Below, in pieces: positions 1 through 64,000 of a DNA stretch of 64,000 nt (position 1 is the first letter of the stretch; each line of letters opens with the position of its first letter). The notes under the pieces were generated by a model, which worked only from the letters and a program-made list of their open reading frames with translations, made no database searches and was not told where the DNA came from. The stretch comes from an uncultured Bacillales bacterium (GTDB taxonomy: Bacteria > Bacillota_I > Bacilli_A > RF39 > UBA660). The stretch spans positions 8,733 to 72,732 of the forward strand of contig CAMOWA010000002.1 in the NCBI GenBank assembly GCA_946628005.1, given 5' to 3'. A program made the translations under genes and the position numbers.

Positions 1-114
1 GTTAAAGAACTCTTTCCTAAATCTTTAAGTTATGGCAGTAAAAATATTTCTATTTTTGGTTTATTATTTGGATTTATTTTTATGTTTTTATTTCAATGTA
101 TTTTTAAATTATAA
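1..114 (+). CDS. 3' end of a membrane protein gene entering from upstream; C-terminus resembles ZIP-family metal transporters (partial)
   Basis: The frame is open from base 1 to TAA 112-114 (VKELFPKSLSYGSKNISIFGLLFGFIFMFLFQCIFKL). The EL-P-S motif plus a terminal hydrophobic helix resembles ZIP/GufA C-termini. A hairpin terminator follows. Confidence 0.35.
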   Translation, partial: VKELFPKSLSYGSKNISIFGLLFGFIFMFLFQCIFKL

Positions 115-154
115 AAAAATTCTATTTTTCATAGATTTTTTATTGTAGAAAGAA

Positions 155-182
155 AACCACCGGATAGTCCGGTGGTTCTTTT
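155..182 (+). terminator. Rho-independent terminator-like hairpin (also possibly the left-end hairpin of the IS200-like remnant)
   Basis: AACCACCGGA (155-164) pairs with TCCGGTGGTT (168-177), a perfect 10 bp stem with loop TAG, followed by CTTTT. Confidence 0.6.
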
Positions 183-214
183 AAGCTTTAGCGATGAGTC
201 TTTAATAATGAAAT

Positions 215-270
215 CCTCCTTTGTTATAATTAAATTGCAGTTTGCCGCTAGCAAAATAAAACAAAGGAGG
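215..270 (+). promoter_or_regulatory. Stem-loop sequestering the tnpA Shine-Dalgarno sequence
   Basis: CCTCCTTTGTT (215-225) is the perfect reverse complement of AACAAAGGAGG (260-270). The latter is the SD 8 nt upstream of the TTG start at 279. Confidence 0.5.
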
Positions 271-278
271 TGTGTCCC

Positions 279-530
279 TTGCAGGACATAAATAGTTTAT
301 CACGTACAAAATGGAATTGTAAGTACCATATTGTATGTGTCCCAAAATATATGAGAAAATTATCTTATGAAGAAAAAAGATTAGAGATAGGAAGAATTTT
401 GAGGGAATTATGTTAGTGGAAAAAATGCAGTATTAATAACTAAATATATAGAAAATCAATTTAAGGAAAATAAGTCAATTTAGCAGTTAGCCTCAGATAA
501 AATAGACACGTTCACAGGAAACAAGCGTTA
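279..530 (+). pseudogene. tnpA: IS200-type transposase TnpA, disrupted (premature stop, central part with HUH motif and catalytic Tyr missing)
   Basis: 279-416 translates as LQDINSLSRTKWNCKYHIVCVPKYMRKLSYEEKRLEIGRILRELC*, the typical IS200 TnpA N-terminus (TKWNCKYHIV). A second fragment at about 445-530, YIENQFKENKSI*QLASDKIDTFTGNKR*, matches the TnpA C-terminus. Confidence 0.7.
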
Positions 531-627
531 GAATCGGTAAGTGGCAAATTGTTATAGTGTTTTTAAGTAAGGCCAGAACAAGAGCCTTTATAGGCAGTCA
601 GAGAAAAACTATTAGTTTACTAGTTGA

Positions 628-2733
628 TTATTTCTTTTTCCAGCGAGCGTACACTGTGGTGTAACTTTTTGCCGGTACTGTACTACTTGTTATTTTAGTA
701 CCATCTTTTTTTGCAGTATACCATCCTTTAAAATTATATCCACTTCTCTTTGGTTTACATAGTGTTCCCCATGATTCGCTGCATCTTGCACCAACGTATT
801 TAACTTTGCCATTACAGCCGGATCCACCATTATCATTATATGTTAATTTACGGTATATAATTGTATAATTTACGGTGCCATCATTACAGTTTCCTACTGC
901 ATCACATAGATGATAACTAATTGGCAATGTTTTTAGTGATGGACTATCATTCATTGTAAAATATAAAATATCATAGACTGTCCATGTTGTTCCTTTATTA
1001 TACCCTTGATTGTGATCTGAATCATATAATCCTGAGCGCCAATCTTTTTGCTTATCATTTAATTTTTCCCATTTACCATCTTTTGCATGACGATACCAAT
1101 TGAAATATGCATTTCCAGCATCTGTATTTAGACCACTATCTTCATCTGTCCAAAGAAACCATACAGCATCATAGTAGTCATTTTTTGTGATGTTATTGTT
1201 ATTTTTTATTTCATGTGCTCTTCCTGTATTATCACAATTTATAGTTCCATCTGAATTATTATAATAGTTATAATATGATAAAATTTTTGGTGGGTTTTTA
1301 TCAATTTTTATATCTATTGAGCAATTATTTGAGCCATAAGCATTTTCAACGTGTCCATAGTATGTGTTTGATCCTTGTTTCGTTGCGGTAAAGGTTGTAG
1401 TTTTGTTTGTTAAACCGCTACTTTCTCCGATTCCATATGTTGTTGCATTATTTTTATTAAGTTGTAAAGATACATCTTTTTTGTACCAACCATTGAATAC
1501 TGGGCTTGGTGGTGATGTTATAGAGATTGAACAAGTTGGTATTTTTCCCCAATTAGCATAAAGAGTTACTTCACAATCTCCTTCTTTGGCATCACAAAAG
1601 TCACTTGCTGGATATGCTGTAGTTTGATTGAAGCTTGTGCCTGTTCCATTATCTTTTGTATTCCAAACTTTATTGCTATCTATACCATACCCTTCTTTCT
1701 GTAAAGAAAGATAAGATGAGTTGTTCCAGTTAACAAGCCCATCTGATGTTAGCGATGAACCATAATCAATCTTTTGAATAATATCTGAACCATTATATTT
1801 AATCTTACCATCAGCATCAATTGTATAACCTTTTCCAGTTACTTTTAAACTCCCACCATTAGCATTTAATTTAATATTTACTTTGTTTTTTCTCCATTTA
1901 GCGTGTATTGTGATATTTTTAGTAGCTTTCTCTGTATTTGTAAAGTTTGAACCAGTTCCATCAGCTTTTGTATTCCATCCTAAAAATGTGTAACTTGTTC
2001 TTGTTGGAGTACATAATTCTCCCCAGTAATCATCTTCCATTTTATGAATGGACTTATCACTACATCCACTTCCACCATTATCATCATATAATAATGTATA
2101 AGAAGTTAATGGTAAATTAATATCTGGTACATAATTTACTGGTGCCATAATAGATATTCCGTATTCATTACCAAAATTTGGATGGTAAAAAACTATTTGA
2201 ATAGATAATACTTGATGTTCTAATACTTCTATTTTTACATCTTGAATGCTAAGTTCTTGTACTGTGTGTTCTGATATTCCTTTTGATGGGTCTGCTTCTA
2301 TTTTTGTTTGACCTAAATTAGGAAGAGGATATTCAATTAAGTCTCCTTCAGTTCCATAAGATATCATAAAAGAGTCTGATTGATTTTTTAGACCAGTTGG
2401 ATTATAGGTAGAATAACCTAATGTTTGATCTACTTGAAGAGTTTTCTTCGTACCATTTTTTAAAGTACAACGAAGAATATAAGTCTTTTTACCTGATGGA
2501 TCAATATTATTTTCTATACTTACATGAGATAATTCATTATTAACAAAATCATCTTGTATTGTCTTAGTAAGTAAATATTTATAAGATAATATTTCATTCT
2601 TATCTTTTTCAATTACTCTTTTATCATTATAAGATGAAACTGTTCCATACATTGAGAAAGCCATGATAAAAATTAATACAAAACATAATATTACTTCTAT
2701 TGTGGTTATCCCACGACTATTTAATTTTCTCAT
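628..2733 (-). CDS. Giant type IV prepilin-like protein with three Listeria-Bacteroides (Flg_new-type) repeats
   Basis: The N-terminus MRKLNSRG|ITTIEVILCFVLIFIMAFSMYG is a class III signal (Gly -1, Glu +5, hydrophobic helix). Three repeats of the form ...NGGSGC...GW.T..DGTG...(A/Y)(K/N/R)W are present. SD AAAGAGGA lies upstream of ATG 2733. Confidence 0.7.
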   Translation of the reverse strand: MRKLNSRGITTIEVILCFVLIFIMAFSMYGTVSSYNDKRVIEKDKNEILSYKYLLTKTIQDDFVNNELSHVSIENNIDPSGKKTYILRCTLKNGTKKTLQVDQTLGYSTYNPTGLKNQSDSFMISYGTEGDLIEYPLPNLGQTKIEADPSKGISEHTVQELSIQDVKIEVLEHQVLSIQIVFYHPNFGNEYGISIMAPVNYVPDINLPLTSYTLLYDDNGGSGCSDKSIHKMEDDYWGELCTPTRTSYTFLGWNTKADGTGSNFTNTEKATKNITIHAKWRKNKVNIKLNANGGSLKVTGKGYTIDADGKIKYNGSDIIQKIDYGSSLTSDGLVNWNNSSYLSLQKEGYGIDSNKVWNTKDNGTGTSFNQTTAYPASDFCDAKEGDCEVTLYANWGKIPTCSISITSPPSPVFNGWYKKDVSLQLNKNNATTYGIGESSGLTNKTTTFTATKQGSNTYYGHVENAYGSNNCSIDIKIDKNPPKILSYYNYYNNSDGTINCDNTGRAHEIKNNNNITKNDYYDAVWFLWTDEDSGLNTDAGNAYFNWYRHAKDGKWEKLNDKQKDWRSGLYDSDHNQGYNKGTTWTVYDILYFTMNDSPSLKTLPISYHLCDAVGNCNDGTVNYTIIYRKLTYNDNGGSGCNGKVKYVGARCSESWGTLCKPKRSGYNFKGWYTAKKDGTKITSSTVPAKSYTTVYARWKKK

Positions 2734-2780
2734 AATTTATCCTCTTTACTATCTAATCTTATATAATTATTGTATCATCT
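2451..2780. repeat. Dispersed repeat copy A (5' coding part and upstream region of the prepilin-like gene); partner at 62339-62628
   Basis: By eye about 95% identical over about 250 nt to 62339-62590. Copy A has about 35 extra nt (SD, ATG and first codons) that are absent from copy B. Confidence 0.8.
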
Positions 2781-2816
2781 TTTTTTCTGTTTTTATAATA
2801 TTATTAATAATTATAC

Positions 2817-2870
2817 AAAAAAAACTAATGATTTGATGTGAACCCTATTTGGGAGACATCAAATCATTAG
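2817..2870 (-). terminator. Rho-independent terminator downstream of the acyl-CoA ligase gene
   Basis: CTAATGATTTGATGT (2825-2839) pairs with ACATCAAATCATTAG (2856-2870), a perfect 15 bp stem. A T-run follows on the minus strand (A-run 2817-2824). Confidence 0.8.
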
Positions 2871-2872
2871 TT

Positions 2873-4624
2873 TTATTTATTTAGTTTTTCTTTTTCTTCT
2901 TTTTCTAGTTGTTTATAATCTACTTTACTATAAAGAGTTTTAGGAAAGTCTTTTCTTATTTCAAATTCTTTTGGTACGGAGTAAATTGCTAGTTTTTCTT
3001 TACATAGTTCTTTTAATTCTTTTTTTAGTTTTAAGCTGTCTTTATATTCATCATTTAGTATTAAAAAAGCTTTTGGAACATGCATTTTATATGGATGAGG
3101 AATTCCTATTACACAAGCTTTTTTTACAGCTGGATGTTTTTCTAATACTTCTTCAATCATGCTTGGATATACATTAAATCCGGATACGATAATCATTCTC
3201 TTTAGTCTTTGGGTATAGAATACTAATCCGTTTGATGCGATATAACCTATATCTCCAGTATGTAGCCATATTTTTCCATCTTTATGTTTCCTTAGCATTT
3301 GCTTGGTTTCTTTTGGGTTATTTAAGTATCCTGCCATTAGAGTTGGCCCATTTACACAAATTTCCCCTTCTTCTCCGATTTTTAACTCTTCACCTGTTTC
3401 TGGGTTACATATTTTATAAGTGTTTCCTACCATAGGTATTCCTATGCTTCCTGGTTCATTTGTTCCTGGAAAGGTATAGGCTGTAGCAGCAACTGATTCT
3501 GTCATTCCATATCCTTTACAAATATTTACGTGGGCCCCATGTTTATGTAAAAATTCATTTATTCTTGTTTCCGCTGGAATAGATAAGTAGTCTCCCCCAC
3601 TTACTATATATTTTAATTGAGACATATCAACGGAGTCAAATTTTTTATTGCTCATCATTCCTTCCCATAAAGTAGGAACTCCTAATATAACATGTGGTTT
3701 ATCATTTTTCCATATTTTATAAAATCGATTTGGTTCATATTCTGGCATAAGAATGGTTTCTACTTTTAAACATAGTGGTGTATGAACACAAACTCCCAAT
3801 CCAAATCCATGAAAAATTGGTAGGATTGTTACTATTTTATCTTTTGGACGAACATCTATTACATTTACTGCACTTTGTTGGGCTAAGGCGTTAAAACTAT
3901 AATTAGTTATCATTATACCTTTTGGTGTACCTGTTGTCCCTCCGCTATGAAGAATTAAGGCAATATCATTTTTTTTGACATCTGCTTTAAATTCTTTACT
4001 GTAAGTTACACCTCTTAACATAAACTCTTTCCAACTCATAAAATCTTGTTCTCTTCTTGATGGACGTTTTGTTTTTATACTTCTGGTTAATGTGTATCCT
4101 ATTGATAGAGATAGTGGCATACTAATTTTTGGAGATACTAAAATCGTTTTGTATACTAGGGTTGTTGCTATTGCATCTTTACATTTTGAATAATTAAAAT
4201 CTACTAGAAATAAAAATCTACTTTTATTTTCTCTTAAATAAAAATTAATTTGTTCTGGGCTACTAAGTGGATGAATAATATCTGCTATAGCTCCAATTTT
4301 GTTGCAAGCATAAAAAGCATATATTGCTTCTGGCATATTAGGTAGACATATTGTTACAACGTCTTTTTCTTTTACCCCATAGCTTCTAAGAGCTCTTGCA
4401 CAGATATTAATATTATCAAAAAATTCATTATAGCTTATTCTGTTCTCAAAGTAATTTAAGGCGATATAGTCTTTATCTTCTCCTACTTCATCAATTAAAA
4501 AATCATATATTGATTTATTTGTAAATTTAATACTTCTTTCTTCTCTAGAGTAATAATCTAACCAAGGTTCATTTTTATGTTTCTTTTTAAATATACTTGT
4601 TAGAAAATCTTTTATTAATCTCAT
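2873..4624 (-). CDS. AMP-dependent synthetase/ligase (long-chain fatty acid-CoA ligase-like)
   Basis: AMP-binding motifs LHSGGTTGTPKG, GYGMTE and TGDIGY are present; 583 aa. Confidence 0.8.
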   Translation of the reverse strand: MRLIKDFLTSIFKKKHKNEPWLDYYSREERSIKFTNKSIYDFLIDEVGEDKDYIALNYFENRISYNEFFDNINICARALRSYGVKEKDVVTICLPNMPEAIYAFYACNKIGAIADIIHPLSSPEQINFYLRENKSRFLFLVDFNYSKCKDAIATTLVYKTILVSPKISMPLSLSIGYTLTRSIKTKRPSRREQDFMSWKEFMLRGVTYSKEFKADVKKNDIALILHSGGTTGTPKGIMITNYSFNALAQQSAVNVIDVRPKDKIVTILPIFHGFGLGVCVHTPLCLKVETILMPEYEPNRFYKIWKNDKPHVILGVPTLWEGMMSNKKFDSVDMSQLKYIVSGGDYLSIPAETRINEFLHKHGAHVNICKGYGMTESVAATAYTFPGTNEPGSIGIPMVGNTYKICNPETGEELKIGEEGEICVNGPTLMAGYLNNPKETKQMLRKHKDGKIWLHTGDIGYIASNGLVFYTQRLKRMIIVSGFNVYPSMIEEVLEKHPAVKKACVIGIPHPYKMHVPKAFLILNDEYKDSLKLKKELKELCKEKLAIYSVPKEFEIRKDFPKTLYSKVDYKQLEKEEKEKLNK

Positions 4625-4734
4625 ATATTTATTCTCCTTATATTTTTTATTTTACTCTCTCTACTCTTTTCAATCAAGTATTAAATTTTTAACTCTAATT
4701 TAATTCATTATATTCAGTATTTTTAATTATAGAA

Positions 4735-4759
4735 GAAAAAAAGTATCATTTGATACTTT
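4735..4759 (-). terminator. Rho-independent terminator overlapping the stop of the YhgE/Pip-like gene
   Basis: AAAGTATC (4740-4747) pairs with GATACTTT (4752-4759) around a 4 nt loop. A T-run follows on the minus strand. Confidence 0.55.
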
Positions 4760-6581
4760 ACTCGGATATTTTATATATAAAATATATTTCATCTGTATTA
4801 GGAGATAAAAAACCTTTATAATTTTTTGATATCTTTACTAATTTATTCATTTTTTGGTATATTTTATTTATTTTATTTGTAGTATTTGTTAACTGATTTA
4901 TTCCATCATTATTAACTTTATTTAGTCCTTCAGATATTATTTTACTTCCATCATATAATAATTTAGATCCTTCTTCTAACTTTATTGTACCATTATATGC
5001 ATCTTCTATTCCTTTTTCTAGTTTTTTACTTCCATTACTTAGTGTTTCATTTCCTTTTATTATTTTATTTGAGCCATTTTTTATTTCTTGTAGTCCATTT
5101 GATAGATTTGTACTTGATGTATCTATTTGTATTATTCCTTCTTTTAAACTATTTATTTTATTTATTAATATATTCATATTATTATCATTTATATCGTTTT
5201 TGTTTTGTAAATTTAGTAAATTCATTAAAATAGTCTCAATTACTTCATTTGCTCCTTCTATTTTTGCTTTTATTAATGGAAGGGTTGCACTATTCTTAGT
5301 TGCTTCATTTAATGCCTCATCTATTTGTTTTATCCCTTCTTCTATTTGTATTTTTCCATTTTGTAATTGCTTTATTGTTTCTTCATTTTCTGGATTATTT
5401 AATTGTTCTAACATCATTATTTTTGAATTAATTTCTATTAGTTCTTTATTTAGTTCTTGTTTTTTAATATTAGCTTGTTCTATTTTATTTGTTATTTCAT
5501 TTTCTAATGTACCATTATCAATATTATTTAATATTTCTTTATTATTCTTATATGTTTCATATAATTTATTTAGTTCATTTTCAATATTATCTATTTTATT
5601 ACTGTTTTCTGTTAACATATGTATTGAATTAGAAAATATATCCATTCCAGATGATGCTTTTTCTATTCCACTATTTAGGTCAATTAATCCTTTTGTAAAT
5701 GTATCTTGACCTTTATTATATTCTTTTGAACCTATTGAGATAGATTCCATTCCATCTTTTAATGTTGATAGTCCATTACTTAATTCTTTTTCTTTTTCTG
5801 ATAATTCAACAGATCCTTTTACTAGTTCATTCATTCCATCTTGTAATGTATTTATTTTACTTGTTATTGTTCCTAGTTGATCTAGTTTATTTAAATCAAC
5901 TTCATCTAATATTTTTGGAGTTATCATACAAAATATTTCGTGTGGTGAGAATGAAGTTGTATTATAATTTATCTCTATTTTATCTAAGTTTTTAAATTCT
6001 TCTATTTTTGTATTATTATATAATCCAGGTGAAGATATAGCAGTTATTATAGTACTTTTACCATTATTTATTATTTTACCATTTGATACTTTAATATTTG
6101 TATCTTTTTCATCATTATAAATAGATGCTATTGTTACAACGTAAGGTGTTAACATATTATATTCATTATTATAATCATTATTTGTAAAATTATAAATTAT
6201 TTTTATATTACCTTTTTTCTTATTTAGGTTTTCTATCTTTGTTTCTTTTCCATTAAGATAATATTTTACGTTTACTGAAATTGGTAAATCTTTTGATATT
6301 TTTCCTTCGTAGGTAATATCTTTTCCTGTAGATTTCCATAGTATTTTATTATTTTCTTTTGTAAATTGTTCTTTTCCTATATTTTTTAGGTTATTTAAAT
6401 AAGAGTAATCCTCTATTGTACCTTTTTCTAAGTCTTGTAGTTTTGTTTGTATTGTATTTTTCTTTAATTTTCCATTTAAATCAAAGGTTGCATAGATTGT
6501 TTCTGTTTTATGATATGCATATACATTTGGAGTAAATATACTTGTTAATAATATAAGTAATAATATATATTTTTTATTCAT
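4758..6581 (-). CDS. Secreted YhgE/Pip-like protein with Leu-x-x-Gly heptad repeats
   Basis: Signal peptide MNKKYILLLILLTSIFTPNVYA. Repeated L..G heptads occur (LQDGMNELVKGSVEL, LSNGLSTLKDGMESI, LNSGIEKASSGMD). The gene is 2 nt downstream of the MMPL gene. Confidence 0.6.
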   Translation of the reverse strand: MNKKYILLLILLTSIFTPNVYAYHKTETIYATFDLNGKLKKNTIQTKLQDLEKGTIEDYSYLNNLKNIGKEQFTKENNKILWKSTGKDITYEGKISKDLPISVNVKYYLNGKETKIENLNKKKGNIKIIYNFTNNDYNNEYNMLTPYVVTIASIYNDEKDTNIKVSNGKIINNGKSTIITAISSPGLYNNTKIEEFKNLDKIEINYNTTSFSPHEIFCMITPKILDEVDLNKLDQLGTITSKINTLQDGMNELVKGSVELSEKEKELSNGLSTLKDGMESISIGSKEYNKGQDTFTKGLIDLNSGIEKASSGMDIFSNSIHMLTENSNKIDNIENELNKLYETYKNNKEILNNIDNGTLENEITNKIEQANIKKQELNKELIEINSKIMMLEQLNNPENEETIKQLQNGKIQIEEGIKQIDEALNEATKNSATLPLIKAKIEGANEVIETILMNLLNLQNKNDINDNNMNILINKINSLKEGIIQIDTSSTNLSNGLQEIKNGSNKIIKGNETLSNGSKKLEKGIEDAYNGTIKLEEGSKLLYDGSKIISEGLNKVNNDGINQLTNTTNKINKIYQKMNKLVKISKNYKGFLSPNTDEIYFIYKISE

Positions 6582-6583
6582 AT

Positions 6584-8641
6584 TTATACCTTCTTTCTTT
6601 TTGTTGTTTTTAAGATAAATGAATCAGATAAAACTAATAATGTAGGTAAAACAATAATTACAACTATCATACTAATTAATGCTCCTCTAGATAATAGTGT
6701 ACAAATTGATCCAATCATATCTATTTTTGTTATTATTGTTACCCCTATGGTTGCTGAAAAGAAACATGCAGCTGATGTTATGATGGATGGAATTGTTTCT
6801 TTTAAAGTATTTTCCATTGCTTTTTCTTTTTTAATTTTCTTATTTCTTTCTTCTAAGTATTTTGTTGACATTAATATTGCATAGTCAATTGTTGCTCCTA
6901 ATTGTATTGTTCCAACTACTATACTTGCTATAAATGGTAAGGATACATTTGTGTAATATGATATTGCTAGATTAGAGAATATAGCAAATTCTATTGTAAT
7001 AATTAGTATAATTGGAAGGCCTATGGATTGTAAAACTACAACCATTACTAAAAATATTATTAAAATTGAAGTTGTATTTACCATTTTAAAGTCATGGTCT
7101 GCTATTTCAACTAAGTCTTTCATTAAGGCTCCTTCACCAGCAACGATACCATTCTTATCATATTTTTTTACTATTTTTTCGATTTCTTTTATTTGTTTAT
7201 TTAACTTATTACTTGCTACTTCATATTCTGAATTATAAATAATTAATTGGTATTTTTTATGATTTATTAGTTTTTGTATATCATCTGGTAGTATTTCTTT
7301 TATGCCATCATCTAGTAAGGTATTTGGAGAAATTACCATATTTATTCCTTTTTTATTGTTTAGTTTTTCTACTATTTCTTCTACTTCACTTTTTGATATT
7401 TTTTTATCTAATAGTATTATTTCTGGAGATGTAATGTTAAAGTTTTTACTTAAATTTTCATTAGATACATGAAAGGGTAAAGACTTTGGTAATGCATCAT
7501 CTAGTTTGTAGTATACTTTATAGTGAGTATTTCCGTAATATGCTGGAATTATTAATAATAGAAATAATGTTAATATTAGTTTTTGATGTGATATACTAAA
7601 TTGTTTTAATTTTTCGAATTTCGGAAGATAATTTTTATGGGATGTTTTATTAATTAAATTATCAAATAACAGTAATAATGATGGAAATACAGTTAAAACA
7701 CATATAAGTCCAAATAAGACTCCTTTTGACATTACTAGGCCAATATCTGTTCCAAGTTTTAAATCCATTGTACATAGAGCTAAAAAGCCTACAAAGGTTG
7801 TTAAGGATGATCCTATTACGGATTGCATGGTCTCTATTATGGCTTTTTCCATTGCTTTAAATTTATCTTTCTCCTTTTTTTTAGAGTCTATATATTTATG
7901 GTATAAGAATATAGAAAAGTCTGTTGTTACTCCAAGTTGTAAGATTGCTGTTATTGCTTTTGTTATGTAACTTATATTTCCTAGAAATATATTTGTACCC
8001 ATATTGTATAAAATAGCAAGTCCTATGTTTGATAGTAATAGTGGTGGTATAATAAATGAATCTGTGGCAACTATTAAAACAATTAAACATAAAAGTACTG
8101 ATATACATACATAAAGTGACATCTCTTTTGTTGATAGTTCCATAGTATCTAGTACCATACTAGTCATACTGCTTACTTTATTACTATCTCCTACTACTTT
8201 TCTTATTTTTTTTACGGCTTCTACCGTTTTATCTGATGAAGTTGAATCTTTAAATGTTACCATAATTATAGTTTCATTATTTTTATATAATTTTTTTAAT
8301 ATTTTATCCGGTACCATTTCTATTGGAATGTCTTTTCCTAATATATCCATTAGGCTAAGTGTTTTGTCTACTCCATTAATTTTTTTAATATTATTTTCTA
8401 ATTTTAATATTTTATTATTATTTTTAGTATCTATCATTACAAATGCGTAAGCGCCTAAGCCAAAATCATTCGTTAATATTTTTTCTCCTTTAATTGTGTC
8501 TATTTTGTCTGGTAAATATACAAGAATATCATAATTAATTTTGGTATTTATCATTCCTATAACTGATGGAATAATACATATAAGGCTTAATATAAAAATT
8601 AGTATATAATGTTTTACTACTATATTAGATATTTTTTTCAT
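6584..8641 (-). CDS. MMPL/RND-superfamily membrane transporter
   Basis: Two blocks of about 6 TM helices are each preceded by a soluble loop, in 685 aa. SD AAAGGAGA lies 6 nt upstream of ATG 8641, and the ORF-track start at 8695 lacks an SD. The gene is divergent from a TetR gene, as in S. aureus farE/farR. Confidence 0.75.
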   Translation of the reverse strand: MKKISNIVVKHYILIFILSLICIIPSVIGMINTKINYDILVYLPDKIDTIKGEKILTNDFGLGAYAFVMIDTKNNNKILKLENNIKKINGVDKTLSLMDILGKDIPIEMVPDKILKKLYKNNETIIMVTFKDSTSSDKTVEAVKKIRKVVGDSNKVSSMTSMVLDTMELSTKEMSLYVCISVLLCLIVLIVATDSFIIPPLLLSNIGLAILYNMGTNIFLGNISYITKAITAILQLGVTTDFSIFLYHKYIDSKKKEKDKFKAMEKAIIETMQSVIGSSLTTFVGFLALCTMDLKLGTDIGLVMSKGVLFGLICVLTVFPSLLLLFDNLINKTSHKNYLPKFEKLKQFSISHQKLILTLFLLLIIPAYYGNTHYKVYYKLDDALPKSLPFHVSNENLSKNFNITSPEIILLDKKISKSEVEEIVEKLNNKKGINMVISPNTLLDDGIKEILPDDIQKLINHKKYQLIIYNSEYEVASNKLNKQIKEIEKIVKKYDKNGIVAGEGALMKDLVEIADHDFKMVNTTSILIIFLVMVVVLQSIGLPIILIITIEFAIFSNLAISYYTNVSLPFIASIVVGTIQLGATIDYAILMSTKYLEERNKKIKKEKAMENTLKETIPSIITSAACFFSATIGVTIITKIDMIGSICTLLSRGALISMIVVIIVLPTLLVLSDSFILKTTKRKKV

Positions 8642-8714
8642 AGATTTCTCCTTTCTTTTACTATTATTATTCTTAAAATTGAAAAAAAGGAACAATATTT
8701 TGTAAAAAATGTTT

Positions 8715-8771
8715 GTTAAACAACATATTTTTGATTTTTGTTTGAGTATTTTTATACATTTGTTGTTTAAC
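8715..8771. promoter_or_regulatory. Candidate TetR operator: 11 bp inverted repeat in the divergent MMPL/TetR promoter region
   Basis: GTTAAACAACA (8715-8725) is the reverse complement of TGTTGTTTAAC (8761-8771). The first copy lies inside an imperfect palindrome, TGTTTGTTAAACAACA. Confidence 0.35.
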
Positions 8772-8800
8772 TTTACATTTGTAGTTTTATATAGTATAAT

Positions 8801-9412
8801 ATGAGCCAGGTGATGGAAATGAAAAAAGAAGATTTACGTATTCGAAAAACAAAAGCTAGTCTTTATAAATCTTTATTACAATTAATGGAAGATACTCCTT
8901 TTGAAGAAATAAAAGTTAGTCGAATTTGTCAATTATCAATGATTAATCGTTCTACTTTTTATGATCATTTTAATGACAAATATGAACTATTGTCTAGTTT
9001 TATACAGGATTTAAAGAATGAATTAGTAATTCATTTAAATCATGCTAAGGCTACTTCTAGTATTAGGGAATATTATTTAGAACTTATCCGATTATTATTT
9101 GATTATATTGAAAAAAATAGTAATGTATATACATCTATATCTATTATTAAAATGAATGATCATTCTATTGCTTATGATATGATGTTTGATGCTACACTTG
9201 AAGCTGTAAAGAAGAAAATGGTAGAGGAATATACTAATCTTTCTGATATTCCGATTGATACGATATCATTATTTTATGTTAGTGGGGTTACTAAGGTTTT
9301 AATAGATTTTCTTGAAAAACAACCTGATATGGATAAAGAAGTTGTTATTAAATATATTGCTGGTTTATTACCAGAAATTAATTATTTAGTTCCTAAAACA
9401 GAAAAGAAATAG
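8801..9412 (+). CDS. TetR/AcrR-family transcriptional regulator
   Basis: N-terminal HTH LRIRKTKASLYKSLLQLMEDTPFEEIKVSRICQLSMINRSTFYDHF. The true start may be ATG 8819 (AGGTGA SD). Confidence 0.8.
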   Translation: MSQVMEMKKEDLRIRKTKASLYKSLLQLMEDTPFEEIKVSRICQLSMINRSTFYDHFNDKYELLSSFIQDLKNELVIHLNHAKATSSIREYYLELIRLLFDYIEKNSNVYTSISIIKMNDHSIAYDMMFDATLEAVKKKMVEEYTNLSDIPIDTISLFYVSGVTKVLIDFLEKQPDMDKEVVIKYIAGLLPEINYLVPKTEKK

Positions 9413-9414
9413 TT

Positions 9415-10893
9415 TTATCTATTTCTTTTTAAATTTTCCTCATATTTTTTTTCTGATAGTATTATTAGTGCATCATAGAAATCTTTTTGTGCATAGTCTC
9501 CATCTACATCTCCCTTTATACCTGAAACGTGTGTTTTAGAGTTTGTTTGTGCTGCTGGGGACCAATAAGTTGTTTCTGATACATTTATTTCAACTTTTCC
9601 GTTTTCATTTGTTTTTGACTCATAACGTAGAAGCATATTTTCAGTGCTGTTAGCAACATTATATAACCATCCTCCTGCTATCCATGTTGTAAATTCTTTT
9701 AATTCTTCAATTGTGTATAAATCATTTGAGTTTATGTATATTCCTGCTGGGTATCCTAAATCTTCAAAATATTGGCAGAACATTCTAATGTATTTTATTT
9801 GTTTTTTTCTAGTTTTGGGGTCTCTTAGTCTATCTGCTACAGCTTCTTCTATATCTATATGTATTGGTAAAGATATTTTATATGGTTTACCATTTTTATC
9901 TGTAAGATTATTATATACGAATTCTATTTCTTTTTTTATTTCTTTTTCTGTAGTTGCTCTTGTAAATAAATATATACCAACATTTATATTATTTTTCATG
10001 CATTCTTGCATATTTCTATGATAATATCGATCTACTATGATATTTCCGTTTTCATCTTTATTATAAGAATCCGCTACTCTTATTATTGCATAATCTATTT
10101 CTTTTTTTGCTTTTTTCCAATCAATTTCTCCTTGATGCTCACTTACATCAATTCCTTTATAATAGATGTCTTCATCTACCAATTCCCAACCATTTTCATC
10201 ATATTTTTTTTCAGCTTTTTCTCTGTCATTGTCTTTATCTTTATTTTCTTCTTTATCTTTATTTTCTTCTTTTGGCTCTTTTTCTTGTTTTTTATTGGAA
10301 ATTTCTTCTTCTTTAAAACCATCTGAATTTTGATAATCTTGTTTTTTAAAATTATCTTTTGATTGTAATTTACCATCTTTATATCTTTTTGTTAGTTCTT
10401 TATTATCAGATATTGGATATTTTTCTTCTATATTTAGAGATGATAAAACGTCTTCATCGCCTATTATTATATATTTAATTTTATTATTATCTAGTTGTGA
10501 TAATATTTTTTTGCAATGATTTATGTATTCTTCTTTTGATTGAAAATGATATGTATTTTTATATGATAAATATATATATAAATTTTTTGTTTTTCCTTTT
10601 TCTATTATTTTTTTAATTGCTGTTACATCATTTTCTATGGATTTATTATTATTTTTATCTATAATAAAATATTCAATATTTTCAATATTGTTTAATTCTT
10701 CTAAGCCTGTTTTTATCATTTCATAATCTAGTTTTGTAGCACATACATCTTTTTCATAATATCCATCTTTATTTTTTCTAGTACTACATCCTGTAGTTAA
10801 TAAAGTTAAAATGATTCCAGAGGTTAATGCCAATCTTTTTATTTTGTATGTATAATGATTATTTGGTATTATTCCTAATTTAAAATTATTCAC
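9415..10893 (-). CDS. Lipoprotein with C-terminal GH25 muramidase (lysozyme) domain
   Basis: Lipobox LTLLTTGC. GH25 signature GIDVSEHQGEIDWKKAKKEIDYAIIRV. Strong SD GGGGGAGGGAG upstream of GTG 10893. An acidic/lysine-rich linker is also present. Confidence 0.75.
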   Translation of the reverse strand: MNNFKLGIIPNNHYTYKIKRLALTSGIILTLLTTGCSTRKNKDGYYEKDVCATKLDYEMIKTGLEELNNIENIEYFIIDKNNNKSIENDVTAIKKIIEKGKTKNLYIYLSYKNTYHFQSKEEYINHCKKILSQLDNNKIKYIIIGDEDVLSSLNIEEKYPISDNKELTKRYKDGKLQSKDNFKKQDYQNSDGFKEEEISNKKQEKEPKEENKDKEENKDKDNDREKAEKKYDENGWELVDEDIYYKGIDVSEHQGEIDWKKAKKEIDYAIIRVADSYNKDENGNIIVDRYYHRNMQECMKNNINVGIYLFTRATTEKEIKKEIEFVYNNLTDKNGKPYKISLPIHIDIEEAVADRLRDPKTRKKQIKYIRMFCQYFEDLGYPAGIYINSNDLYTIEELKEFTTWIAGGWLYNVANSTENMLLRYESKTNENGKVEINVSETTYWSPAAQTNSKTHVSGIKGDVDGDYAQKDFYDALIILSEKKYEENLKRNR

Positions 10894-10997
10894 TATATTT
10901 TCTCCCTCCCCCTTTACATTTTCTTTGCAAATTATACCACAAATGTTGTTTAATGTCAAAGTATTCCGTAAAAAAAACAATATATAAATATTGTCTT

Positions 10998-12440
10998 TTA
11001 TTTAAATAAGATGTTAAATATTCCTTTTTTTACTATTAAACTTGGTATATCTTGTGTCTCATCTAGGCATTTTATTGCGGTATTTAAAATATCATTTGTT
11101 TCTCCTGGACGTAGTGTGTATTTACTTCTTGGATAAGTGTAATCAAAGAAAAATATTGGTATTTCCATTGCATAATCTATTGTTACCATTTCAGTATTAT
11201 ATGGAGCAATTGGTAGTTCTTTTTTTATACCATATAGAGATGTTATAAACAATGAATATTTATTTTCTGATGCTTCTGCAATTAAACCTATTGGTGTATC
11301 TATTTTTTCTAATTGTTCTTTTAATTCATTAATTGTTTTTGATACATCCATGTGATTATCTATTATTATTAAGTCGTAGTCTGTTTGATTTAATAATTGA
11401 TTTATATTTTCTTTATTACTTAAATAGTTTATATCTAGATTCATGAATTGAATTCTAGGATTATTAATGTAATTCATTCCATTTGCTAGAAAATTTACTA
11501 ATGGAATATTTTCATTTGATGTGATTATTAATGCTTTTTTATTTGTTTTTTCTAGTGTTTTGGAAAGACTTGTATCATATTCTATATTATTCATAAATGA
11601 TTTTATGTTATATTTTGTATCTAATTGAATAAGGGAATAAATATTTAATTGTAATTCTTCTGTTTGAAATACTGTTTTTGAATTATCAATGATACTTTTT
11701 ATAAATTTATCATAATTTGTTCTTTTCGTATTAAAAAATATAATTGTATCATCTTTTTCAATTTTACAGGAATTTGTTGCACAAAAACCTTGAACATTAC
11801 ATGGTAATATTTGACTTTGCTGTAAGTTTTTTAATTTTATTTCTGTATCTGACCATCTTTCACAAGAACAATAAAAGAACATTTTCTTGGCATAGTCTAA
11901 ATCATCTTTCGTTAATTCATCTTTTATAAAATCTCTTCCTATAATGAATCCCAATGTAGTATTTTGATGTAGATGATATTTTATAAAGTTTACTATAGTT
12001 ATTAATTTTGTATATTCTTCTAGTGCTTGTTGAGACAATATTAAATGTAGATATATTTCTTTATTTGCTGTAAGTTCTAATTTTCTTATAAAATCATTAA
12101 TTTCATCAATAATTTTGTCCCCTTTTGGTTCTACAAATATATGTATTTTTTTACCAGCATTTGTTAATTGATTTTTAAATATTTGAAAGTTTTGATTTGT
12201 TGTTAAGTCTGTTTCTAAAAAACTATTTTTTATGTATTCAATCTCTTTTTGGTAACTATCTCCTATAAAAAAGTATTCATATGCTTGTCTATATTCAAAT
12301 GAGCTTATTATAGCGGAAGTATAATAAGATGTTTCTTTTATTTTAGCAAGATTTGGCATACATTGATCGATTGATATACTATAACTTCCCGGTCTTTCTA
12401 TTCCTAGACCATTTATTAAAAATAATATACTTTTTTTCAT
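10998..12440 (-). CDS. Cofactor-independent phosphoglycerate mutase (iPGM)-like protein with catalytic and metal residues substituted
   Basis: It is collinear with B. subtilis GpmI along the whole length by eye: [15 protein letters not shown] vs [30 protein letters not shown] vs [23 protein letters not shown] vs AIITADHG. The DG, DGRD, DMVGH and ADHGN motifs are all lost. Confidence 0.55.
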   Translation of the reverse strand: [480 protein letters not shown]

Positions 12441-12484
12441 CTTTATCACCTAGTATTATTTTACATCAATTTTTTATTTTTATA

Positions 12485-12519
12485 AAAGAAAATAACGTAA
12501 AAACTTTATTTTTTACGTT
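12485..12519 (-). terminator. Rho-independent terminator after map
   Basis: AACGTAAAAA (12494-12503) pairs with TTTTTACGTT (12510-12519). A T-rich tail follows on the minus strand. Confidence 0.7.
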
Positions 12520-13273
12520 AATCTAGTCTTGGAGTTAATATTTCGTATCCATTTTCTGTAACTAATATTGTATGTTCATAGTGAGCAGCTGGTTTTTTAT
12601 CTCTTGTAACAACTGTCCAGTTATCATCTAATATTTCGATATCTCTTTTTCCATATGTTAGCATTGGTTCAATACATATTACCATCCCTGGTTTTAATCT
12701 TGGACCAGTATTTTCTATTCCATAATTTGGAACTTCTGGATCTTCATGCATTTCTCTTCCTATACCATGCCCGCATAGTTCTCTAACTACTCCTAAGTTA
12801 TGAGAAGTTGCATATTCTTCTACTGCATGAGATATATCTCCTATTCTGTTTCCTGGTTTTACTTTTTTAATTCCTTCGTATAATGCTTTTTCTGTATGTT
12901 CCATTAGATATTTTTTTTCATCATTAATTTCACCAACTGCATAAGTCCATGCAGCATCTCCTTGATATCCTTTGTATCCAATAACTACATCAATTGTTAT
13001 GATATCTCCATTTTTTAATTTTGTTTTTTTATCAGGTATTCCATGTACTACGACTGAGTTTACACTGGTACAAAGTGTTGCGGGAAATCCTTCATATCCT
13101 TTACAGGTTGGTACAGCGTCATTTTCTCTTATGAATTCTTCACATAATTTATCTAATTCATATGTAGATATTCCTTCTTTTATGTATGGTTTAATAAACT
13201 TATGCATTTTTGATACTAGCATTCCGGCATGTCTCATTAATTCTATTTCTCTTTCACTTTTAATTGTAATCAT
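12518..13273 (-). CDS. map: Methionine aminopeptidase, type I
   Basis: MITIKSEREIELMRHAG..., metal ligands in the VHGIP, DVVIGYKGYQGD, CGHGIG and EPM contexts; 251 aa. Confidence 0.9.
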   Translation of the reverse strand: MITIKSEREIELMRHAGMLVSKMHKFIKPYIKEGISTYELDKLCEEFIRENDAVPTCKGYEGFPATLCTSVNSVVVHGIPDKKTKLKNGDIITIDVVIGYKGYQGDAAWTYAVGEINDEKKYLMEHTEKALYEGIKKVKPGNRIGDISHAVEEYATSHNLGVVRELCGHGIGREMHEDPEVPNYGIENTGPRLKPGMVICIEPMLTYGKRDIEILDDNWTVVTRDKKPAAHYEHTILVTENGYEILTPRLD

Positions 13274-13322
13274 TTTCTTCACCATACTGATTATACATCA
13301 TATTATAAAAAAAACCAATTAC

Positions 13323-14699
13323 TTATGATGTAATTCGTTTTTTTGTTGATAAATAATTTGTCTCTTCTATAAAAAAATTATTTATTATATATTCTTTCAT
13401 TTTATTTGAATATGTAATTGTTTCATTTAATTCTATTTTATTTTTTATTACTTCTTTTATTAATTTATTTATTTCTTCTTCGGAAGTAAATTTGTTTATT
13501 TCTTGAAAATTAATATTTTTAGTTAAGTTTTTTATTATTTGCGAGTAATTTTGATTTATGTATCCAGTTTTATACCATGTTTTTATTTCCTCTATTGTTT
13601 TGTTTTCATCATTATTATTATTTATATATATATACTCTATTATTTTTGATATAGTTTGATATATAATATGTTCTTTAAATATTTCATATTTAATACCTAA
13701 TTCTGGTAGGTTAGATTGTTCTAATAAGTTTTTATATATATCTTTAATTAGTTCCTCTCCTATTTTTAAATTATTAAATGATAATTCACTATATGCTGCA
13801 TGAGTTATTTCATTTAGGCATTTCTTAAAATAAATATAAGTACTATCTAATTTCTTTCCTGGTTCTCTTTGATATTTTTTAACTAATTCTTCTATGTTTA
13901 TTTTTTTATTTAATTTATTCTTTATTATAAAAAACCTAGTATTTTCATATGGTTTACAATTATCTAAATTATATACTTGTATAAATCCTAAATCAGATGA
14001 TCTTAGGTAAGTACTTTTTAGTCTTGAAAATTTACCGGTTGAACCTATTATTTCTATACTATTGCTTGCTGGTACATGGTAATAATTATAATCATCTGAA
14101 TTATATTTCTTAAATGTCAGTATATTATTTAAATAATATAATGTTTTATTATCATTATTTTTAAAATCTTTAAATGAGTAATTTTTATTTTCTTTATATA
14201 AAATATCATCAAAGAATGCGGATGCTATACAGTAATTAATACCATTTGTAGCTTTGTGTTTTACTTGTATTGGACAATTACCTAACCATTTAATTAATTC
14301 TTCTATTTTATTATTATCCTCACTCATTAAATTATATATTTCTTGAATTATTCTTTCTCCAAATATATTAATTAATATCATTTTTGCATTTAAATCATTA
14401 TATTTTATATAATCATATATCTGTTTGTCTAATATGCTTGGTATATAAGTTATATGACCTATATTATATATTTTTCTTATATTTTTTGGTATTTTATTTA
14501 TATTATCTTCTAAATGCATAATGGTATAGTATTTATCTAATATATTACTATCTTTATTTATATTTATCAAATTATCTCCAATAATATAGACTTGAGGAGA
14601 AGAATATATTAAAATTTTTTTTAAATATTTAAGATACTTCTTTTCATTGTTTAAATTTATTACAACAAAGTCATTTAGTTTTCCATAAAAATTATCCAT
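13323..14699 (-). CDS. Hypothetical protein (458 aa), no recognisable domain
   Basis: Long ORF with SD GAAGGGG 6 nt upstream of ATG 14699. Asn/Ile/Lys-rich; no motif recognised. Confidence 0.6.
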   Translation of the reverse strand: MDNFYGKLNDFVVINLNNEKKYLKYLKKILIYSSPQVYIIGDNLININKDSNILDKYYTIMHLEDNINKIPKNIRKIYNIGHITYIPSILDKQIYDYIKYNDLNAKMILINIFGERIIQEIYNLMSEDNNKIEELIKWLGNCPIQVKHKATNGINYCIASAFFDDILYKENKNYSFKDFKNNDNKTLYYLNNILTFKKYNSDDYNYYHVPASNSIEIIGSTGKFSRLKSTYLRSSDLGFIQVYNLDNCKPYENTRFFIIKNKLNKKINIEELVKKYQREPGKKLDSTYIYFKKCLNEITHAAYSELSFNNLKIGEELIKDIYKNLLEQSNLPELGIKYEIFKEHIIYQTISKIIEYIYINNNNDENKTIEEIKTWYKTGYINQNYSQIIKNLTKNINFQEINKFTSEEEINKLIKEVIKNKIELNETITYSNKMKEYIINNFFIEETNYLSTKKRITS

Positions 14700-14796
14700 T
14701 TGAAACCCCTTCTTTTTAACCTGACATATTATATAATAAATATTTTTGTCAATGATAACTAACATCTGTATAATAATTAGAATTATTTTATAATTT

Positions 14797-15300
14797 TTAG
14801 TATTTATAATTTTTTCTTAATTGTTTTGAATTATATTGATAACTACATAATTCTTTATTAGCATTTTTTATAATTTGATATGCTTTTTTATTATTTAATA
14901 ATTCTTTCAAATTATCATAGCTGTTCATTTCTTTTATATTATTGTAAATATATTTTGTGTTAATACTTAAATTACTTACTATGATATAATTATCATTATC
15001 TGCTTCCTCTTTTAAAATTGCTTCTTCTATTTTATTAGTATCGTTTGTTATTTCTATTTTCATTATTATTAAAAATATTTTTTTATTAGGTATTCTTATG
15101 TTTTCATTATATTTTTCTTTTTTATATATAGCTTTAATTTGATTATTTTTCTTATCTTTTTTTATTTCAAATGTTGTTATTATTTTATTATCATTTTCTT
15201 GATTTACTTTATGCATTTTTTTGTTATAAGTTAATAATGTTAATACATGATTATAAAAATTTATTATTTCCATTTTATTCTTATTTATTTTTTCATTCAT
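14797..15300 (-). CDS. Hypothetical protein (167 aa)
   Basis: SD AAAAGAGGAAA upstream of ATG 15300. The ORF-track start at 15357 abuts a terminator and lacks an SD. Confidence 0.5.
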   Translation of the reverse strand: MNEKINKNKMEIINFYNHVLTLLTYNKKMHKVNQENDNKIITTFEIKKDKKNNQIKAIYKKEKYNENIRIPNKKIFLIIMKIEITNDTNKIEEAILKEEADNDNYIIVSNLSINTKYIYNNIKEMNSYDNLKELLNNKKAYQIIKNANKELCSYQYNSKQLRKNYKY

Positions 15301-15357
15301 AGTGTTTCCTCTTTTCCGTTGTTTGCTTATTGTATCATATTTTCTTTTTTTTGACAA

Positions 15358-15379
15358 GAAAAAAAGGCATATCTGCCTT
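15358..15379 (-). terminator. Rho-independent terminator after a small membrane-peptide ORF
   Basis: AAGGCA tatc TGCCTT hairpin (15365-15380) followed on the minus strand by a T-run (TTTTTTT). Confidence 0.65.
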
Positions 15380-15518
15380 AGTCTTCATCAAACATGTTAT
15401 ACATTTTTCTACTTGCTTCTTTTCCCACTTGTTTCATTGCTATTACTTTTTTAGGATTTTTCATTAGATATAGATATCCCATTAGTCCAATTCCTGTTAG
15501 TATAGATACTATTTTCAT
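15378..15518 (-). CDS. Small membrane protein (46 aa), absent from the ORF track
   Basis: MKIVSILTGIGLMGYLYLMKNPKKVIAMKQVGKEASRKMYNMFDED has one TM helix and a charged tail. A terminator starts at its stop codon. The SD is poorly spaced (GAGGTGA about 16 nt upstream). Confidence 0.4.
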   Translation of the reverse strand: MKIVSILTGIGLMGYLYLMKNPKKVIAMKQVGKEASRKMYNMFDED

Positions 15519-15565
15519 TTTACTATTCAAATTATCACCTCATATATATTATGATAATTATGTTT

Positions 15566-17755
15566 TTAATTTATACCATTAATTAAATAATCTTTTATTG
15601 TTGTTCGTCTTGTATCATCCAATATATTTTTAGCAGAATATTTTAACGCATCCATTTCTCCTATTAATATTAATTTATTTTTGGCTCTTGTTACCGCGGT
15701 ATAAATTAATTTTTGATATAACATTTTATTATATGCTTTTGTTATTGGTATAATTACTATGTCAAATTCTGATCCTTGAGATTTATGAATACTAATTGAA
15801 TATGCAAGTCGGAAATTATTGAAATTAGATGGAGTATATTTTACAATGTTTCCGTCAAAATCTATTATTATTTCTTTTTTAGGAGTTGTTCTTATTTCTT
15901 GAATTGTACCTATATCTCCATTAAATACATTATCATCTGGCATATTTGTTAGTTGTATTACTTTATCTTTTTCTCGAAATAGTGTTTCTCCTATCTTAGT
16001 TTCTTTTTGATGTTTTTTTGGATTAAAAATATCTTGTACATTTTCATTTATTTTGTCTATTCCATTTATTCCTTTGTACATTGGTGCTAAAATTTGAATT
16101 TTTTTATCATTATAATCTTTGTATGTTGTACATATTTCTTTTATTTCATTTATTAAATCTTTAGGAGAACATTCTATAAATGTATTATCTTCTTCTTGAT
16201 TAAATACATCTTCATTAATTTCTTTATTTCTTATATCATAGGCTAATGTTATAATGTTTGAGTCTTTTCCTTGACGGTATAATTCTTTTAATTCAATAAC
16301 CTCTAGTTTTTTTGAATCAATTAAATCATGTAGTACTTGACCGGGGCCAACACTTGGAAGCTGATGATCATCTCCTACTAAAACTATTTTACAGTTTGCT
16401 GATATTCCTTTTAATAAATGATTCATTAAATAGGTATCTATCATACTAGCTTCATCTATTATTAAGAATTCTATTTTACTTTTGTTGTATTCATTGATTT
16501 GAAATCTATCTGTATCTTTTTGCCATTTTAAAAATCTATGTATCGTACATGCTGGATAGAGTGTTGCCTCACTCATTCTTTTAGCAGCTCTTCCTGTTGG
16601 TGCTAGTAAGGCAACTTTATCTTGCATTTTTTCATAAGATAATTTATTTATTATTCGATATAGTTCTAGTACAGCTTTTATTATTGTAGTTTTACCTGTT
16701 CCTGGACCTCCAGTTATAATTAAAAATTTTTTTTCTATACTTTTCTTTATTGCGTTTAATTGATCTTTATTATAAGTTATTTGTAGTAAATTCTCTAAAT
16801 TATTTATTTCATTATCTAGTTTTTTTATTTCTTCATTTTTTTCTTTATTTAACATTCTAAATCTTTTTACTATGAAACATTCTGCATCATACATTGCTTT
16901 TAGATAATATATATTTTCTTTTTTTACTATTTTATTGTTTTTTTCTAGTTCAAATAAAGCTTCTATGTATTTTGATGTGTCTATTTTTATTCCTATTACT
17001 CTAGGAAGATAATTCTCTATTTCTTCTTCGTAATAAAAACAATGACCATATGTTTGACTTACTTCTTCCATTATGTATATAATTGCAGCCTCAACTCTTT
17101 TTTGATTATCTTTTTCTATTCCTTTTCCTTGTGCGATACGATCTATCTTTTTAAATGTCATATCTTTTATATCTTCTATTAACTTATAGATATTTTCTTC
17201 TATTATTTTCATTGTATTTGATTTATAAGTATTATATATAATCATAGAGTCTTTAGTAGTAAATCCAATATTTGTTAATTGTAGTATTACTTCATAGCTT
17301 GCTTCATAGTCTTTTAATCCTTTATGTAGTGTATCTATATTTTGTTTTGTTATTCCTGGGATAAGTATTAAATTATCTGGTTGATTTAATATAATTTTTA
17401 GGGTATCTTTTCCTAATACTTCAACTATATTTTTAGCTTTTTTCTCCCCTATTCCTTTGAATAGACCACTAGTTAAAAATTCTACTATAGAGTCTTTTTC
17501 TTCTGGTTTACAACGTTCATATGAATTTACTTGATATTGATATCCATATTTTTCATGTTCTACTAAATTTCCATAAAATAGATAAGTATCAATTGTATTT
17601 AATTCATGAAAATATCCTGTAAAAGTAAAACTTCTTCCGATATATTCTTCCATAGCTTTATCATTTGTTTCTTGTATTTTAAATAATCCTACGTGATAAC
17701 CTGCAGTTGTTTGAAAAATAGATTTTGTATAATGTCCTTTTATATATGTATTCAA
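15566..17755 (-). CDS. recD2: RecD2-type ATP-dependent DNA helicase
   Basis: 729 aa. Walker A GGPGTGKTT; motifs LLAPTGRAAKRM, IIDEASM, VGDDHQLPSVGPG and C-terminal TAVTRAK. Confidence 0.88.
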   Translation of the reverse strand: MNTYIKGHYTKSIFQTTAGYHVGLFKIQETNDKAMEEYIGRSFTFTGYFHELNTIDTYLFYGNLVEHEKYGYQYQVNSYERCKPEEKDSIVEFLTSGLFKGIGEKKAKNIVEVLGKDTLKIILNQPDNLILIPGITKQNIDTLHKGLKDYEASYEVILQLTNIGFTTKDSMIIYNTYKSNTMKIIEENIYKLIEDIKDMTFKKIDRIAQGKGIEKDNQKRVEAAIIYIMEEVSQTYGHCFYYEEEIENYLPRVIGIKIDTSKYIEALFELEKNNKIVKKENIYYLKAMYDAECFIVKRFRMLNKEKNEEIKKLDNEINNLENLLQITYNKDQLNAIKKSIEKKFLIITGGPGTGKTTIIKAVLELYRIINKLSYEKMQDKVALLAPTGRAAKRMSEATLYPACTIHRFLKWQKDTDRFQINEYNKSKIEFLIIDEASMIDTYLMNHLLKGISANCKIVLVGDDHQLPSVGPGQVLHDLIDSKKLEVIELKELYRQGKDSNIITLAYDIRNKEINEDVFNQEEDNTFIECSPKDLINEIKEICTTYKDYNDKKIQILAPMYKGINGIDKINENVQDIFNPKKHQKETKIGETLFREKDKVIQLTNMPDDNVFNGDIGTIQEIRTTPKKEIIIDFDGNIVKYTPSNFNNFRLAYSISIHKSQGSEFDIVIIPITKAYNKMLYQKLIYTAVTRAKNKLILIGEMDALKYSAKNILDDTRRTTIKDYLINGIN

Positions 17756-17765
17756 ATAATTCCCC

Positions 17766-19043
17766 CTATTCTTCTATACCTATTACGTATGGATAATCTA
17801 CTTTTATTATTTTTACTTTTACTATTTCGTTTTGAGGATATTCTTTCTTTATTTTTACATGTAGATAGTTTCCTGTGTGTCCCATTGAATATCCATCTTT
17901 ATGTTCTTCTATTAATACTTCAACTGTTTGATTTATAAAATTATTCATATAATTTATTTCTAATTCTTTTGATACTTCTATTAGTTTTTTTGCACGTTCT
18001 TTCTTTATTTTATTATCTATTTTATTTTCCATTCTAGATGAAGATGTACCTTTTCTTTCGCTGTATGGGAACACATGAATTTTAGAAAAATTTATTTTTT
18101 TACAAGTTTCAATTGTTTTTTCAAATAATTCTTCACTTTCTCCTGGAAATCCTACTATTAAATCTGTTGTTATAGAAATATTTGGTCTTATTTTTCTAAT
18201 TTGTTCTATTTTATGAAAGAAATAATCTAAATCATATTTTCTATTCATCTTTTTTAAAATTTCGTTTGAACCTGCTTGAATTGGTATGTGAAGGTGATCT
18301 ACTAATATTTTTTCTTTTTCTAAAATACTTAATACTTCTTCATTTAATTCAGTAGTCTCAATTGAAGATATTCTTAATCTTAATAGTCCTTTTATTTTCA
18401 CTAGTCTATTTAAAAGATGAGCAAAGTTTGTTTCTAAATCTACCCCATAACTTCCTGTATGGATACCTGTTAAGACTATTTCTTTATATCCATTATTAAC
18501 TAAATCTGTTATTTCTTCTACTACTTCATCTTCATTTTTACTTCTACATTTGCCTCTTACAAAGGGAATGATACAATAACTGCAAAAGTTATCACAACCA
18601 TCTTGTATTTTTACAAATGCTCTTGTTCTTCCTGGAAATTCTTTTATATACATATCTTCAAATTCTTTTATTCTACCAGTGTATTGTTTTTTTATTGTTT
18701 CTTTTGTTTTAAAGTATTCATTTAGAATAGATATAATATTTGACTTGTCTTTATTTCCTATGAGGATATCTATTCCGTCTTCATAATATTCTGGGTTGGC
18801 TTGAATGAAACATCCCATAGCAACAATACAAGCATCAGGATTTCTTCTAATTGCTTGACGTATCATTTTTTTACTCTTAGAGTCACTTTGATTCGTTACT
18901 GTACAAGTATTTATAATATAGATATCACATTGGTCTTGAAAATCTTTAATTATGTATCCATTATCTTTCAATAGATTCATAATATATTCTGATTCATAGG
19001 TATTAACTTTACAACCTAAAGTAAGTATTCCTACACTTTTCAT
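17766..19043 (-). CDS. mtaB: Radical-SAM methylthiotransferase, MtaB-like
   Basis: N-terminal TLGCKVNTYESE, radical SAM CDNFCSYC, C-terminal TRAM-like end; 425 aa. Confidence 0.8.
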   Translation of the reverse strand: MKSVGILTLGCKVNTYESEYIMNLLKDNGYIIKDFQDQCDIYIINTCTVTNQSDSKSKKMIRQAIRRNPDACIVAMGCFIQANPEYYEDGIDILIGNKDKSNIISILNEYFKTKETIKKQYTGRIKEFEDMYIKEFPGRTRAFVKIQDGCDNFCSYCIIPFVRGKCRSKNEDEVVEEITDLVNNGYKEIVLTGIHTGSYGVDLETNFAHLLNRLVKIKGLLRLRISSIETTELNEEVLSILEKEKILVDHLHIPIQAGSNEILKKMNRKYDLDYFFHKIEQIRKIRPNISITTDLIVGFPGESEELFEKTIETCKKINFSKIHVFPYSERKGTSSSRMENKIDNKIKKERAKKLIEVSKELEINYMNNFINQTVEVLIEEHKDGYSMGHTGNYLHVKIKKEYPQNEIVKVKIIKVDYPYVIGIEE

Positions 19044-19088
19044 ATTATCACTGCTTTCTTTTTCGTTAAAAATTATATCATATATTTT

Positions 19089-19122
19089 AAAAAAGATAAA
19101 AGTATTATTTACTTTTATCTTT
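19089..19122 (-). terminator. Rho-independent terminator
   Basis: AAAGATAAAAGTA (19092-19104) pairs with TACTTTTATCTTT (19110-19122), a perfect 13 bp stem. A T-run follows on the minus strand. Confidence 0.75.
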
Positions 19123-19136
19123 ATTTTATTTTAAAA

Positions 19137-20114
19137 TTAGTCTAATTTTTTTTGTAGTTCTTTTAATGTCATTAAAAACTCATTTGTCTTTTTTATTTCT
19201 GCATCTAGTTTATCATAGTCTGCTGTGTTTTCTAATTCCATGTCATTTCCTTTGTTATCTTTTTCTATTCCATATATTGGTGATATAATTGGACTGTTTT
19301 TAAATTTTTTATTTGTTTTTGTTGTTTCAAAGTCATCTAATATTACTTTTTTCTTAACTGGTTCTACTTTTTCTATTTGTGTTATTTCTTCTTTAGGTAT
19401 TGCTTTTTCTAGTTCAAATGTTTCTTCTATTGTTGATGTTTTTCCTACTCTATTTTCTAATTCTTTTAGACTGATAGGCTCATTTCCTTCATCTAAATAT
19501 TGTGTTAATTCATTTGCTTCATATAGGTCTTTACTTTTTTGTACTAATTCTTCTAAACTTATTATTGCGTTCTTTTCTTGTTGATCTTCATATTTTTCTT
19601 TAATTTTACTGTGATCAATTTCTTCTTGTTTATGTTCTTCTATTTTTTCTTCTTTTTTCTTTATTTCTTCTTTTTCTATTTCTTTTAATTTTAATTCTTC
19701 TTGTCTTTTTAACTCAGCTTTTAATTTTTCAAGTTCTAGTTTTGCAGTTTTTTGGTCTGGTTCAATAGATGTATACTCTAATTCTTCTTCTTTTTTAGTT
19801 TGATTTAAAGCATTTTGATCTATTATTATTTCTTCTCTTATAGGTTGTTTTTTTTCATCATCTTTTAACTCTTCCATTGGTATTAATACTGGTTCTTGTT
19901 TTATATCTTCTTCTTTTTGTTCTACAATAATATTTGCTTCTTCTCTTACTTCTTCTACTAATTTATTTAATTCTCTTGTATTATGTCTTAATCTTAATTT
20001 TTTATTATTTTTTTCTATTAAGTATATTATAAAACATACTAAACAAGCTAAAAAAGCTACTATATAAATAAATATTATTTGTTTTGAAGTTAAAAAATCT
20101 ACTAAATTACTCAT
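19137..20114 (-). CDS. Membrane-anchored Glu/Lys-rich coiled-coil protein
   Basis: N-terminal TM helix IIFIYIVAFLACLVCFIIYLI, a long EK-rich region, and a C-terminal SPIISPIYG motif. SD AGAGGTG upstream of ATG 20114. Confidence 0.6.
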   Translation of the reverse strand: MSNLVDFLTSKQIIFIYIVAFLACLVCFIIYLIEKNNKKLRLRHNTRELNKLVEEVREEANIIVEQKEEDIKQEPVLIPMEELKDDEKKQPIREEIIIDQNALNQTKKEEELEYTSIEPDQKTAKLELEKLKAELKRQEELKLKEIEKEEIKKKEEKIEEHKQEEIDHSKIKEKYEDQQEKNAIISLEELVQKSKDLYEANELTQYLDEGNEPISLKELENRVGKTSTIEETFELEKAIPKEEITQIEKVEPVKKKVILDDFETTKTNKKFKNSPIISPIYGIEKDNKGNDMELENTADYDKLDAEIKKTNEFLMTLKELQKKLD

Positions 20115-20269
20115 TTTGTACACCTCTATTTTTATTTTATCATATATTTTAACCCTATGATTTTAAAAATATATTAATTCTTCTTCTTTTTATATAATTT
20201 TACAAATTGTATTATATGTTCGGTTTTTAATATCCAATTCTTTATTTATTTTTATATTATCATAGTTTT

Positions 20270-21601
20270 ATGGATAAAGATAGATGCTTTTTCATAAACT
20301 TTATTATGAACAATAATTTTATAAGGTCTGTTTTTATTTTATTATTTGGTGGTTTTATTACTAAATTACTTGGTCTAGTAATTAAAATTATATTGGCTAG
20401 ATATTTACCTTCTAATACTTTTGGTCTATATATGCTAATTTTACCTACTTTTTTATTTTGCATTAGTTTTAGTCAGTTTGGGCTTCCTATCGCTATTTCT
20501 AAACTTGTTGCGGAAGAAAAACGTCGTAGTAAAAAAATATTTATTTCTATTTTACCGGTTTTTATTATTGTACATTTTATTATGTTTATAATTATTTTTT
20601 TCTCTTCTAAATTTATTAGCACTTCTCTTTTACATAGTCCTGATACTTATCTTTCTATCAAATCTATTAGTTTTGTTATATTATTTACTTCTATTTCTAG
20701 TTTTTGTAGAAGTTATTTTTTTGGTAAAGGTAAAATGCTTCCTCATGTATTGTCTAATATTTGTGAAGATTTTATTCGATTACTTTTATATTTATTTATT
20801 CTTCCTAAACTTAAACTTTTATCTTCTAAATATCTTCTTTTATTTTTAATTCTTTCAAATATTATATCTGAAGCTATATCTACTTTTGTTTTATTATTGT
20901 TTTTACCTAGAAAAGTACATTTTTCTAGAAAAGATATTTTTATTGATTTTAGTATATTAAAAGATTGTTTGGACATAAGTATTCCAAATATTACTAGTAG
21001 TTTTATTGGAAATCTTACTTATTTTTTAGAACCTATTATTCTTATGCATTTTTTATTACTATCTGGATATACATCTTCTTTTATTACTTCAGAATATGGT
21101 GTTTTGTCTGGATATGTTCTTCCCTTACTTCTTCTTCCTTCTTTTTTTACTTCGGCAATTTCTCAAGCCATTTTTCCTAAACTTACTAAGTGTTGTAGAA
21201 ATTATCAATTTCATGAATTTAAAAAGAAATTTAAAATAGCTTTTCTTTTCTCATTATTATTAGTATTGCCTATTTTTATATTGTTTGAGTTTTATCCTTC
21301 TTTTTTTCTTTTTTTTATTTATCATACTAATAAGGGAATTAATTATTTAAAAATATTAGCTCCCGTATTTATATTTTTATATTTAAATTCTCTTTTTTCA
21401 ATTTCATTAGAATCGCTTAGTTTAAGTAAGTATAATTTTTTTTCTACTTTTATCTCTTCTTTATTAAGAATTGTTTTTCTTATTGGATTTTCTTTCTTTA
21501 GAATTGGTATTTATAGTTATATTTTATCTTTAATTGTAAGTATTTTATCTAATTTTTTATTTTCTTCTTATATTCTTTTTAAGCATTTAAAAAATATTTA
21601 A
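20270..21601 (+). CDS. MOP-superfamily flippase (SpoVB/polysaccharide biosynthesis protein-like)
   Basis: Polytopic membrane protein. N-terminal signature GGFITKLLGLVIKIILARYLPSNTFGLYMLILP...GLPIAISKLVAEE. The start may be ATG 20306. Confidence 0.7.
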   Translation: MDKDRCFFINFIMNNNFIRSVFILLFGGFITKLLGLVIKIILARYLPSNTFGLYMLILPTFLFCISFSQFGLPIAISKLVAEEKRRSKKIFISILPVFIIVHFIMFIIIFFSSKFISTSLLHSPDTYLSIKSISFVILFTSISSFCRSYFFGKGKMLPHVLSNICEDFIRLLLYLFILPKLKLLSSKYLLLFLILSNIISEAISTFVLLLFLPRKVHFSRKDIFIDFSILKDCLDISIPNITSSFIGNLTYFLEPIILMHFLLLSGYTSSFITSEYGVLSGYVLPLLLLPSFFTSAISQAIFPKLTKCCRNYQFHEFKKKFKIAFLFSLLLVLPIFILFEFYPSFFLFFIYHTNKGINYLKILAPVFIFLYLNSLFSISLESLSLSKYNFFSTFISSLLRIVFLIGFSFFRIGIYSYILSLIVSILSNFLFSSYILFKHLKNI

Positions 21602-21653
21602 TTTTCATTTAACTTTCATATTTATTGTATAATATAGATATTGGAGGAATTAT

Positions 21654-22322
21654 ATGAAAATATTGGTTGTTGATGATGAAGAAAAAATACGTCTTATAAT
21701 TAGAGAGTATTTAGAAAATAATGGTTATTATGTAGATGAAGCTGAAAGTGGGATGGATGCTTTGGATAAATTAAAAATACATACTTATGATTTATGTATT
21801 TTAGATATTATGATGCCCAAAATGGATGGTTTTACTATGTTAAAAGAATGCCCTAAAGATAAAAGAGTCCCTACTATTGTTTTATCTGCTAGAGGTGATG
21901 AGTATGATAAATTATCTGGTTTTGATTTAGGAATTGACGATTATGTTACGAAACCATTCTCTCCTAAAGAATTAGTTGCTAGAGTTAAAGCAGTTCTTCA
22001 TAGAAGTAAAAATGAATTATTTGATATTTACGAATATAATGATTTAGTAATTAATTATTCTTCTCATATTGTTAAGCTTCATAATAAAGCTCTTAATTTA
22101 ACTCCAAAAGAGTTTGATATATTGTCTTTTTTAGTTCAAAATAAAAATATAGCAATCTCTCGTGAACAGTTACTTTCTAATCTTTGGGGATATGATTTTT
22201 TTGGTGATGATCGTACTGTTGATGCTCATATTAAGATGCTTCGTAATAATTTAGCAGATTATCGAGATCATATTATTACAGTAAGAGGAGTTGGCTATAA
22301 GTATGTTGAAGATGAAGAATAG
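21654..22322 (+). CDS. OmpR-family response regulator
   Basis: REC domain (VVDDEE, DIMMPKMDG, KPF) plus a winged-helix domain (LTPKEFDIL, RGVGYKY). Confidence 0.9.
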   Translation: MKILVVDDEEKIRLIIREYLENNGYYVDEAESGMDALDKLKIHTYDLCILDIMMPKMDGFTMLKECPKDKRVPTIVLSARGDEYDKLSGFDLGIDDYVTKPFSPKELVARVKAVLHRSKNELFDIYEYNDLVINYSSHIVKLHNKALNLTPKEFDILSFLVQNKNIAISREQLLSNLWGYDFFGDDRTVDAHIKMLRNNLADYRDHIITVRGVGYKYVEDEE

Positions 22323-23691
22323 TTTAAAATATACTTTATTAAAATATTTTCTTTTCTTTTCTATTACTATTTTAAGTTTTTTATGGATTTTACAGACTAT
22401 TTTATTTCCATCTTTTTATAAAGAACAAAAAATGAATGATGTTTATTATGTATCTTCTAAATTAAAGAATTATAAAAACAATTCTAATTTCTATCAAGAA
22501 ATATCTTCTTTAGCAATTGATAAAGGTGTTTGTATTGAAATTAATAATAATAATTATGACCTACTCTATCAGTCTAATTATATGGGTAAAGGTTGTATTT
22601 ATAATAAGGAGACTACCTATTCTTATAAATTTGATTTTATTACTAATAATAAAGTTGATGAGAAATATTTTATTAAAAACAATAAATATAAAAATGAAGC
22701 CTTTATTTATGCTTTACGATTAAATAATGGAGAATATGCTTTTATTAATACTTCTATTGAACCTATTGATGGTACTGTGTTTCTTATTCGTAAAGAACTT
22801 ATTGTTATAACAATTATTGTGTTAATTTTATCTTATATTATGGCATATTATTTATCTAATCATATATCTAAACCTATTAAGAATATGAATGATAAAGCTA
22901 GAATTCTTGCTACTGGTAATTTTGATGTTGAGTTTTTAGATAATAGTAAAATTTTAGAGATTGAAGAATTATCTCAAAGCCTTAATTATGCTAAGAATGA
23001 ATTAAATAGTATGGATGAGATGAAAAGAGATTTACTTGCTAATGTATCTCATGATTTAAAAACTCCTCTTACTTTAATAAAAGGTACTGCAGAAATGTTA
23101 GAAGATTTGCATAAAGATAATCCTAAAAAAAGATCTAGTGATGTTCAAACTATTACGGAGGAAGTTGATCGCTTAACGAACCTTGTTAATGATATTCTAG
23201 ATTTATCTAGGATGAATTCTATTCAAGAAAAATTATTTTTAGAAGATTTTGATTTAGTTAATTTAATTCAAAGTATATTAAAAAGATATGATGTATTAAA
23301 AGAAACAGAAAAGTATGAATTTATTTTTCATTATCCAAAAGATTCTATTATTATTCATGCTGATAAAAAAAAGATGGAACAAGTTATCTATAATTTAGTA
23401 AATAATGCTATTCAATATACTGGTGATGATAATACTATTTATATTGATATTATTATAGATAAAGATATTATTGTAAAAATACGAGATACTGGTAAAGGAA
23501 TAGATGATAAAGAAATACCTTTTATTTGGGATAAGTATTATAAAAATAAAAAGAAACATAAGAGAAATTTAGTAGGAACAGGACTTGGTTTAAGTATTGT
23601 AAAAAAAATACTTGATCAACATCATTTCTCTTATGGTGTAGAGTCTATTAAGAATCAAGGTACAACATTTTATTTTTCTATTACAAAGTGA
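22303..23691 (+). CDS. Sensor histidine kinase (two TM helices, HisKA + HATPase)
   Basis: H-box SHDLKTPLT, N-box NLVNNAIQYT, G-boxes RDTGKGI and GTGLGLSIV. The start is uncertain (22291 TTG, 22303 or 22312 ATG). Confidence 0.88.
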   Translation: MLKMKNSLKYTLLKYFLFFSITILSFLWILQTILFPSFYKEQKMNDVYYVSSKLKNYKNNSNFYQEISSLAIDKGVCIEINNNNYDLLYQSNYMGKGCIYNKETTYSYKFDFITNNKVDEKYFIKNNKYKNEAFIYALRLNNGEYAFINTSIEPIDGTVFLIRKELIVITIIVLILSYIMAYYLSNHISKPIKNMNDKARILATGNFDVEFLDNSKILEIEELSQSLNYAKNELNSMDEMKRDLLANVSHDLKTPLTLIKGTAEMLEDLHKDNPKKRSSDVQTITEEVDRLTNLVNDILDLSRMNSIQEKLFLEDFDLVNLIQSILKRYDVLKETEKYEFIFHYPKDSIIIHADKKKMEQVIYNLVNNAIQYTGDDNTIYIDIIIDKDIIVKIRDTGKGIDDKEIPFIWDKYYKNKKKHKRNLVGTGLGLSIVKKILDQHHFSYGVESIKNQGTTFYFSITK

Positions 23692-23730
23692 CTATTATAG
23701 TTGCTTTTTTTGGTGTTTCTATTTTTATTA

Positions 23731-23760
23731 TAAAAAAAGAATGTTTATTATTACATTCTT
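23731..23760 (-). terminator. Rho-independent terminator after helD
   Basis: AAGAATGT (23737-23744) pairs with ACATTCTT (23753-23760). A T-run follows on the minus strand. Confidence 0.6.
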
Positions 23761-25791
23761 CTAATTATATATATATAGTTCATGTTGACATCTTGTACAA
23801 GCTACATATAAAAGATTTCTTTCATCTTTTTTGTAAGTGTTTTTTCTATCATTATAGATTATTACACTATCAAATTCTAATCCTTTTGATAGGTATGCTG
23901 GTATAATTATACATTCTTTATGAAAACCTTTTGTATTTGCTTCTACTAAATCAATATCAGTTTCATCTTTTAATAAATCATATAGCTCATTTGCTTCTTT
24001 TATATCTTTTGTAATTAATGCAGTACTTTTATATATACTTTGTAAATGATTTAAGTCTTCAATTAATCTTTCTTTTAAATCAAGTACTCCTTTTCTAATG
24101 ATTACAGGTTTATTTGTTTTTCTTCTTATAGCATTTACATGATTTAAATTTAATATTTTATTTGTATAATCTATTATTTCTGGAGATGAACGATATGTTT
24201 TTAATAATTCTATATATTTTGTATCATTTTTAAATAATTCTTTTAATTTATCTAGTGAATCATAATGGTAATATGGGTTAATATTTTGATTAATATCTCC
24301 TAGTATTGTATAGTCTGCTTTTTTAAATATTTGAGTTATTATATAATATTGCATTTTATTATAGTCTTGGGCTTCATCTATTACTACTTGTTTAATTGTT
24401 CCTTCATATATAAAACCTTCTAGTTTCCCTTTTATATAAGCATATATTAGTGCATCTTCATAGTTTATTTTTTCACTTGAAAAATATTTTTCTACTGACT
24501 TTTCATCTAATTGAAATTTACTATATTTACTATTAAAAAATTTCTTTAGTATTTTTAGATAATTTTTTTCAAAATTACTATTTTTATATAATAATTTTAT
24601 ATAGGTTTTTTGTTTAGTAGTTTTTCCTTTATAAAAATTAGAACATAGTTTTAAAGCAATTTCTTCTACTCTTTCAAATAATGGTAGTCTATCATATTTA
24701 TGATGTAACATATTATTTATTTCATTTTTATCTATATAGTTTTTTTCTCCTTCTTTAAATGATTTTGTAAAGTAACAGTTATTTATATATTCATCTAAAA
24801 AGTTATTGATATCAGTCATTATTTGATCACTTTGTTTATATTCTACTAATTCTGGGAAGGTTTCTTTATAAGAGTAATATCTTGATACAAAGTCTGTAAA
24901 ACTTTCTACTTGACTATATTCTGTTAGAAAGCTTTCTAGATAGTCAGCAAATGTTGTTTGTAGAGTATTTGCTTCTCCAAGAGATGGTAATACATCAGAT
25001 ATATAGTCTGCAAAAATATTGTTTGGAGAAAATATTAAAATATTATTACTATTTAAGTTTTTTAACCGATATAATAAAAAGGCTATTCTATGTAAGGCTA
25101 CTGTTGTTTTTCCTGATCCTGCAATTCCTTGTACTATTAAATTATTATCTTCCAAGTTTCTAATTACTTTATTTTGTTCTTGTTGAATTGTATTAACTAC
25201 ATTTTTCATTTTCTCACTTGATTCTGTTGCGAGAACTTCTTGTAATACATCGTCATTTATATTTAGTGAGTTGTCAAATACTCCTATCAATTTTTTATCT
25301 TCTATTTTATACTGTCTTTTTCTTTTTAATTCTCCACTATATGTTCCCCCTGGGGCTTGATAACTACATGGACCTGTTTCATAATCATAAAAGAGACTAC
25401 ATATTGGACTTCTCCAATCATATAAGATGTTATTTTCATCTATGTCTTTTAAGTATGTAAGTGACATGTATATATTAAATATAGTGCCTTCATCATCTTT
25501 AAATACAATACTAGCAAAATATGGTTTTTTTTCTATACTTTTTAATTTTCTAAAGTATTTTTGTTTTTCCAAATAGCGATTTTCTTCTTTTGATGTTTGT
25601 AACATTACTTGTTGCTCTTCTCCACTATCAAAACTATTAGCATTTTCCCACATCATCTTTTTAAATTCAATTAGATCATCTTCTCCTTGATATACATCTT
25701 TTCCTAATTCTTCTAACCTTTTTCCAAGGAGAATGTTTACTTTTTTTAAGATTGTTTGTTCTTTTTTTAATTCTTTTTCACTAATTGCCAT
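23761..25791 (-). CDS. helD: HelD-type (helicase IV-like) UvrD-family ATPase
   Basis: GIAGSGKTTVALHRIAFLLY, VIDEAQDY, C-terminal GLEFDSVII...LLYVACTRCQHELYIY; 676 aa. Confidence 0.8.
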   Translation of the reverse strand: MAISEKELKKEQTILKKVNILLGKRLEELGKDVYQGEDDLIEFKKMMWENANSFDSGEEQQVMLQTSKEENRYLEKQKYFRKLKSIEKKPYFASIVFKDDEGTIFNIYMSLTYLKDIDENNILYDWRSPICSLFYDYETGPCSYQAPGGTYSGELKRKRQYKIEDKKLIGVFDNSLNINDDVLQEVLATESSEKMKNVVNTIQQEQNKVIRNLEDNNLIVQGIAGSGKTTVALHRIAFLLYRLKNLNSNNILIFSPNNIFADYISDVLPSLGEANTLQTTFADYLESFLTEYSQVESFTDFVSRYYSYKETFPELVEYKQSDQIMTDINNFLDEYINNCYFTKSFKEGEKNYIDKNEINNMLHHKYDRLPLFERVEEIALKLCSNFYKGKTTKQKTYIKLLYKNSNFEKNYLKILKKFFNSKYSKFQLDEKSVEKYFSSEKINYEDALIYAYIKGKLEGFIYEGTIKQVVIDEAQDYNKMQYYIITQIFKKADYTILGDINQNINPYYHYDSLDKLKELFKNDTKYIELLKTYRSSPEIIDYTNKILNLNHVNAIRRKTNKPVIIRKGVLDLKERLIEDLNHLQSIYKSTALITKDIKEANELYDLLKDETDIDLVEANTKGFHKECIIIPAYLSKGLEFDSVIIYNDRKNTYKKDERNLLYVACTRCQHELYIYN

Positions 25792-25895
25792 TTTTATCAT
25801 CCTATCTTAATCGTACATTACAAATATATCATAAATGAAAAATTTAACTAGTAATTAGGACAAAATTTTACATTATATTTTTTCTATTTTACAAT

Positions 25896-25920
25896 GAAAA
25901 ACATCTCATATGAGATGTTT
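25896..25920 (-). terminator. Rho-independent terminator after the PMM/PGM gene
   Basis: Perfect palindrome AAACATCTCATATGAGATGTTT (25899-25920). TTTTTC follows on the minus strand. Confidence 0.7.
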
Positions 25921-25924
25921 ACAG

Positions 25925-27316
25925 TTATTTAATGTAGTTTTCTAAATATAATTTTAAGATATTAGTAAATTCATTTTGAATTTCTTGTAGTCTTTCTTCT
26001 GTTTTAGCTTCAAATCTTACTGTTATGTTTGGTCCTGTATTGGAACATCTAATTAGTGCCCATCCATCTTCAAATTCTACTCTAGCTCCATCTATATCAT
26101 TGTATTTATAACCTTTTTCTTTTATATAATCAATTACTTTATCTACTATTTTAAATTTTGTGTCATCTGTTGCTTTAAATTTTATTTCTTCTGTTGAATA
26201 ATAATGATTGATTCCTTCTAATAGTTCTTCTATGTCTTTATCTGTTTTTGATAGTATTTCTAATAATCTTGCTCCAGCATACATTCCACTGTCAAAACCT
26301 GGCCATTTGTCTCTAAAATAGACATGTCCACTTAATTCTCCACCAAATGGTAAATCTTCTTCTCTTACTTTTGCTTTTGTATATGAGTTCCCTGTACGAT
26401 AGCAAATTCCTTTTGCACCTAGTTTTTCTATTTCATCACTTAGTGCTTTTGAACATTTTACATCATATAAGAATTCTTTTTTTTCTACTTTATTAACTAA
26501 ATCTCTTATAATTAATATCATATAAATATCTGTTGGAATAAATTTTCCTGTTTTTGTTACTACTCCTAATCTATCTCCATCTCCATCAAATGATATTCCA
26601 ACATCGGCATGAGTTTCTACTACTCTTTTTTTTAGCTGCTCAAGATTACTTTCAACACATGGGTCTGGGTGATGATTAGGAAATGAACCATCACTTTCTT
26701 CATTTATGATGTCTAATTCTATTGGGAATTTTTCATATATTCTTCTACAAAATGGTGATGTTGTTCCATTAGCAGGATCTACAACAACTTTTAGTTTTTT
26801 GGGACCAAAATCTACACTTTTTTCAAATAATTTTTCATATTCTTCTTGAATGTTATATGTTGTTACTTTTCCTTCTCCTTCTAAGAAATTTCCTTCTAAT
26901 ATTTCTTTTAGAAAATCTTGTATTTCTTTTCCTTTACAATTTCCTGACTCATCAAAAGCAAATTTCATTCCATTATCATCTTTTGGATTGTGAGAAGCTG
27001 TTACCATTACTCCACTTGGTGTTTTTAAATATATGCATGCATAGTAATACATTGGAGTTGTACATAGTCCTAGAGATATAATATCTACTCCAGTTTCTGT
27101 TATTCCTTTTATTAAAGCTTCATATAATGCTGGAGAAGATAATCTATTGTCATGACCAACTATACATTTATTATATCCATTTTTTTTAATATGAGTTCCA
27201 AATCCTAAACCAAATGTATAAGCAGTGTCACAATCTAGTTCTGTTGGATATATTCCTCTTACATCGTATCCTCTAAATATATTTTTATTTATATTTTGTT
27301 TTATTTTATAATCCAT
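25925..27316 (-). CDS. Phosphomannomutase/phosphoglucomutase family enzyme
   Basis: FRGYDVRG, active-site TASHNPKDDNG, metal loop DGDGDR, GELSGH; 463 aa. Confidence 0.85.
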   Translation of the reverse strand: MDYKIKQNINKNIFRGYDVRGIYPTELDCDTAYTFGLGFGTHIKKNGYNKCIVGHDNRLSSPALYEALIKGITETGVDIISLGLCTTPMYYYACIYLKTPSGVMVTASHNPKDDNGMKFAFDESGNCKGKEIQDFLKEILEGNFLEGEGKVTTYNIQEEYEKLFEKSVDFGPKKLKVVVDPANGTTSPFCRRIYEKFPIELDIINEESDGSFPNHHPDPCVESNLEQLKKRVVETHADVGISFDGDGDRLGVVTKTGKFIPTDIYMILIIRDLVNKVEKKEFLYDVKCSKALSDEIEKLGAKGICYRTGNSYTKAKVREEDLPFGGELSGHVYFRDKWPGFDSGMYAGARLLEILSKTDKDIEELLEGINHYYSTEEIKFKATDDTKFKIVDKVIDYIKEKGYKYNDIDGARVEFEDGWALIRCSNTGPNITVRFEAKTEERLQEIQNEFTNILKLYLENYIK

Positions 27317-27373
27317 TTTTACCTCCTATTTTTTTAATAATAGCATATTTTCTATTAAAAAAAAAGAAGCCTA

Positions 27374-28090
27374 TTACTTCTTTCTATTCCATAGTCTCTT
27401 TTTTTTCTTTTTATTAATTATAAAGTCTTCTACTTTTATATAATTTTTATAATTTAAAAAATTAGGAAATGCATAGAATAGTCTTCTATAAAATAAACTA
27501 TATTTTTGTATTTGTTCAATTACTTCTTTTCTAACAATAGCAGTTGAGTCTTTTGATGTATATTTTTTTGTATTAATTTTTAATTTTGAAATAGTATAGG
27601 TTGATATTATAAAGTCTGATATTAAAATTATAAATAATATTATTCCTATTACTATTATTTGTTTTTTTGTTAGAAAACTTAGTAAATATACTAAAAATGG
27701 TTGAATGAAACATACTATTATTATTCCAAATATTCCAAAGGCTACTCCTGTTTCTAAGGATATTCTTCCATTTAAATTCATTTTCCTTTTAGAATAATCC
27801 CACCATCTTAGTTTAAATATTTTTTCTAGTACTAAGCTTGTTATATACTCTAATGTACAGGAATAAGCTACACTTAATACAAATAAATTTACAATATCAT
27901 TTTTATATTTTGAAAGAAATAGCGCACCACCAAGCCCCCCACATCCAAATATTGGAAGATAGGGTCCTATTAAATATCCTCTGCTCAACGTTAATTTTTT
28001 TTCGGTTATGGATACTGATATAATTTCAATTATATATCCCATTACAGAGTATATAAAAAATAATATTACGTTATAGAAAAACTCTGTCAT
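27374..28090 (-). CDS. Polytopic membrane protein (CmpB-like putative type IV ABC-transporter permease family)
   Basis: N-terminal FFIYSVMGYIIEII signature and multiple TM helices. Confidence 0.5.
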   Translation of the reverse strand: MTEFFYNVILFFIYSVMGYIIEIISVSITEKKLTLSRGYLIGPYLPIFGCGGLGGALFLSKYKNDIVNLFVLSVAYSCTLEYITSLVLEKIFKLRWWDYSKRKMNLNGRISLETGVAFGIFGIIIVCFIQPFLVYLLSFLTKKQIIVIGIILFIILISDFIISTYTISKLKINTKKYTSKDSTAIVRKEVIEQIQKYSLFYRRLFYAFPNFLNYKNYIKVEDFIINKKKKKRLWNRKK

Positions 28091-28102
28091 ATAATTCTCC
28101 TT

Positions 28103-28615
28103 TTATATAAAAATTTTTAAAAAGCCAAAGGATATTAACATCATTATAATACTTGCCATTAATACTCCTAAAATGGCCGCAATAAAAGCTTTTTTTCTAT
28201 CCATTTCTAGAACTGCTGCGATTAGACATCCTGTCCATGCTCCTGTTCCTGGAAGTGGAATTCCTACAAATAGAACAAGACCCCAAAAGCCATATTTTTC
28301 TATTTGATCTTTGTGTTTCATAATTTTTTTATCTAACCATTTTACAATTTTATTAAGTTTTTTTCTTTTTCTCATCCAATTTAGTATACTATTTATAAAC
28401 CATAGTATAAAGGGAATAGGAATAATGTTTCCTATGACTGCTATAATATAACTTTCTATGGGATTTAGATTAAGAAGTGATGCGGCTAAAAGACCTCCTC
28501 TTAACTCAAGTATTGGCATTAGTGATATGATAAATACTATTAGTTCTTTTCCAAAAGGTATCACTTTTAGACTACTAAATAATGATAAGATAAATGCAAC
28601 TATTTTTTCTACCAT
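28103..28615 (-). CDS. Small multidrug-export-like membrane protein (COG2426 type)
   Basis: 170 aa, 4-5 TM helices, PILELRGG motif. Confidence 0.5.
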   Translation of the reverse strand: MVEKIVAFILSLFSSLKVIPFGKELIVFIISLMPILELRGGLLAASLLNLNPIESYIIAVIGNIIPIPFILWFINSILNWMRKRKKLNKIVKWLDKKIMKHKDQIEKYGFWGLVLFVGIPLPGTGAWTGCLIAAVLEMDRKKAFIAAILGVLMASIIMMLISFGFLKIFI

Positions 28616-28622
28616 ATGACAC

Positions 28623-30239
28623 CTAACTTTCTAATATTTCCATGATTAATGGAACAACGTGTTTTTTTCTTGATAAACAGTTTTCTATAAAGGATCCTTC
28701 ATGTATATTTTCATTATATGCTAATTTTATAATATTTTCCCCTTTTTCATTATAAATAATATAACTTCCATTTTTTATAATATCTGTTACATATAGTGCT
28801 ACTAAAACAAAATTATTTGATTCGGCTACTTTATTTAATACTTCTATATATGAGTCTATGTCTTTTGCTATTTCATCAAAGTTCATTGTAAAGAATTGTC
28901 CGATTGCAAAATTCTTTTCATTTATTGTAAATATTTTGTAATCATTATAAAGTACATCTTCTTTCGACATTCCTTTTAATGATGTTCCTGATTTTAGTAG
29001 ATTCATTCCATATTCTTGGTAGTCTACTTCAGCTATTTCTGATAAGTATTTTACTGCTTCTTTGTCTTTTTCTGTTGTTGTTGGACTTTTTAATACTAAT
29101 GTATCTGAAAGAATTCCTGATAGTAGAACTCCTGCTATTTGTTTTGGAATAGTGATTTGTCTTTCTAAATATAATAAGTATACTATTGTACAAGTTGAAC
29201 CTACGGACATATTTCTAAAATTTATAGGATTATTTGTAGTGATACTTCCTAAATTATGATGATCAATTATTTCAACAATTTCTGCTTCTTCTATTCCTTC
29301 TATACTTTGTAATTTTTCATTATGGTCTACTAATATTACTTTTTTAGGAGTTTTTGAACTTAAATCTGTTACTTTTAATAATCCTAAACATTTATTGTTT
29401 TTGTCTATTACTGGATAATTTGTATGTTTTAATCTATTATTTAAGTCTATTACATCTGATACAAAGTCTGTTTCTAAAAAACAATTAGGTTTTACTATTC
29501 TTATCATTGTTTTAATATAGTTACTTAAACATATTAATCTAGATACATGGTAGGTATCATATGGAGTTCTTATTATATTTACATGATTCATTTTAGCTAG
29601 TTGTATATGTTCTTCTTTTATATAAGAGTCTCCTGATAGTATAATTAGTTTTACTGATGAATTAATGGAGTATTCTATTACACTATGTCTATCTCCTACT
29701 ATTACTATATCATTTGGAGTTAATTCTACATTATCAATAAATGTAGTACTTCTAAATGCTACTACAAGTAGTTTTCCTATTATTTCTTCATCTGATTGAT
29801 TTATAATTTCTCCTTTTAATACATGTAATATATTATTATATGATGTATATAGGTTTTCTATATTTTCATTAACTAGTATTTGACTTAAGTCTTTTAATGT
29901 TATCATCCCTGCAAAAGTATTATTTTCCTTTGTTATTGGTAAGGCTGTTAGTTCTTCTTTTAACATATATTGATATCCATCATAAATACTTGCTGTTTCT
30001 TTTATATGAAAATTTTTATGATAATCTACATCTTTTACTTGTAGTTTTACATCATTTAAGTATTTTGGTGGTTTTATATGAAAATAATTTAATGCATACT
30101 GCGATTCTTTATTAATTGTTCCTAGTACTCTAGCCTCTGTATTATCCCCTAATTGATTCTTTAAAAAAGAAAGACCTATTGCGGACATTACTGAGTCTGA
30201 GTCTGGTTTTTTATGACCAAATATATATGTTTTTTTCAT
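28623..30239 (-). CDS. ppaC: Family II (Mn-dependent) inorganic pyrophosphatase with CBS-domain insertion
   Basis: DHH motifs GHKKPDSDS, VDHNE and IIDHHNLG, plus DHHA2 GILSDTL. A roughly 250 aa insert between DHH motifs is typical of CBS-PPases. Confidence 0.85.
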   Translation of the reverse strand: MKKTYIFGHKKPDSDSVMSAIGLSFLKNQLGDNTEARVLGTINKESQYALNYFHIKPPKYLNDVKLQVKDVDYHKNFHIKETASIYDGYQYMLKEELTALPITKENNTFAGMITLKDLSQILVNENIENLYTSYNNILHVLKGEIINQSDEEIIGKLLVVAFRSTTFIDNVELTPNDIVIVGDRHSVIEYSINSSVKLIILSGDSYIKEEHIQLAKMNHVNIIRTPYDTYHVSRLICLSNYIKTMIRIVKPNCFLETDFVSDVIDLNNRLKHTNYPVIDKNNKCLGLLKVTDLSSKTPKKVILVDHNEKLQSIEGIEEAEIVEIIDHHNLGSITTNNPINFRNMSVGSTCTIVYLLYLERQITIPKQIAGVLLSGILSDTLVLKSPTTTEKDKEAVKYLSEIAEVDYQEYGMNLLKSGTSLKGMSKEDVLYNDYKIFTINEKNFAIGQFFTMNFDEIAKDIDSYIEVLNKVAESNNFVLVALYVTDIIKNGSYIIYNEKGENIIKLAYNENIHEGSFIENCLSRKKHVVPLIMEILES

Positions 30240-30316
30240 TTTCTACCTCTTTCTTTTTGTTAAGTATAACATAAATAATATATAATTAAAAGAGAAGAAA
30301 AATTCTCTTATAATTA

Positions 30317-30655
30317 TTATTTATTATTATCGTTTAAATATAATAATAGTTCATATATAAATAGACAATTAATACCAATTAATATTATATAATAACCAAT
30401 TCTTATGTATTTTATATATTTTAGAATTGTTAATGTTCTTACTAAGTATAAATATAAACTTAATATGACTGGTATTATTGTAAATTTTTCTTTTTTTATT
30501 ATTATTAAAATCATAGTTATTATTAGAAGACCTGATAATAAGAATCCTTCTCCTTTAATATATGAATAGTTTAATCCAATTACTGATACAAACGGTAGAA
30601 AACATCCTATTATTCCTAATATACAACCTATTATACCTATATATTTTTTATTCAT
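30317..30655 (-). CDS. Small membrane protein (112 aa, 3-4 TM helices)
   Basis: SD GGAGGT 5 nt upstream of the ATG; hydrophobic throughout. Confidence 0.55.
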   Translation of the reverse strand: MNKKYIGIIGCILGIIGCFLPFVSVIGLNYSYIKGEGFLLSGLLIITMILIIIKKEKFTIIPVILSLYLYLVRTLTILKYIKYIRIGYYIILIGINCLFIYELLLYLNDNNK

Positions 30656-30680
30656 TGTCTACCTCCATTAATAAATTATA

Positions 30681-31988
30681 TTATACTAATTCTTTTAAGA
30701 TATTATCAAGTTCTTCTTTATCGGCATCTGATATTTCTTCAAGTTGTTGCTCTTTATTTAACCATGCTGGCTGAGGAGATTCTTTTTTATTTGATATTTT
30801 TGTATTATCTTTTTCGGTTTTACTATTTATTTTATTTAATTTTTTATGTTCTTTTTCTGTATATTTCATTGCTTCTTCTACTGTTTCAATATTTAGTCTT
30901 TTCCATTGTCCTGCTAATGTTTCTACATAGGATTTAGTTAATTTTTCATTATTAATTTTTAAAACATAACTTATTAATACATTTACTACTCCTGGAGATA
31001 GTTTTTGGTCAATTAGTAAATTTTCAATTAGTCTTTTATCATGATCGGTTGGTTCTGCACCTTTATATTTAGCTCTTAATAATTGATATGGGGTTATAGT
31101 CTCAAAAGTATATACCATCTTAGCCCATTTAGAATTATCTCCTTTTGGCTTTTTTAAGTATTCTGGTTGTCTATTATAAATTAAAGTTGGAAGATTTCCA
31201 AAGTTCTCAAATTGATAAAAATTTCTGCAGTTTTTTCGTAATAAAGTTTTATCTATTAATCCTTTTTCGTTTATTGAGTTTCTTACTATTCCTTGCATAT
31301 CCAGTGAATCAAGATTATAGATAAAACTTAAATTATTAATAAGATCTTTTATATCACTCGTAAAACATTTTTCATGAATACTATTAGTTGGAAAACTTGA
31401 TTGTATTAGATTAAAGTCTATTGATTTATTTAGTTGAATATTATTATAATCTTGTCTTGTTATATCTTTATTTTCTTCAAGTACTGTTCCTCTTACTGAA
31501 GTAAAAACTTCATCAAATGTTGCTGTTACATCAGTAAAATCTTTTAGGACTATTCTTGGAGTTTTAAAATAATTTAGTACTTTTTCATATTCTTTTTTTC
31601 CTAAGTTATTATAAAGAACAATATTTAGTATAGGATGATTAAAAAAATCATGAGCTGATAATGGGGAATATAATAAATATACATATTGATTTATATTATC
31701 TTTTTTATAATATGTTTTTAGTAGTCCTACTGCTTCTAGTTTTTCTCTTGCTATTACAATATCTTCTAATCTTAATTGCATTATAGCCATTAAATGGTGA
31801 TGAGTTTGTTCTGTACTCATAACTTCTTGCTTATCTAAATCATCTAAAAAAGTATAAAATAGACTAACAGCAGTATATCCTATGATCGGTTGGTATAACA
31901 TTGTAACCATCTTTTTATCTTTATCTGTTATAACAGTTTTATTAACTACTGTATATGTATCTGCTGGTAATATTGTTATATTTTTCAA
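30681..31988 (-). CDS. dnaB: Replication initiation and membrane attachment protein (Firmicute DnaB/DnaD-domain family)
   Basis: N-terminal signature MLYQPIIGYTAVSLFYTFL and a C-terminal DnaD-like repeat region; 435 aa. Confidence 0.7.
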   Translation of the reverse strand: MKNITILPADTYTVVNKTVITDKDKKMVTMLYQPIIGYTAVSLFYTFLDDLDKQEVMSTEQTHHHLMAIMQLRLEDIVIAREKLEAVGLLKTYYKKDNINQYVYLLYSPLSAHDFFNHPILNIVLYNNLGKKEYEKVLNYFKTPRIVLKDFTDVTATFDEVFTSVRGTVLEENKDITRQDYNNIQLNKSIDFNLIQSSFPTNSIHEKCFTSDIKDLINNLSFIYNLDSLDMQGIVRNSINEKGLIDKTLLRKNCRNFYQFENFGNLPTLIYNRQPEYLKKPKGDNSKWAKMVYTFETITPYQLLRAKYKGAEPTDHDKRLIENLLIDQKLSPGVVNVLISYVLKINNEKLTKSYVETLAGQWKRLNIETVEEAMKYTEKEHKKLNKINSKTEKDNTKISNKKESPQPAWLNKEQQLEEISDADKEELDNILKELV

Positions 31989-32025
31989 TGTTTCATCACC
32001 TACTTATTTATTGTAATACTTTTTA

Positions 32026-32066
32026 AATAAAAAGGAAAGAATGTTTCTGTTTCTTTCCTTTTTATT
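32026..32066. terminator. Bidirectional rho-independent terminator after the pilD-like gene
   Basis: AAAGGAAAGAA (32031-32041) pairs with TTCTTTCCTTT (32051-32061), a perfect 11 bp stem. T-runs are present on both strands. Confidence 0.75.
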
Positions 32067-32076
32067 TATTTAACTT

Positions 32077-32841
32077 TTATATTTGCAATAGTTTTAGTAT
32101 AATTTCTGGTGTTATCTTTGTAAAATATAATAGTGCACATCCTATTATTAAGAATGGTCCGAATGGTATTAAATTTTGGTCCTTTTTCCATAATAGTATC
32201 ATTGATATAGGTAGAGCAAGTAAACTACTTAAGAATATACTGAATATACCAATTATTGGATGAAGAATAAGGCCAAAGACAAACATCATTTTAATATCTC
32301 CTCCACCTAATGTTTCTTTTTTAAACATAAAATTTCCAAATAACATGATAATATACATTATAGAAAAAAGTAGAAATCCTGATAATATACTCCATAGAGC
32401 TGCTGATAATCCACTATTTATTGCTGTTATTATTAAAAAGTATCCTGTAAAAAATATTAATAATTCATCTGGTATTATGAAGTATGTAATATCTGATACT
32501 GATACTATTATTAATAAAGTAACTATTCCTAATGCAATTAATAAATTAAAGGATAGCCCAAATGCATAATAACTACAGGCAAATAATATTCCAGTAAATA
32601 ATTCCATATATGTAGATAGATTGGATATTTTTTTATGACAATATCTACATTTTCCTCTTAGAAATAAAAATGAAATAATTGGAATCATATCTATAAATGA
32701 CAACTGATGATTACATATATCACAATGACTTCTATTTGTTATAAATGGTTCATGATTTGGTAAGTGTAGACCAACTACTGTATAGAATGATCCCATAAAT
32801 AATCCTAAAAAAAAGAAGATAATTATATTTATGTTTATGAT
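32077..32841 (-). CDS. pilD: Prepilin peptidase (A24 family, PilD/ComC-like); probable non-ATG start
   Basis: Zn-motif CDICNHQL...CRYCHKKI; catalytic Asp contexts SDITYFIIPD and GGGDIKMM. The expected first TM helix (IIIFFFLGLFMGSFYTVVG) begins upstream of the only ATG (32796). SD GGAGG at 32849-32853. Confidence 0.8.
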   Translation of the reverse strand: MININIIIFFFLGLFMGSFYTVVGLHLPNHEPFITNRSHCDICNHQLSFIDMIPIISFLFLRGKCRYCHKKISNLSTYMELFTGILFACSYYAFGLSFNLLIALGIVTLLIIVSVSDITYFIIPDELLIFFTGYFLIITAINSGLSAALWSILSGFLLFSIMYIIMLFGNFMFKKETLGGGDIKMMFVFGLILHPIIGIFSIFLSSLLALPISMILLWKKDQNLIPFGPFLIIGCALLYFTKITPEIILKLLQI

Positions 32842-32856
32842 AGTAATTCCTCCTTT

Positions 32857-34215
32857 TTATTTAATTTGACTATAAATTGAAAACATTGGTTGAATAATTG
32901 ATAATAATATTATTCCAACAACTACTGCTAAGAAACATATTAAAAATGGTTCTACTAAACTTTTCATTTGATCAATAACGTTTTTATGAAGCATTTGGAA
33001 GTGTGTAGCAACTTTTTCCATCATTTGTCCTAATTGTCCTGTTGTTTCTCCTGTTACAATCATTTCATAGGCAACAACAGGGATAGCCCATTCTCCTCTA
33101 AAAGCGGAAGAGATTGTATCTCCTTTTGCTAGGTTTTCTAGTGTATTTCCAATTATTCTTTTCATAACTTCGTTATTGGTTATTTTTGATAGTATTTCCA
33201 TACTATCGGTTATAAATACACCATGATTTATTAATGAAGCAAATGTTTTTGTAAAATTTGCAATTTCATTATATATTATGATATCTTTTATTACTGGCAT
33301 ATGCATAAGAATAGTTTGTATTACTTCTCTAAATTTTTGATTTCTTTTAAATATTTGTATAAATATAAAGATAAATCCTACTATTCCTATTATTAGTAAG
33401 TACCAATAGCTTTTAATAAAATTACTGATTCCCATTATTGCAAGTGTTAGTGCTGGTAATTGTGCTCCGTTTTCTTCAAACATTGAAGAGAATTGTGGTA
33501 CTAAATAGGTTAACATAAATATTAAAACACCAAAAGCAATTGTTAGTACAACTATTGGATATGTCATGGCTGATTTCATTTGTTTTCGTGTTTGATCCAT
33601 TGATGTATAGTATTCTGCCATATCATCTAATATAGATGGTAAATCTCCAGTCATTTCAGCTGTTTTTACCATGTTTATTAAAAGTTTTGGATAAACTTTT
33701 CCTTGCATGCTCATTGCATCGGATAAATTTTCACCTTTTAGTAGTTGGTATACTAGTTGAAAAAAACTTTTTTTAATTCCTGGTTTTTTACTTTGTTTTG
33801 CTAGGATTCTAACAGAATCAGCTAGAGGAATTCCTGCTTTTAAGTAAGTTGATAATTGAGTAAGTGAGAATGATAAATCACTAGCATTAAATTTACTTGT
33901 TCCAATATCTATATCCATTTTAGAACGTTCTTTTACTTCTAATATTTGATAGTCTAATGATGTTAAAAATGCTCGTACTTCGTCTTCACTTTCAGCATCA
34001 AACGTACCACTTTCTTTTTTACCTACTCCGTTTATTATAGTATATCTATATGCAATTAATGGTCTTGTTACTTTTCCATCATGATTTTCTCCTTGGATTG
34101 TTGCTACTCCTTGTTGTGTTGTTTGTTGCACTTGCTGTTGAGTTTGCTGTTTATTTACATTTTGTTGATTTGAAATTGTTTGATTTTGTTGCTCTTTTTT
34201 CTTTCCACCAAACAT
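32857..34215 (-). CDS. pilC: Type II secretion/type IV pilus platform protein (GspF/PilC/ComGB family) with Gln-rich N-terminal extension
   Basis: Two T2SSF-like modules, three TM helices, and the typical Y.Y..i...Gk...G N-domain. The first roughly 45 aa are Q/N-rich low complexity. Confidence 0.85.
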   Translation of the reverse strand: MFGGKKKEQQNQTISNQQNVNKQQTQQQVQQTTQQGVATIQGENHDGKVTRPLIAYRYTIINGVGKKESGTFDAESEDEVRAFLTSLDYQILEVKERSKMDIDIGTSKFNASDLSFSLTQLSTYLKAGIPLADSVRILAKQSKKPGIKKSFFQLVYQLLKGENLSDAMSMQGKVYPKLLINMVKTAEMTGDLPSILDDMAEYYTSMDQTRKQMKSAMTYPIVVLTIAFGVLIFMLTYLVPQFSSMFEENGAQLPALTLAIMGISNFIKSYWYLLIIGIVGFIFIFIQIFKRNQKFREVIQTILMHMPVIKDIIIYNEIANFTKTFASLINHGVFITDSMEILSKITNNEVMKRIIGNTLENLAKGDTISSAFRGEWAIPVVAYEMIVTGETTGQLGQMMEKVATHFQMLHKNVIDQMKSLVEPFLICFLAVVVGIILLSIIQPMFSIYSQIK

Positions 34216-34327
34216 ATTGATTCTCCCTTCATCCTACTATATTGATTTTAACATAATTTAATAAAAAGGTAAATTAAAAAGTAACATTTTATTTTATTTT
34301 CATACTATATAATAAAGAGGTGAATTT

Positions 34328-35729
<1,402 letters not shown>

Positions 35730-35748
35730 CTACTTTCTAAATAATAGT

Positions 35749-36783
35749 TTAGCTATTTAATTTTTTATAAGTTTTTGGAGAATCTATTTCTTCATATTTT
35801 TTATTATACACATCTAATATTTTTCCGGTATATTCTTTATTATTTTTACCCATAAAAGTAAATATATCTCCTGCTTTTTTTCCATATAATGCATTCCCAA
35901 GACTTGAAATATATTCTACATATTGACATTGATTTTCTGTTGTGTATGCTCTACCTATTAGTTCTAGACAATAACCATAACCATTGTTTAAAACAAATTC
36001 AATAACTGATCCTAGTCCAATCGAATTATCATTTGGTGTATTTATGATTAGACAGTTTAGTTTATTTTCTAAATAAGTTATTAATCTTTTTAATCTGTTT
36101 TTTTCTATGAGATCAGTTGATGAAATATACTTATGTTTTAATTTATACAATTCTATTTGAATTAATTTTATTTGGCTTTCAGTAATTGAATTCAAATAAT
36201 TGTATTTTTCTATATTTGAAATTAATAGTTCTTTTATCTCTCTTCTTACAGCTCTACATTTTCTACTTTTATACTGTCTTTCCCGTATCTTAAACTTATA
36301 ATCTTCTTTGTCTTTGCTTATTTTTATTATTTGTATTGTTTGCATTGGCATATTATCTCTAGTTTTATATTTTATTATGTCCCCTTCTTTTGCTCCTTTT
36401 ACACTTTTCCCAAAGGGACTTTCTATAGAAATAAACTTGTTATCTATTCGTGAAGATGGTACTTGTTCAACTAAATATGCACTTTTTATATCTTCTTCAT
36501 CTATCCACTTATAATAGAAATATGTTCCGATATCTATATTATCAAAGTTTCTTTCTTCTATAATTTTTGATGTTTGCAAAATATTTTTTAGTCTTTTTAA
36601 TTTTTCATATAATTCATTATATATTCTATATGATGAATTATGTATTGTTACTGGAATCCCTAAATTTTCAAAATCTACTATTTCGTTTCCATTTTTTATT
36701 TCTTGGTTATGTATAGCAATATTTTTTTCAATATCCTTTATTTCTTTCATAATATTATATATTTGTTCTGGTATTAATAACAT
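35749..36783 (-). CDS. Tandem-duplicated GreA/GreB-like protein (two coiled-coil + Gre C-terminal-like modules)
   Basis: Two copies of the Gre C-terminal signature are present: ISIESPFGKSVKGAKEGDIIKY and YISSLGNALYGKKAGDIFTF (compare GreA [22 protein letters not shown]). Each is preceded by helical segments. SD AGGGGGA. Confidence 0.6.
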   Translation of the reverse strand: MLLIPEQIYNIMKEIKDIEKNIAIHNQEIKNGNEIVDFENLGIPVTIHNSSYRIYNELYEKLKRLKNILQTSKIIEERNFDNIDIGTYFYYKWIDEEDIKSAYLVEQVPSSRIDNKFISIESPFGKSVKGAKEGDIIKYKTRDNMPMQTIQIIKISKDKEDYKFKIRERQYKSRKCRAVRREIKELLISNIEKYNYLNSITESQIKLIQIELYKLKHKYISSTDLIEKNRLKRLITYLENKLNCLIINTPNDNSIGLGSVIEFVLNNGYGYCLELIGRAYTTENQCQYVEYISSLGNALYGKKAGDIFTFMGKNNKEYTGKILDVYNKKYEEIDSPKTYKKLNS

Positions 36784-36800
36784 AAATTATCCCCCTATTT

Positions 36801-37826
36801 TTAGTATATAAACATTGCATCTCCAAATGAGAAGAATCGGTAATTATTATCTACGGCAATTTTATATGCATTTAATATATTTTCTCTTCCAGCTAATGCA
36901 CTAACTAACATTACTAGTGTTGATTTTGGCAAGTGAAAATTGGTGATTAGACAATCAATTGCTTTAAATTTAAAACCTGGGTAAATAAATATATCCGTCC
37001 ACCCGCTACAGGCTTTAAATTTATTATCTTTTAATAATATGGATTCTAGAGTTCTAGTCGTTGTTGTTCCTACGGCTATTATTCTTCCTCCACTTTCTTT
37101 TGTTTTATTTAGAATGTCAGCAGTTTCTTGATTCATACTGTAAAATTCACTGTGCATTTTATGTTCCTCTATTTTTTCAACAGAGACTGGACGGAATGTT
37201 CCAAGACCTACATGAAGAGTAATATAACAAATATTAACACCTTTTTTTTCTATCTTTTTTAATAATTCTTTTGTAAAGTGTAATCCTGCTGTTGGGGCTG
37301 CAGCACTACCTATTTCTTTTGCATAAACAGTTTGATAGCGTGACTGATCTTTTAATTTTTCATGTATATATGGAGGAAGTGGCATCGTTCCTAGTTTGTC
37401 TAAAATTTCCATTAATATCCCATTATAAATAAGCTTATAATGTCTAATCCCTTCATCTTCTTCTTTTATACATTCTGCTTTTAATAGACCATTTCCAAAA
37501 GTAATAATTGTTCCTTCTTTAATTCTTCTTGCTGGTTTTGTTAAGCATTCCCAAATATCATCTTTTATATTTTTTAAAAGTAAAATCTCTATTATTGCTT
37601 TTGTATCTTCTTTTTCTCCTATTAATCTAGCGGGTAAAACTTTTGTATCATTTAATACTAAGGTATCTCCTTTATTTAGATAATCTATTATATCTGTAAA
37701 TATTTTATGTTCTATTTTACCATTTTGTTTATTTAAGGTTAATAGTCTAGATGAGTCTCTTTTTTCTAATGGTGTTTGTGCAATTAATTCTTCTTTTAAA
37801 TCATAATCAAAATCTTCTGTGGTCAT
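36801..37826 (-). CDS. queA: S-adenosylmethionine:tRNA ribosyltransferase-isomerase
   Basis: [51 protein letters not shown]. Confidence 0.93.
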
Positions 37827-37844
37827 ATTACACCTCTTTTACTG

Positions 37845-37871
37845 AAAAACACTGCCTTTACCAGTGCTTTT
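37845..37871 (-). terminator. Weak terminator/attenuator-like hairpin between ruvB and queA
   Basis: On the minus strand AAAAGCACTG ... CAGTGTTTTT forms a stem with one G-U pair. Only 54 nt separate the two genes, so this may be a partial terminator. Confidence 0.3.
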
Positions 37872-37880
37872 CATATTATA

Positions 37881-38897
37881 CTATTTTTTTTCTTTTTTGG
37901 CAATTCCTAATGCTTCATATGCTAAATCTGTTGCTACTCTACCACGAGCTGTTCTCTTTAGCAGACCTTGTTGTAATAAATATGGTTCATATACATCTTC
38001 TATTGTTGTTACCTCTTCTCCGATTGAACTACTTAGAGCTTCTACTCCCACTGGGCCTCCATTAAAACGATTAATAATTGCATATAATAAGTCTCTATCT
38101 GTATTGTCTAATCCCATCTTATCTACTTTTAATCTATCTAATGCTTCTTCTGTTATTTCCAAATTTACAATTCCATTGCCTTTTACCATAGCAAAGTCTC
38201 GTACTCTTTTAAATAATCTATTAGCAATTCTTGGGGTTCCACGAGAACGTTTTGCTAGTTCTATTGCGGCATCTTCTTCTATTTCAACATCTAATACTCT
38301 TGCTGTTCTTTTTATTATATCGGTTAATTCTTCTACTGAATAAAATTGTAATTTATTGATTATCCCAAAACGATCTCTTAATGGAGCACTTAAATCTCCT
38401 GCTCTTGTTGTTGCACCTACAAGTGTGAATGGTGGCAAATCAATTTTTATATTTCTACTATTTCCTTCACTTCCAACGATTATATCTAGTGAAAAGTCTT
38501 CCATTGCTGGGTATAATATTTCTTCAATATATCTTGGCATTCTATGTATTTCATCAATGAATAATACATCTCCTTTTTCAAGAGAAGATAGTATTGCAGC
38601 TAAATCCCCACTTTTTTCTATACTTGGACCACTTGCTGTTTTTATATTTGTTCCTAACTCATGGGCTATAATAAAAGCTAGGGTTGTTTTACCTAGACCC
38701 GGAGGCCCATATAATAAAACATGATCAAGAGATTCATTTCTCATTTTTGCGGCTTCAACAAATATTTTAATATTTTCTTTTACATCATTCTGACCAATAT
38801 ATTCTTCTATTGTTTCAGGACGTATTGTGTTATCTAATGTATTATCATCAAATAACTCATAATTATGAATGATATTCTCCTCTTTCAAATTTATCAT
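37881..38897 (-). CDS. ruvB: Holliday junction branch migration ATPase RuvB
   Basis: [12 protein letters not shown], Walker [20 protein letters not shown], and a winged-helix C-terminus. Confidence 0.95.
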
Positions 38898-39258
38898 ACT
38901 CCTTTTTTATTAATCTACAAACTTTTTTAGTTTCAGTAGGATTTATTTCAGTAGGCGAATTTAGTAATAAAAATAGTTTTAAATAATTTAACAAACTATT
39001 AATTTCCATTGATTCTATTTCGTTATTTATTATTTTATAGCAATACTCTTCAAAAAAATCTTTAACAGTTTTATTGTATTCATATATTATTTCTTTTTCT
39101 TCATAGTAATCGTATATTTTTTCTAATATTATTCTTATATGAATAGTTGATAAATAAACATCTTTGTAATAGACTTCTACTAATGAATCTATCATTTCTT
39201 CAACATCTTCAAGATTTTTTTCAAGGTAATAATTTTTTATTGATAATTCTTTATTCAT
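38863..39258 (-). CDS. Hypothetical acidic helical protein (131 aa) inserted between ruvA and ruvB
   Basis: The ATG lies 1 nt after the ruvA stop, with no SD of its own, suggesting termination-reinitiation. The 3' end overlaps the ruvB start by 35 nt. Confidence 0.5.
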
Positions 39259-39259
39259 A

Positions 39260-39823
39260 TTATTTTAATAAAAGTTTTAAAGCATCTTTTACTTGTTCTT
39301 CTATTGATAGAGAAGTGTTTACTCGAGCAAGTACTGGCTTTATTTCTTTTTCTTTATATCCTAATCCTATTAATACTTCTTTTAATTCATTTTCTGTTTC
39401 TACTTGATCATCTGAAATTCCTACTCCAATAAATTCTAATTTTCCTTTTAAGTCTAATACTATTTGTTTTGCTAATTTGTCTCCAATTTTTGGGAATTTT
39501 TTTAAATATAGAATATTTTCTCTTTCAATTGCGTCCATTATCCCATTAATTGACCCTACTGCTAATATTGGTAAAGCCATTTTACAACCCAATCCTTTGA
39601 CACTTATTAGTTTTAAAAACAAGTCTTTTTCTTCTATTGTTTTAAATCCATATAGTAGATGTTCATCTTCTTGTATTTGTTGATATACAAATACTTTATA
39701 GTCTTTCCCTATTTCAAAGGAATATGGGTTAGATACATGTATTAAGTATCCTATTCCATTATTATCTAGTACTATTGAATTATTTTTAATAGTAGAAATT
39801 GTTCCTTTTATATAGTCATACAT
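39260..39823 (-). CDS. ruvA: Holliday junction DNA helicase subunit RuvA
   Basis: MYDYIKGTI...GIGY, HhH region LISVKGLGCKMAL, C-terminal domain III. Confidence 0.9.
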   Translation of the reverse strand: MYDYIKGTISTIKNNSIVLDNNGIGYLIHVSNPYSFEIGKDYKVFVYQQIQEDEHLLYGFKTIEEKDLFLKLISVKGLGCKMALPILAVGSINGIMDAIERENILYLKKFPKIGDKLAKQIVLDLKGKLEFIGVGISDDQVETENELKEVLIGLGYKEKEIKPVLARVNTSLSIEEQVKDALKLLLK

Positions 39824-39991
39824 ATTATCACTCCAATATTATTATACTTATTTTTTTTGTTTTAGCAATCTTTTCATTAAAACTTCTTTTATCTTCTTCT
39901 TTATATAATTATTACTTATAAGTATTATAAGTATAAAATATTTTATTTTATACAATTACTTATTTATAATACTCTTCCAAGGAGGGATTTT

Positions 39992-40519
39992 ATGATTAAA
40001 AATGTTTTATTATTAAATAGAAAAAGAGAAGAACTTGAAAATAAGTATTCTAATATCTGGAAAAAAATACATTGTTTAGAAATGTTTTTAAAAGATTATA
40101 AGAATGAATTTATTGATAGTGATAGTAAAGATGCCTTAAATAATATTACTATTTATCTTGAAAAATTACGTGATGAATATAAAGCAATTGAACATGAAAT
40201 ATCTCAAATTAAATCTCAAATATATCATCTTTGTCATCATGAAATATTAATGAAGTATAAACATTGTGTTTCTTTTTATGAGTATAGATGTGCTATATGT
40301 AATGAGGATTTTAATGAATTACCTCAGGAATCTACTAGGTATATTTTTGAATGCAATAATGATAATAAATCTATATGTAGTAAACTTCTTTTTAATTTTT
40401 TAAATGAAAATATGAATAATGAAAATTTATTAGATGAGTTAGAATCTTATTTAGAAGAGTTTGAGGATAATGAAATTGTTGTAAGGAGAAATGTTTATGA
40501 AAAAAAGAGAATTAATTGA
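39992..40519 (+). CDS. Hypothetical coiled-coil protein with C-x-H-E...C-x-x-C motif (175 aa)
   Basis: SD AAGGAGGG. CHHEILMKYKHCVSFYEYRCAICNEDF follows a helical segment of about 80 aa. Paralogous to the N-terminal part of the next ORF. Confidence 0.55.
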   Translation: MIKNVLLLNRKREELENKYSNIWKKIHCLEMFLKDYKNEFIDSDSKDALNNITIYLEKLRDEYKAIEHEISQIKSQIYHLCHHEILMKYKHCVSFYEYRCAICNEDFNELPQESTRYIFECNNDNKSICSKLLFNFLNENMNNENLLDELESYLEEFEDNEIVVRRNVYEKKRIN

Positions 40520-41597
40520 TTATCTTAAAGTCCAAAATATTGTTAATAAAAATCAAAAGTTACTAGCACATATGAAATATAGAGATAAGTTTAATTGGTT
40601 TCCTAAAATAGATGATTTAGAGGATGAGTTTAATATATTAAAAAAAGAGGTAAATAGACGTTATAATGAGTGTAATGAAGCACTTAAAATTTATAATAAG
40701 TTTAGACGGAATTGTAAACATGAAGTAAGAATACATGATTATATTTACGGATTACCTCCTGTTTGGAAAGAGAAAGTTAGTTTCTGTATTTTTTGTGATA
40801 AAAAAATATCTGAAAATTCTCATACAATATGGGATGAGTCTGTTAATATCAATAATCGATTTGTTTCTTTTTTAGATAAATATACGTCTATCGACGAAGA
40901 TGGTATGGGGCATTATGAACGTTTTGTACGTAAGAATGGTTATTCAAAAAATGATATTTTTCACTTAATAGAAAAAATCTATAATGATAAAAATGATGAT
41001 GATGATATCGATTTAATTGAGGCTTTTAGTAAGTTAAATTTACCTGATTGTGAGATTGTTAACAAAAAACTTAAACCAGAATATTATGTTTTGATTATTG
41101 GGGGATATAATACGGAAAAAATTTTTGATAATATAAAAGTGTGTGATACTAGTAAAGTATTAAATTATTTTAACAGGGATTGTACTTATTTTTTTGATTT
41201 TTATAAATATTTTTCATCTCTTTTAAATACTAAAATTCATTTAGTTTATAATGATCTAATTAAAATTGATGATACTAATTCTTATCTTAGTACTTATCGA
41301 GATATAGAACAGCTACAAATTCGTTTAGAACAGGCGGCTTCTTCTTATATTCATTATGATTTAATACTAGATCTATCTAATCTTCATACTTTTAGTTTAA
41401 TTAATAATCAAATATATTCTTCTAATTATGTATTAGATTTAAGAAAATACTTCCCAGATAGTTCTATATTTAAAATAAATCTTATATTTGGTTCTTATTC
41501 AAATGATATAGTTTTATTAAATGATGATGGAAATAATGTTTCTAATGGTTTTGATGAATCTTGTAAGATGCTTAGAAAGGCTTTAAAGAATAAGTAA
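40497..41597 (+). CDS. Hypothetical protein (366 aa) with paralogous C-x-H-E...C-x-x-C module plus a C-terminal domain of about 230 aa
   Basis: SD AAGGAGA 8 nt upstream of ATG 40497. The motif is CKHEVRIHDYIYGLPPVWKEKVSFCIFCDKKI. The gene overlaps the upstream ORF by 23 nt. Confidence 0.55.
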   Translation: MKKRELIDYLKVQNIVNKNQKLLAHMKYRDKFNWFPKIDDLEDEFNILKKEVNRRYNECNEALKIYNKFRRNCKHEVRIHDYIYGLPPVWKEKVSFCIFCDKKISENSHTIWDESVNINNRFVSFLDKYTSIDEDGMGHYERFVRKNGYSKNDIFHLIEKIYNDKNDDDDIDLIEAFSKLNLPDCEIVNKKLKPEYYVLIIGGYNTEKIFDNIKVCDTSKVLNYFNRDCTYFFDFYKYFSSLLNTKIHLVYNDLIKIDDTNSYLSTYRDIEQLQIRLEQAASSYIHYDLILDLSNLHTFSLINNQIYSSNYVLDLRKYFPDSSIFKINLIFGSYSNDIVLLNDDGNNVSNGFDESCKMLRKALKNK

Positions 41598-41599
41598 AT

Positions 41600-41636
41600 T
41601 AAAAAAACTTCTATTTATTTAGAAGTTTATTTTTTC
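41600..41636. terminator. Bidirectional terminator between convergent genes
   Basis: AAACTTCTA (41605-41613) pairs with TAGAAGTTT (41620-41628). It is flanked by an A-run and a T-run. Confidence 0.7.
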
Positions 41637-42169
41637 TTTTTTGTTTTAAAGTATATTTTGGCTTGTTGGAATCTGTTATCTAAGTTTTCTTTAAGATTTG
41701 GAAATAATCTTGGTACAATAATAAATACTAACCAGAAACAATCAATATATTTTCCAGTAAAAAAAGCATGAATAGATAAAAGAATAATTATTAAATAAAA
41801 TAATAAAATACAGACTACTACTATTAAATTTGTAATATTATTTATATTTCTTTTACCATCAAAATCAATATCTTTTCTTTTAATTAATTTATCTGCTTTT
41901 TCTTTGAATTTTTCATATCTTTCTTCTATGTCTTCAAAAGATTTAATTTTATCTTTTGAATGGTAAGTATCTTCTCTATATGTGAATGAATAATCTTCAT
42001 TGATAGTTAGATCTACATTTTTGTAATTATCTATATCTAAATCTAATGAGAATTCTTCTGAAAACATTTTTAATAGCTGATTTCTACATTTATTAGATAT
42101 AAAACTCGATTCGTTTATATATATTTTTAATTCATTATTAATTTTATTTCTTTTTTCTTCTATTTTCAT
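41627..42169 (-). CDS. Hypothetical membrane protein (180 aa, two C-terminal TM helices)
   Basis: SD AGGGTGA. Charged N-terminal half, then LIVVVCILLFYLIIILLSIHAFF and CFWLVFIIVPRLF. Confidence 0.5.
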   Translation of the reverse strand: MKIEEKRNKINNELKIYINESSFISNKCRNQLLKMFSEEFSLDLDIDNYKNVDLTINEDYSFTYREDTYHSKDKIKSFEDIEERYEKFKEKADKLIKRKDIDFDGKRNINNITNLIVVVCILLFYLIIILLSIHAFFTGKYIDCFWLVFIIVPRLFPNLKENLDNRFQQAKIYFKTKKKK

Positions 42170-42179
42170 AGAATCACCC

Positions 42180-42902
42180 TTATTCTTCTTTTAAATTATA
42201 ATATACATCTTGAACATCATCTAAGTCTTCTAAAGCATCAATTAATTTAATTACTTTTTCTTGGCCTTCTTCATCTTGTGATATTTCCATATTTGGTACA
42301 TATGTTAATTCACATTCTAAGAATTCTTTAACTCCAGCATTTTCTAATGCATCACGAACTGATGTAAAGGAGTTTTGATCTGTTGTTATTAGGTAGTTAT
42401 TATCTTGTTTTTCAAAGTCAAGTGCTCCAGCATCAAGAGATGTCATCATCATCTCATCTTCGTCGTATTCACTTGGTATTACAATAGATCCTCTTCTTTC
42501 AAATATATAGCTTACTGATCCATCTGTTCCTAAATTCCCACCATATTTCGTAAATGTGCTTCTTACTTGGGAAGCTGTACGATTTCTATTATCTGTTAAA
42601 CAGTCGACCATTATGGCAACTCCTCCATGACCATATCCCTCGTATCGTACATTTTCATAGTTTGCTCCATCAGAAGAACCTGTTGCTTTCTCTATTGCTT
42701 TTTGTATATTATCTTTTGGCATATTTTGAGCTTTTGCTTTGTCTACAGCCAATCTTAATGCTGCATTTTGATTAGGATCTGGAGAACCACCTTTTGCTGC
42801 TACCATAATTTCTTTTGCTAGTTTTTGAAATATTTTTCCTCTTTGTTGGTCTAATAGTCCTTTTTTTCTATGAATGGTTGCCCATTTTGAATGTCCACTC
42901 AT
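42180..42902 (-). CDS. yebC: YebC/PmpR-family DNA-binding regulator
   Basis: MSGHSKWATIHRKKG..., a highly characteristic sequence; 240 aa. Confidence 0.93.
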   Translation of the reverse strand: MSGHSKWATIHRKKGLLDQQRGKIFQKLAKEIMVAAKGGSPDPNQNAALRLAVDKAKAQNMPKDNIQKAIEKATGSSDGANYENVRYEGYGHGGVAIMVDCLTDNRNRTASQVRSTFTKYGGNLGTDGSVSYIFERRGSIVIPSEYDEDEMMMTSLDAGALDFEKQDNNYLITTDQNSFTSVRDALENAGVKEFLECELTYVPNMEISQDEEGQEKVIKLIDALEDLDDVQDVYYNLKEE

Positions 42903-42995
42903 AGTACACCTCCTTTTCTTTCTTTATTATGATATCATAAAAATGAGTTGAAATATAGCTTTTTTTTGAAACTATTGTTAAAATGAATAAAAGGG

Positions 42996-43328
42996 ATGAT
43001 TATTGTGTTGATAAAATTAAGAGGAAAAAAAATTAATATTATTGAGATGAAGAGTATTAAAGATAAAATTAAGTCTTTAAAATTTGTGTTAGAACCTATT
43101 GATTATGGAATTTTTTTTCAAAATAAGAAAATAATTAATACTTATTTTTTCTGTCAAAGAGTTGATATTTGTTGCTGTGATAAGAATCATAAAATTATTA
43201 AGTTATTTGAAGATTTTCCTAGTGAAAAGATTAGATTTGTAAAAAAATGTTATTATATTTATTATCTTCCTCTAAATACTTGTAAATTTTATGATATTGG
43301 AGAAATTTTTAAAGTAAAAGAACAATAA
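42996..43328 (+). CDS. Small protein, possibly DUF192 family
   Basis: The GIFFQNKK...YFFCQRVDICCCDKNHKII pattern resembles the DUF192 core. The start is uncertain. Confidence 0.4.
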   Translation: MIIVLIKLRGKKINIIEMKSIKDKIKSLKFVLEPIDYGIFFQNKKIINTYFFCQRVDICCCDKNHKIIKLFEDFPSEKIRFVKKCYYIYYLPLNTCKFYDIGEIFKVKEQ

Positions 43329-43330
43329 TT

Positions 43331-44143
43331 TTATTGTTCTTTATTCATATCTTTATATATTAAAGTCTTTTCAATTACCATTTTTACACTATTATCATTA
43401 AATGGTTTTTCTAACATATCTACTATGTCATATGTAAATGCTTTATCAATTGTTTCTTTTGAAGAATCTCCTGATATAATAGATACTGGCATTTTATGAA
43501 ATAGTTTATTATCTCTCATAAAATCTAATACTGCGAAGCCGTCAACTTTTGGCATATTTAAATCTAATAATATTGTTTCGATATTATTATTATTTAAGTT
43601 TGCTTTAATAATATTTATTGCTTCTTCTCCGTTTTCTGCTGTTCCTACGTTATATTTTTCACTAAATATTCTTTTTACAAAGTTTCTAATAATATTTGAA
43701 TCATCTACTACTAATATCGTTTTTTGTGTATATTGTTCTATACTATTTGTATTTTTTTCTTTTTCTTGTTGTTCTGAGCCATTATCATCTTTCATATATT
43801 CTTGAATTAATATTATTGCTTTATTTGTTTCTTTAATTAAGTCATTGATATGACTTGCTATAAACGAGTAATCTCCTGCTTTACTTTTCATTTCATGCTC
43901 GTATGCCATATCTCCTAAGGCAGTAAATCCAAAGTATCTTGCATCACTTTTCATAGAATGTACTGTAATTGCATAATTTGATAAGTCTCTATCTTTCATG
44001 AATTTAATTAATTGATTGATCTTTGTATGAATTCCTACTAATAGTTCTCCTATTGTTTCATTATATGTTGCACTATCTCCAAATAATTCTAGACTTTTAT
44101 CTACATCTACACCATTTTCTTTTAAAAAATTTAAACTTTTCAT
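43331..44143 (-). CDS. Hpt-REC phosphorelay protein (N-terminal histidine phosphotransfer domain, C-terminal receiver, no output domain)
   Basis: Hpt motif VHSMKSDARYFG. REC motifs ILVVDDS, LLDLNMPKVDG, SIISG and EKPF. Confidence 0.8.
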   Translation of the reverse strand: MKSLNFLKENGVDVDKSLELFGDSATYNETIGELLVGIHTKINQLIKFMKDRDLSNYAITVHSMKSDARYFGFTALGDMAYEHEMKSKAGDYSFIASHINDLIKETNKAIILIQEYMKDDNGSEQQEKEKNTNSIEQYTQKTILVVDDSNIIRNFVKRIFSEKYNVGTAENGEEAINIIKANLNNNNIETILLDLNMPKVDGFAVLDFMRDNKLFHKMPVSIISGDSSKETIDKAFTYDIVDMLEKPFNDNSVKMVIEKTLIYKDMNKEQ

Positions 44144-44160
44144 ATCACACCTCTATTATT

Positions 44161-44892
44161 TTAATTATATCTTATATTTTTTGGAAATTCAATTATATTA
44201 TTTTGTTTTTTTCTAATGTAAGTTTTGCTAATTAGAACTGGATATGGATTAGAATAATTATTTAGGTTTTCTATAATTAATGGTAACCTATTTGCTTTTT
44301 TTAATTTATTATTTGTTTGTAATATTATAGCGTGTATCCATTCATCTGAACATGTATAAAAGTCATCTTCGTCTCCATGTAAGCCTCCGTCACATAATCC
44401 TACTATAAAATCTAGATTGTTATTTATAGCATAATCTATTGCTATTTCTGCTGATTTTTTTGCCATAAAACTAATTATTAAATTATAATTATCGGTGTTT
44501 GTTTTTTGTTTAAATACTTTTCTTTTTATTCTTAAGTTTTTACTATTTTTAATTGTTTTATATATTGAAGGGTCATATACCGTGATTTTTCCTGTTGTTA
44601 GTTTTTTTGATATTCTTATAGCAAGTCTTGGATTAAATCCCTCCCCTATTTCAAGGATTCTTTTTTCTTTATAGTTCATTTTTTCTAGTAGTTTTATAAA
44701 ACCAAGATATATATTATTTTTATCTGGGATTACTTCACAGTAATCAAATATTTGTAAAATTTCTATAGGTAGAAGAATATTCTTTTTGTTATAATAGTAT
44801 TTTAAATAATTTAATATATATATTTTTTCATTTTCAGTAAAATGACTTGAGTATTTATAAAAATATTTTTTAATTTTTTCTATATCTGTCAT
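44161..44892 (-). CDS. Hypothetical protein with class I methyltransferase-like Rossmann motifs
   Basis: ILEIGEGFNPRLA (motif I-like) followed by ITVYDPS. The start is taken at ATG 44892 (GGAG 8 nt upstream). Confidence 0.4.
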   Translation of the reverse strand: MTDIEKIKKYFYKYSSHFTENEKIYILNYLKYYYNKKNILLPIEILQIFDYCEVIPDKNNIYLGFIKLLEKMNYKEKRILEIGEGFNPRLAIRISKKLTTGKITVYDPSIYKTIKNSKNLRIKRKVFKQKTNTDNYNLIISFMAKKSAEIAIDYAINNNLDFIVGLCDGGLHGDEDDFYTCSDEWIHAIILQTNNKLKKANRLPLIIENLNNYSNPYPVLISKTYIRKKQNNIIEFPKNIRYN

Positions 44893-45592
44893 TTTCCTCA
44901 CTCCATTTTATTTTTATTAGAATTGGATAATGATCACTTATTGGTATTTCTTTTATTAATTTTTTTTCTACTAAATCAAAATCATTAGAAATAAATATAT
45001 GGTCTATAGCTCGATGGTATTTTGAATTTTTCCATGTTTTTTCTTTTATATCAAAGTGTATTATACCCTTTTCTTTTAATTTATTTTTAAATTCTTTAAA
45101 TAGTGGATGGTTGTTTTTTAAATTAAAATCTCCTGTTAATATGATTGGATTTTTGTCTTTTGATATTATTTTTAATATTTTTTTTAATTGACGATGTTTT
45201 GCTAATTCTGATAAATAATCAATATGAGTATTATAAATTGATACATCTTTACCTTCTATTTTTACTATTTCTTTTGTTAATACTCTTCTTAATAGAGATG
45301 GTAGAAATGGTAGGTTATATGTTTTCTTTTTTATTACTTCATATTTTGTTATTATTGGGCATCTTTCATTTATTTTTTTAAATATTATTGGTATATGAAA
45401 CCTATATTTTCCATAATTATAATAGTGAATATTATTTAGTTTATTTATAAGAGATTTATCAATGTATTTTGATAATTCTTGTAGATTTAAGATATCTATA
45501 TTATATTTATTTATAAAATTCAATATTGAGTTAATTTTTATTTCTGAATATATTCTATCATTTTGTATATTAAATGTTGCTACAGTAATCAT
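44870..45592 (-). CDS. Endonuclease/exonuclease/phosphatase (EEP) family protein
   Basis: ITVATFNIQN at the N-terminus, LTGDFN, IDHIF and SDHYPI at the C-terminus. Confidence 0.75.
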   Translation of the reverse strand: MITVATFNIQNDRIYSEIKINSILNFINKYNIDILNLQELSKYIDKSLINKLNNIHYYNYGKYRFHIPIIFKKINERCPIITKYEVIKKKTYNLPFLPSLLRRVLTKEIVKIEGKDVSIYNTHIDYLSELAKHRQLKKILKIISKDKNPIILTGDFNLKNNHPLFKEFKNKLKEKGIIHFDIKEKTWKNSKYHRAIDHIFISNDFDLVEKKLIKEIPISDHYPILIKIKWSEENDRYRKN

Positions 45593-46869
45593 TAATCTTT
45601 AAAATCAAAGTAAAAATCTAATATTCTTACTTGGTCTCCTTCTTCTGCTCCTAGTTCTTTTAGTTTATCATCTATACCCATTTTTCTTAGTTTTTTGGCA
45701 AAACGATAGATAGCTTCATCAGATGTAAATTTTGTTCTCTTAAATATTTTTTCTATTTCATTTCCATATATATGCCATAATCCTTCTTCTTCTTTTTCTA
45801 TAATATATGGTTCTTCTTTTTTAAATTTGTAAAGAACATGTGATTCTATTTGTGATTCGTCATATAAAGGATTAAATGGTATTTTTTCTAACATGTCTGA
45901 TAAATGATCTATTACTTTTTGTAATCCTTTGTTTGATAAGGCACTTACTTCAAATATATCTATATTTTTTACTTTTTTCTTAAATTCTTCTAAATTATCT
46001 TTAGCACCTTCTATATCCATTTTATTTGCTATTATTATTTGTGGTTTTTCTAATAGTTTTGTATTAAATTCTTTTAATTCTTTATTAATTAATAAGTAAT
46101 CTTCATATGGATTTCTTCCTTCAAAACCACTCATATCAATTACATGGGCTATTACTCTTGTTCTTTCTATATGTTTTAAAAATTTATCTCCTAATCCTTC
46201 TCCTTTTGAGGCATTTTCTATTAATCCTGGAAGATCGGCCATAACAAAGCTTTTTCCTGAAGATGATTTAACTACTCCTAGATTTGGGCTTAATGTTGTA
46301 AAATGATAAGCTGCTATTTTAGGACGTGATGCAGAAACACATGAAATTATAGTACTTTTTCCGACACTTGGAAGTCCTACTAAACCAACATCTGCTAGTA
46401 GTTTTAGCTCTACTTTTAGTGTTTTAATCTCTCCTTCTTCTCCGTTTTCAGAATAATTTGGAGCTGGATTATTTTGGGTTTTGAAAGCAGTATTTCCTCT
46501 TCCACCTTTTCCACCTTTAGCAATTATTTCTTCTTGATTTTTTTTGGATAAGTCTGCTATTATTAAACCTGTTTCAGTATCTGTTACTACGGTTCCTTGT
46601 GGGACTTTTATAATTAGTGGATCTGCCCCTTTTCCATGTTGATTTTTTCCCCTTCCGTTTTCTCCATTTTTTGCTTTAATTAATTTTTGATATCTTAAGT
46701 CTAATAGTGTATGAAGTCCTTCATCTACTTTAAAAATGATGTCTGCTCCATGGCCACCATTGCCTCCGTATGGGCCACCCATTTCAATGTATTTTTCTCT
46801 TCTAAAGGCACAGCACCCATCTCCGCCTTTTCCTGCTTCTACTTTTATTATTACTTCATCTACGAACAT
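45592..46869 (-). CDS. obg: GTPase Obg
   Basis: MFVDEVIIKVEAGKGGDGCCAFRREKY, Gly-rich Obg fold, G1 GLPSVGKST, G3 DLPG, G4 NKMD, and a C-terminal OCT domain. Confidence 0.95.
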   Translation of the reverse strand: MFVDEVIIKVEAGKGGDGCCAFRREKYIEMGGPYGGNGGHGADIIFKVDEGLHTLLDLRYQKLIKAKNGENGRGKNQHGKGADPLIIKVPQGTVVTDTETGLIIADLSKKNQEEIIAKGGKGGRGNTAFKTQNNPAPNYSENGEEGEIKTLKVELKLLADVGLVGLPSVGKSTIISCVSASRPKIAAYHFTTLSPNLGVVKSSSGKSFVMADLPGLIENASKGEGLGDKFLKHIERTRVIAHVIDMSGFEGRNPYEDYLLINKELKEFNTKLLEKPQIIIANKMDIEGAKDNLEEFKKKVKNIDIFEVSALSNKGLQKVIDHLSDMLEKIPFNPLYDESQIESHVLYKFKKEEPYIIEKEEEGLWHIYGNEIEKIFKRTKFTSDEAIYRFAKKLRKMGIDDKLKELGAEEGDQVRILDFYFDFKD

Positions 46870-46884
46870 ATTCTACACCTCCTG

Positions 46885-48615
46885 TTAAGTTGTTTGAACA
46901 AACGTTTGTTGTTGCGTTTGTTGATTTTGCATTGCTTGAGTTAATCTATTCTTATTAATCATACGTCTAGCAGCACCCTTAACTGTTACTTTAGCATTAT
47001 TTAATTTATTACATATATTATGATTAAATTTTGCTTTATTTTGATATCTATTAGCTTGAAATTCATAAAAAGATGCTTTTAATTCATTAAACATACCATT
47101 AATAGCTCTTTCACTTGCTGCTAATTGCTTATAATCATCAGAATAATCTTTATATACTTCTTCTTTTGCTTCAAAATGTCTATTAATTAAGTATTTCTTT
47201 AGTTCTATAAATAGTTTTGGAGCCATTATCTTCTTCTGTACATTAACTATTTTAACTCTTGATTTTTGTAATTTACTTATTTTTTTATTTCTAACACTAA
47301 TTCTCTTATCAATAATATTTTTATGAAACTTAGATTTTATTTGTTCCTTATATTTTTTTAATTCTTCTATTTCTTTTTTTAACTTAATTACACTATCATT
47401 CTTTTTATTATATTTACTATCTAATTTTTCTAATAATGGATTATTTTTATAATCAACCTTAAGACTTTCCAATCTTTCTATCTCTTTTTCAAATGCTTTT
47501 ATTTTAACATCATAATGAGTAGCTAAAAGACCCAATTTAGGTTTCTTATTCTCATAATCATTCTTTTTAGATTTAAGTTTAGCAATAGAATTATTAAGTA
47601 CTTCTTCATATGTACTAACATGTTGGTTACTAAATTCTATAAGTTCTTCTTTTGATAAATCTTTTCTAAGTCTTTCTTTTAAATTATCATTTGTAACATT
47701 TAGTAATAATTGGTTAATATCATTTATTTTAGATAAATTATTTTTATTTTTATTAATCATTTCAAGAACTATATTATAATATTTATCTCTTATTCTAACA
47801 TCTAATCCATCATAATTTTGGTCTAAATAATTAAATATAGTGTCTAATTCATTATCCTTTATTTCTATATTAATATTATTTATTTCAACTAATTTAGGGC
47901 TTAAATCATGTCTTAAAATATAATTACTTGGATTTATACTATTAATAATACTTTCTACTTCAGTTTTATTTACATCATCTTGATATAATCTATTTATATT
48001 ATCTTCAGCTAATTTTATATAAATTTTATATTCTTCATCATCTAAAGTATTTCCTTCTAATAATTTAATTACTTCATGTAATTCAGATGTAGTTAATTTA
48101 GTTTTATTATTTACTATAACTGTTTTAGTAGTATTAGGCCCCATTGTATTAATATCATTAGCTATATTATTAAATTCATCTATTTTATCTTGTTCTAATT
48201 TATAATAATCCAAACTAGGATTGGCCATTTCTATTCCTTCTAATTCTTCTACTGATTTACCATTACTTGAACTTAATATTTCAGCTAATTGTTTTCTTTT
48301 CTTATATCTTTGCAATTGCCCATTAGGTAATTTTGCTACTAAATCATTAAAATTAGTTACTTGTTCTGGAGTTAAATTAAAATTATTAATATCTTCTTCT
48401 TCAATACCCATAAAGTCAGAATTAATATATTTTTCATCTTTATCTAATCCCAATATACTAGCTATTTCATATCTTATAAATAATGCTTTTAAATAATTAA
48501 TTTCATTTTGTAGATTATCTATTCTAGTTTGATTATTTGGTTGATTAGTCTTAATATCATTTAACTCATTTTCCCTTATTTTTAATAGTATTTCAGCTAA
48601 TTTTATATAGAACAT
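46885..48615 (-). CDS. Hypothetical coiled-coil protein (576 aa)
   Basis: SD AGGGGG 7 nt upstream of ATG 48615. Predominantly helical and charged with a Q-rich C-terminus. It occupies the position of spo0B in the Bacillus rpmA-spo0B-obg arrangement. Confidence 0.6.
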   Translation of the reverse strand: MFYIKLAEILLKIRENELNDIKTNQPNNQTRIDNLQNEINYLKALFIRYEIASILGLDKDEKYINSDFMGIEEEDINNFNLTPEQVTNFNDLVAKLPNGQLQRYKKRKQLAEILSSSNGKSVEELEGIEMANPSLDYYKLEQDKIDEFNNIANDINTMGPNTTKTVIVNNKTKLTTSELHEVIKLLEGNTLDDEEYKIYIKLAEDNINRLYQDDVNKTEVESIINSINPSNYILRHDLSPKLVEINNINIEIKDNELDTIFNYLDQNYDGLDVRIRDKYYNIVLEMINKNKNNLSKINDINQLLLNVTNDNLKERLRKDLSKEELIEFSNQHVSTYEEVLNNSIAKLKSKKNDYENKKPKLGLLATHYDVKIKAFEKEIERLESLKVDYKNNPLLEKLDSKYNKKNDSVIKLKKEIEELKKYKEQIKSKFHKNIIDKRISVRNKKISKLQKSRVKIVNVQKKIMAPKLFIELKKYLINRHFEAKEEVYKDYSDDYKQLAASERAINGMFNELKASFYEFQANRYQNKAKFNHNICNKLNNAKVTVKGAARRMINKNRLTQAMQNQQTQQQTFVQTT

Positions 48616-48625
48616 AGTATACCCC

Positions 48626-48901
48626 CTATTCATTAGTTAATAAATCTATTTCTTTATCAATCATCTCATCAACTTTTTTCTCTTCTTCGGAATCAGTTAT
48701 TGCTTCAAATTGATATTCATCATTTGAAATTTGATTTACTATTGAAACATAGATAACTATATTATTATCAACTTCTTCATTCTTAGTATATAATACATAT
48801 TCATGATTATATTCTTCTAATTGAAAAAAATCTATTACTTCAACTTCTTCCAATATACCATTTTCATTATAAACTTTTATTTTATTATGCATACCATTCA
48901 C
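48626..48901 (-). CDS. DUF1292-like small acidic protein
   Basis: The VYNENGILEEVEVIDFFQLEEYNHEYVLYTKNEE pattern is typical of DUF1292. Confidence 0.55.
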   Translation of the reverse strand: MNGMHNKIKVYNENGILEEVEVIDFFQLEEYNHEYVLYTKNEEVDNNIVIYVSIVNQISNDEYQFEAITDSEEEKKVDEMIDKEIDLLTNE

Positions 48902-48975
48902 ATCCCATAGATATATTATACTATAAATTAATTATCATTACTAACATTTAATTCTTATTCATAGATTTCCTTTAC

Positions 48976-49006
48976 GTAAAAAAAGAACCTAATGGTTCTT
49001 TTTTAA
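48976..49006 (-). terminator. Rho-independent terminator after rpmA
   Basis: AAAAGAACC (48981-48989) pairs with GGTTCTTTT (48994-49002). It is flanked by A- and T-runs. Confidence 0.7.
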
Positions 49007-49010
49007 TCTC

Positions 49011-49301
49011 TTATTCTCCTACTGGATATACACAAGCTTGTTTTTTGTCTCTTCCTAGTCTTTCATATTTTACTATACCATCAATTACTGAAAAGATTGT
49101 ATCGTCATTTCCTCTTCTAGTATTTTTTCCAGGAAATATTCTTGTTCCTCTTTGACGATATATAATTGAACCAGCTGTTACGAATTCACCATCAGCTGCT
49201 TTAGCTCCAAGTCTACGTCCTGCAGAATCACGACCATTAGATGTTGATCCTTGCCCTTTATGGTGAGCAAATAACTGTATATCTAATTTTAATAAATTCA
49301 T
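49011..49301 (-). CDS. rpmA: 50S ribosomal protein L27 with N-terminal Prp-cleavable propeptide
   Basis: [11 protein letters not shown]|[15 protein letters not shown]...; SD AAGGAGG 6 nt upstream of ATG 49301. The mature part aligns with E. coli AHKKAGGSTRNGRDS. Confidence 0.93.
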
Positions 49302-49312
49302 AGTCATCCTCC

Positions 49313-49615
49313 TTATTTTACTTCAATGTTATTGGGATAGTTCCCTGATAGTTCTTTTAATAGTTTTATCATATTTTTTATAAGTAATTGTGTTGTTCTA
49401 TCTTCTGATTTAACATCGATTGTCATTCCTTTTTTGCTTACCATATAACTAATATTATTATTATCTATTGAAAGAATTCCATTTACAGTAGTTGTTACAA
49501 TACTACTACATGCACTACAAACAATATCTTTTCCATAGTCATCATACATTGCATGTCCGATAATTTTTATCTTTTTATATTTTGCATTTTCTTTTTCTAC
49601 TCTTACTTGAATCAT
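49313..49615 (-). CDS. prp: Ribosomal-processing cysteine protease Prp (YsxB family)
   Basis: 100 aa, located between rplU and rpmA. His/Cys dyad contexts IIGHAMY and DIVCSACSS. Confidence 0.88.
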
Positions 49616-49617
49616 AT

Positions 49618-49920
49618 TTATCCATTAATTTTAGTAATTTTTATTTTTGTATATGGTTGTCTGTGTCCATGAGTTACACGATTTGAACGATCTTTGCTTT
49701 TGTATTTAAATACTCTAATTTTTTTGCTCTTACCTTGTTTTATAACTTCTCCAGTAACAGTAACATTAGTAAGATAAGGATTTCCAACTTTTGAGTCAAG
49801 CATTAATACTTGATTAAAAGTAACAGTATCACCTGCTTCACAATTTATTTTTTCAACATAAATTTCAGCACCTTCTGTAACGTGATATTGTTTTCCCCCA
49901 ACTTTAATTACAGCGTTCAT
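49618..49920 (-). CDS. rplU: 50S ribosomal protein L21
   Basis: MNAVIKVGGKQYHVTEG..., HGHRQPYTKIKI. Confidence 0.95.
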   Translation of the reverse strand: MNAVIKVGGKQYHVTEGAEIYVEKINCEAGDTVTFNQVLMLDSKVGNPYLTNVTVTGEVIKQGKSKKIRVFKYKSKDRSNRVTHGHRQPYTKIKITKING

Positions 49921-50018
49921 ATTTTACCTCCTTTTTTTAACTTAAGACTCGCTCTTAAGGTACATATGTATGTTTTTACCTTTTCAATGCGGTTTGAGCA
50001 TGAGGCTTCAAACAGTAC
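49921..50018 (-). promoter_or_regulatory. Structured 5' leader of the rplU-prp-rpmA operon (candidate L21-leader-type element)
   Basis: Locally G+C-enriched. Minus-strand hairpins are GTTTGA-AGCCTCATGC-TCAAAC, GGTA...TACC, and CTTAAGA-GCGAG-TCTTAAG immediately before the SD. Confidence 0.4.
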
Positions 50019-50019
50019 G

Positions 50020-50049
50020 ATTATATCATATTGCATTTATTATTGTCAA
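50020..50049 (-). promoter_or_regulatory. Sigma-A type promoter of the rplU operon
   Basis: On the minus strand, TTGACA (50044-50049), an 18 nt spacer, then TGATATAAT (extended -10; TATAAT at 50020-50025). Confidence 0.6.
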
Positions 50050-50060
50050 ATATTCATTGA

Positions 50061-51794
50061 TTATTTTCTTTTTACTTTTTCATAAATAATATTTTTTATC
50101 TCTTTTATGTCTTCTTCTTCTATTATTGTATTATGGATAATTGCTTGAAATAATGCTTCTTTTTTATCTTCACTGTTTCTATCATAGTATCTTTTTACTC
50201 TATTTTTAGAGAAAAGTAGCCCATCAATTATATAAACTCTACTATTACTTTCTTCATATTCTAATAATTCTGGTATTTCTTCATAATTATTTCCTTTTTT
50301 ACAATATTTTTGATAATCTGGAACATCATTTATAATATATTGATCTAATTCATCATCTAGAAATTTATACTTCTTTTTTTCAATTATTTCATATAATTCT
50401 TTTATATTTTCTGTTAGTATACCAATACTTCTTAAAACATATAATCTTTTTATATTTTCGTTATTTAATATTTCTTGGTTTTTTTCTAATTCATTTTCTA
50501 ATCCTATTTCTAATGCATAATCAATTTTTTCTGCAAGATTAGGGTATCTTAAGTAATTTAAATTACCTTCTTTTGGTATATAATTTATTAAATCATATTC
50601 TTTTAATATTTTTATATTTATTTCTAAATAGTCATTGTTTATAATAACTTCGTTTGAATTATAAAATATCATTGGATTAATTTTTTCTAAATATAAAAAA
50701 TTAATACTATTTTGTAATGAGATATATTCTTCACTATTTTCATTTAATATTTTTGGATGATTAATTAAAGTTTGTTTATGAATAATTCCTTTTTTTATTA
50801 AATTTAATATTATATTGAAAATATATATATTTGATGTATTTTGTAAACATTTTATAATTATTTCTTTATTATTAAAATAGTTAGATAATTGATTTAATAT
50901 TTGTTCTACACCCTCCAAAGGTAATTTCATTATTTTTTCTAAGTCGATTTCATCCTCTTGAATATCATATCTTGATAATATTTTTATATAATCATATTTA
51001 AAATCTTCTTTTTCCATCATAATTTTTTTATCTAAATCTTCTTTAATATATATATTTCTATTATGTTTATCTATAAATAATAATAAATTACGTTTTATAT
51101 CATTATTCTTAATTGCATTTAGTAGTGGTTTATAATCATCTATAATATCTTCTTGTTCTTTATAACGTTCTATTATTTTTTTTGAATCTTTATAACGACT
51201 AATTTGTTTTTTTGTTTCTTTTATTCTGTAATTTTCTGCTTTAATTACTTGATTAATAGTTTTTTTATAATTATTTATTTCTTGATTATAGAATAATATG
51301 TTAATTGGATGAGTAGTGTTTTCATTTTGTGGAGTTTTAAAAAAGCAAAATAATACTATTGAACGGATTAATTTAACTTGGTATTTTTCTAAATATTCTA
51401 ATAATTTATTTATAGCGACTTCTATATTTTCATTGTTATTTATATATTTTCCAAATACTTGTTCTAAGATTTTATTATTAAATTTATTTATTCTGTTATT
51501 TCGAATGTTTTCTAAAACCATTACTAACATATCTATATCTTCTCTATTGATTTTATCAAAAAGTGGTTTTAATATTTCTAATTCTTCTTTTATTTTATAC
51601 ATTTTGTCGGTATTATCTTGTGTGAGATATATTAGAATATTATCTGATGGTGATAATTTTTTAGCGTTTTCATTATTATTTTCAATGGTTTCTTTTGCTT
51701 CATTATAAAATTCAATTATACTTTCTTTTTTCTTATTTTCATTATTTAACAATTCTATTTCATTATCAATTTGTTTTAATATATATTCTATCAT
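50061..51794 (-). CDS. Hypothetical helical protein (577 aa)
   Basis: SD AGAGGTGA. The ATG overlaps the upstream stop (ATGA), indicating translational coupling. No recognisable motif. Confidence 0.6.
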   Translation of the reverse strand: MIEYILKQIDNEIELLNNENKKKESIIEFYNEAKETIENNNENAKKLSPSDNILIYLTQDNTDKMYKIKEELEILKPLFDKINREDIDMLVMVLENIRNNRINKFNNKILEQVFGKYINNNENIEVAINKLLEYLEKYQVKLIRSIVLFCFFKTPQNENTTHPINILFYNQEINNYKKTINQVIKAENYRIKETKKQISRYKDSKKIIERYKEQEDIIDDYKPLLNAIKNNDIKRNLLLFIDKHNRNIYIKEDLDKKIMMEKEDFKYDYIKILSRYDIQEDEIDLEKIMKLPLEGVEQILNQLSNYFNNKEIIIKCLQNTSNIYIFNIILNLIKKGIIHKQTLINHPKILNENSEEYISLQNSINFLYLEKINPMIFYNSNEVIINNDYLEINIKILKEYDLINYIPKEGNLNYLRYPNLAEKIDYALEIGLENELEKNQEILNNENIKRLYVLRSIGILTENIKELYEIIEKKKYKFLDDELDQYIINDVPDYQKYCKKGNNYEEIPELLEYEESNSRVYIIDGLLFSKNRVKRYYDRNSEDKKEALFQAIIHNTIIEEEDIKEIKNIIYEKVKRK

Positions 51795-52729
51795 TTCTTT
51801 TTCACCTCTGCTTCTAATAATGAAAACAGTTCATTCTCAATATTTGTATTCTCATCTATATAATCAGCTTCAGTACGTAAATTTTCTATTTGTTCTTTTT
51901 CTGCTTTATATCTATTTATTTTTAATTCTAGATTTTCACGATAATCTTTGTCTTTATCTGATTTTTTAGTAAATATTGATATTATTACATATTGATTAAT
52001 AGAAATTCTTTCAAATACTACTCTTACTTGGTGTTCTTTTACCTCTGCAAAACCTTTTAATTTACTATTTGATACAAATCTTTTTACATTTTTAAATGTT
52101 CCATCTTTTATTGAGTTTAGTAATACTTTAATACGCTCATAAAAAGATGCGTCAATGTTTTTAACTTCTTCTATTGCTTGAATTTTACTAGATGGCGTTT
52201 TTGAAAATAATAATTGATTTTCTATTTGTATTTCTTGTTCATCTTCTATTTCTATATAATATGCTTTTTGTAATAGATTTCTTCTTTTATTAATTTCTAA
52301 GATCATTTGTTTAATATATATATAATCATCTATTGTTAATGTATTATCTCGATATAATATTTGATAATCTTTTAAACTTTCATTTAATTTTAGCAACATT
52401 TTTATAATTATTTCATGATATTTTTCATGTTTTATGGATGGTAAAGATTCTAAATACGTTGTTTCTAATTCTTCATCTGGTATACTCATAAATTCTGAAA
52501 AAAAGTATTCTAATTCATCATCTACTTTTTTACTATCTACTTTTTCTTCATCAACTATTTCTGCTAAGTTTTCTGATTCAGTTTTTTCAGTGGCTTTTTC
52601 TAGTTTTGATTTTGCTTCTAATATTCCTTTATATTCTTCTCTTCTTTTTTTATGGAATCGTATATTAGCTGTAATGATTGAATCTAACTCTTCAATTGAT
52701 TCTGTTCCATTTGTATCTATGTAGACCAT
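51791..52729 (-). CDS. Hypothetical protein (312 aa): acidic helical N-terminal part with a weak RelE/gp49(HigB)-like C-terminal segment
   Basis: SD GAAGGTGA upstream of ATG 52729. The C-terminal KLKGFAEVKEHQVRVVFERISINQYVIISIFTKKSDK resembles the gp49/HigB toxin-fold signature (g..El+....R+.f......++I...F.KK). Confidence 0.55.
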   Translation of the reverse strand: MVYIDTNGTESIEELDSIITANIRFHKKRREEYKGILEAKSKLEKATEKTESENLAEIVDEEKVDSKKVDDELEYFFSEFMSIPDEELETTYLESLPSIKHEKYHEIIIKMLLKLNESLKDYQILYRDNTLTIDDYIYIKQMILEINKRRNLLQKAYYIEIEDEQEIQIENQLLFSKTPSSKIQAIEEVKNIDASFYERIKVLLNSIKDGTFKNVKRFVSNSKLKGFAEVKEHQVRVVFERISINQYVIISIFTKKSDKDKDYRENLELKINRYKAEKEQIENLRTEADYIDENTNIENELFSLLEAEVKKK

Positions 52730-52734
52730 TTCTA

Positions 52735-54435
52735 TCACCTTCTAATTTTTCTTTTTTTCTTTATTACTTTTCCTATTCCTATAGTTGATGCGCCTATTAG
52801 AAATACTCCTCCAGCGCAATATGGTATTTTACTTGAATACTTAGGGAAGGATTTTATTTCATATTTTCTTAAATCATCATCTTCATTAGGCTTTGTATAG
52901 TCTCTTGTTGTAAAATCTATATCTAAATATCCATCACTATTTTTTGCAGGAGCATTAATACAACTATTGGTTGTTTGAATCATAGACGTAGAAAAGTCAG
53001 TTATTTCATCAAAATTTGGTTTTACATTAGCTATATCTACTTCTTCATTATAGTTTTCTCCTCCGGCTATCCATAGTTCAAAACGCTCATTTATCGTATT
53101 ATCCTTTTCTATAATCTTGTCCATTACTGATTGGTTTGAATATATACCAGGAATATAGCCATTTTCTGATATTTCTTTTTCCCATATAGATAGACAGTCT
53201 TCAAGATATAACTCTTCTATTTTACTTTCTAAATCTAAGTATACTGGATAATCTATTTGAAATTTTTTAATCGTTTCTAATGTTTTTTCTACTTGTTCTT
53301 TAAATCTTTTTATAAAATCTTCTTTAGATTCATTTTCTTTTTTGAATACTTCATTGACACAATATGCTCCTATTGAAATATTGTTTTCTATACAGTTTTT
53401 GGCATTATATTCAAAGCATTCATCTTTTACTACTCCATGGTTACTTCTAAGAATTATAAAATCAAAATCCATATTATCCCAATCTGTATTATTACCTTGC
53501 ATTTCACTTAAATCACATCCCATTAGTGGTTCTTCTAAAGTTACAAAAGATGTTTTATTATATGGTATCTTTTCAACAATATATGGTATTTTTATTGTTA
53601 CTGATTCACTATTATGAAATTTATGAGTTAATGATATTTTTAATAAATTATTATATTTTAATAATGTTTCTATACTTAAATTATATTTAAAAGATATTTC
53701 TTCTAACTCTTCAATAGATTTTATTGTTATTTTTTTATTTATTTTAAAATTTGATAAGTCATTTAATCTATTTTCTTCTATATATTTAACTATATCTTTT
53801 TTAGCGTGAATTTTTCCTTCTTCATCTTTATATATTACAAAGTTTCCTTCATAATCTTGTTTATCATCCTTTATTATATATACATCAGAATCTTTTATAT
53901 CTAAATATTTTTTTGCTTCATTTAGTAAATTATCTTCTCCATATAATCCTACATATATTCCATTTTGTTTACACATTTCTAAAAATATATTAATTAGTTT
54001 TTGTTTTTCAGTATTATTTAATTTGTCGTTTTTCATAATATTTTTAATGTTTAAGTATACAGGACATTTAACATCATATTTAGAAAGAATACTTTTTACA
54101 TATTCTACATCATTATATATATCATATTCTTTTTCTGCAGTACTATTTATTATTAGACCACATGCTATACCTTTTTCATTACAATATTTAATTTTTTGTT
54201 CAAAGAGAAGAGTTGCTAGATTTTTACTTGACCCTGCATCTAATAAAACAAAATCTGTACTTTTTACATTATAATTAAAGTAAGGATTTATATCTTCATG
54301 TCCTATTTCATGAGGTACTAGGTCTCCAGTAGTTAATTTTTCTTTATTTAAGTGAAAAGCAATACCTGTTCCTATGGCACCTGTTATTAATAATGCTAGT
54401 GGTATTGCTGGATTTATTTTTATTCTATTTGACAT
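52735..54435 (-). CDS. Bitopic membrane protein with two GH25-like modules and a LysM-like segment
   Basis: SD GGGGGAAGGAAA upstream of ATG 54435. N-terminal TM helix INPAIPLALLITGAIGTGIAF. The second module has GCDLSEMQGNNTDWDNMDFDFIILRS (GH25 DxSxxQG). The first module is degenerate (DFVLLDAGSS). The C-terminus has a TM helix and a KKKRKIRR tail. Confidence 0.65.
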   Translation of the reverse strand: MSNRIKINPAIPLALLITGAIGTGIAFHLNKEKLTTGDLVPHEIGHEDINPYFNYNVKSTDFVLLDAGSSKNLATLLFEQKIKYCNEKGIACGLIINSTAEKEYDIYNDVEYVKSILSKYDVKCPVYLNIKNIMKNDKLNNTEKQKLINIFLEMCKQNGIYVGLYGEDNLLNEAKKYLDIKDSDVYIIKDDKQDYEGNFVIYKDEEGKIHAKKDIVKYIEENRLNDLSNFKINKKITIKSIEELEEISFKYNLSIETLLKYNNLLKISLTHKFHNSESVTIKIPYIVEKIPYNKTSFVTLEEPLMGCDLSEMQGNNTDWDNMDFDFIILRSNHGVVKDECFEYNAKNCIENNISIGAYCVNEVFKKENESKEDFIKRFKEQVEKTLETIKKFQIDYPVYLDLESKIEELYLEDCLSIWEKEISENGYIPGIYSNQSVMDKIIEKDNTINERFELWIAGGENYNEEVDIANVKPNFDEITDFSTSMIQTTNSCINAPAKNSDGYLDIDFTTRDYTKPNEDDDLRKYEIKSFPKYSSKIPYCAGGVFLIGASTIGIGKVIKKKRKIRR

Positions 54436-54465
54436 TTTCCTTCCCCCATTCTTTGACTGTTTCAG

Positions 54466-54494
54466 ATTATACCACATATGTAGGGTTTTGTCAA
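54466..54494 (-). promoter_or_regulatory. Near-consensus sigma-A promoter for the GH25 cassette
   Basis: On the minus strand, TTGACA (54489-54494), a 17 nt spacer, then TGGTATAAT (TATAAT at 54466-54471). It lies inside the ORF-track N-terminal extension of the 592 aa ORF. Confidence 0.65.
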
Positions 54495-54532
54495 ATTTTT
54501 TCTTTTTTTTCATAAAAAAATCTGTAAAGAAT

Positions 54533-56479
54533 TTATTTCTTTATAGATTTTTTCTTTATTTTTATTGTTGGATATATTGCATTTAATAAAATACTATTTT
54601 CTGAATATTTTTTTAATTGTTTTTCTACTGCATTTTCTCCCTCTGTGACAATCAAATTATTAATATATTCTTTAAATTGATTATATTCTTCTAGATCGTA
54701 TGTTGATAAATCATATGAATTATTATCGTTTGTTTTATATTCTGCTATATATAAATAATTTGTATCTATATATGGTTCTATCAATTTACCATTTTCATAA
54801 TAATAGTATTTATTATTTATTTTATATATTGGCTCATTTATTTTTTTATTTATTTCTGTTTGATATTCTATTTCACATTCATTTGGTAGGCTTAATATTA
54901 GCTGACCTATATAATTATATATTTCTGTTTTATTTTCATTTTTGCATATGAAAATATCATCTAGAAAGTCTACTTTAGTATAATTATTATCATTAATTAT
55001 TTTTATTTCTGATTCATAATTTTTTTGGCAAGCTATTTTATAATAATCCTTTTCTTTTAAGGCTAGAAATAAGTAATTATAAATATTTTGTTTGTGGTCA
55101 AATCCTATTTTTATTTCTTTGTATTTTATTGGTAGAATTATTTTATCTTTTTTTGCTAAACCTAATAAATTTTTTTGTTTAATTATGTTTATGTCATTTA
55201 TTAATTCTTCTATACTATCATATTCTGCAGGTAATAATTTATTATCTTCTTTAAAAATTCTTGATGCGTAATATAATCCTACTTTGTTATCTTTTTTAAA
55301 AGTATAACCATTAAAATAAGTGTTGTGGTCAATTATAATACAATTTTCAATCAGTGGGGTAATTTTCCATTGATTATTTTCGTATTCCATTGTACATATT
55401 GTACTTATTCCATTATTATTAAGAATTATACTATATATTCCTATTTGTTCTATTGAATCATATCTTGGCTCTATTGGATTTTCATTATAGTTTAGACCTA
55501 TTGATAAGCCAAGTTTATTATCATTAATTAATACAAAGTTTTCATCTTTTATTTTTATTTTATCATAGTTTATTTTAACAATTTTCACTATTTTTGGCAT
55601 ATTCTCTTTATTATCCCAAAAGTTTACTGTTACTTTTATTATACCGTGTTTATTATTTTTTACTACATCAAAATAATGATCATATTTTCTGTCACCTATT
55701 TCTTTCTTATATAGTAAATTTATATCATCGTATTCTTCACTAGAAAATATTTTTTTTAAAGTTCTACTATATAGTATTTCAATTGTTTTATTATTTTTAC
55801 ATTTAAGCAAAGATCCTTCTATTATTTCTATTTTATTATATTTTTCTGTTTCTTTGATTTTTCCATCTACTTCTATTTTAGCATATTGTTGTTTATCTTT
55901 AGTAAAAATTAATAGCCCATAATCATTTTCTATATTATCGAATTCTAATGGTTCTTCTATTTCAAATAATTTATTTTCTACATTTATTTTTATTATTCCT
56001 TTTTTTTGTTTTGTTACTATAAAACTCTTATTTGATATTCCTTCAATATATTCTACTTTTTCAAAACCTTCATTTATAATATCATTTTTATTTCTTGCTG
56101 TATAACAATTAAATATATGATATTTATTTGTATTAGTATTTTTTAATATTAATAATTCCATATTGTCGTAATATAATGAAAAAATTTTGTGTTTTTCTAT
56201 TAATTCATAATTCTTAATAAACATACTTTTATTTTTCACATCATATATATTTATTGTATTATTTTCTTCGCTATTTTTATCTTTACTTATTAAGTATATA
56301 AATTTATTATTTTTATCATAATTTATATCATATTTTCCTTTTTCTATTATTAATTGTTTTGATTTTATGTTATATAGTGCGACATATCCATTATCTAATT
56401 TTACTATAGCTATATCATCAATAATTTCTAGATTGTTGTAAAATACTTTTTCTTTTATTATTTTATTTTCTATTTCCAT
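54533..56479 (-). CDS. WG-repeat-like beta-propeller-type protein (648 aa), tandem paralogue 2
   Basis: Repeats of the form NK.G(L/I)...(I/L)P..YD.I occur (NKLGLSIG...IEPRYDSIEQ, NKVGLYYA...LPAEYDSIEE, LLGLAKKDKIILPIKYKEIK). It is collinear with the upstream ORF. Confidence 0.55.
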   Translation of the reverse strand: MEIENKIIKEKVFYNNLEIIDDIAIVKLDNGYVALYNIKSKQLIIEKGKYDINYDKNNKFIYLISKDKNSEENNTINIYDVKNKSMFIKNYELIEKHKIFSLYYDNMELLILKNTNTNKYHIFNCYTARNKNDIINEGFEKVEYIEGISNKSFIVTKQKKGIIKINVENKLFEIEEPLEFDNIENDYGLLIFTKDKQQYAKIEVDGKIKETEKYNKIEIIEGSLLKCKNNKTIEILYSRTLKKIFSSEEYDDINLLYKKEIGDRKYDHYFDVVKNNKHGIIKVTVNFWDNKENMPKIVKIVKINYDKIKIKDENFVLINDNKLGLSIGLNYNENPIEPRYDSIEQIGIYSIILNNNGISTICTMEYENNQWKITPLIENCIIIDHNTYFNGYTFKKDNKVGLYYASRIFKEDNKLLPAEYDSIEELINDINIIKQKNLLGLAKKDKIILPIKYKEIKIGFDHKQNIYNYLFLALKEKDYYKIACQKNYESEIKIINDNNYTKVDFLDDIFICKNENKTEIYNYIGQLILSLPNECEIEYQTEINKKINEPIYKINNKYYYYENGKLIEPYIDTNYLYIAEYKTNDNNSYDLSTYDLEEYNQFKEYINNLIVTEGENAVEKQLKKYSENSILLNAIYPTIKIKKKSIKK

Positions 56480-56494
56480 AGATTACTCCTTGTT

Positions 56495-58411
56495 TTATAA
56501 TTTTTTTATTTTAACGCTAGGATTACTATTTTTTGCACCTTGGCTAAGTATACTTTCTAAGCATTCTTCTACCTCATTTTCATTATTATTCCCTATAAAT
56601 TTTATTAATTTTTTATATTCTTCTTCATCATATGTTGTTATTGTATATATTTGTTCATTCATTTTTAGTTCTACACTGTAATTATTTCTAACTTCTATAT
56701 AAGTTGGATATAATTTTCCATTTTCATAATAATAGTAATCTCCATTTATTTTAAATACTGGTGAATAGGATGTCTTCTTTACATTTTCTAGATATTCAAT
56801 TGTAGTATTTACTGGTAATTTTGCTACTAATTTATCGTTAAAATTATATATATAAGCAAAATAATCATCTCTACATATTATTAAATTTGCTATAAAGTCT
56901 ATTTCTATATATTCATTATTATCTATTATTTCTATTGGTTGATCTATTTCATCTCTTTTAGCAAGTTTGTATACTCCGTATTTTTTTAATGCAAAGTACA
57001 TTTTATCTTCATAAGTATCATAATGTTTTTCATCTATACCTATTTTAATATCTTCATATCCTTTATCTATAATTATTTTTCCTCTTTCTGCTAATTTTTT
57101 ATAGCCATTTTTTATTAAAAAGTAGAAATAGTTTTTAAATTTAATAATTTTATCATATTCATTTGGAATTATACCATCATCACTGCCATATGCGAATGAT
57201 GAAAAAAACATTCCCAATGAATCATCTTTTTCATAAATAAATGATTTATCATTTTCATCGTAATTAATAATTTTACATTCTTTTATTACTGAGGTCATTT
57301 TCGGATTATAATCTCTTCCAATAATTTTTGCGAATGTATATATGTCATTTATACCAAATAAATAGCTATTTATTCCTGTCCGTATTATTAAATCGTATTT
57401 AGGTTCTAATGGTTTTTTGTTTAGATTTTCTCCTATAGATAATCCTTTTTTATCATTTTTTATAATTATATAATCATCATCATTAAATATAATTTTATGA
57501 TATTTTATTTTTACTATTTCTTCTATTTTTGGTGGTAGACTTCCATTCTCAAATAAATTTATTGTTGTTTTTACAATACCTTGTAGACCATTTTTTTCTA
57601 CGTTAAGGAAATAGTCATATGTTCTATCCCTATACCTTACTTCTTTTATATGATCAATATTTATATCGTCATATTTATCACTTGATATTATTTTATTAAA
57701 TTTTCCTGTTTGAAGTATTTCTATTGTTTTTCCTCTTCTACATTTTATATGTCGTTTAACATATTGATCACTTTTTTCAAATTCTATTGTATTATAAGTC
57801 TCTGTTTTTTTACTTAAATCATCTCTTTTTTTAGCAATTTGATGATTATCTTTTGTAAATATGATTATAAATTCGTGACATTCAATTTTATCATATTCTA
57901 AAGGTTCTTCTAATTTTATTTTAAAATTATTTTTATTGTAACTATAAATTCCTTGTTTTTCTTTGGTAACTATAAATAAATGGTTTATATAATAATTTAT
58001 ATATTTTATATTATTAAAACTTTCTTCAAATATGTTATCTCCTGCTCTAGTAGCAAATGGACTAAATATATGCATACTATTATCTTGAGGATTTTTTAAA
58101 ATAAATATTATGTTATTATCATTACGTGTATCGAATGTGATTTTTTCTTTTATTATCCAGTCTTTAATAATTATTTTTCTTTTTTCTAGATCATATATAC
58201 TAATATTTTTATTAATATCCATAATATATATGTAATTATTTATACTATCTATAAATGTTTCATATTTTCCTTTTTCTACTATTAGTTTTTTTTCTTTTTT
58301 ATCATATAAAATTGTGTTTTTATTTCTTAAATGTATAATTTCTATATCATCTATTCTTTGTATGTTATTATTTACTAGTAATTCTTTTTTTATTTTAGTT
58401 TCAACCTGCAT
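56495..58411 (-). CDS. WG-repeat-like protein (638 aa), tandem paralogue 1
   Basis: SD AAAAGGAGAG. It shares its N-terminus (M.(V/I)E.KI.KE......I..IDDI.I..L.N......Y....K.LI.EKGKY) and its C-terminus (KIN..YYYYENGKL) with 54533-56479. Confidence 0.55.
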   Translation of the reverse strand: MQVETKIKKELLVNNNIQRIDDIEIIHLRNKNTILYDKKEKKLIVEKGKYETFIDSINNYIYIMDINKNISIYDLEKRKIIIKDWIIKEKITFDTRNDNNIIFILKNPQDNSMHIFSPFATRAGDNIFEESFNNIKYINYYINHLFIVTKEKQGIYSYNKNNFKIKLEEPLEYDKIECHEFIIIFTKDNHQIAKKRDDLSKKTETYNTIEFEKSDQYVKRHIKCRRGKTIEILQTGKFNKIISSDKYDDINIDHIKEVRYRDRTYDYFLNVEKNGLQGIVKTTINLFENGSLPPKIEEIVKIKYHKIIFNDDDYIIIKNDKKGLSIGENLNKKPLEPKYDLIIRTGINSYLFGINDIYTFAKIIGRDYNPKMTSVIKECKIINYDENDKSFIYEKDDSLGMFFSSFAYGSDDGIIPNEYDKIIKFKNYFYFLIKNGYKKLAERGKIIIDKGYEDIKIGIDEKHYDTYEDKMYFALKKYGVYKLAKRDEIDQPIEIIDNNEYIEIDFIANLIICRDDYFAYIYNFNDKLVAKLPVNTTIEYLENVKKTSYSPVFKINGDYYYYENGKLYPTYIEVRNNYSVELKMNEQIYTITTYDEEEYKKLIKFIGNNNENEVEECLESILSQGAKNSNPSVKIKKL

Positions 58412-58439
58412 ATTTCTCTCCTTTTATTAATATTATATT

Positions 58440-58467
58440 ACTATACTTATATTTTTTTAAAAGTCAA
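58440..58467 (-). promoter_or_regulatory. Possible promoter for the WG-repeat gene pair
   Basis: On the minus strand, TTGACT (58462-58467), a 16 nt spacer, then TATAGT (58440-58445). Confidence 0.35.
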
Positions 58468-58477
58468 CTTTATAATA

Positions 58478-58505
58478 TAAAAAAACAAGTTTTTACTTGT
58501 TTTTA
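58478..58505 (-). terminator. Rho-independent terminator after the hybrid kinase gene
   Basis: AAAAACAAGT (58481-58490) pairs with ACTTGTTTTT (58495-58504). Confidence 0.7.
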
Positions 58506-58508
58506 GTT

Positions 58509-60842
58509 TTATTCATTTATTGGATTTTGAGATACATAGTTTCTTACTATTTCTAGAGTTTTTTGATATTCAGACTCTAATTCTTGAAAATGTTCTTGTA
58601 CATAGTTTGAATCGTTTTCTTTACTTTTTAATTCGTGTTGATAACTAATATCTGCTAAAGTCATAAAACCTAAATATTTACAATCACTTTTTAAGGAATG
58701 TACTAATATAGCATATTCTGACATGTTATTTTCATTTTTATATTTTAATATATTATTCCATTTTTCATCAATTTCTTTTGAAAAGTCTTGTATAGTCATA
58801 TTGTACATTTCCATATCTCCTAATAATTCTAAGGCATGATTCATATCTACTCCATTTTTTCTTAGATAATTTTCATCATATTTTTCACTGCTTTTTTCTT
58901 CCAATTGTACTACTGGTATGGTTTCTATTTCATTACTTAGTACTTCAATAGGCTCTATATGATCTATTTTTATTGGAGATGGGGGTATTATATTATTTTC
59001 TTCTATATTATCTTTTGTATCATGCTGTATGAAATTTTCTTTAATAATTCGGTTTAATACTTCAATTAATTGGTCTTTTTCAATAGGTTTTGCTAGATAA
59101 TCAGAAAAACCATCACTAATATATTTTTCTCTCATTCCACTAATTGCATTGGCAGTTAAAGCTATAACAGGTGTATTAAAATTATCTATTTCTTTTAATT
59201 TTTTTAATGTTTCTACTCCACTCATTTTTGGCATCATATCGTCTAAAAGAATAATATCAAACTTATCTTTGTTTTTTATTTTTGAAATACATTCAAATCC
59301 ACTTTCGCAGGTTGTTATCATGTTTGCATTAAATTTTTCTAATAATTTTTTAGCAACTTTTAAATTTAGAGGAGTATCATCTACTATTAATATTTTAATA
59401 TTATATAAATCTAATGTACTTTGTACTTGGTCATTTTTTTCCTGTTCTTCATTTTTTATTGTTTGATTTATTACAACTGTAAATTTACTCCCTTCACCAT
59501 ATACTGTATGAACTATTATTTTTCCACCCATTAATTCAATTAATTGTTTTGTTATTGCTAATCCTAATCCAGTTCCTTCTATTGTTGTATTTTTATCTTC
59601 ATCTAATCTTTGAAATTTAGTAAACATTTTGTCAATATTTTCTTTTTTTATTCCTCTTCCAGAGTCTTCTACAGATATTATTAACTTAGTTGCTTTTTCA
59701 GCATTAACACAATTTACCTCATAATGTACATAACCTTTTTCTGTATACTTACATGCATTACTTAGTAAGTTTGTTATAACTTTTTTTAAATTAGCGTGAT
59801 CTCCATAAAGTGTTTTTGGTAAATCATCTGCTATTTTATAGGTAAATTCTAATCCTTTATCTCGAGCTTTTATTTCTATCATTTTAGCTAAACCTTCAAA
59901 TAATTTTTTAGCATTATATTTTGAATCAATAATTTCGACTTTTCCAGCTTCTATTTTTGATATATCTAATATTCCGTTTACTATTTCTAATAATGTATCC
60001 GAAGCATTTATGATATCTTTGGCATTTTCTTTTGCTTCGTCTAATGATTTTGCGTCCATTATACAATCACTAAAACCAACTATTGCATTAAGAGGGGTCC
60101 TTATTTCATGAGACATACTTGATAAAAAATCTGTTTTAGCTCGACTAGCTTGTTCTGCTTTTTCTTTTGCAAGTTCAAGTTGTTGTATCATTCTCATATC
60201 AGGATTTTCTATTGTAAAAAACATTATATAATTAATAAATGTCAATGAAATAGATATGATGATTAAATATGGATTAAAATGAGATATGATTATTAATAAT
60301 ATTATACTAATTATTACAGATATTAATGGTATATAACGTTTATCTATTTTTTTGGGATTTAAAATCATTACTGTTAAAGATAACATTATATAAAATGATA
60401 CTGCTAAAACAAGAAACTTTATTGATGAACCATCTACACTAAAATGTCCGTTACTACTTATTACTGATATATTTCCTAAAAGTATAAATATTGAAAATAT
60501 GATATCTACTATTGCGACATATTGAATAATTGACTCAGAGTTATCTCTTATTTTTTGATAAGTTATAATTGCTATATATAAAAATAAAGAACTCATATAT
60601 ATTATTAATAAAATAAAATCAAATTTATTTAATATTTGTATAATTATATCTATAGTTGGAGTAATAGTATTAAAGGAAAATGATTGTAATATTGTTACTA
60701 GTATAGAATCAATCAATACTGTTATTATCATTATTGAGTACATATTATTTTCTAGTAATGGTAATCTTTTTTTTATAAAAAAACATATACATAATAATAT
60801 CGAAAAAATAATTGAACATATTGGTAATAATAATCCCTGCAT
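58509..60842 (-). CDS. Hybrid sensor histidine kinase: multi-TM sensor - HisKA - HATPase - REC - Hpt
   Basis: About 6-7 N-terminal TM helices. H-box SHEIRTPLN; N/G boxes LLSNACKYT, DSGRGI and GTGLGLAITK. REC motifs ILIVDD, LLDDMMPKMSG and KPI. The C-terminal Hpt domain has VHSLKSDCKYLG. Confidence 0.85.
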   Translation of the reverse strand: MQGLLLPICSIIFSILLCICFFIKKRLPLLENNMYSIMIITVLIDSILVTILQSFSFNTITPTIDIIIQILNKFDFILLIIYMSSLFLYIAIITYQKIRDNSESIIQYVAIVDIIFSIFILLGNISVISSNGHFSVDGSSIKFLVLAVSFYIMLSLTVMILNPKKIDKRYIPLISVIISIILLIIISHFNPYLIIISISLTFINYIMFFTIENPDMRMIQQLELAKEKAEQASRAKTDFLSSMSHEIRTPLNAIVGFSDCIMDAKSLDEAKENAKDIINASDTLLEIVNGILDISKIEAGKVEIIDSKYNAKKLFEGLAKMIEIKARDKGLEFTYKIADDLPKTLYGDHANLKKVITNLLSNACKYTEKGYVHYEVNCVNAEKATKLIISVEDSGRGIKKENIDKMFTKFQRLDEDKNTTIEGTGLGLAITKQLIELMGGKIIVHTVYGEGSKFTVVINQTIKNEEQEKNDQVQSTLDLYNIKILIVDDTPLNLKVAKKLLEKFNANMITTCESGFECISKIKNKDKFDIILLDDMMPKMSGVETLKKLKEIDNFNTPVIALTANAISGMREKYISDGFSDYLAKPIEKDQLIEVLNRIIKENFIQHDTKDNIEENNIIPPSPIKIDHIEPIEVLSNEIETIPVVQLEEKSSEKYDENYLRKNGVDMNHALELLGDMEMYNMTIQDFSKEIDEKWNNILKYKNENNMSEYAILVHSLKSDCKYLGFMTLADISYQHELKSKENDSNYVQEHFQELESEYQKTLEIVRNYVSQNPINE

Positions 60843-60885
60843 TTTAACACCTTCTTACTATGTTCATTATATCCTAAAATTAGTA

Positions 60886-60915
60886 ATAAAAAAAGAAGAA
60901 TTTAAAATCTTCTTT
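60886..60915 (-). terminator. Rho-independent terminator overlapping the acyltransferase stop
   Basis: AAAGAAGA (60892-60899) pairs with TCTTCTTT (60908-60915). A T-run follows on the minus strand. Confidence 0.55.
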
Positions 60916-62041
60916 GAAAATTGTTTTTAATTAGTTTTTTTGCATTTACTATACTGTGAGCGTTCTTAGGAGTTATGTTTTTAATCTTAGCTATATCTTG
61001 TAAAGCTTTATAATATTCCATTTCTTTTTTTGTTTGATAGTCTGCAGTTGTTTCTATTTCAGGGTCATAGTAATCAACTGTTTTTATTCTTTCTTTTAAT
61101 TGTTCTTCCCACGCTTCTACTGAATAGTAGTGATCTTTTAATAATTCATCTCTTGTTGTTTTGCCATATTTTTGCATCATTAAGTATGTCCAATATGCTA
61201 ATTTATCACGTAAATAAATTAAGGCTTCTTCTTCGCTGAATTTTGTTAAATCAATTGGTTCATCTATAACTGTATGAATAATATCATTTTTATCTTCTTT
61301 ATGTAATTCTCTTTTATAATGTACTACTGGTACTACTTTTACGTTTGCTTCTTTAGCAATTTTATATATTCCTGGCCAAAGATGTAAAACAAGTTTATTA
61401 GGACTTTTATTCCATACTCCTTCAGGATAGATTATTATATCTTTTTTCATTTGTAATATTTTTACACACTTTTTAATACTTGATTTTTTTGACGAGTCTA
61501 ATTTTCTATTTACTAATATCACTCCGTTTAGCCAGGATATTATACCATCTATTGTATTATAAAATTGTGGTAGGCTTCCAAATAAAATATAAGCATTTTT
61601 ATTTGCTGATAGGACTGTTGCCAAAGCGTCATCTTTAAAACCATGATTAGCTACCCAAATTACCGTTTCGTCTTTATTAAGCTTTATTCCTTCATCTTTT
61701 GCTAATAAATTAGTGTCTAATTCTACATTTTCTCCTAGTTTTAATTGTTCTTTATAATTGAAAAATCTTAATTCATTTCTATCTTCAAATATTTGTTTAC
61801 TTTTTAAAAAACTTGGACCATATTTTTTTACTATTTTATTTATTTTATCTCTATATTTCATACTTTTTTCAGAAATTATTTTATTTTCGTCATTATCTAA
61901 TAAATAATCAAAATGATTAGCTAGAAAATAAAATAATATAGATGGTCTTTTATTACCTATTAAATCTTTTATATTAATAATTTTATCTTTATATTTTTTT
62001 TCTATTTTTTTTATTATTAATTTATTCATTTTCCGACCCAC
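60902..62041 (-). CDS. Acyltransferase (PlsC/LPLAT-like) with an N-terminal extension of about 130 aa
   Basis: HX4D motif in VANHGFKDDA and a downstream IYPEG motif. The likely start is GTG 62041 (SD GAAGGAGA). Confidence 0.6.
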   Translation of the reverse strand: MGRKMNKLIIKKIEKKYKDKIINIKDLIGNKRPSILFYFLANHFDYLLDNDENKIISEKSMKYRDKINKIVKKYGPSFLKSKQIFEDRNELRFFNYKEQLKLGENVELDTNLLAKDEGIKLNKDETVIWVANHGFKDDALATVLSANKNAYILFGSLPQFYNTIDGIISWLNGVILVNRKLDSSKKSSIKKCVKILQMKKDIIIYPEGVWNKSPNKLVLHLWPGIYKIAKEANVKVVPVVHYKRELHKEDKNDIIHTVIDEPIDLTKFSEEEALIYLRDKLAYWTYLMMQKYGKTTRDELLKDHYYSVEAWEEQLKERIKTVDYYDPEIETTADYQTKKEMEYYKALQDIAKIKNITPKNAHSIVNAKKLIKNNFQRRF

Positions 62042-62136
62042 TTTTTCTCCTTCTGAATAAACTGTTTATATATATTTTATCATTTTTTTTAATTTTTTCA
62101 AATACATGCAAAAATTGCATAATGATTATGCGATTT

Positions 62137-62600
62137 TTAACTTCCTACTTTATATGAATATGTGTCTTCTATACAATTTTCTACTGCGTCACATAGATGA
62201 TATTTTATTGAAATTGTTTTTGGTTTATCTTTTGCTTTTTTACTGTGAGAAAAGAAAAAGTCCATTATTGCATCGGTTCCACCTATTCCTGAATTTGGCC
62301 ATTCTGCATTAGCACCTGATAAGTGAAATATTCCTGAATACCATTTTTTTAAAGTACAATGAAGAATATAAGTCTTTTTACCTGATGGATCAAAATTATT
62401 TTCTATACTTACATGAGATAATTCATTATTAACAAAATCATCTTGTATTGTCTTAGTAAGTAAATATTTATAAGATAATATTTCATTCTTATCTTTTTCA
62501 ATTACTCTTTTATCATTATAAGATGAAACTGTTTTATACATTGAAAAAGCCATGATAAAAACTAATACAAAACATAGATTACTTCTATTGTAGTTATACC
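62137..62600 (-). pseudogene. Decayed, start-less paralogue of the prepilin-like gene at 628-2733
   Basis: It retains ...GITTIEV (frameshifted), AFSMYKTVSSYNDKRVIEKDKNEILSYKYLLTKTIQDDFVNNELSHVSIENN, then short homologous patches (SGIGGTDA..., ISIKYHLCDAVENC vs PISYHLCDAVGNC). The SD, ATG and leader codons are deleted, and about 560 codons are missing. Confidence 0.75.
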
Positions 62601-62628
62601 GCTATTATTTAATCTTATATAATTATTT
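62339..62628. repeat. Dispersed repeat copy B (partner of 2451-2780)
   Basis: See copy A. There are about 10 substitutions, a 1 nt deletion and a deletion of about 35 nt relative to copy A. Confidence 0.8.
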
Positions 62629-62640
62629 CATCATAAATTT

Positions 62641-62664
62641 AAAAAAAAGAAGAATTTATTCTTC
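62641..62664 (-). terminator. Rho-independent terminator overlapping the rpmF stop
   Basis: GAAGAA (62649-62654) pairs with TTCTTC (62659-62664). A T-run (8 T) follows on the minus strand. Confidence 0.55.
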
Positions 62665-62862
62665 TCCTTTTGATATTTCTACTTTTCCTTTATAACTTCC
62701 ACATTTTGGACATACTCTATGAGGTTTAATCATTTCTCCACAACTAGGACATTTTGTCATTCCTGGAATATCCATTGCATTATGACTTCTTCTCATTCTT
62801 TTTCTAGTTTTTGAAACTTTACGGAAAGGAACCGCAAACATTTGAATATCTAGTTTCATCAT
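62656..62862 (-). CDS. rpmF: 50S ribosomal protein L32 with a 9-residue L27-like N-terminal extension
   Basis: [27 protein letters not shown]...[28 protein letters not shown] (62868-62873) lies 5 nt upstream of ATG 62862. Canonical L32 begins (M)AVPFR. Confidence 0.85.
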
Positions 62863-62910
62863 ATTATCCCTCCTTTTCACTATCTTTACTATCACGATTT
62901 TCAATCTATT

Positions 62911-63315
62911 CTATAAATCTTCTTCGCGAATTAATTTCCATCCATCTCCATGTATTTTACTTATATCTTTTACTTCTGTAAAGTACGTGGGGACCTCTAG
63001 TACAATATTTTCCCATAAAAATGCTAAAATATCAAGACTATTTTCATTTTTTATATAAATTTTATCTATATCTTCATCTACTTCTAAATTTATCGGATAT
63101 ATAATTTCTTCTAATGTTATGCTATCTAATATCTTTATTTTTGTTTTAATATTACAATTAATATGTATTGATTGGTAGTCATTATTTATTATGTTTCCTT
63201 TTACTTCAACCGGAAAGTGCTGTATGATTTCTGGATAATTAAAATTATCATTAAAATAATAGAATCCACTAATATCTATTATTTTATCATTTATTAATAT
63301 TGTATTATTCTTCAT
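62911..63315 (-). CDS. yceD: YceD/DUF177-family protein (ribosome-associated, upstream of rpmF)
   Basis: Conserved yceD-rpmF synteny. C-terminal LDILAFLWENIVLEVP matches the DUF177 iDL...i.e.i.L..P signature. Confidence 0.6.
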   Translation of the reverse strand: MKNNTILINDKIIDISGFYYFNDNFNYPEIIQHFPVEVKGNIINNDYQSIHINCNIKTKIKILDSITLEEIIYPINLEVDEDIDKIYIKNENSLDILAFLWENIVLEVPTYFTEVKDISKIHGDGWKLIREEDL

Positions 63316-63907
63316 CTTCTTTATTCTCTAGACTACTTATTATGGAGTTATCTTCTACTACTCTCATTATTCCGTGATAATGCATCTTAGCTCCTAATGG
63401 TAAACTGCTTTCTTGACTTACCCATACTCTTATTGTAATTGTTGTTTTATCTAAGGCTTCCATTATACTCTCAAGAAGTACTCCATTTTCTAGTTCTTCT
63501 AGTGTGTATATTTCTGTTTTGTTTTTTCCCGCTTTTACTGATATTCTTATATCTGATTTTGATATTAATTTTTCTTCACAATTATCTTCTAAAATTTTTT
63601 CTGAATCATCTTCTATTTTTATTCTATAACCTACTTTTTCTGTTAAGTTGTTTTTAATATTTATTATGTAATTTTTAGAACTAAGACCTACAGAATCTGT
63701 AACAGGTGTAACTTTCGTTATACTTATTTTATCTCCTGTTTTTTCTAAATAAGTAACATCTAGATTTTCTGAATTGGATTCTATACTTCTATCATCTTGA
63801 AATTTATAATAAATAAAATAAGTTGGGATAATTGCTAAAAGTAGTATAAAACATATATATACTGTATTTTTTATTATCTCTTTTTTTCTCATTTCTTTGT
63901 ATAGCAT
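63305..63907 (-). CDS. Hypothetical membrane-anchored protein (200 aa)
   Basis: SD AGAGGTG 8 nt upstream of ATG 63907. N-terminal TM helix VYICFILLLAIIPTYFIYY followed by a beta-rich ectodomain. Confidence 0.5.
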   Translation of the reverse strand: MLYKEMRKKEIIKNTVYICFILLLAIIPTYFIYYKFQDDRSIESNSENLDVTYLEKTGDKISITKVTPVTDSVGLSSKNYIINIKNNLTEKVGYRIKIEDDSEKILEDNCEEKLISKSDIRISVKAGKNKTEIYTLEELENGVLLESIMEALDKTTITIRVWVSQESSLPLGAKMHYHGIMRVVEDNSIISSLENKEDEE

Positions 63908-64000
63908 AAATATCACACCTCTTAGTTCAATCATATTTTATCAAATAATTATTAATAATGAAATAGCTATACTAATCGTTTTACATCTATTGACACATTT

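Follow-up and report, generated by a model that had tools for sequence, protein, structure and literature searches.

Why should the gene for ribosomal protein L32 (rpmF) of an uncultured Bacillales bacterium open with nine codons that lie outside canonical L32, and why should these codons read almost exactly like the propeptide of another ribosomal protein, L27, which is removed by the cysteine protease Prp? We addressed this question in a stretch of 64,000 nucleotides (hereafter the window), in which rpmF lies on the minus strand and starts at ATG 62862-62860. A Shine–Dalgarno (SD) sequence, GGAGGG (62868..62873, minus strand; read directly from the DNA), stands 5 nt before this ATG, with the spacer ATAAT between the two. 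The frame read from the window is 68 aa long and ends at a TAA stop codon at 62658-62656. Its product (hereafter pre-L32) has the N-terminus MMKLDIQMF↓AVPFRK, where the arrow marks the predicted cut, and thus exceeds canonical L32 by nine residues. The original prediction placed the start of translation nine codons before the canonical L32 N-terminus, 5 nt from GGAGGG, and the coordinates, like every other sequence statement made there, hold on re-reading. On the minus strand, the nine codons of the putative propeptide M-M-K-L-D-I-Q-M-F (hereafter the tag; 62836..62862) were read directly and are kept in all 81 orthologous genes, the part coding for mature L32 (Ala10..Glu68 plus TAA) covers 62656..62835, and the predicted cut after Phe9, i.e. 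the junction between tag and L32, falls between 62836 and 62835.

The boundary between tag and L32 is indicated by both profile and structure comparisons. The Pfam profile Ribosomal_L32p (PF01783) matches residues 10-64 of pre-L32 (profile positions 1-55 of 56, E = 1.9e-24), and because the match begins at residue 10 the first nine residues are extra to the L32 family. In alignments to solved structures, Ala10 falls on residue 1 or 2 of the L32 chains of B. subtilis, S. aureus, Listeria and Enterococcus, and on residue 3-5 of those of Thermus and Deinococcus. The proposal that the predicted cut would expose the ordinary L32 N-terminus is borne out by the B. subtilis chain, in which Ala10 aligns to residue 2. 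Extra N-terminal residues of the tag kind occur in none of the solved bacterial L32 chains. The rest of the protein is a zinc-ribbon (C+) form of L32 with Cys38, Cys41, Cys51 and Cys54, and the CxxC...CxxC pattern is invariant.

The surroundings of rpmF are of a common type. Directly upstream lies a YceD/DUF177-like gene (62911..63315, minus strand; Pfam YceD, E = 2e-4), whose 21.8 bits fall short of the curated cut-off (33.2); related loci have a similarly sized ORF immediately before rpmF, and yceD-rpmF is the usual gene arrangement. At the other end, an AT-rich hairpin (AGAAGAAT / ATTCTTCT; 62641..62665, minus strand), recognized by eye, overlaps the stop codon and is followed by a T run. 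It is possibly the terminator of the operon, and it is absent from the output of the terminator scan, which needs at least three G-C pairs. An Rfam scan of the whole window returned zero RNA families, so the conserved 5' region of rpmF has no leader-RNA explanation.

The counterpart of the tag lies in the same window. KLDIQMFA of pre-L32 and KLDIQLFA of L27 are identical at seven of eight positions, as the original prediction stated and as a recount confirms. In a six-frame translation of the window (127,954 octamers), the L32 and L27 sites are the only octamers with at least six of eight matches; ~0.004 sites with at least seven matches would be expected by chance, and for one fixed position p is ~3e-8. 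A chance resemblance, which had been judged very unlikely from the outset, is ruled out by this expectation. We also considered a recent DNA duplication of the 5' end of rpmA and rejected it: six of the 24 nucleotides are not shared by the two tags, most of these at synonymous sites, and the likeness is therefore held at the protein level.

L27 and its protease are encoded ~13 kb from rpmF in an rplU-prp-rpmA operon, also on the minus strand, and the genes in between returned no Pfam families. The first gene of the operon is rplU (L21; 49618..49920; PF00829, E = 2.8e-34), followed by prp for the ribosomal-processing cysteine protease (49313..49615; PF04327, E = 4e-23) and rpmA (L27; 49011..49301), with propeptide codons at 49301..49269 and a mature product that begins AHHKGQGS. 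L27 most likely starts at ATG 49301, which has an AAGGAGG SD 6 nt upstream; an alternative ATG at 49307 abuts this SD and is an unlikely start. In the GHA...DIVC region of the window Prp, His21, Asp30 and Cys33 align to His22, Asp31 and Cys34 of S. aureus Prp (PDB 4PEO/7KLD). Profile, catalytic dyad and position next to rplU and rpmA all place the protein in the Prp class (PF04327, MEROPS C108), in agreement with the earlier claim that a Prp with intact His and Cys contexts lies between these two genes. This Prp is the presumed enzyme for removal of both the L27 and the L32 tags.

A first test of the tag is its distribution among related organisms. A protein search with pre-L32 found 989 relatives, and the tag, as M(M/L)xL(D/N)IQ(M/L/F)F↓AVP, is present in 119 of the best 120 clusters. 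A one-genome-per-species scan found 454 related rpmF genes and the tag in all of the best 80, which read M(M/L)KLDIQ(M/L)F↓AVPF with GGAG(T/G)G at the place of the window's SD, 5-9 nt before the first ATG. The carriers among these best 80 of 454 loci are all uncultured gut or rumen MAGs, labelled as Bacilli, Mollicutes, Tenericutes, Erysipelotrichaceae or 'Candidatus Onthousia', and sequences assembled independently from the guts of humans, chickens, rabbits and other hosts and from the rumen also show the tag. Further L32 subfamilies were reached by a cluster-representative search and then by a protein search seeded with the divergent sequence P0128: the 'THYKI'-type subfamily is tagged (e.g. 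MLKLDIQLF↓AVPFRK), and the 'THLKK'-type subfamily has the tag in 118 of 120 clusters. In an unselected sample of metagenome contigs, 120 matches to K(L/F)DIQxFA include 33 L27 and 16 L32 proteins, and therefore about half of the organisms with the exact L27 tag would also tag L32.

The tag is maintained by selection on its amino acids. Across the 81 genes, codons 3-9 of the tag have pS = 0.54 and pN = 0.038 (pN/pS 0.07), and mature L32 has pN/pS = 0.05-0.11; purifying selection on the tag codons is as strong as on mature L32. Synonymous variants are plentiful within the tag (GAT/GAC, AAA/AAG, ATT/ATC, TTT/TTC and GCN). Conservation of both the tag codons and the SD before them, which had been proposed as a check, is thus confirmed in 80 of 80 related genomes, amid abundant synonymous change.

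These data also bear on whether the extension is an artefact of annotation, with the real start at the internal ATG 62841 (product MFAVPF), or an error of assembly or gene calling. In its favour, the window has ATG at codon 8 (the P2 codon), as do 61 of the 81 orthologs. In the other 20, however, this codon is TTA (10 genes) or TTG (10 genes). TTG can initiate in translation table 11 and so could still serve in its ten genes; TTA cannot. Moreover, in the related loci the SD lies 5-9 nt from the first ATG and codon 8 has no SD-like sequence ahead of it, the pN/pS of the tag is 0.07 and the tag recurs in independent assemblies from the guts of several hosts. An internal start is therefore unlikely, and the artefact explanation as a whole is effectively refuted. 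These comparisons indicate a real and translated L32 tag, held by strong purifying selection, whose last residue directly precedes the canonical mature N-terminus.

We then compared the conserved positions of the tag with the known specificity of Prp. For the S. aureus enzyme, binding of P1-P3 is the main specificity determinant, Gln at P3 is essential, the Asn/Asp side chain at P5 stabilizes the substrate conformation and an 11-mer peptide suffices as substrate (PMC9261936); replacement of the P1 Phe by Ala (F12A) abolishes cleavage in published work on S. aureus Prp. The general Firmicute L27 motif is (D/N)LQ(F/L)F↓A (PMC9405229), and the 120 closest L27 clusters have the consensus L-K-L-D-I-Q-L-F↓A-H-H-K-G. 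Between the 119 tagged L32 clusters and these 120 L27 clusters, the positions compare as follows: P6 is Leu in 118/119 and 120/120, respectively; P5 is Asp or Asn in 118/119 and Asp in 115/120; P4 is Ile in 118/119 and 116/120; P3 is Gln in 118/119 and 119/120; P1 is Phe and P1' is Ala in every cluster of both sets (119/119 and 120/120 at each position). P2 is Met, Leu or Phe in L32 and Leu in 119/120 L27 clusters, and P7 varies in L32 (K, T, A, R, N, E or Q), against Lys in 108 of the 120 L27 clusters. Thus P6, P5, P4, P3, P1 and P1' of the L32 tag are each at least 99% conserved over the 119 clusters, and P7 and P8 drift. By this comparison, the L32 tag is the L27 tag of its own lineage, down to P4, which is Ile here and Leu in the general Firmicute motif. 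Pre-L32 also carries the Prp-substrate motif, L-(D/N)-(L/I)-Q-(F/L/M)-F↓A, within ~12 residues of its Met. The P' sides of the two proteins differ, with A-H-H-K in L27 and A-V-P-F in L32, which places a proline at P3' of L32.

This pattern is relevant to a rival explanation, in which the extension is translated and conserved but is kept on mature L32, where it has its own function, and common descent alone explains why it resembles the L27 tag. This explanation is compatible with the data in so far as the cleavage of pre-L32 is read from sequence. However, the conserved positions are exactly those that Prp reads, the outer positions P7 and P8 are the ones that drift, F↓A stands directly before the invariant AVP in 81 of 81 rpmF genes and no solved bacterial L32 has such extra residues. 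We regard retention of the extension as quite improbable.

The same tag also occurs on proteins other than L27 and L32. In viral contigs, K(L/F)DIQxF↓A has 74 matches, ~65 of them at the N-terminus of large ORFs. Of eight phage carriers compared with PHROGs, one is a tape-measure protein and the other seven are major head proteins, each from a different PHROG family. What follows the Ala is highly diverse in these phage tags, V-P being found there in none of those sampled, and Met occurs at P2. These matches show that the heptapeptide plus Ala can serve as a portable, stand-alone module on unrelated proteins, and this portability on many unrelated phage proteins is a further argument against a retained, L32-specific extension. 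Within 1.34 Mb of related loci, the motif is found in 80 L32 genes, 7 L27 genes and 3 out-of-frame junk sites, and nowhere else. A scan for further putative Prp substrates, as had been suggested, thus yields L27 and L32 as the only recurrent cellular carriers in the related loci and the metagenome contig sample. The cellular exceptions, each on a single contig, are one uS5 and one RTX-repeat protein, the remaining real N-terminal tags belonging to phage structural proteins; the protein collection searched contains no exact match to the tagged uS5 protein.

If Prp cuts pre-L32, carriers of the tag should also encode Prp. Seven genomes have the three genes in reach (the window, L032, L033, L039, L044, L050 and L080), and each of them encodes tagged L32, Prp and tagged L27; in two more loci, tagged L32 is accompanied by Prp at the flank edge. 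GHA...DIVC is kept in all nine Prp genes (i.e. those of the window and eight related loci). Co-occurrence with prp could be checked in 9 of 81 loci, rpmF and prp usually being >10 kb apart or on different contigs. All seven L27/L32 tag pairs carry the same motif, and only in the window's own lineage are rpmF and rplU-prp-rpmA 7-13 kb apart. The operon was not found within 10 kb of rpmF in the divergent carriers P0037, P0108 and P0486, and no locus in the metagenome sample contains both the L27 and the L32 gene. The presence in the same cell of a Prp that is presumably active, and that would cut the same heptapeptide on L27, also speaks against retention of the L32 extension.

Some close relatives (i.e. 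L162/P0112, P0270 and P0523) have no tag and start exactly at M-AVP. The L162 gene reads GAGAGGAGTGAGAAA-ATG-GCT-GTA-CCA-TTT (M-AVPF) and has its own SD; the short P0270 and the long P0271 belong to the same 90% cluster; P0523 is a short form within the THLKK subfamily. The original prediction named orthologues that lack the extension as evidence against itself. A few such orthologues do exist; the absence is precise, at M-AVP, and because the untagged forms start precisely there they favour the predicted cut point and do not speak against it. They also show that the tag is dispensable for L32 function as such. Removal of Met from M-A and a cut at F↓A would both yield the invariant AVP N-terminus.

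Divergent tags occur as well. Part of the THLKK subfamily has KL(D/N)ITLF↓GALP, with Thr at P3 in 26 and Gly at P1' in 47 of 113 sequences. The Thr at P3 conflicts with the reported specificity of S. aureus Prp; Gly at P1' is also found in ~6 of 26 phage-tag matches, and KLDITLFG was found on no phage protein. In these lineages, the specificity of Prp may have shifted, the tag may have escaped Prp control or it may have another role. For a retained extension, these are the more favourable observations: the Thr-P3/Gly-P1' variants are still conserved although they are off the known Prp motif, and the untagged relatives suggest that the L32 N-terminus tolerates different histories.

Taking both sides together, we consider it probable that pre-L32 is cut by Prp between Phe9 and Ala10. 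The proposed sequence of events is that (i) rpmF is translated from ATG 62862 into a 68-residue pre-L32, the first nine residues of which would be a peptide-level copy of the lineage's L27 tag; (ii) Prp, encoded 13 kb away between rplU and rpmA, would recognize P7-P1 (K-L-D-I-Q-M-F); (iii) it would cut between Phe9 and Ala10; and (iv) the cut would release AVPFRK..., i.e. the N-terminus that untagged L32 has after removal of its methionine. L32 would then join L27 as a large-subunit protein with a pro-form that Prp matures. In the mature 50S subunit, rRNA surrounds the N-terminal tail of L32; a paper on the position of this N-terminus was not found in the literature. As a speculation on purpose, by analogy with L27, the tag may keep the tail from insertion into the 50S subunit, or from action, until a defined step of assembly.

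Another explanation accepts proteolytic removal of the tag, whether by Prp or by a different enzyme, and places the selected role of the tag elsewhere, in acting as a decoy or competitor that titrates Prp (e.g. against phages whose capsid maturation needs host Prp) or in coupling the supply of L32 to that of L27. Several observations are consistent with it: phages of hosts with the motif carry the tag on head and tape-measure proteins, a 2025 preprint speculatively links the L27 extension to phage defence (PMC12324487), an alternative L27 protease exists in S. pneumoniae TIGR4 and the L32 tag has been gained or lost at shallow depth. However, there is no direct evidence for such a role, and a decoy would require neither an end placed exactly where the canonical mature form of a ribosomal protein begins nor continued presence on L32 across three L32 subfamilies. 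We therefore think that a decoy or coupling role is unlikely to be what the tag is selected for, and maturation of pre-L32 by Prp is our preferred reading.

More tentatively, and with slightly less than even confidence, the L27 tag may be viewed as a transferable pro-protein module, added repeatedly: to bL27 throughout the group, to bL32 in several uncultured gut Bacilli/Mollicutes-like lineages, possibly to uS5 (in a Mollicute-like metagenome contig) and to phage structural proteins. Prp would then be a multi-substrate convertase that gates entry into the ribosome.

The proposed system can be set beside four known or suggested cases of N-terminal processing. In the Prp-L27 system of S. aureus (MEROPS C108; pre-L27 MLKLNLQFF↓ASKK), as in the proposed one, a short N-terminal tag (8-11 residues) contains L-(D/N)-(L/I)-Q-x-F↓A, prp stands between rplU and rpmA and encodes the catalytic His and Cys, and the substrate is a large-subunit protein whose N-terminus after the known or predicted cut is that of untagged orthologues. 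The two systems differ in three respects: (i) the substrate here would be L32, which is encoded outside the prp operon and whose cleavage is predicted from its sequence; (ii) the P' side is A-V-P-F rather than the A-(S/H)-(K/H)-K of L27; and (iii) the L32 tag is polymorphic among close relatives, whereas the long L27 is described as present in all Firmicutes (PMC9405229, PMC12324487). In phage 80alpha, the scaffold protein gp46 and the major capsid protein gp47 are cut by the host Prp, likewise through an L27-type tag on an unrelated protein; these are viral proteins that exploit a host enzyme, whereas L32 is a core cellular protein. The occurrence of KLDIQ(M/L/F)F↓A on phage head and tape-measure proteins generalises the gp46/gp47 case. 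FlhB, a proposed Prp substrate (PMC9405229), is like L32 a cellular protein with an N-terminal L27-like motif, also known from sequence only, but it is a membrane export-gate protein and not a ribosomal one.

The fourth case concerns the same ribosomal protein family. Mitochondrial bL32m (MrpL32) is made as a precursor, and its N-terminal part is removed by the m-AAA protease before assembly of the mitoribosome (PMC5438985). The likeness is one of analogy, the mechanisms not being homologous. The mitochondrial presequence, of ~71 residues, is digested processively by a membrane protease that uses ATP and that comes to a halt at the zinc ribbon, so that the cut site is set by structure; pre-L32 has a nine-residue tag with a predicted site defined by sequence. 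Mitochondrial bL32m chains align to pre-L32 only from ~residue 63-80 on and thus have 60-80 extra residues, and pre-L32 has no long, processively degraded presequence of the kind that characterizes bL32m precursors processed by m-AAA.

The Prp substrates named in papers are L27, phage 80alpha gp46 and gp47 and, as a proposal, FlhB (PMC9405229), and, according to a 2025 preprint, whether Prp acts on further substrates is not known (PMC12324487). In the full-text literature and the key Prp papers to August 2026, we found no mention of L32 as a Prp substrate or of 'pre-L32', in line with the original view that L32 had not been described in this role. The L32 case would combine the same protease and tag with a new ribosomal substrate, and it appears to be undescribed as far as can be told.

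In brief, hundreds of species conserve the L32 tag, selection on it is strong, and its presence on L32 means that the tag is not peculiar to L27 or to the peptidyl-transferase centre. For annotation, mature L32 in carrier genomes would have 59 residues and not 68. The natural pairs of tagged and untagged L32 among close relatives provide a comparative system for the role of the tag. Prp, an essential protein of S. aureus, is under study as a target for narrow-spectrum antibiotics. The finding points to a wider use of proteolytic licensing for ribosomal proteins, in parallel with the m-AAA maturation of mitochondrial L32.

The L27-type propeptide is almost universal in a second L32 subfamily, the THLKK type (protein-search entries P0410–P0527; locus L163, 10001–10213), where it takes two forms: MKL(D/N)LQLF-AVPARR and the one-residue-longer MKL(D/N)I(Q/T)LF-GALP(A/F)RR (hyphens here and below mark the predicted Prp cut). 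In L163, the tag ATG is preceded by the Shine–Dalgarno sequence AGGAGG. The second form has Gly at P1' and often Thr at P3, which is at odds with the published specificity of Prp, and a search of viral proteins for a phage counterpart of this Thr/Gly form found none.

Close kin of tagged L32 proteins can lack precisely the tag (locus L162, 317–502; P0270 compared with its tagged relative P0271; and P0523), starting directly at M-AVPF behind their own Shine–Dalgarno sequence. Gain or loss of the L32 tag therefore happens between closely related lineages. A variant tag, KLVIQLF-AVPF, occurs in the rpmF gene of one genome (L036, around 10001), where P5 is Val instead of Asp or Asn; the prp gene is still intact 10 kb downstream, so that the Val is either tolerated or the result of a sequencing error.

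In the window, five consecutive ORFs of 315–648 residues lie between the two ribosomal loci (50061–58411, minus strand), and a Pfam scan of these five assigned none to a family. Past rpmA comes at once another ORF (46885–48633; 582 residues), which is rich in Asn, Lys and Ile like the other five. Next to the five Pfam-less ORFs lie genes for a hybrid histidine kinase/response regulator (58509–60842) and then an acyltransferase (60902–62041). The G+C content is 22–30% across the entire window, and an Rfam scan of positions 1–64000 at gathering score returned zero families: no tRNA, no riboswitch and no L21 leader upstream of rplU.

Two further proteins with an L27-type tag are encoded on other contigs. 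One is a uS5 protein (L252, 8426–9307, minus strand; metagenome contig Ga0164313_10001208), in which the Pfam S5 N and C domains (residues 141–287) follow an acidic N-terminal extension of 140 residues beginning MTINKFDIQFF-AEEDT. Ribosomal proteins with the tag may thus number three, with uS5 as a candidate beside L27 and L32; the exact uS5 sequence is absent from the protein collection. The surrounding gene order is L14-L24-L5-S14-S8-L6-L18-S5-L15-SecY-Adk, and SecY breaks into fragments when read with table 11, which suggests that the contig comes from a code-4 Mollicute. The other is a protein of 1069 residues (L283, 1–3207, minus strand) that begins MSKLKFDIQFF-AETYYG and carries RTX calcium-binding repeats, with Pfam HemolysinCabind in nine stretches.

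Motif scans with the octamer K(L/F)DIQxFA should be expected to return false positives from two unrelated families on metagenome contigs, in which the octamer is internal: an ATPase-like family (KLDIQVFATTHSWDC, close to the C-terminus) and a periplasmic-binding-like family (GKFDIQVFAAGEI). Internal octamers occur on L198, L218, L237, L263, L277, L279, L280 and L303, and also on L202, L224, L235, L242, L247, L261, L272 and L299; in both families they are remote from the N-terminus and represent chance or convergent matches. On contigs of ∼1 kb, five database L32 entries (P0027, P0029, P0053, P0073 and P0097) join a tagged L32 to unrelated C-terminal sequence, for instance an NrdD-like part or additional zinc ribbons, and are probably assembly or gene-calling chimeras.

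Among viral contigs L084–L157 (e.g. L086, L088, L089, L090, L091, L094, L098 and L112), K(L/F)DIQ(F/L/M)F-A forms the start of a tape-measure protein as well as of major head proteins from seven PHROG families, and the residues after the tag Ala vary widely. The host Prp tag seems to be used by phages far beyond the 80alpha case, tail proteins included.
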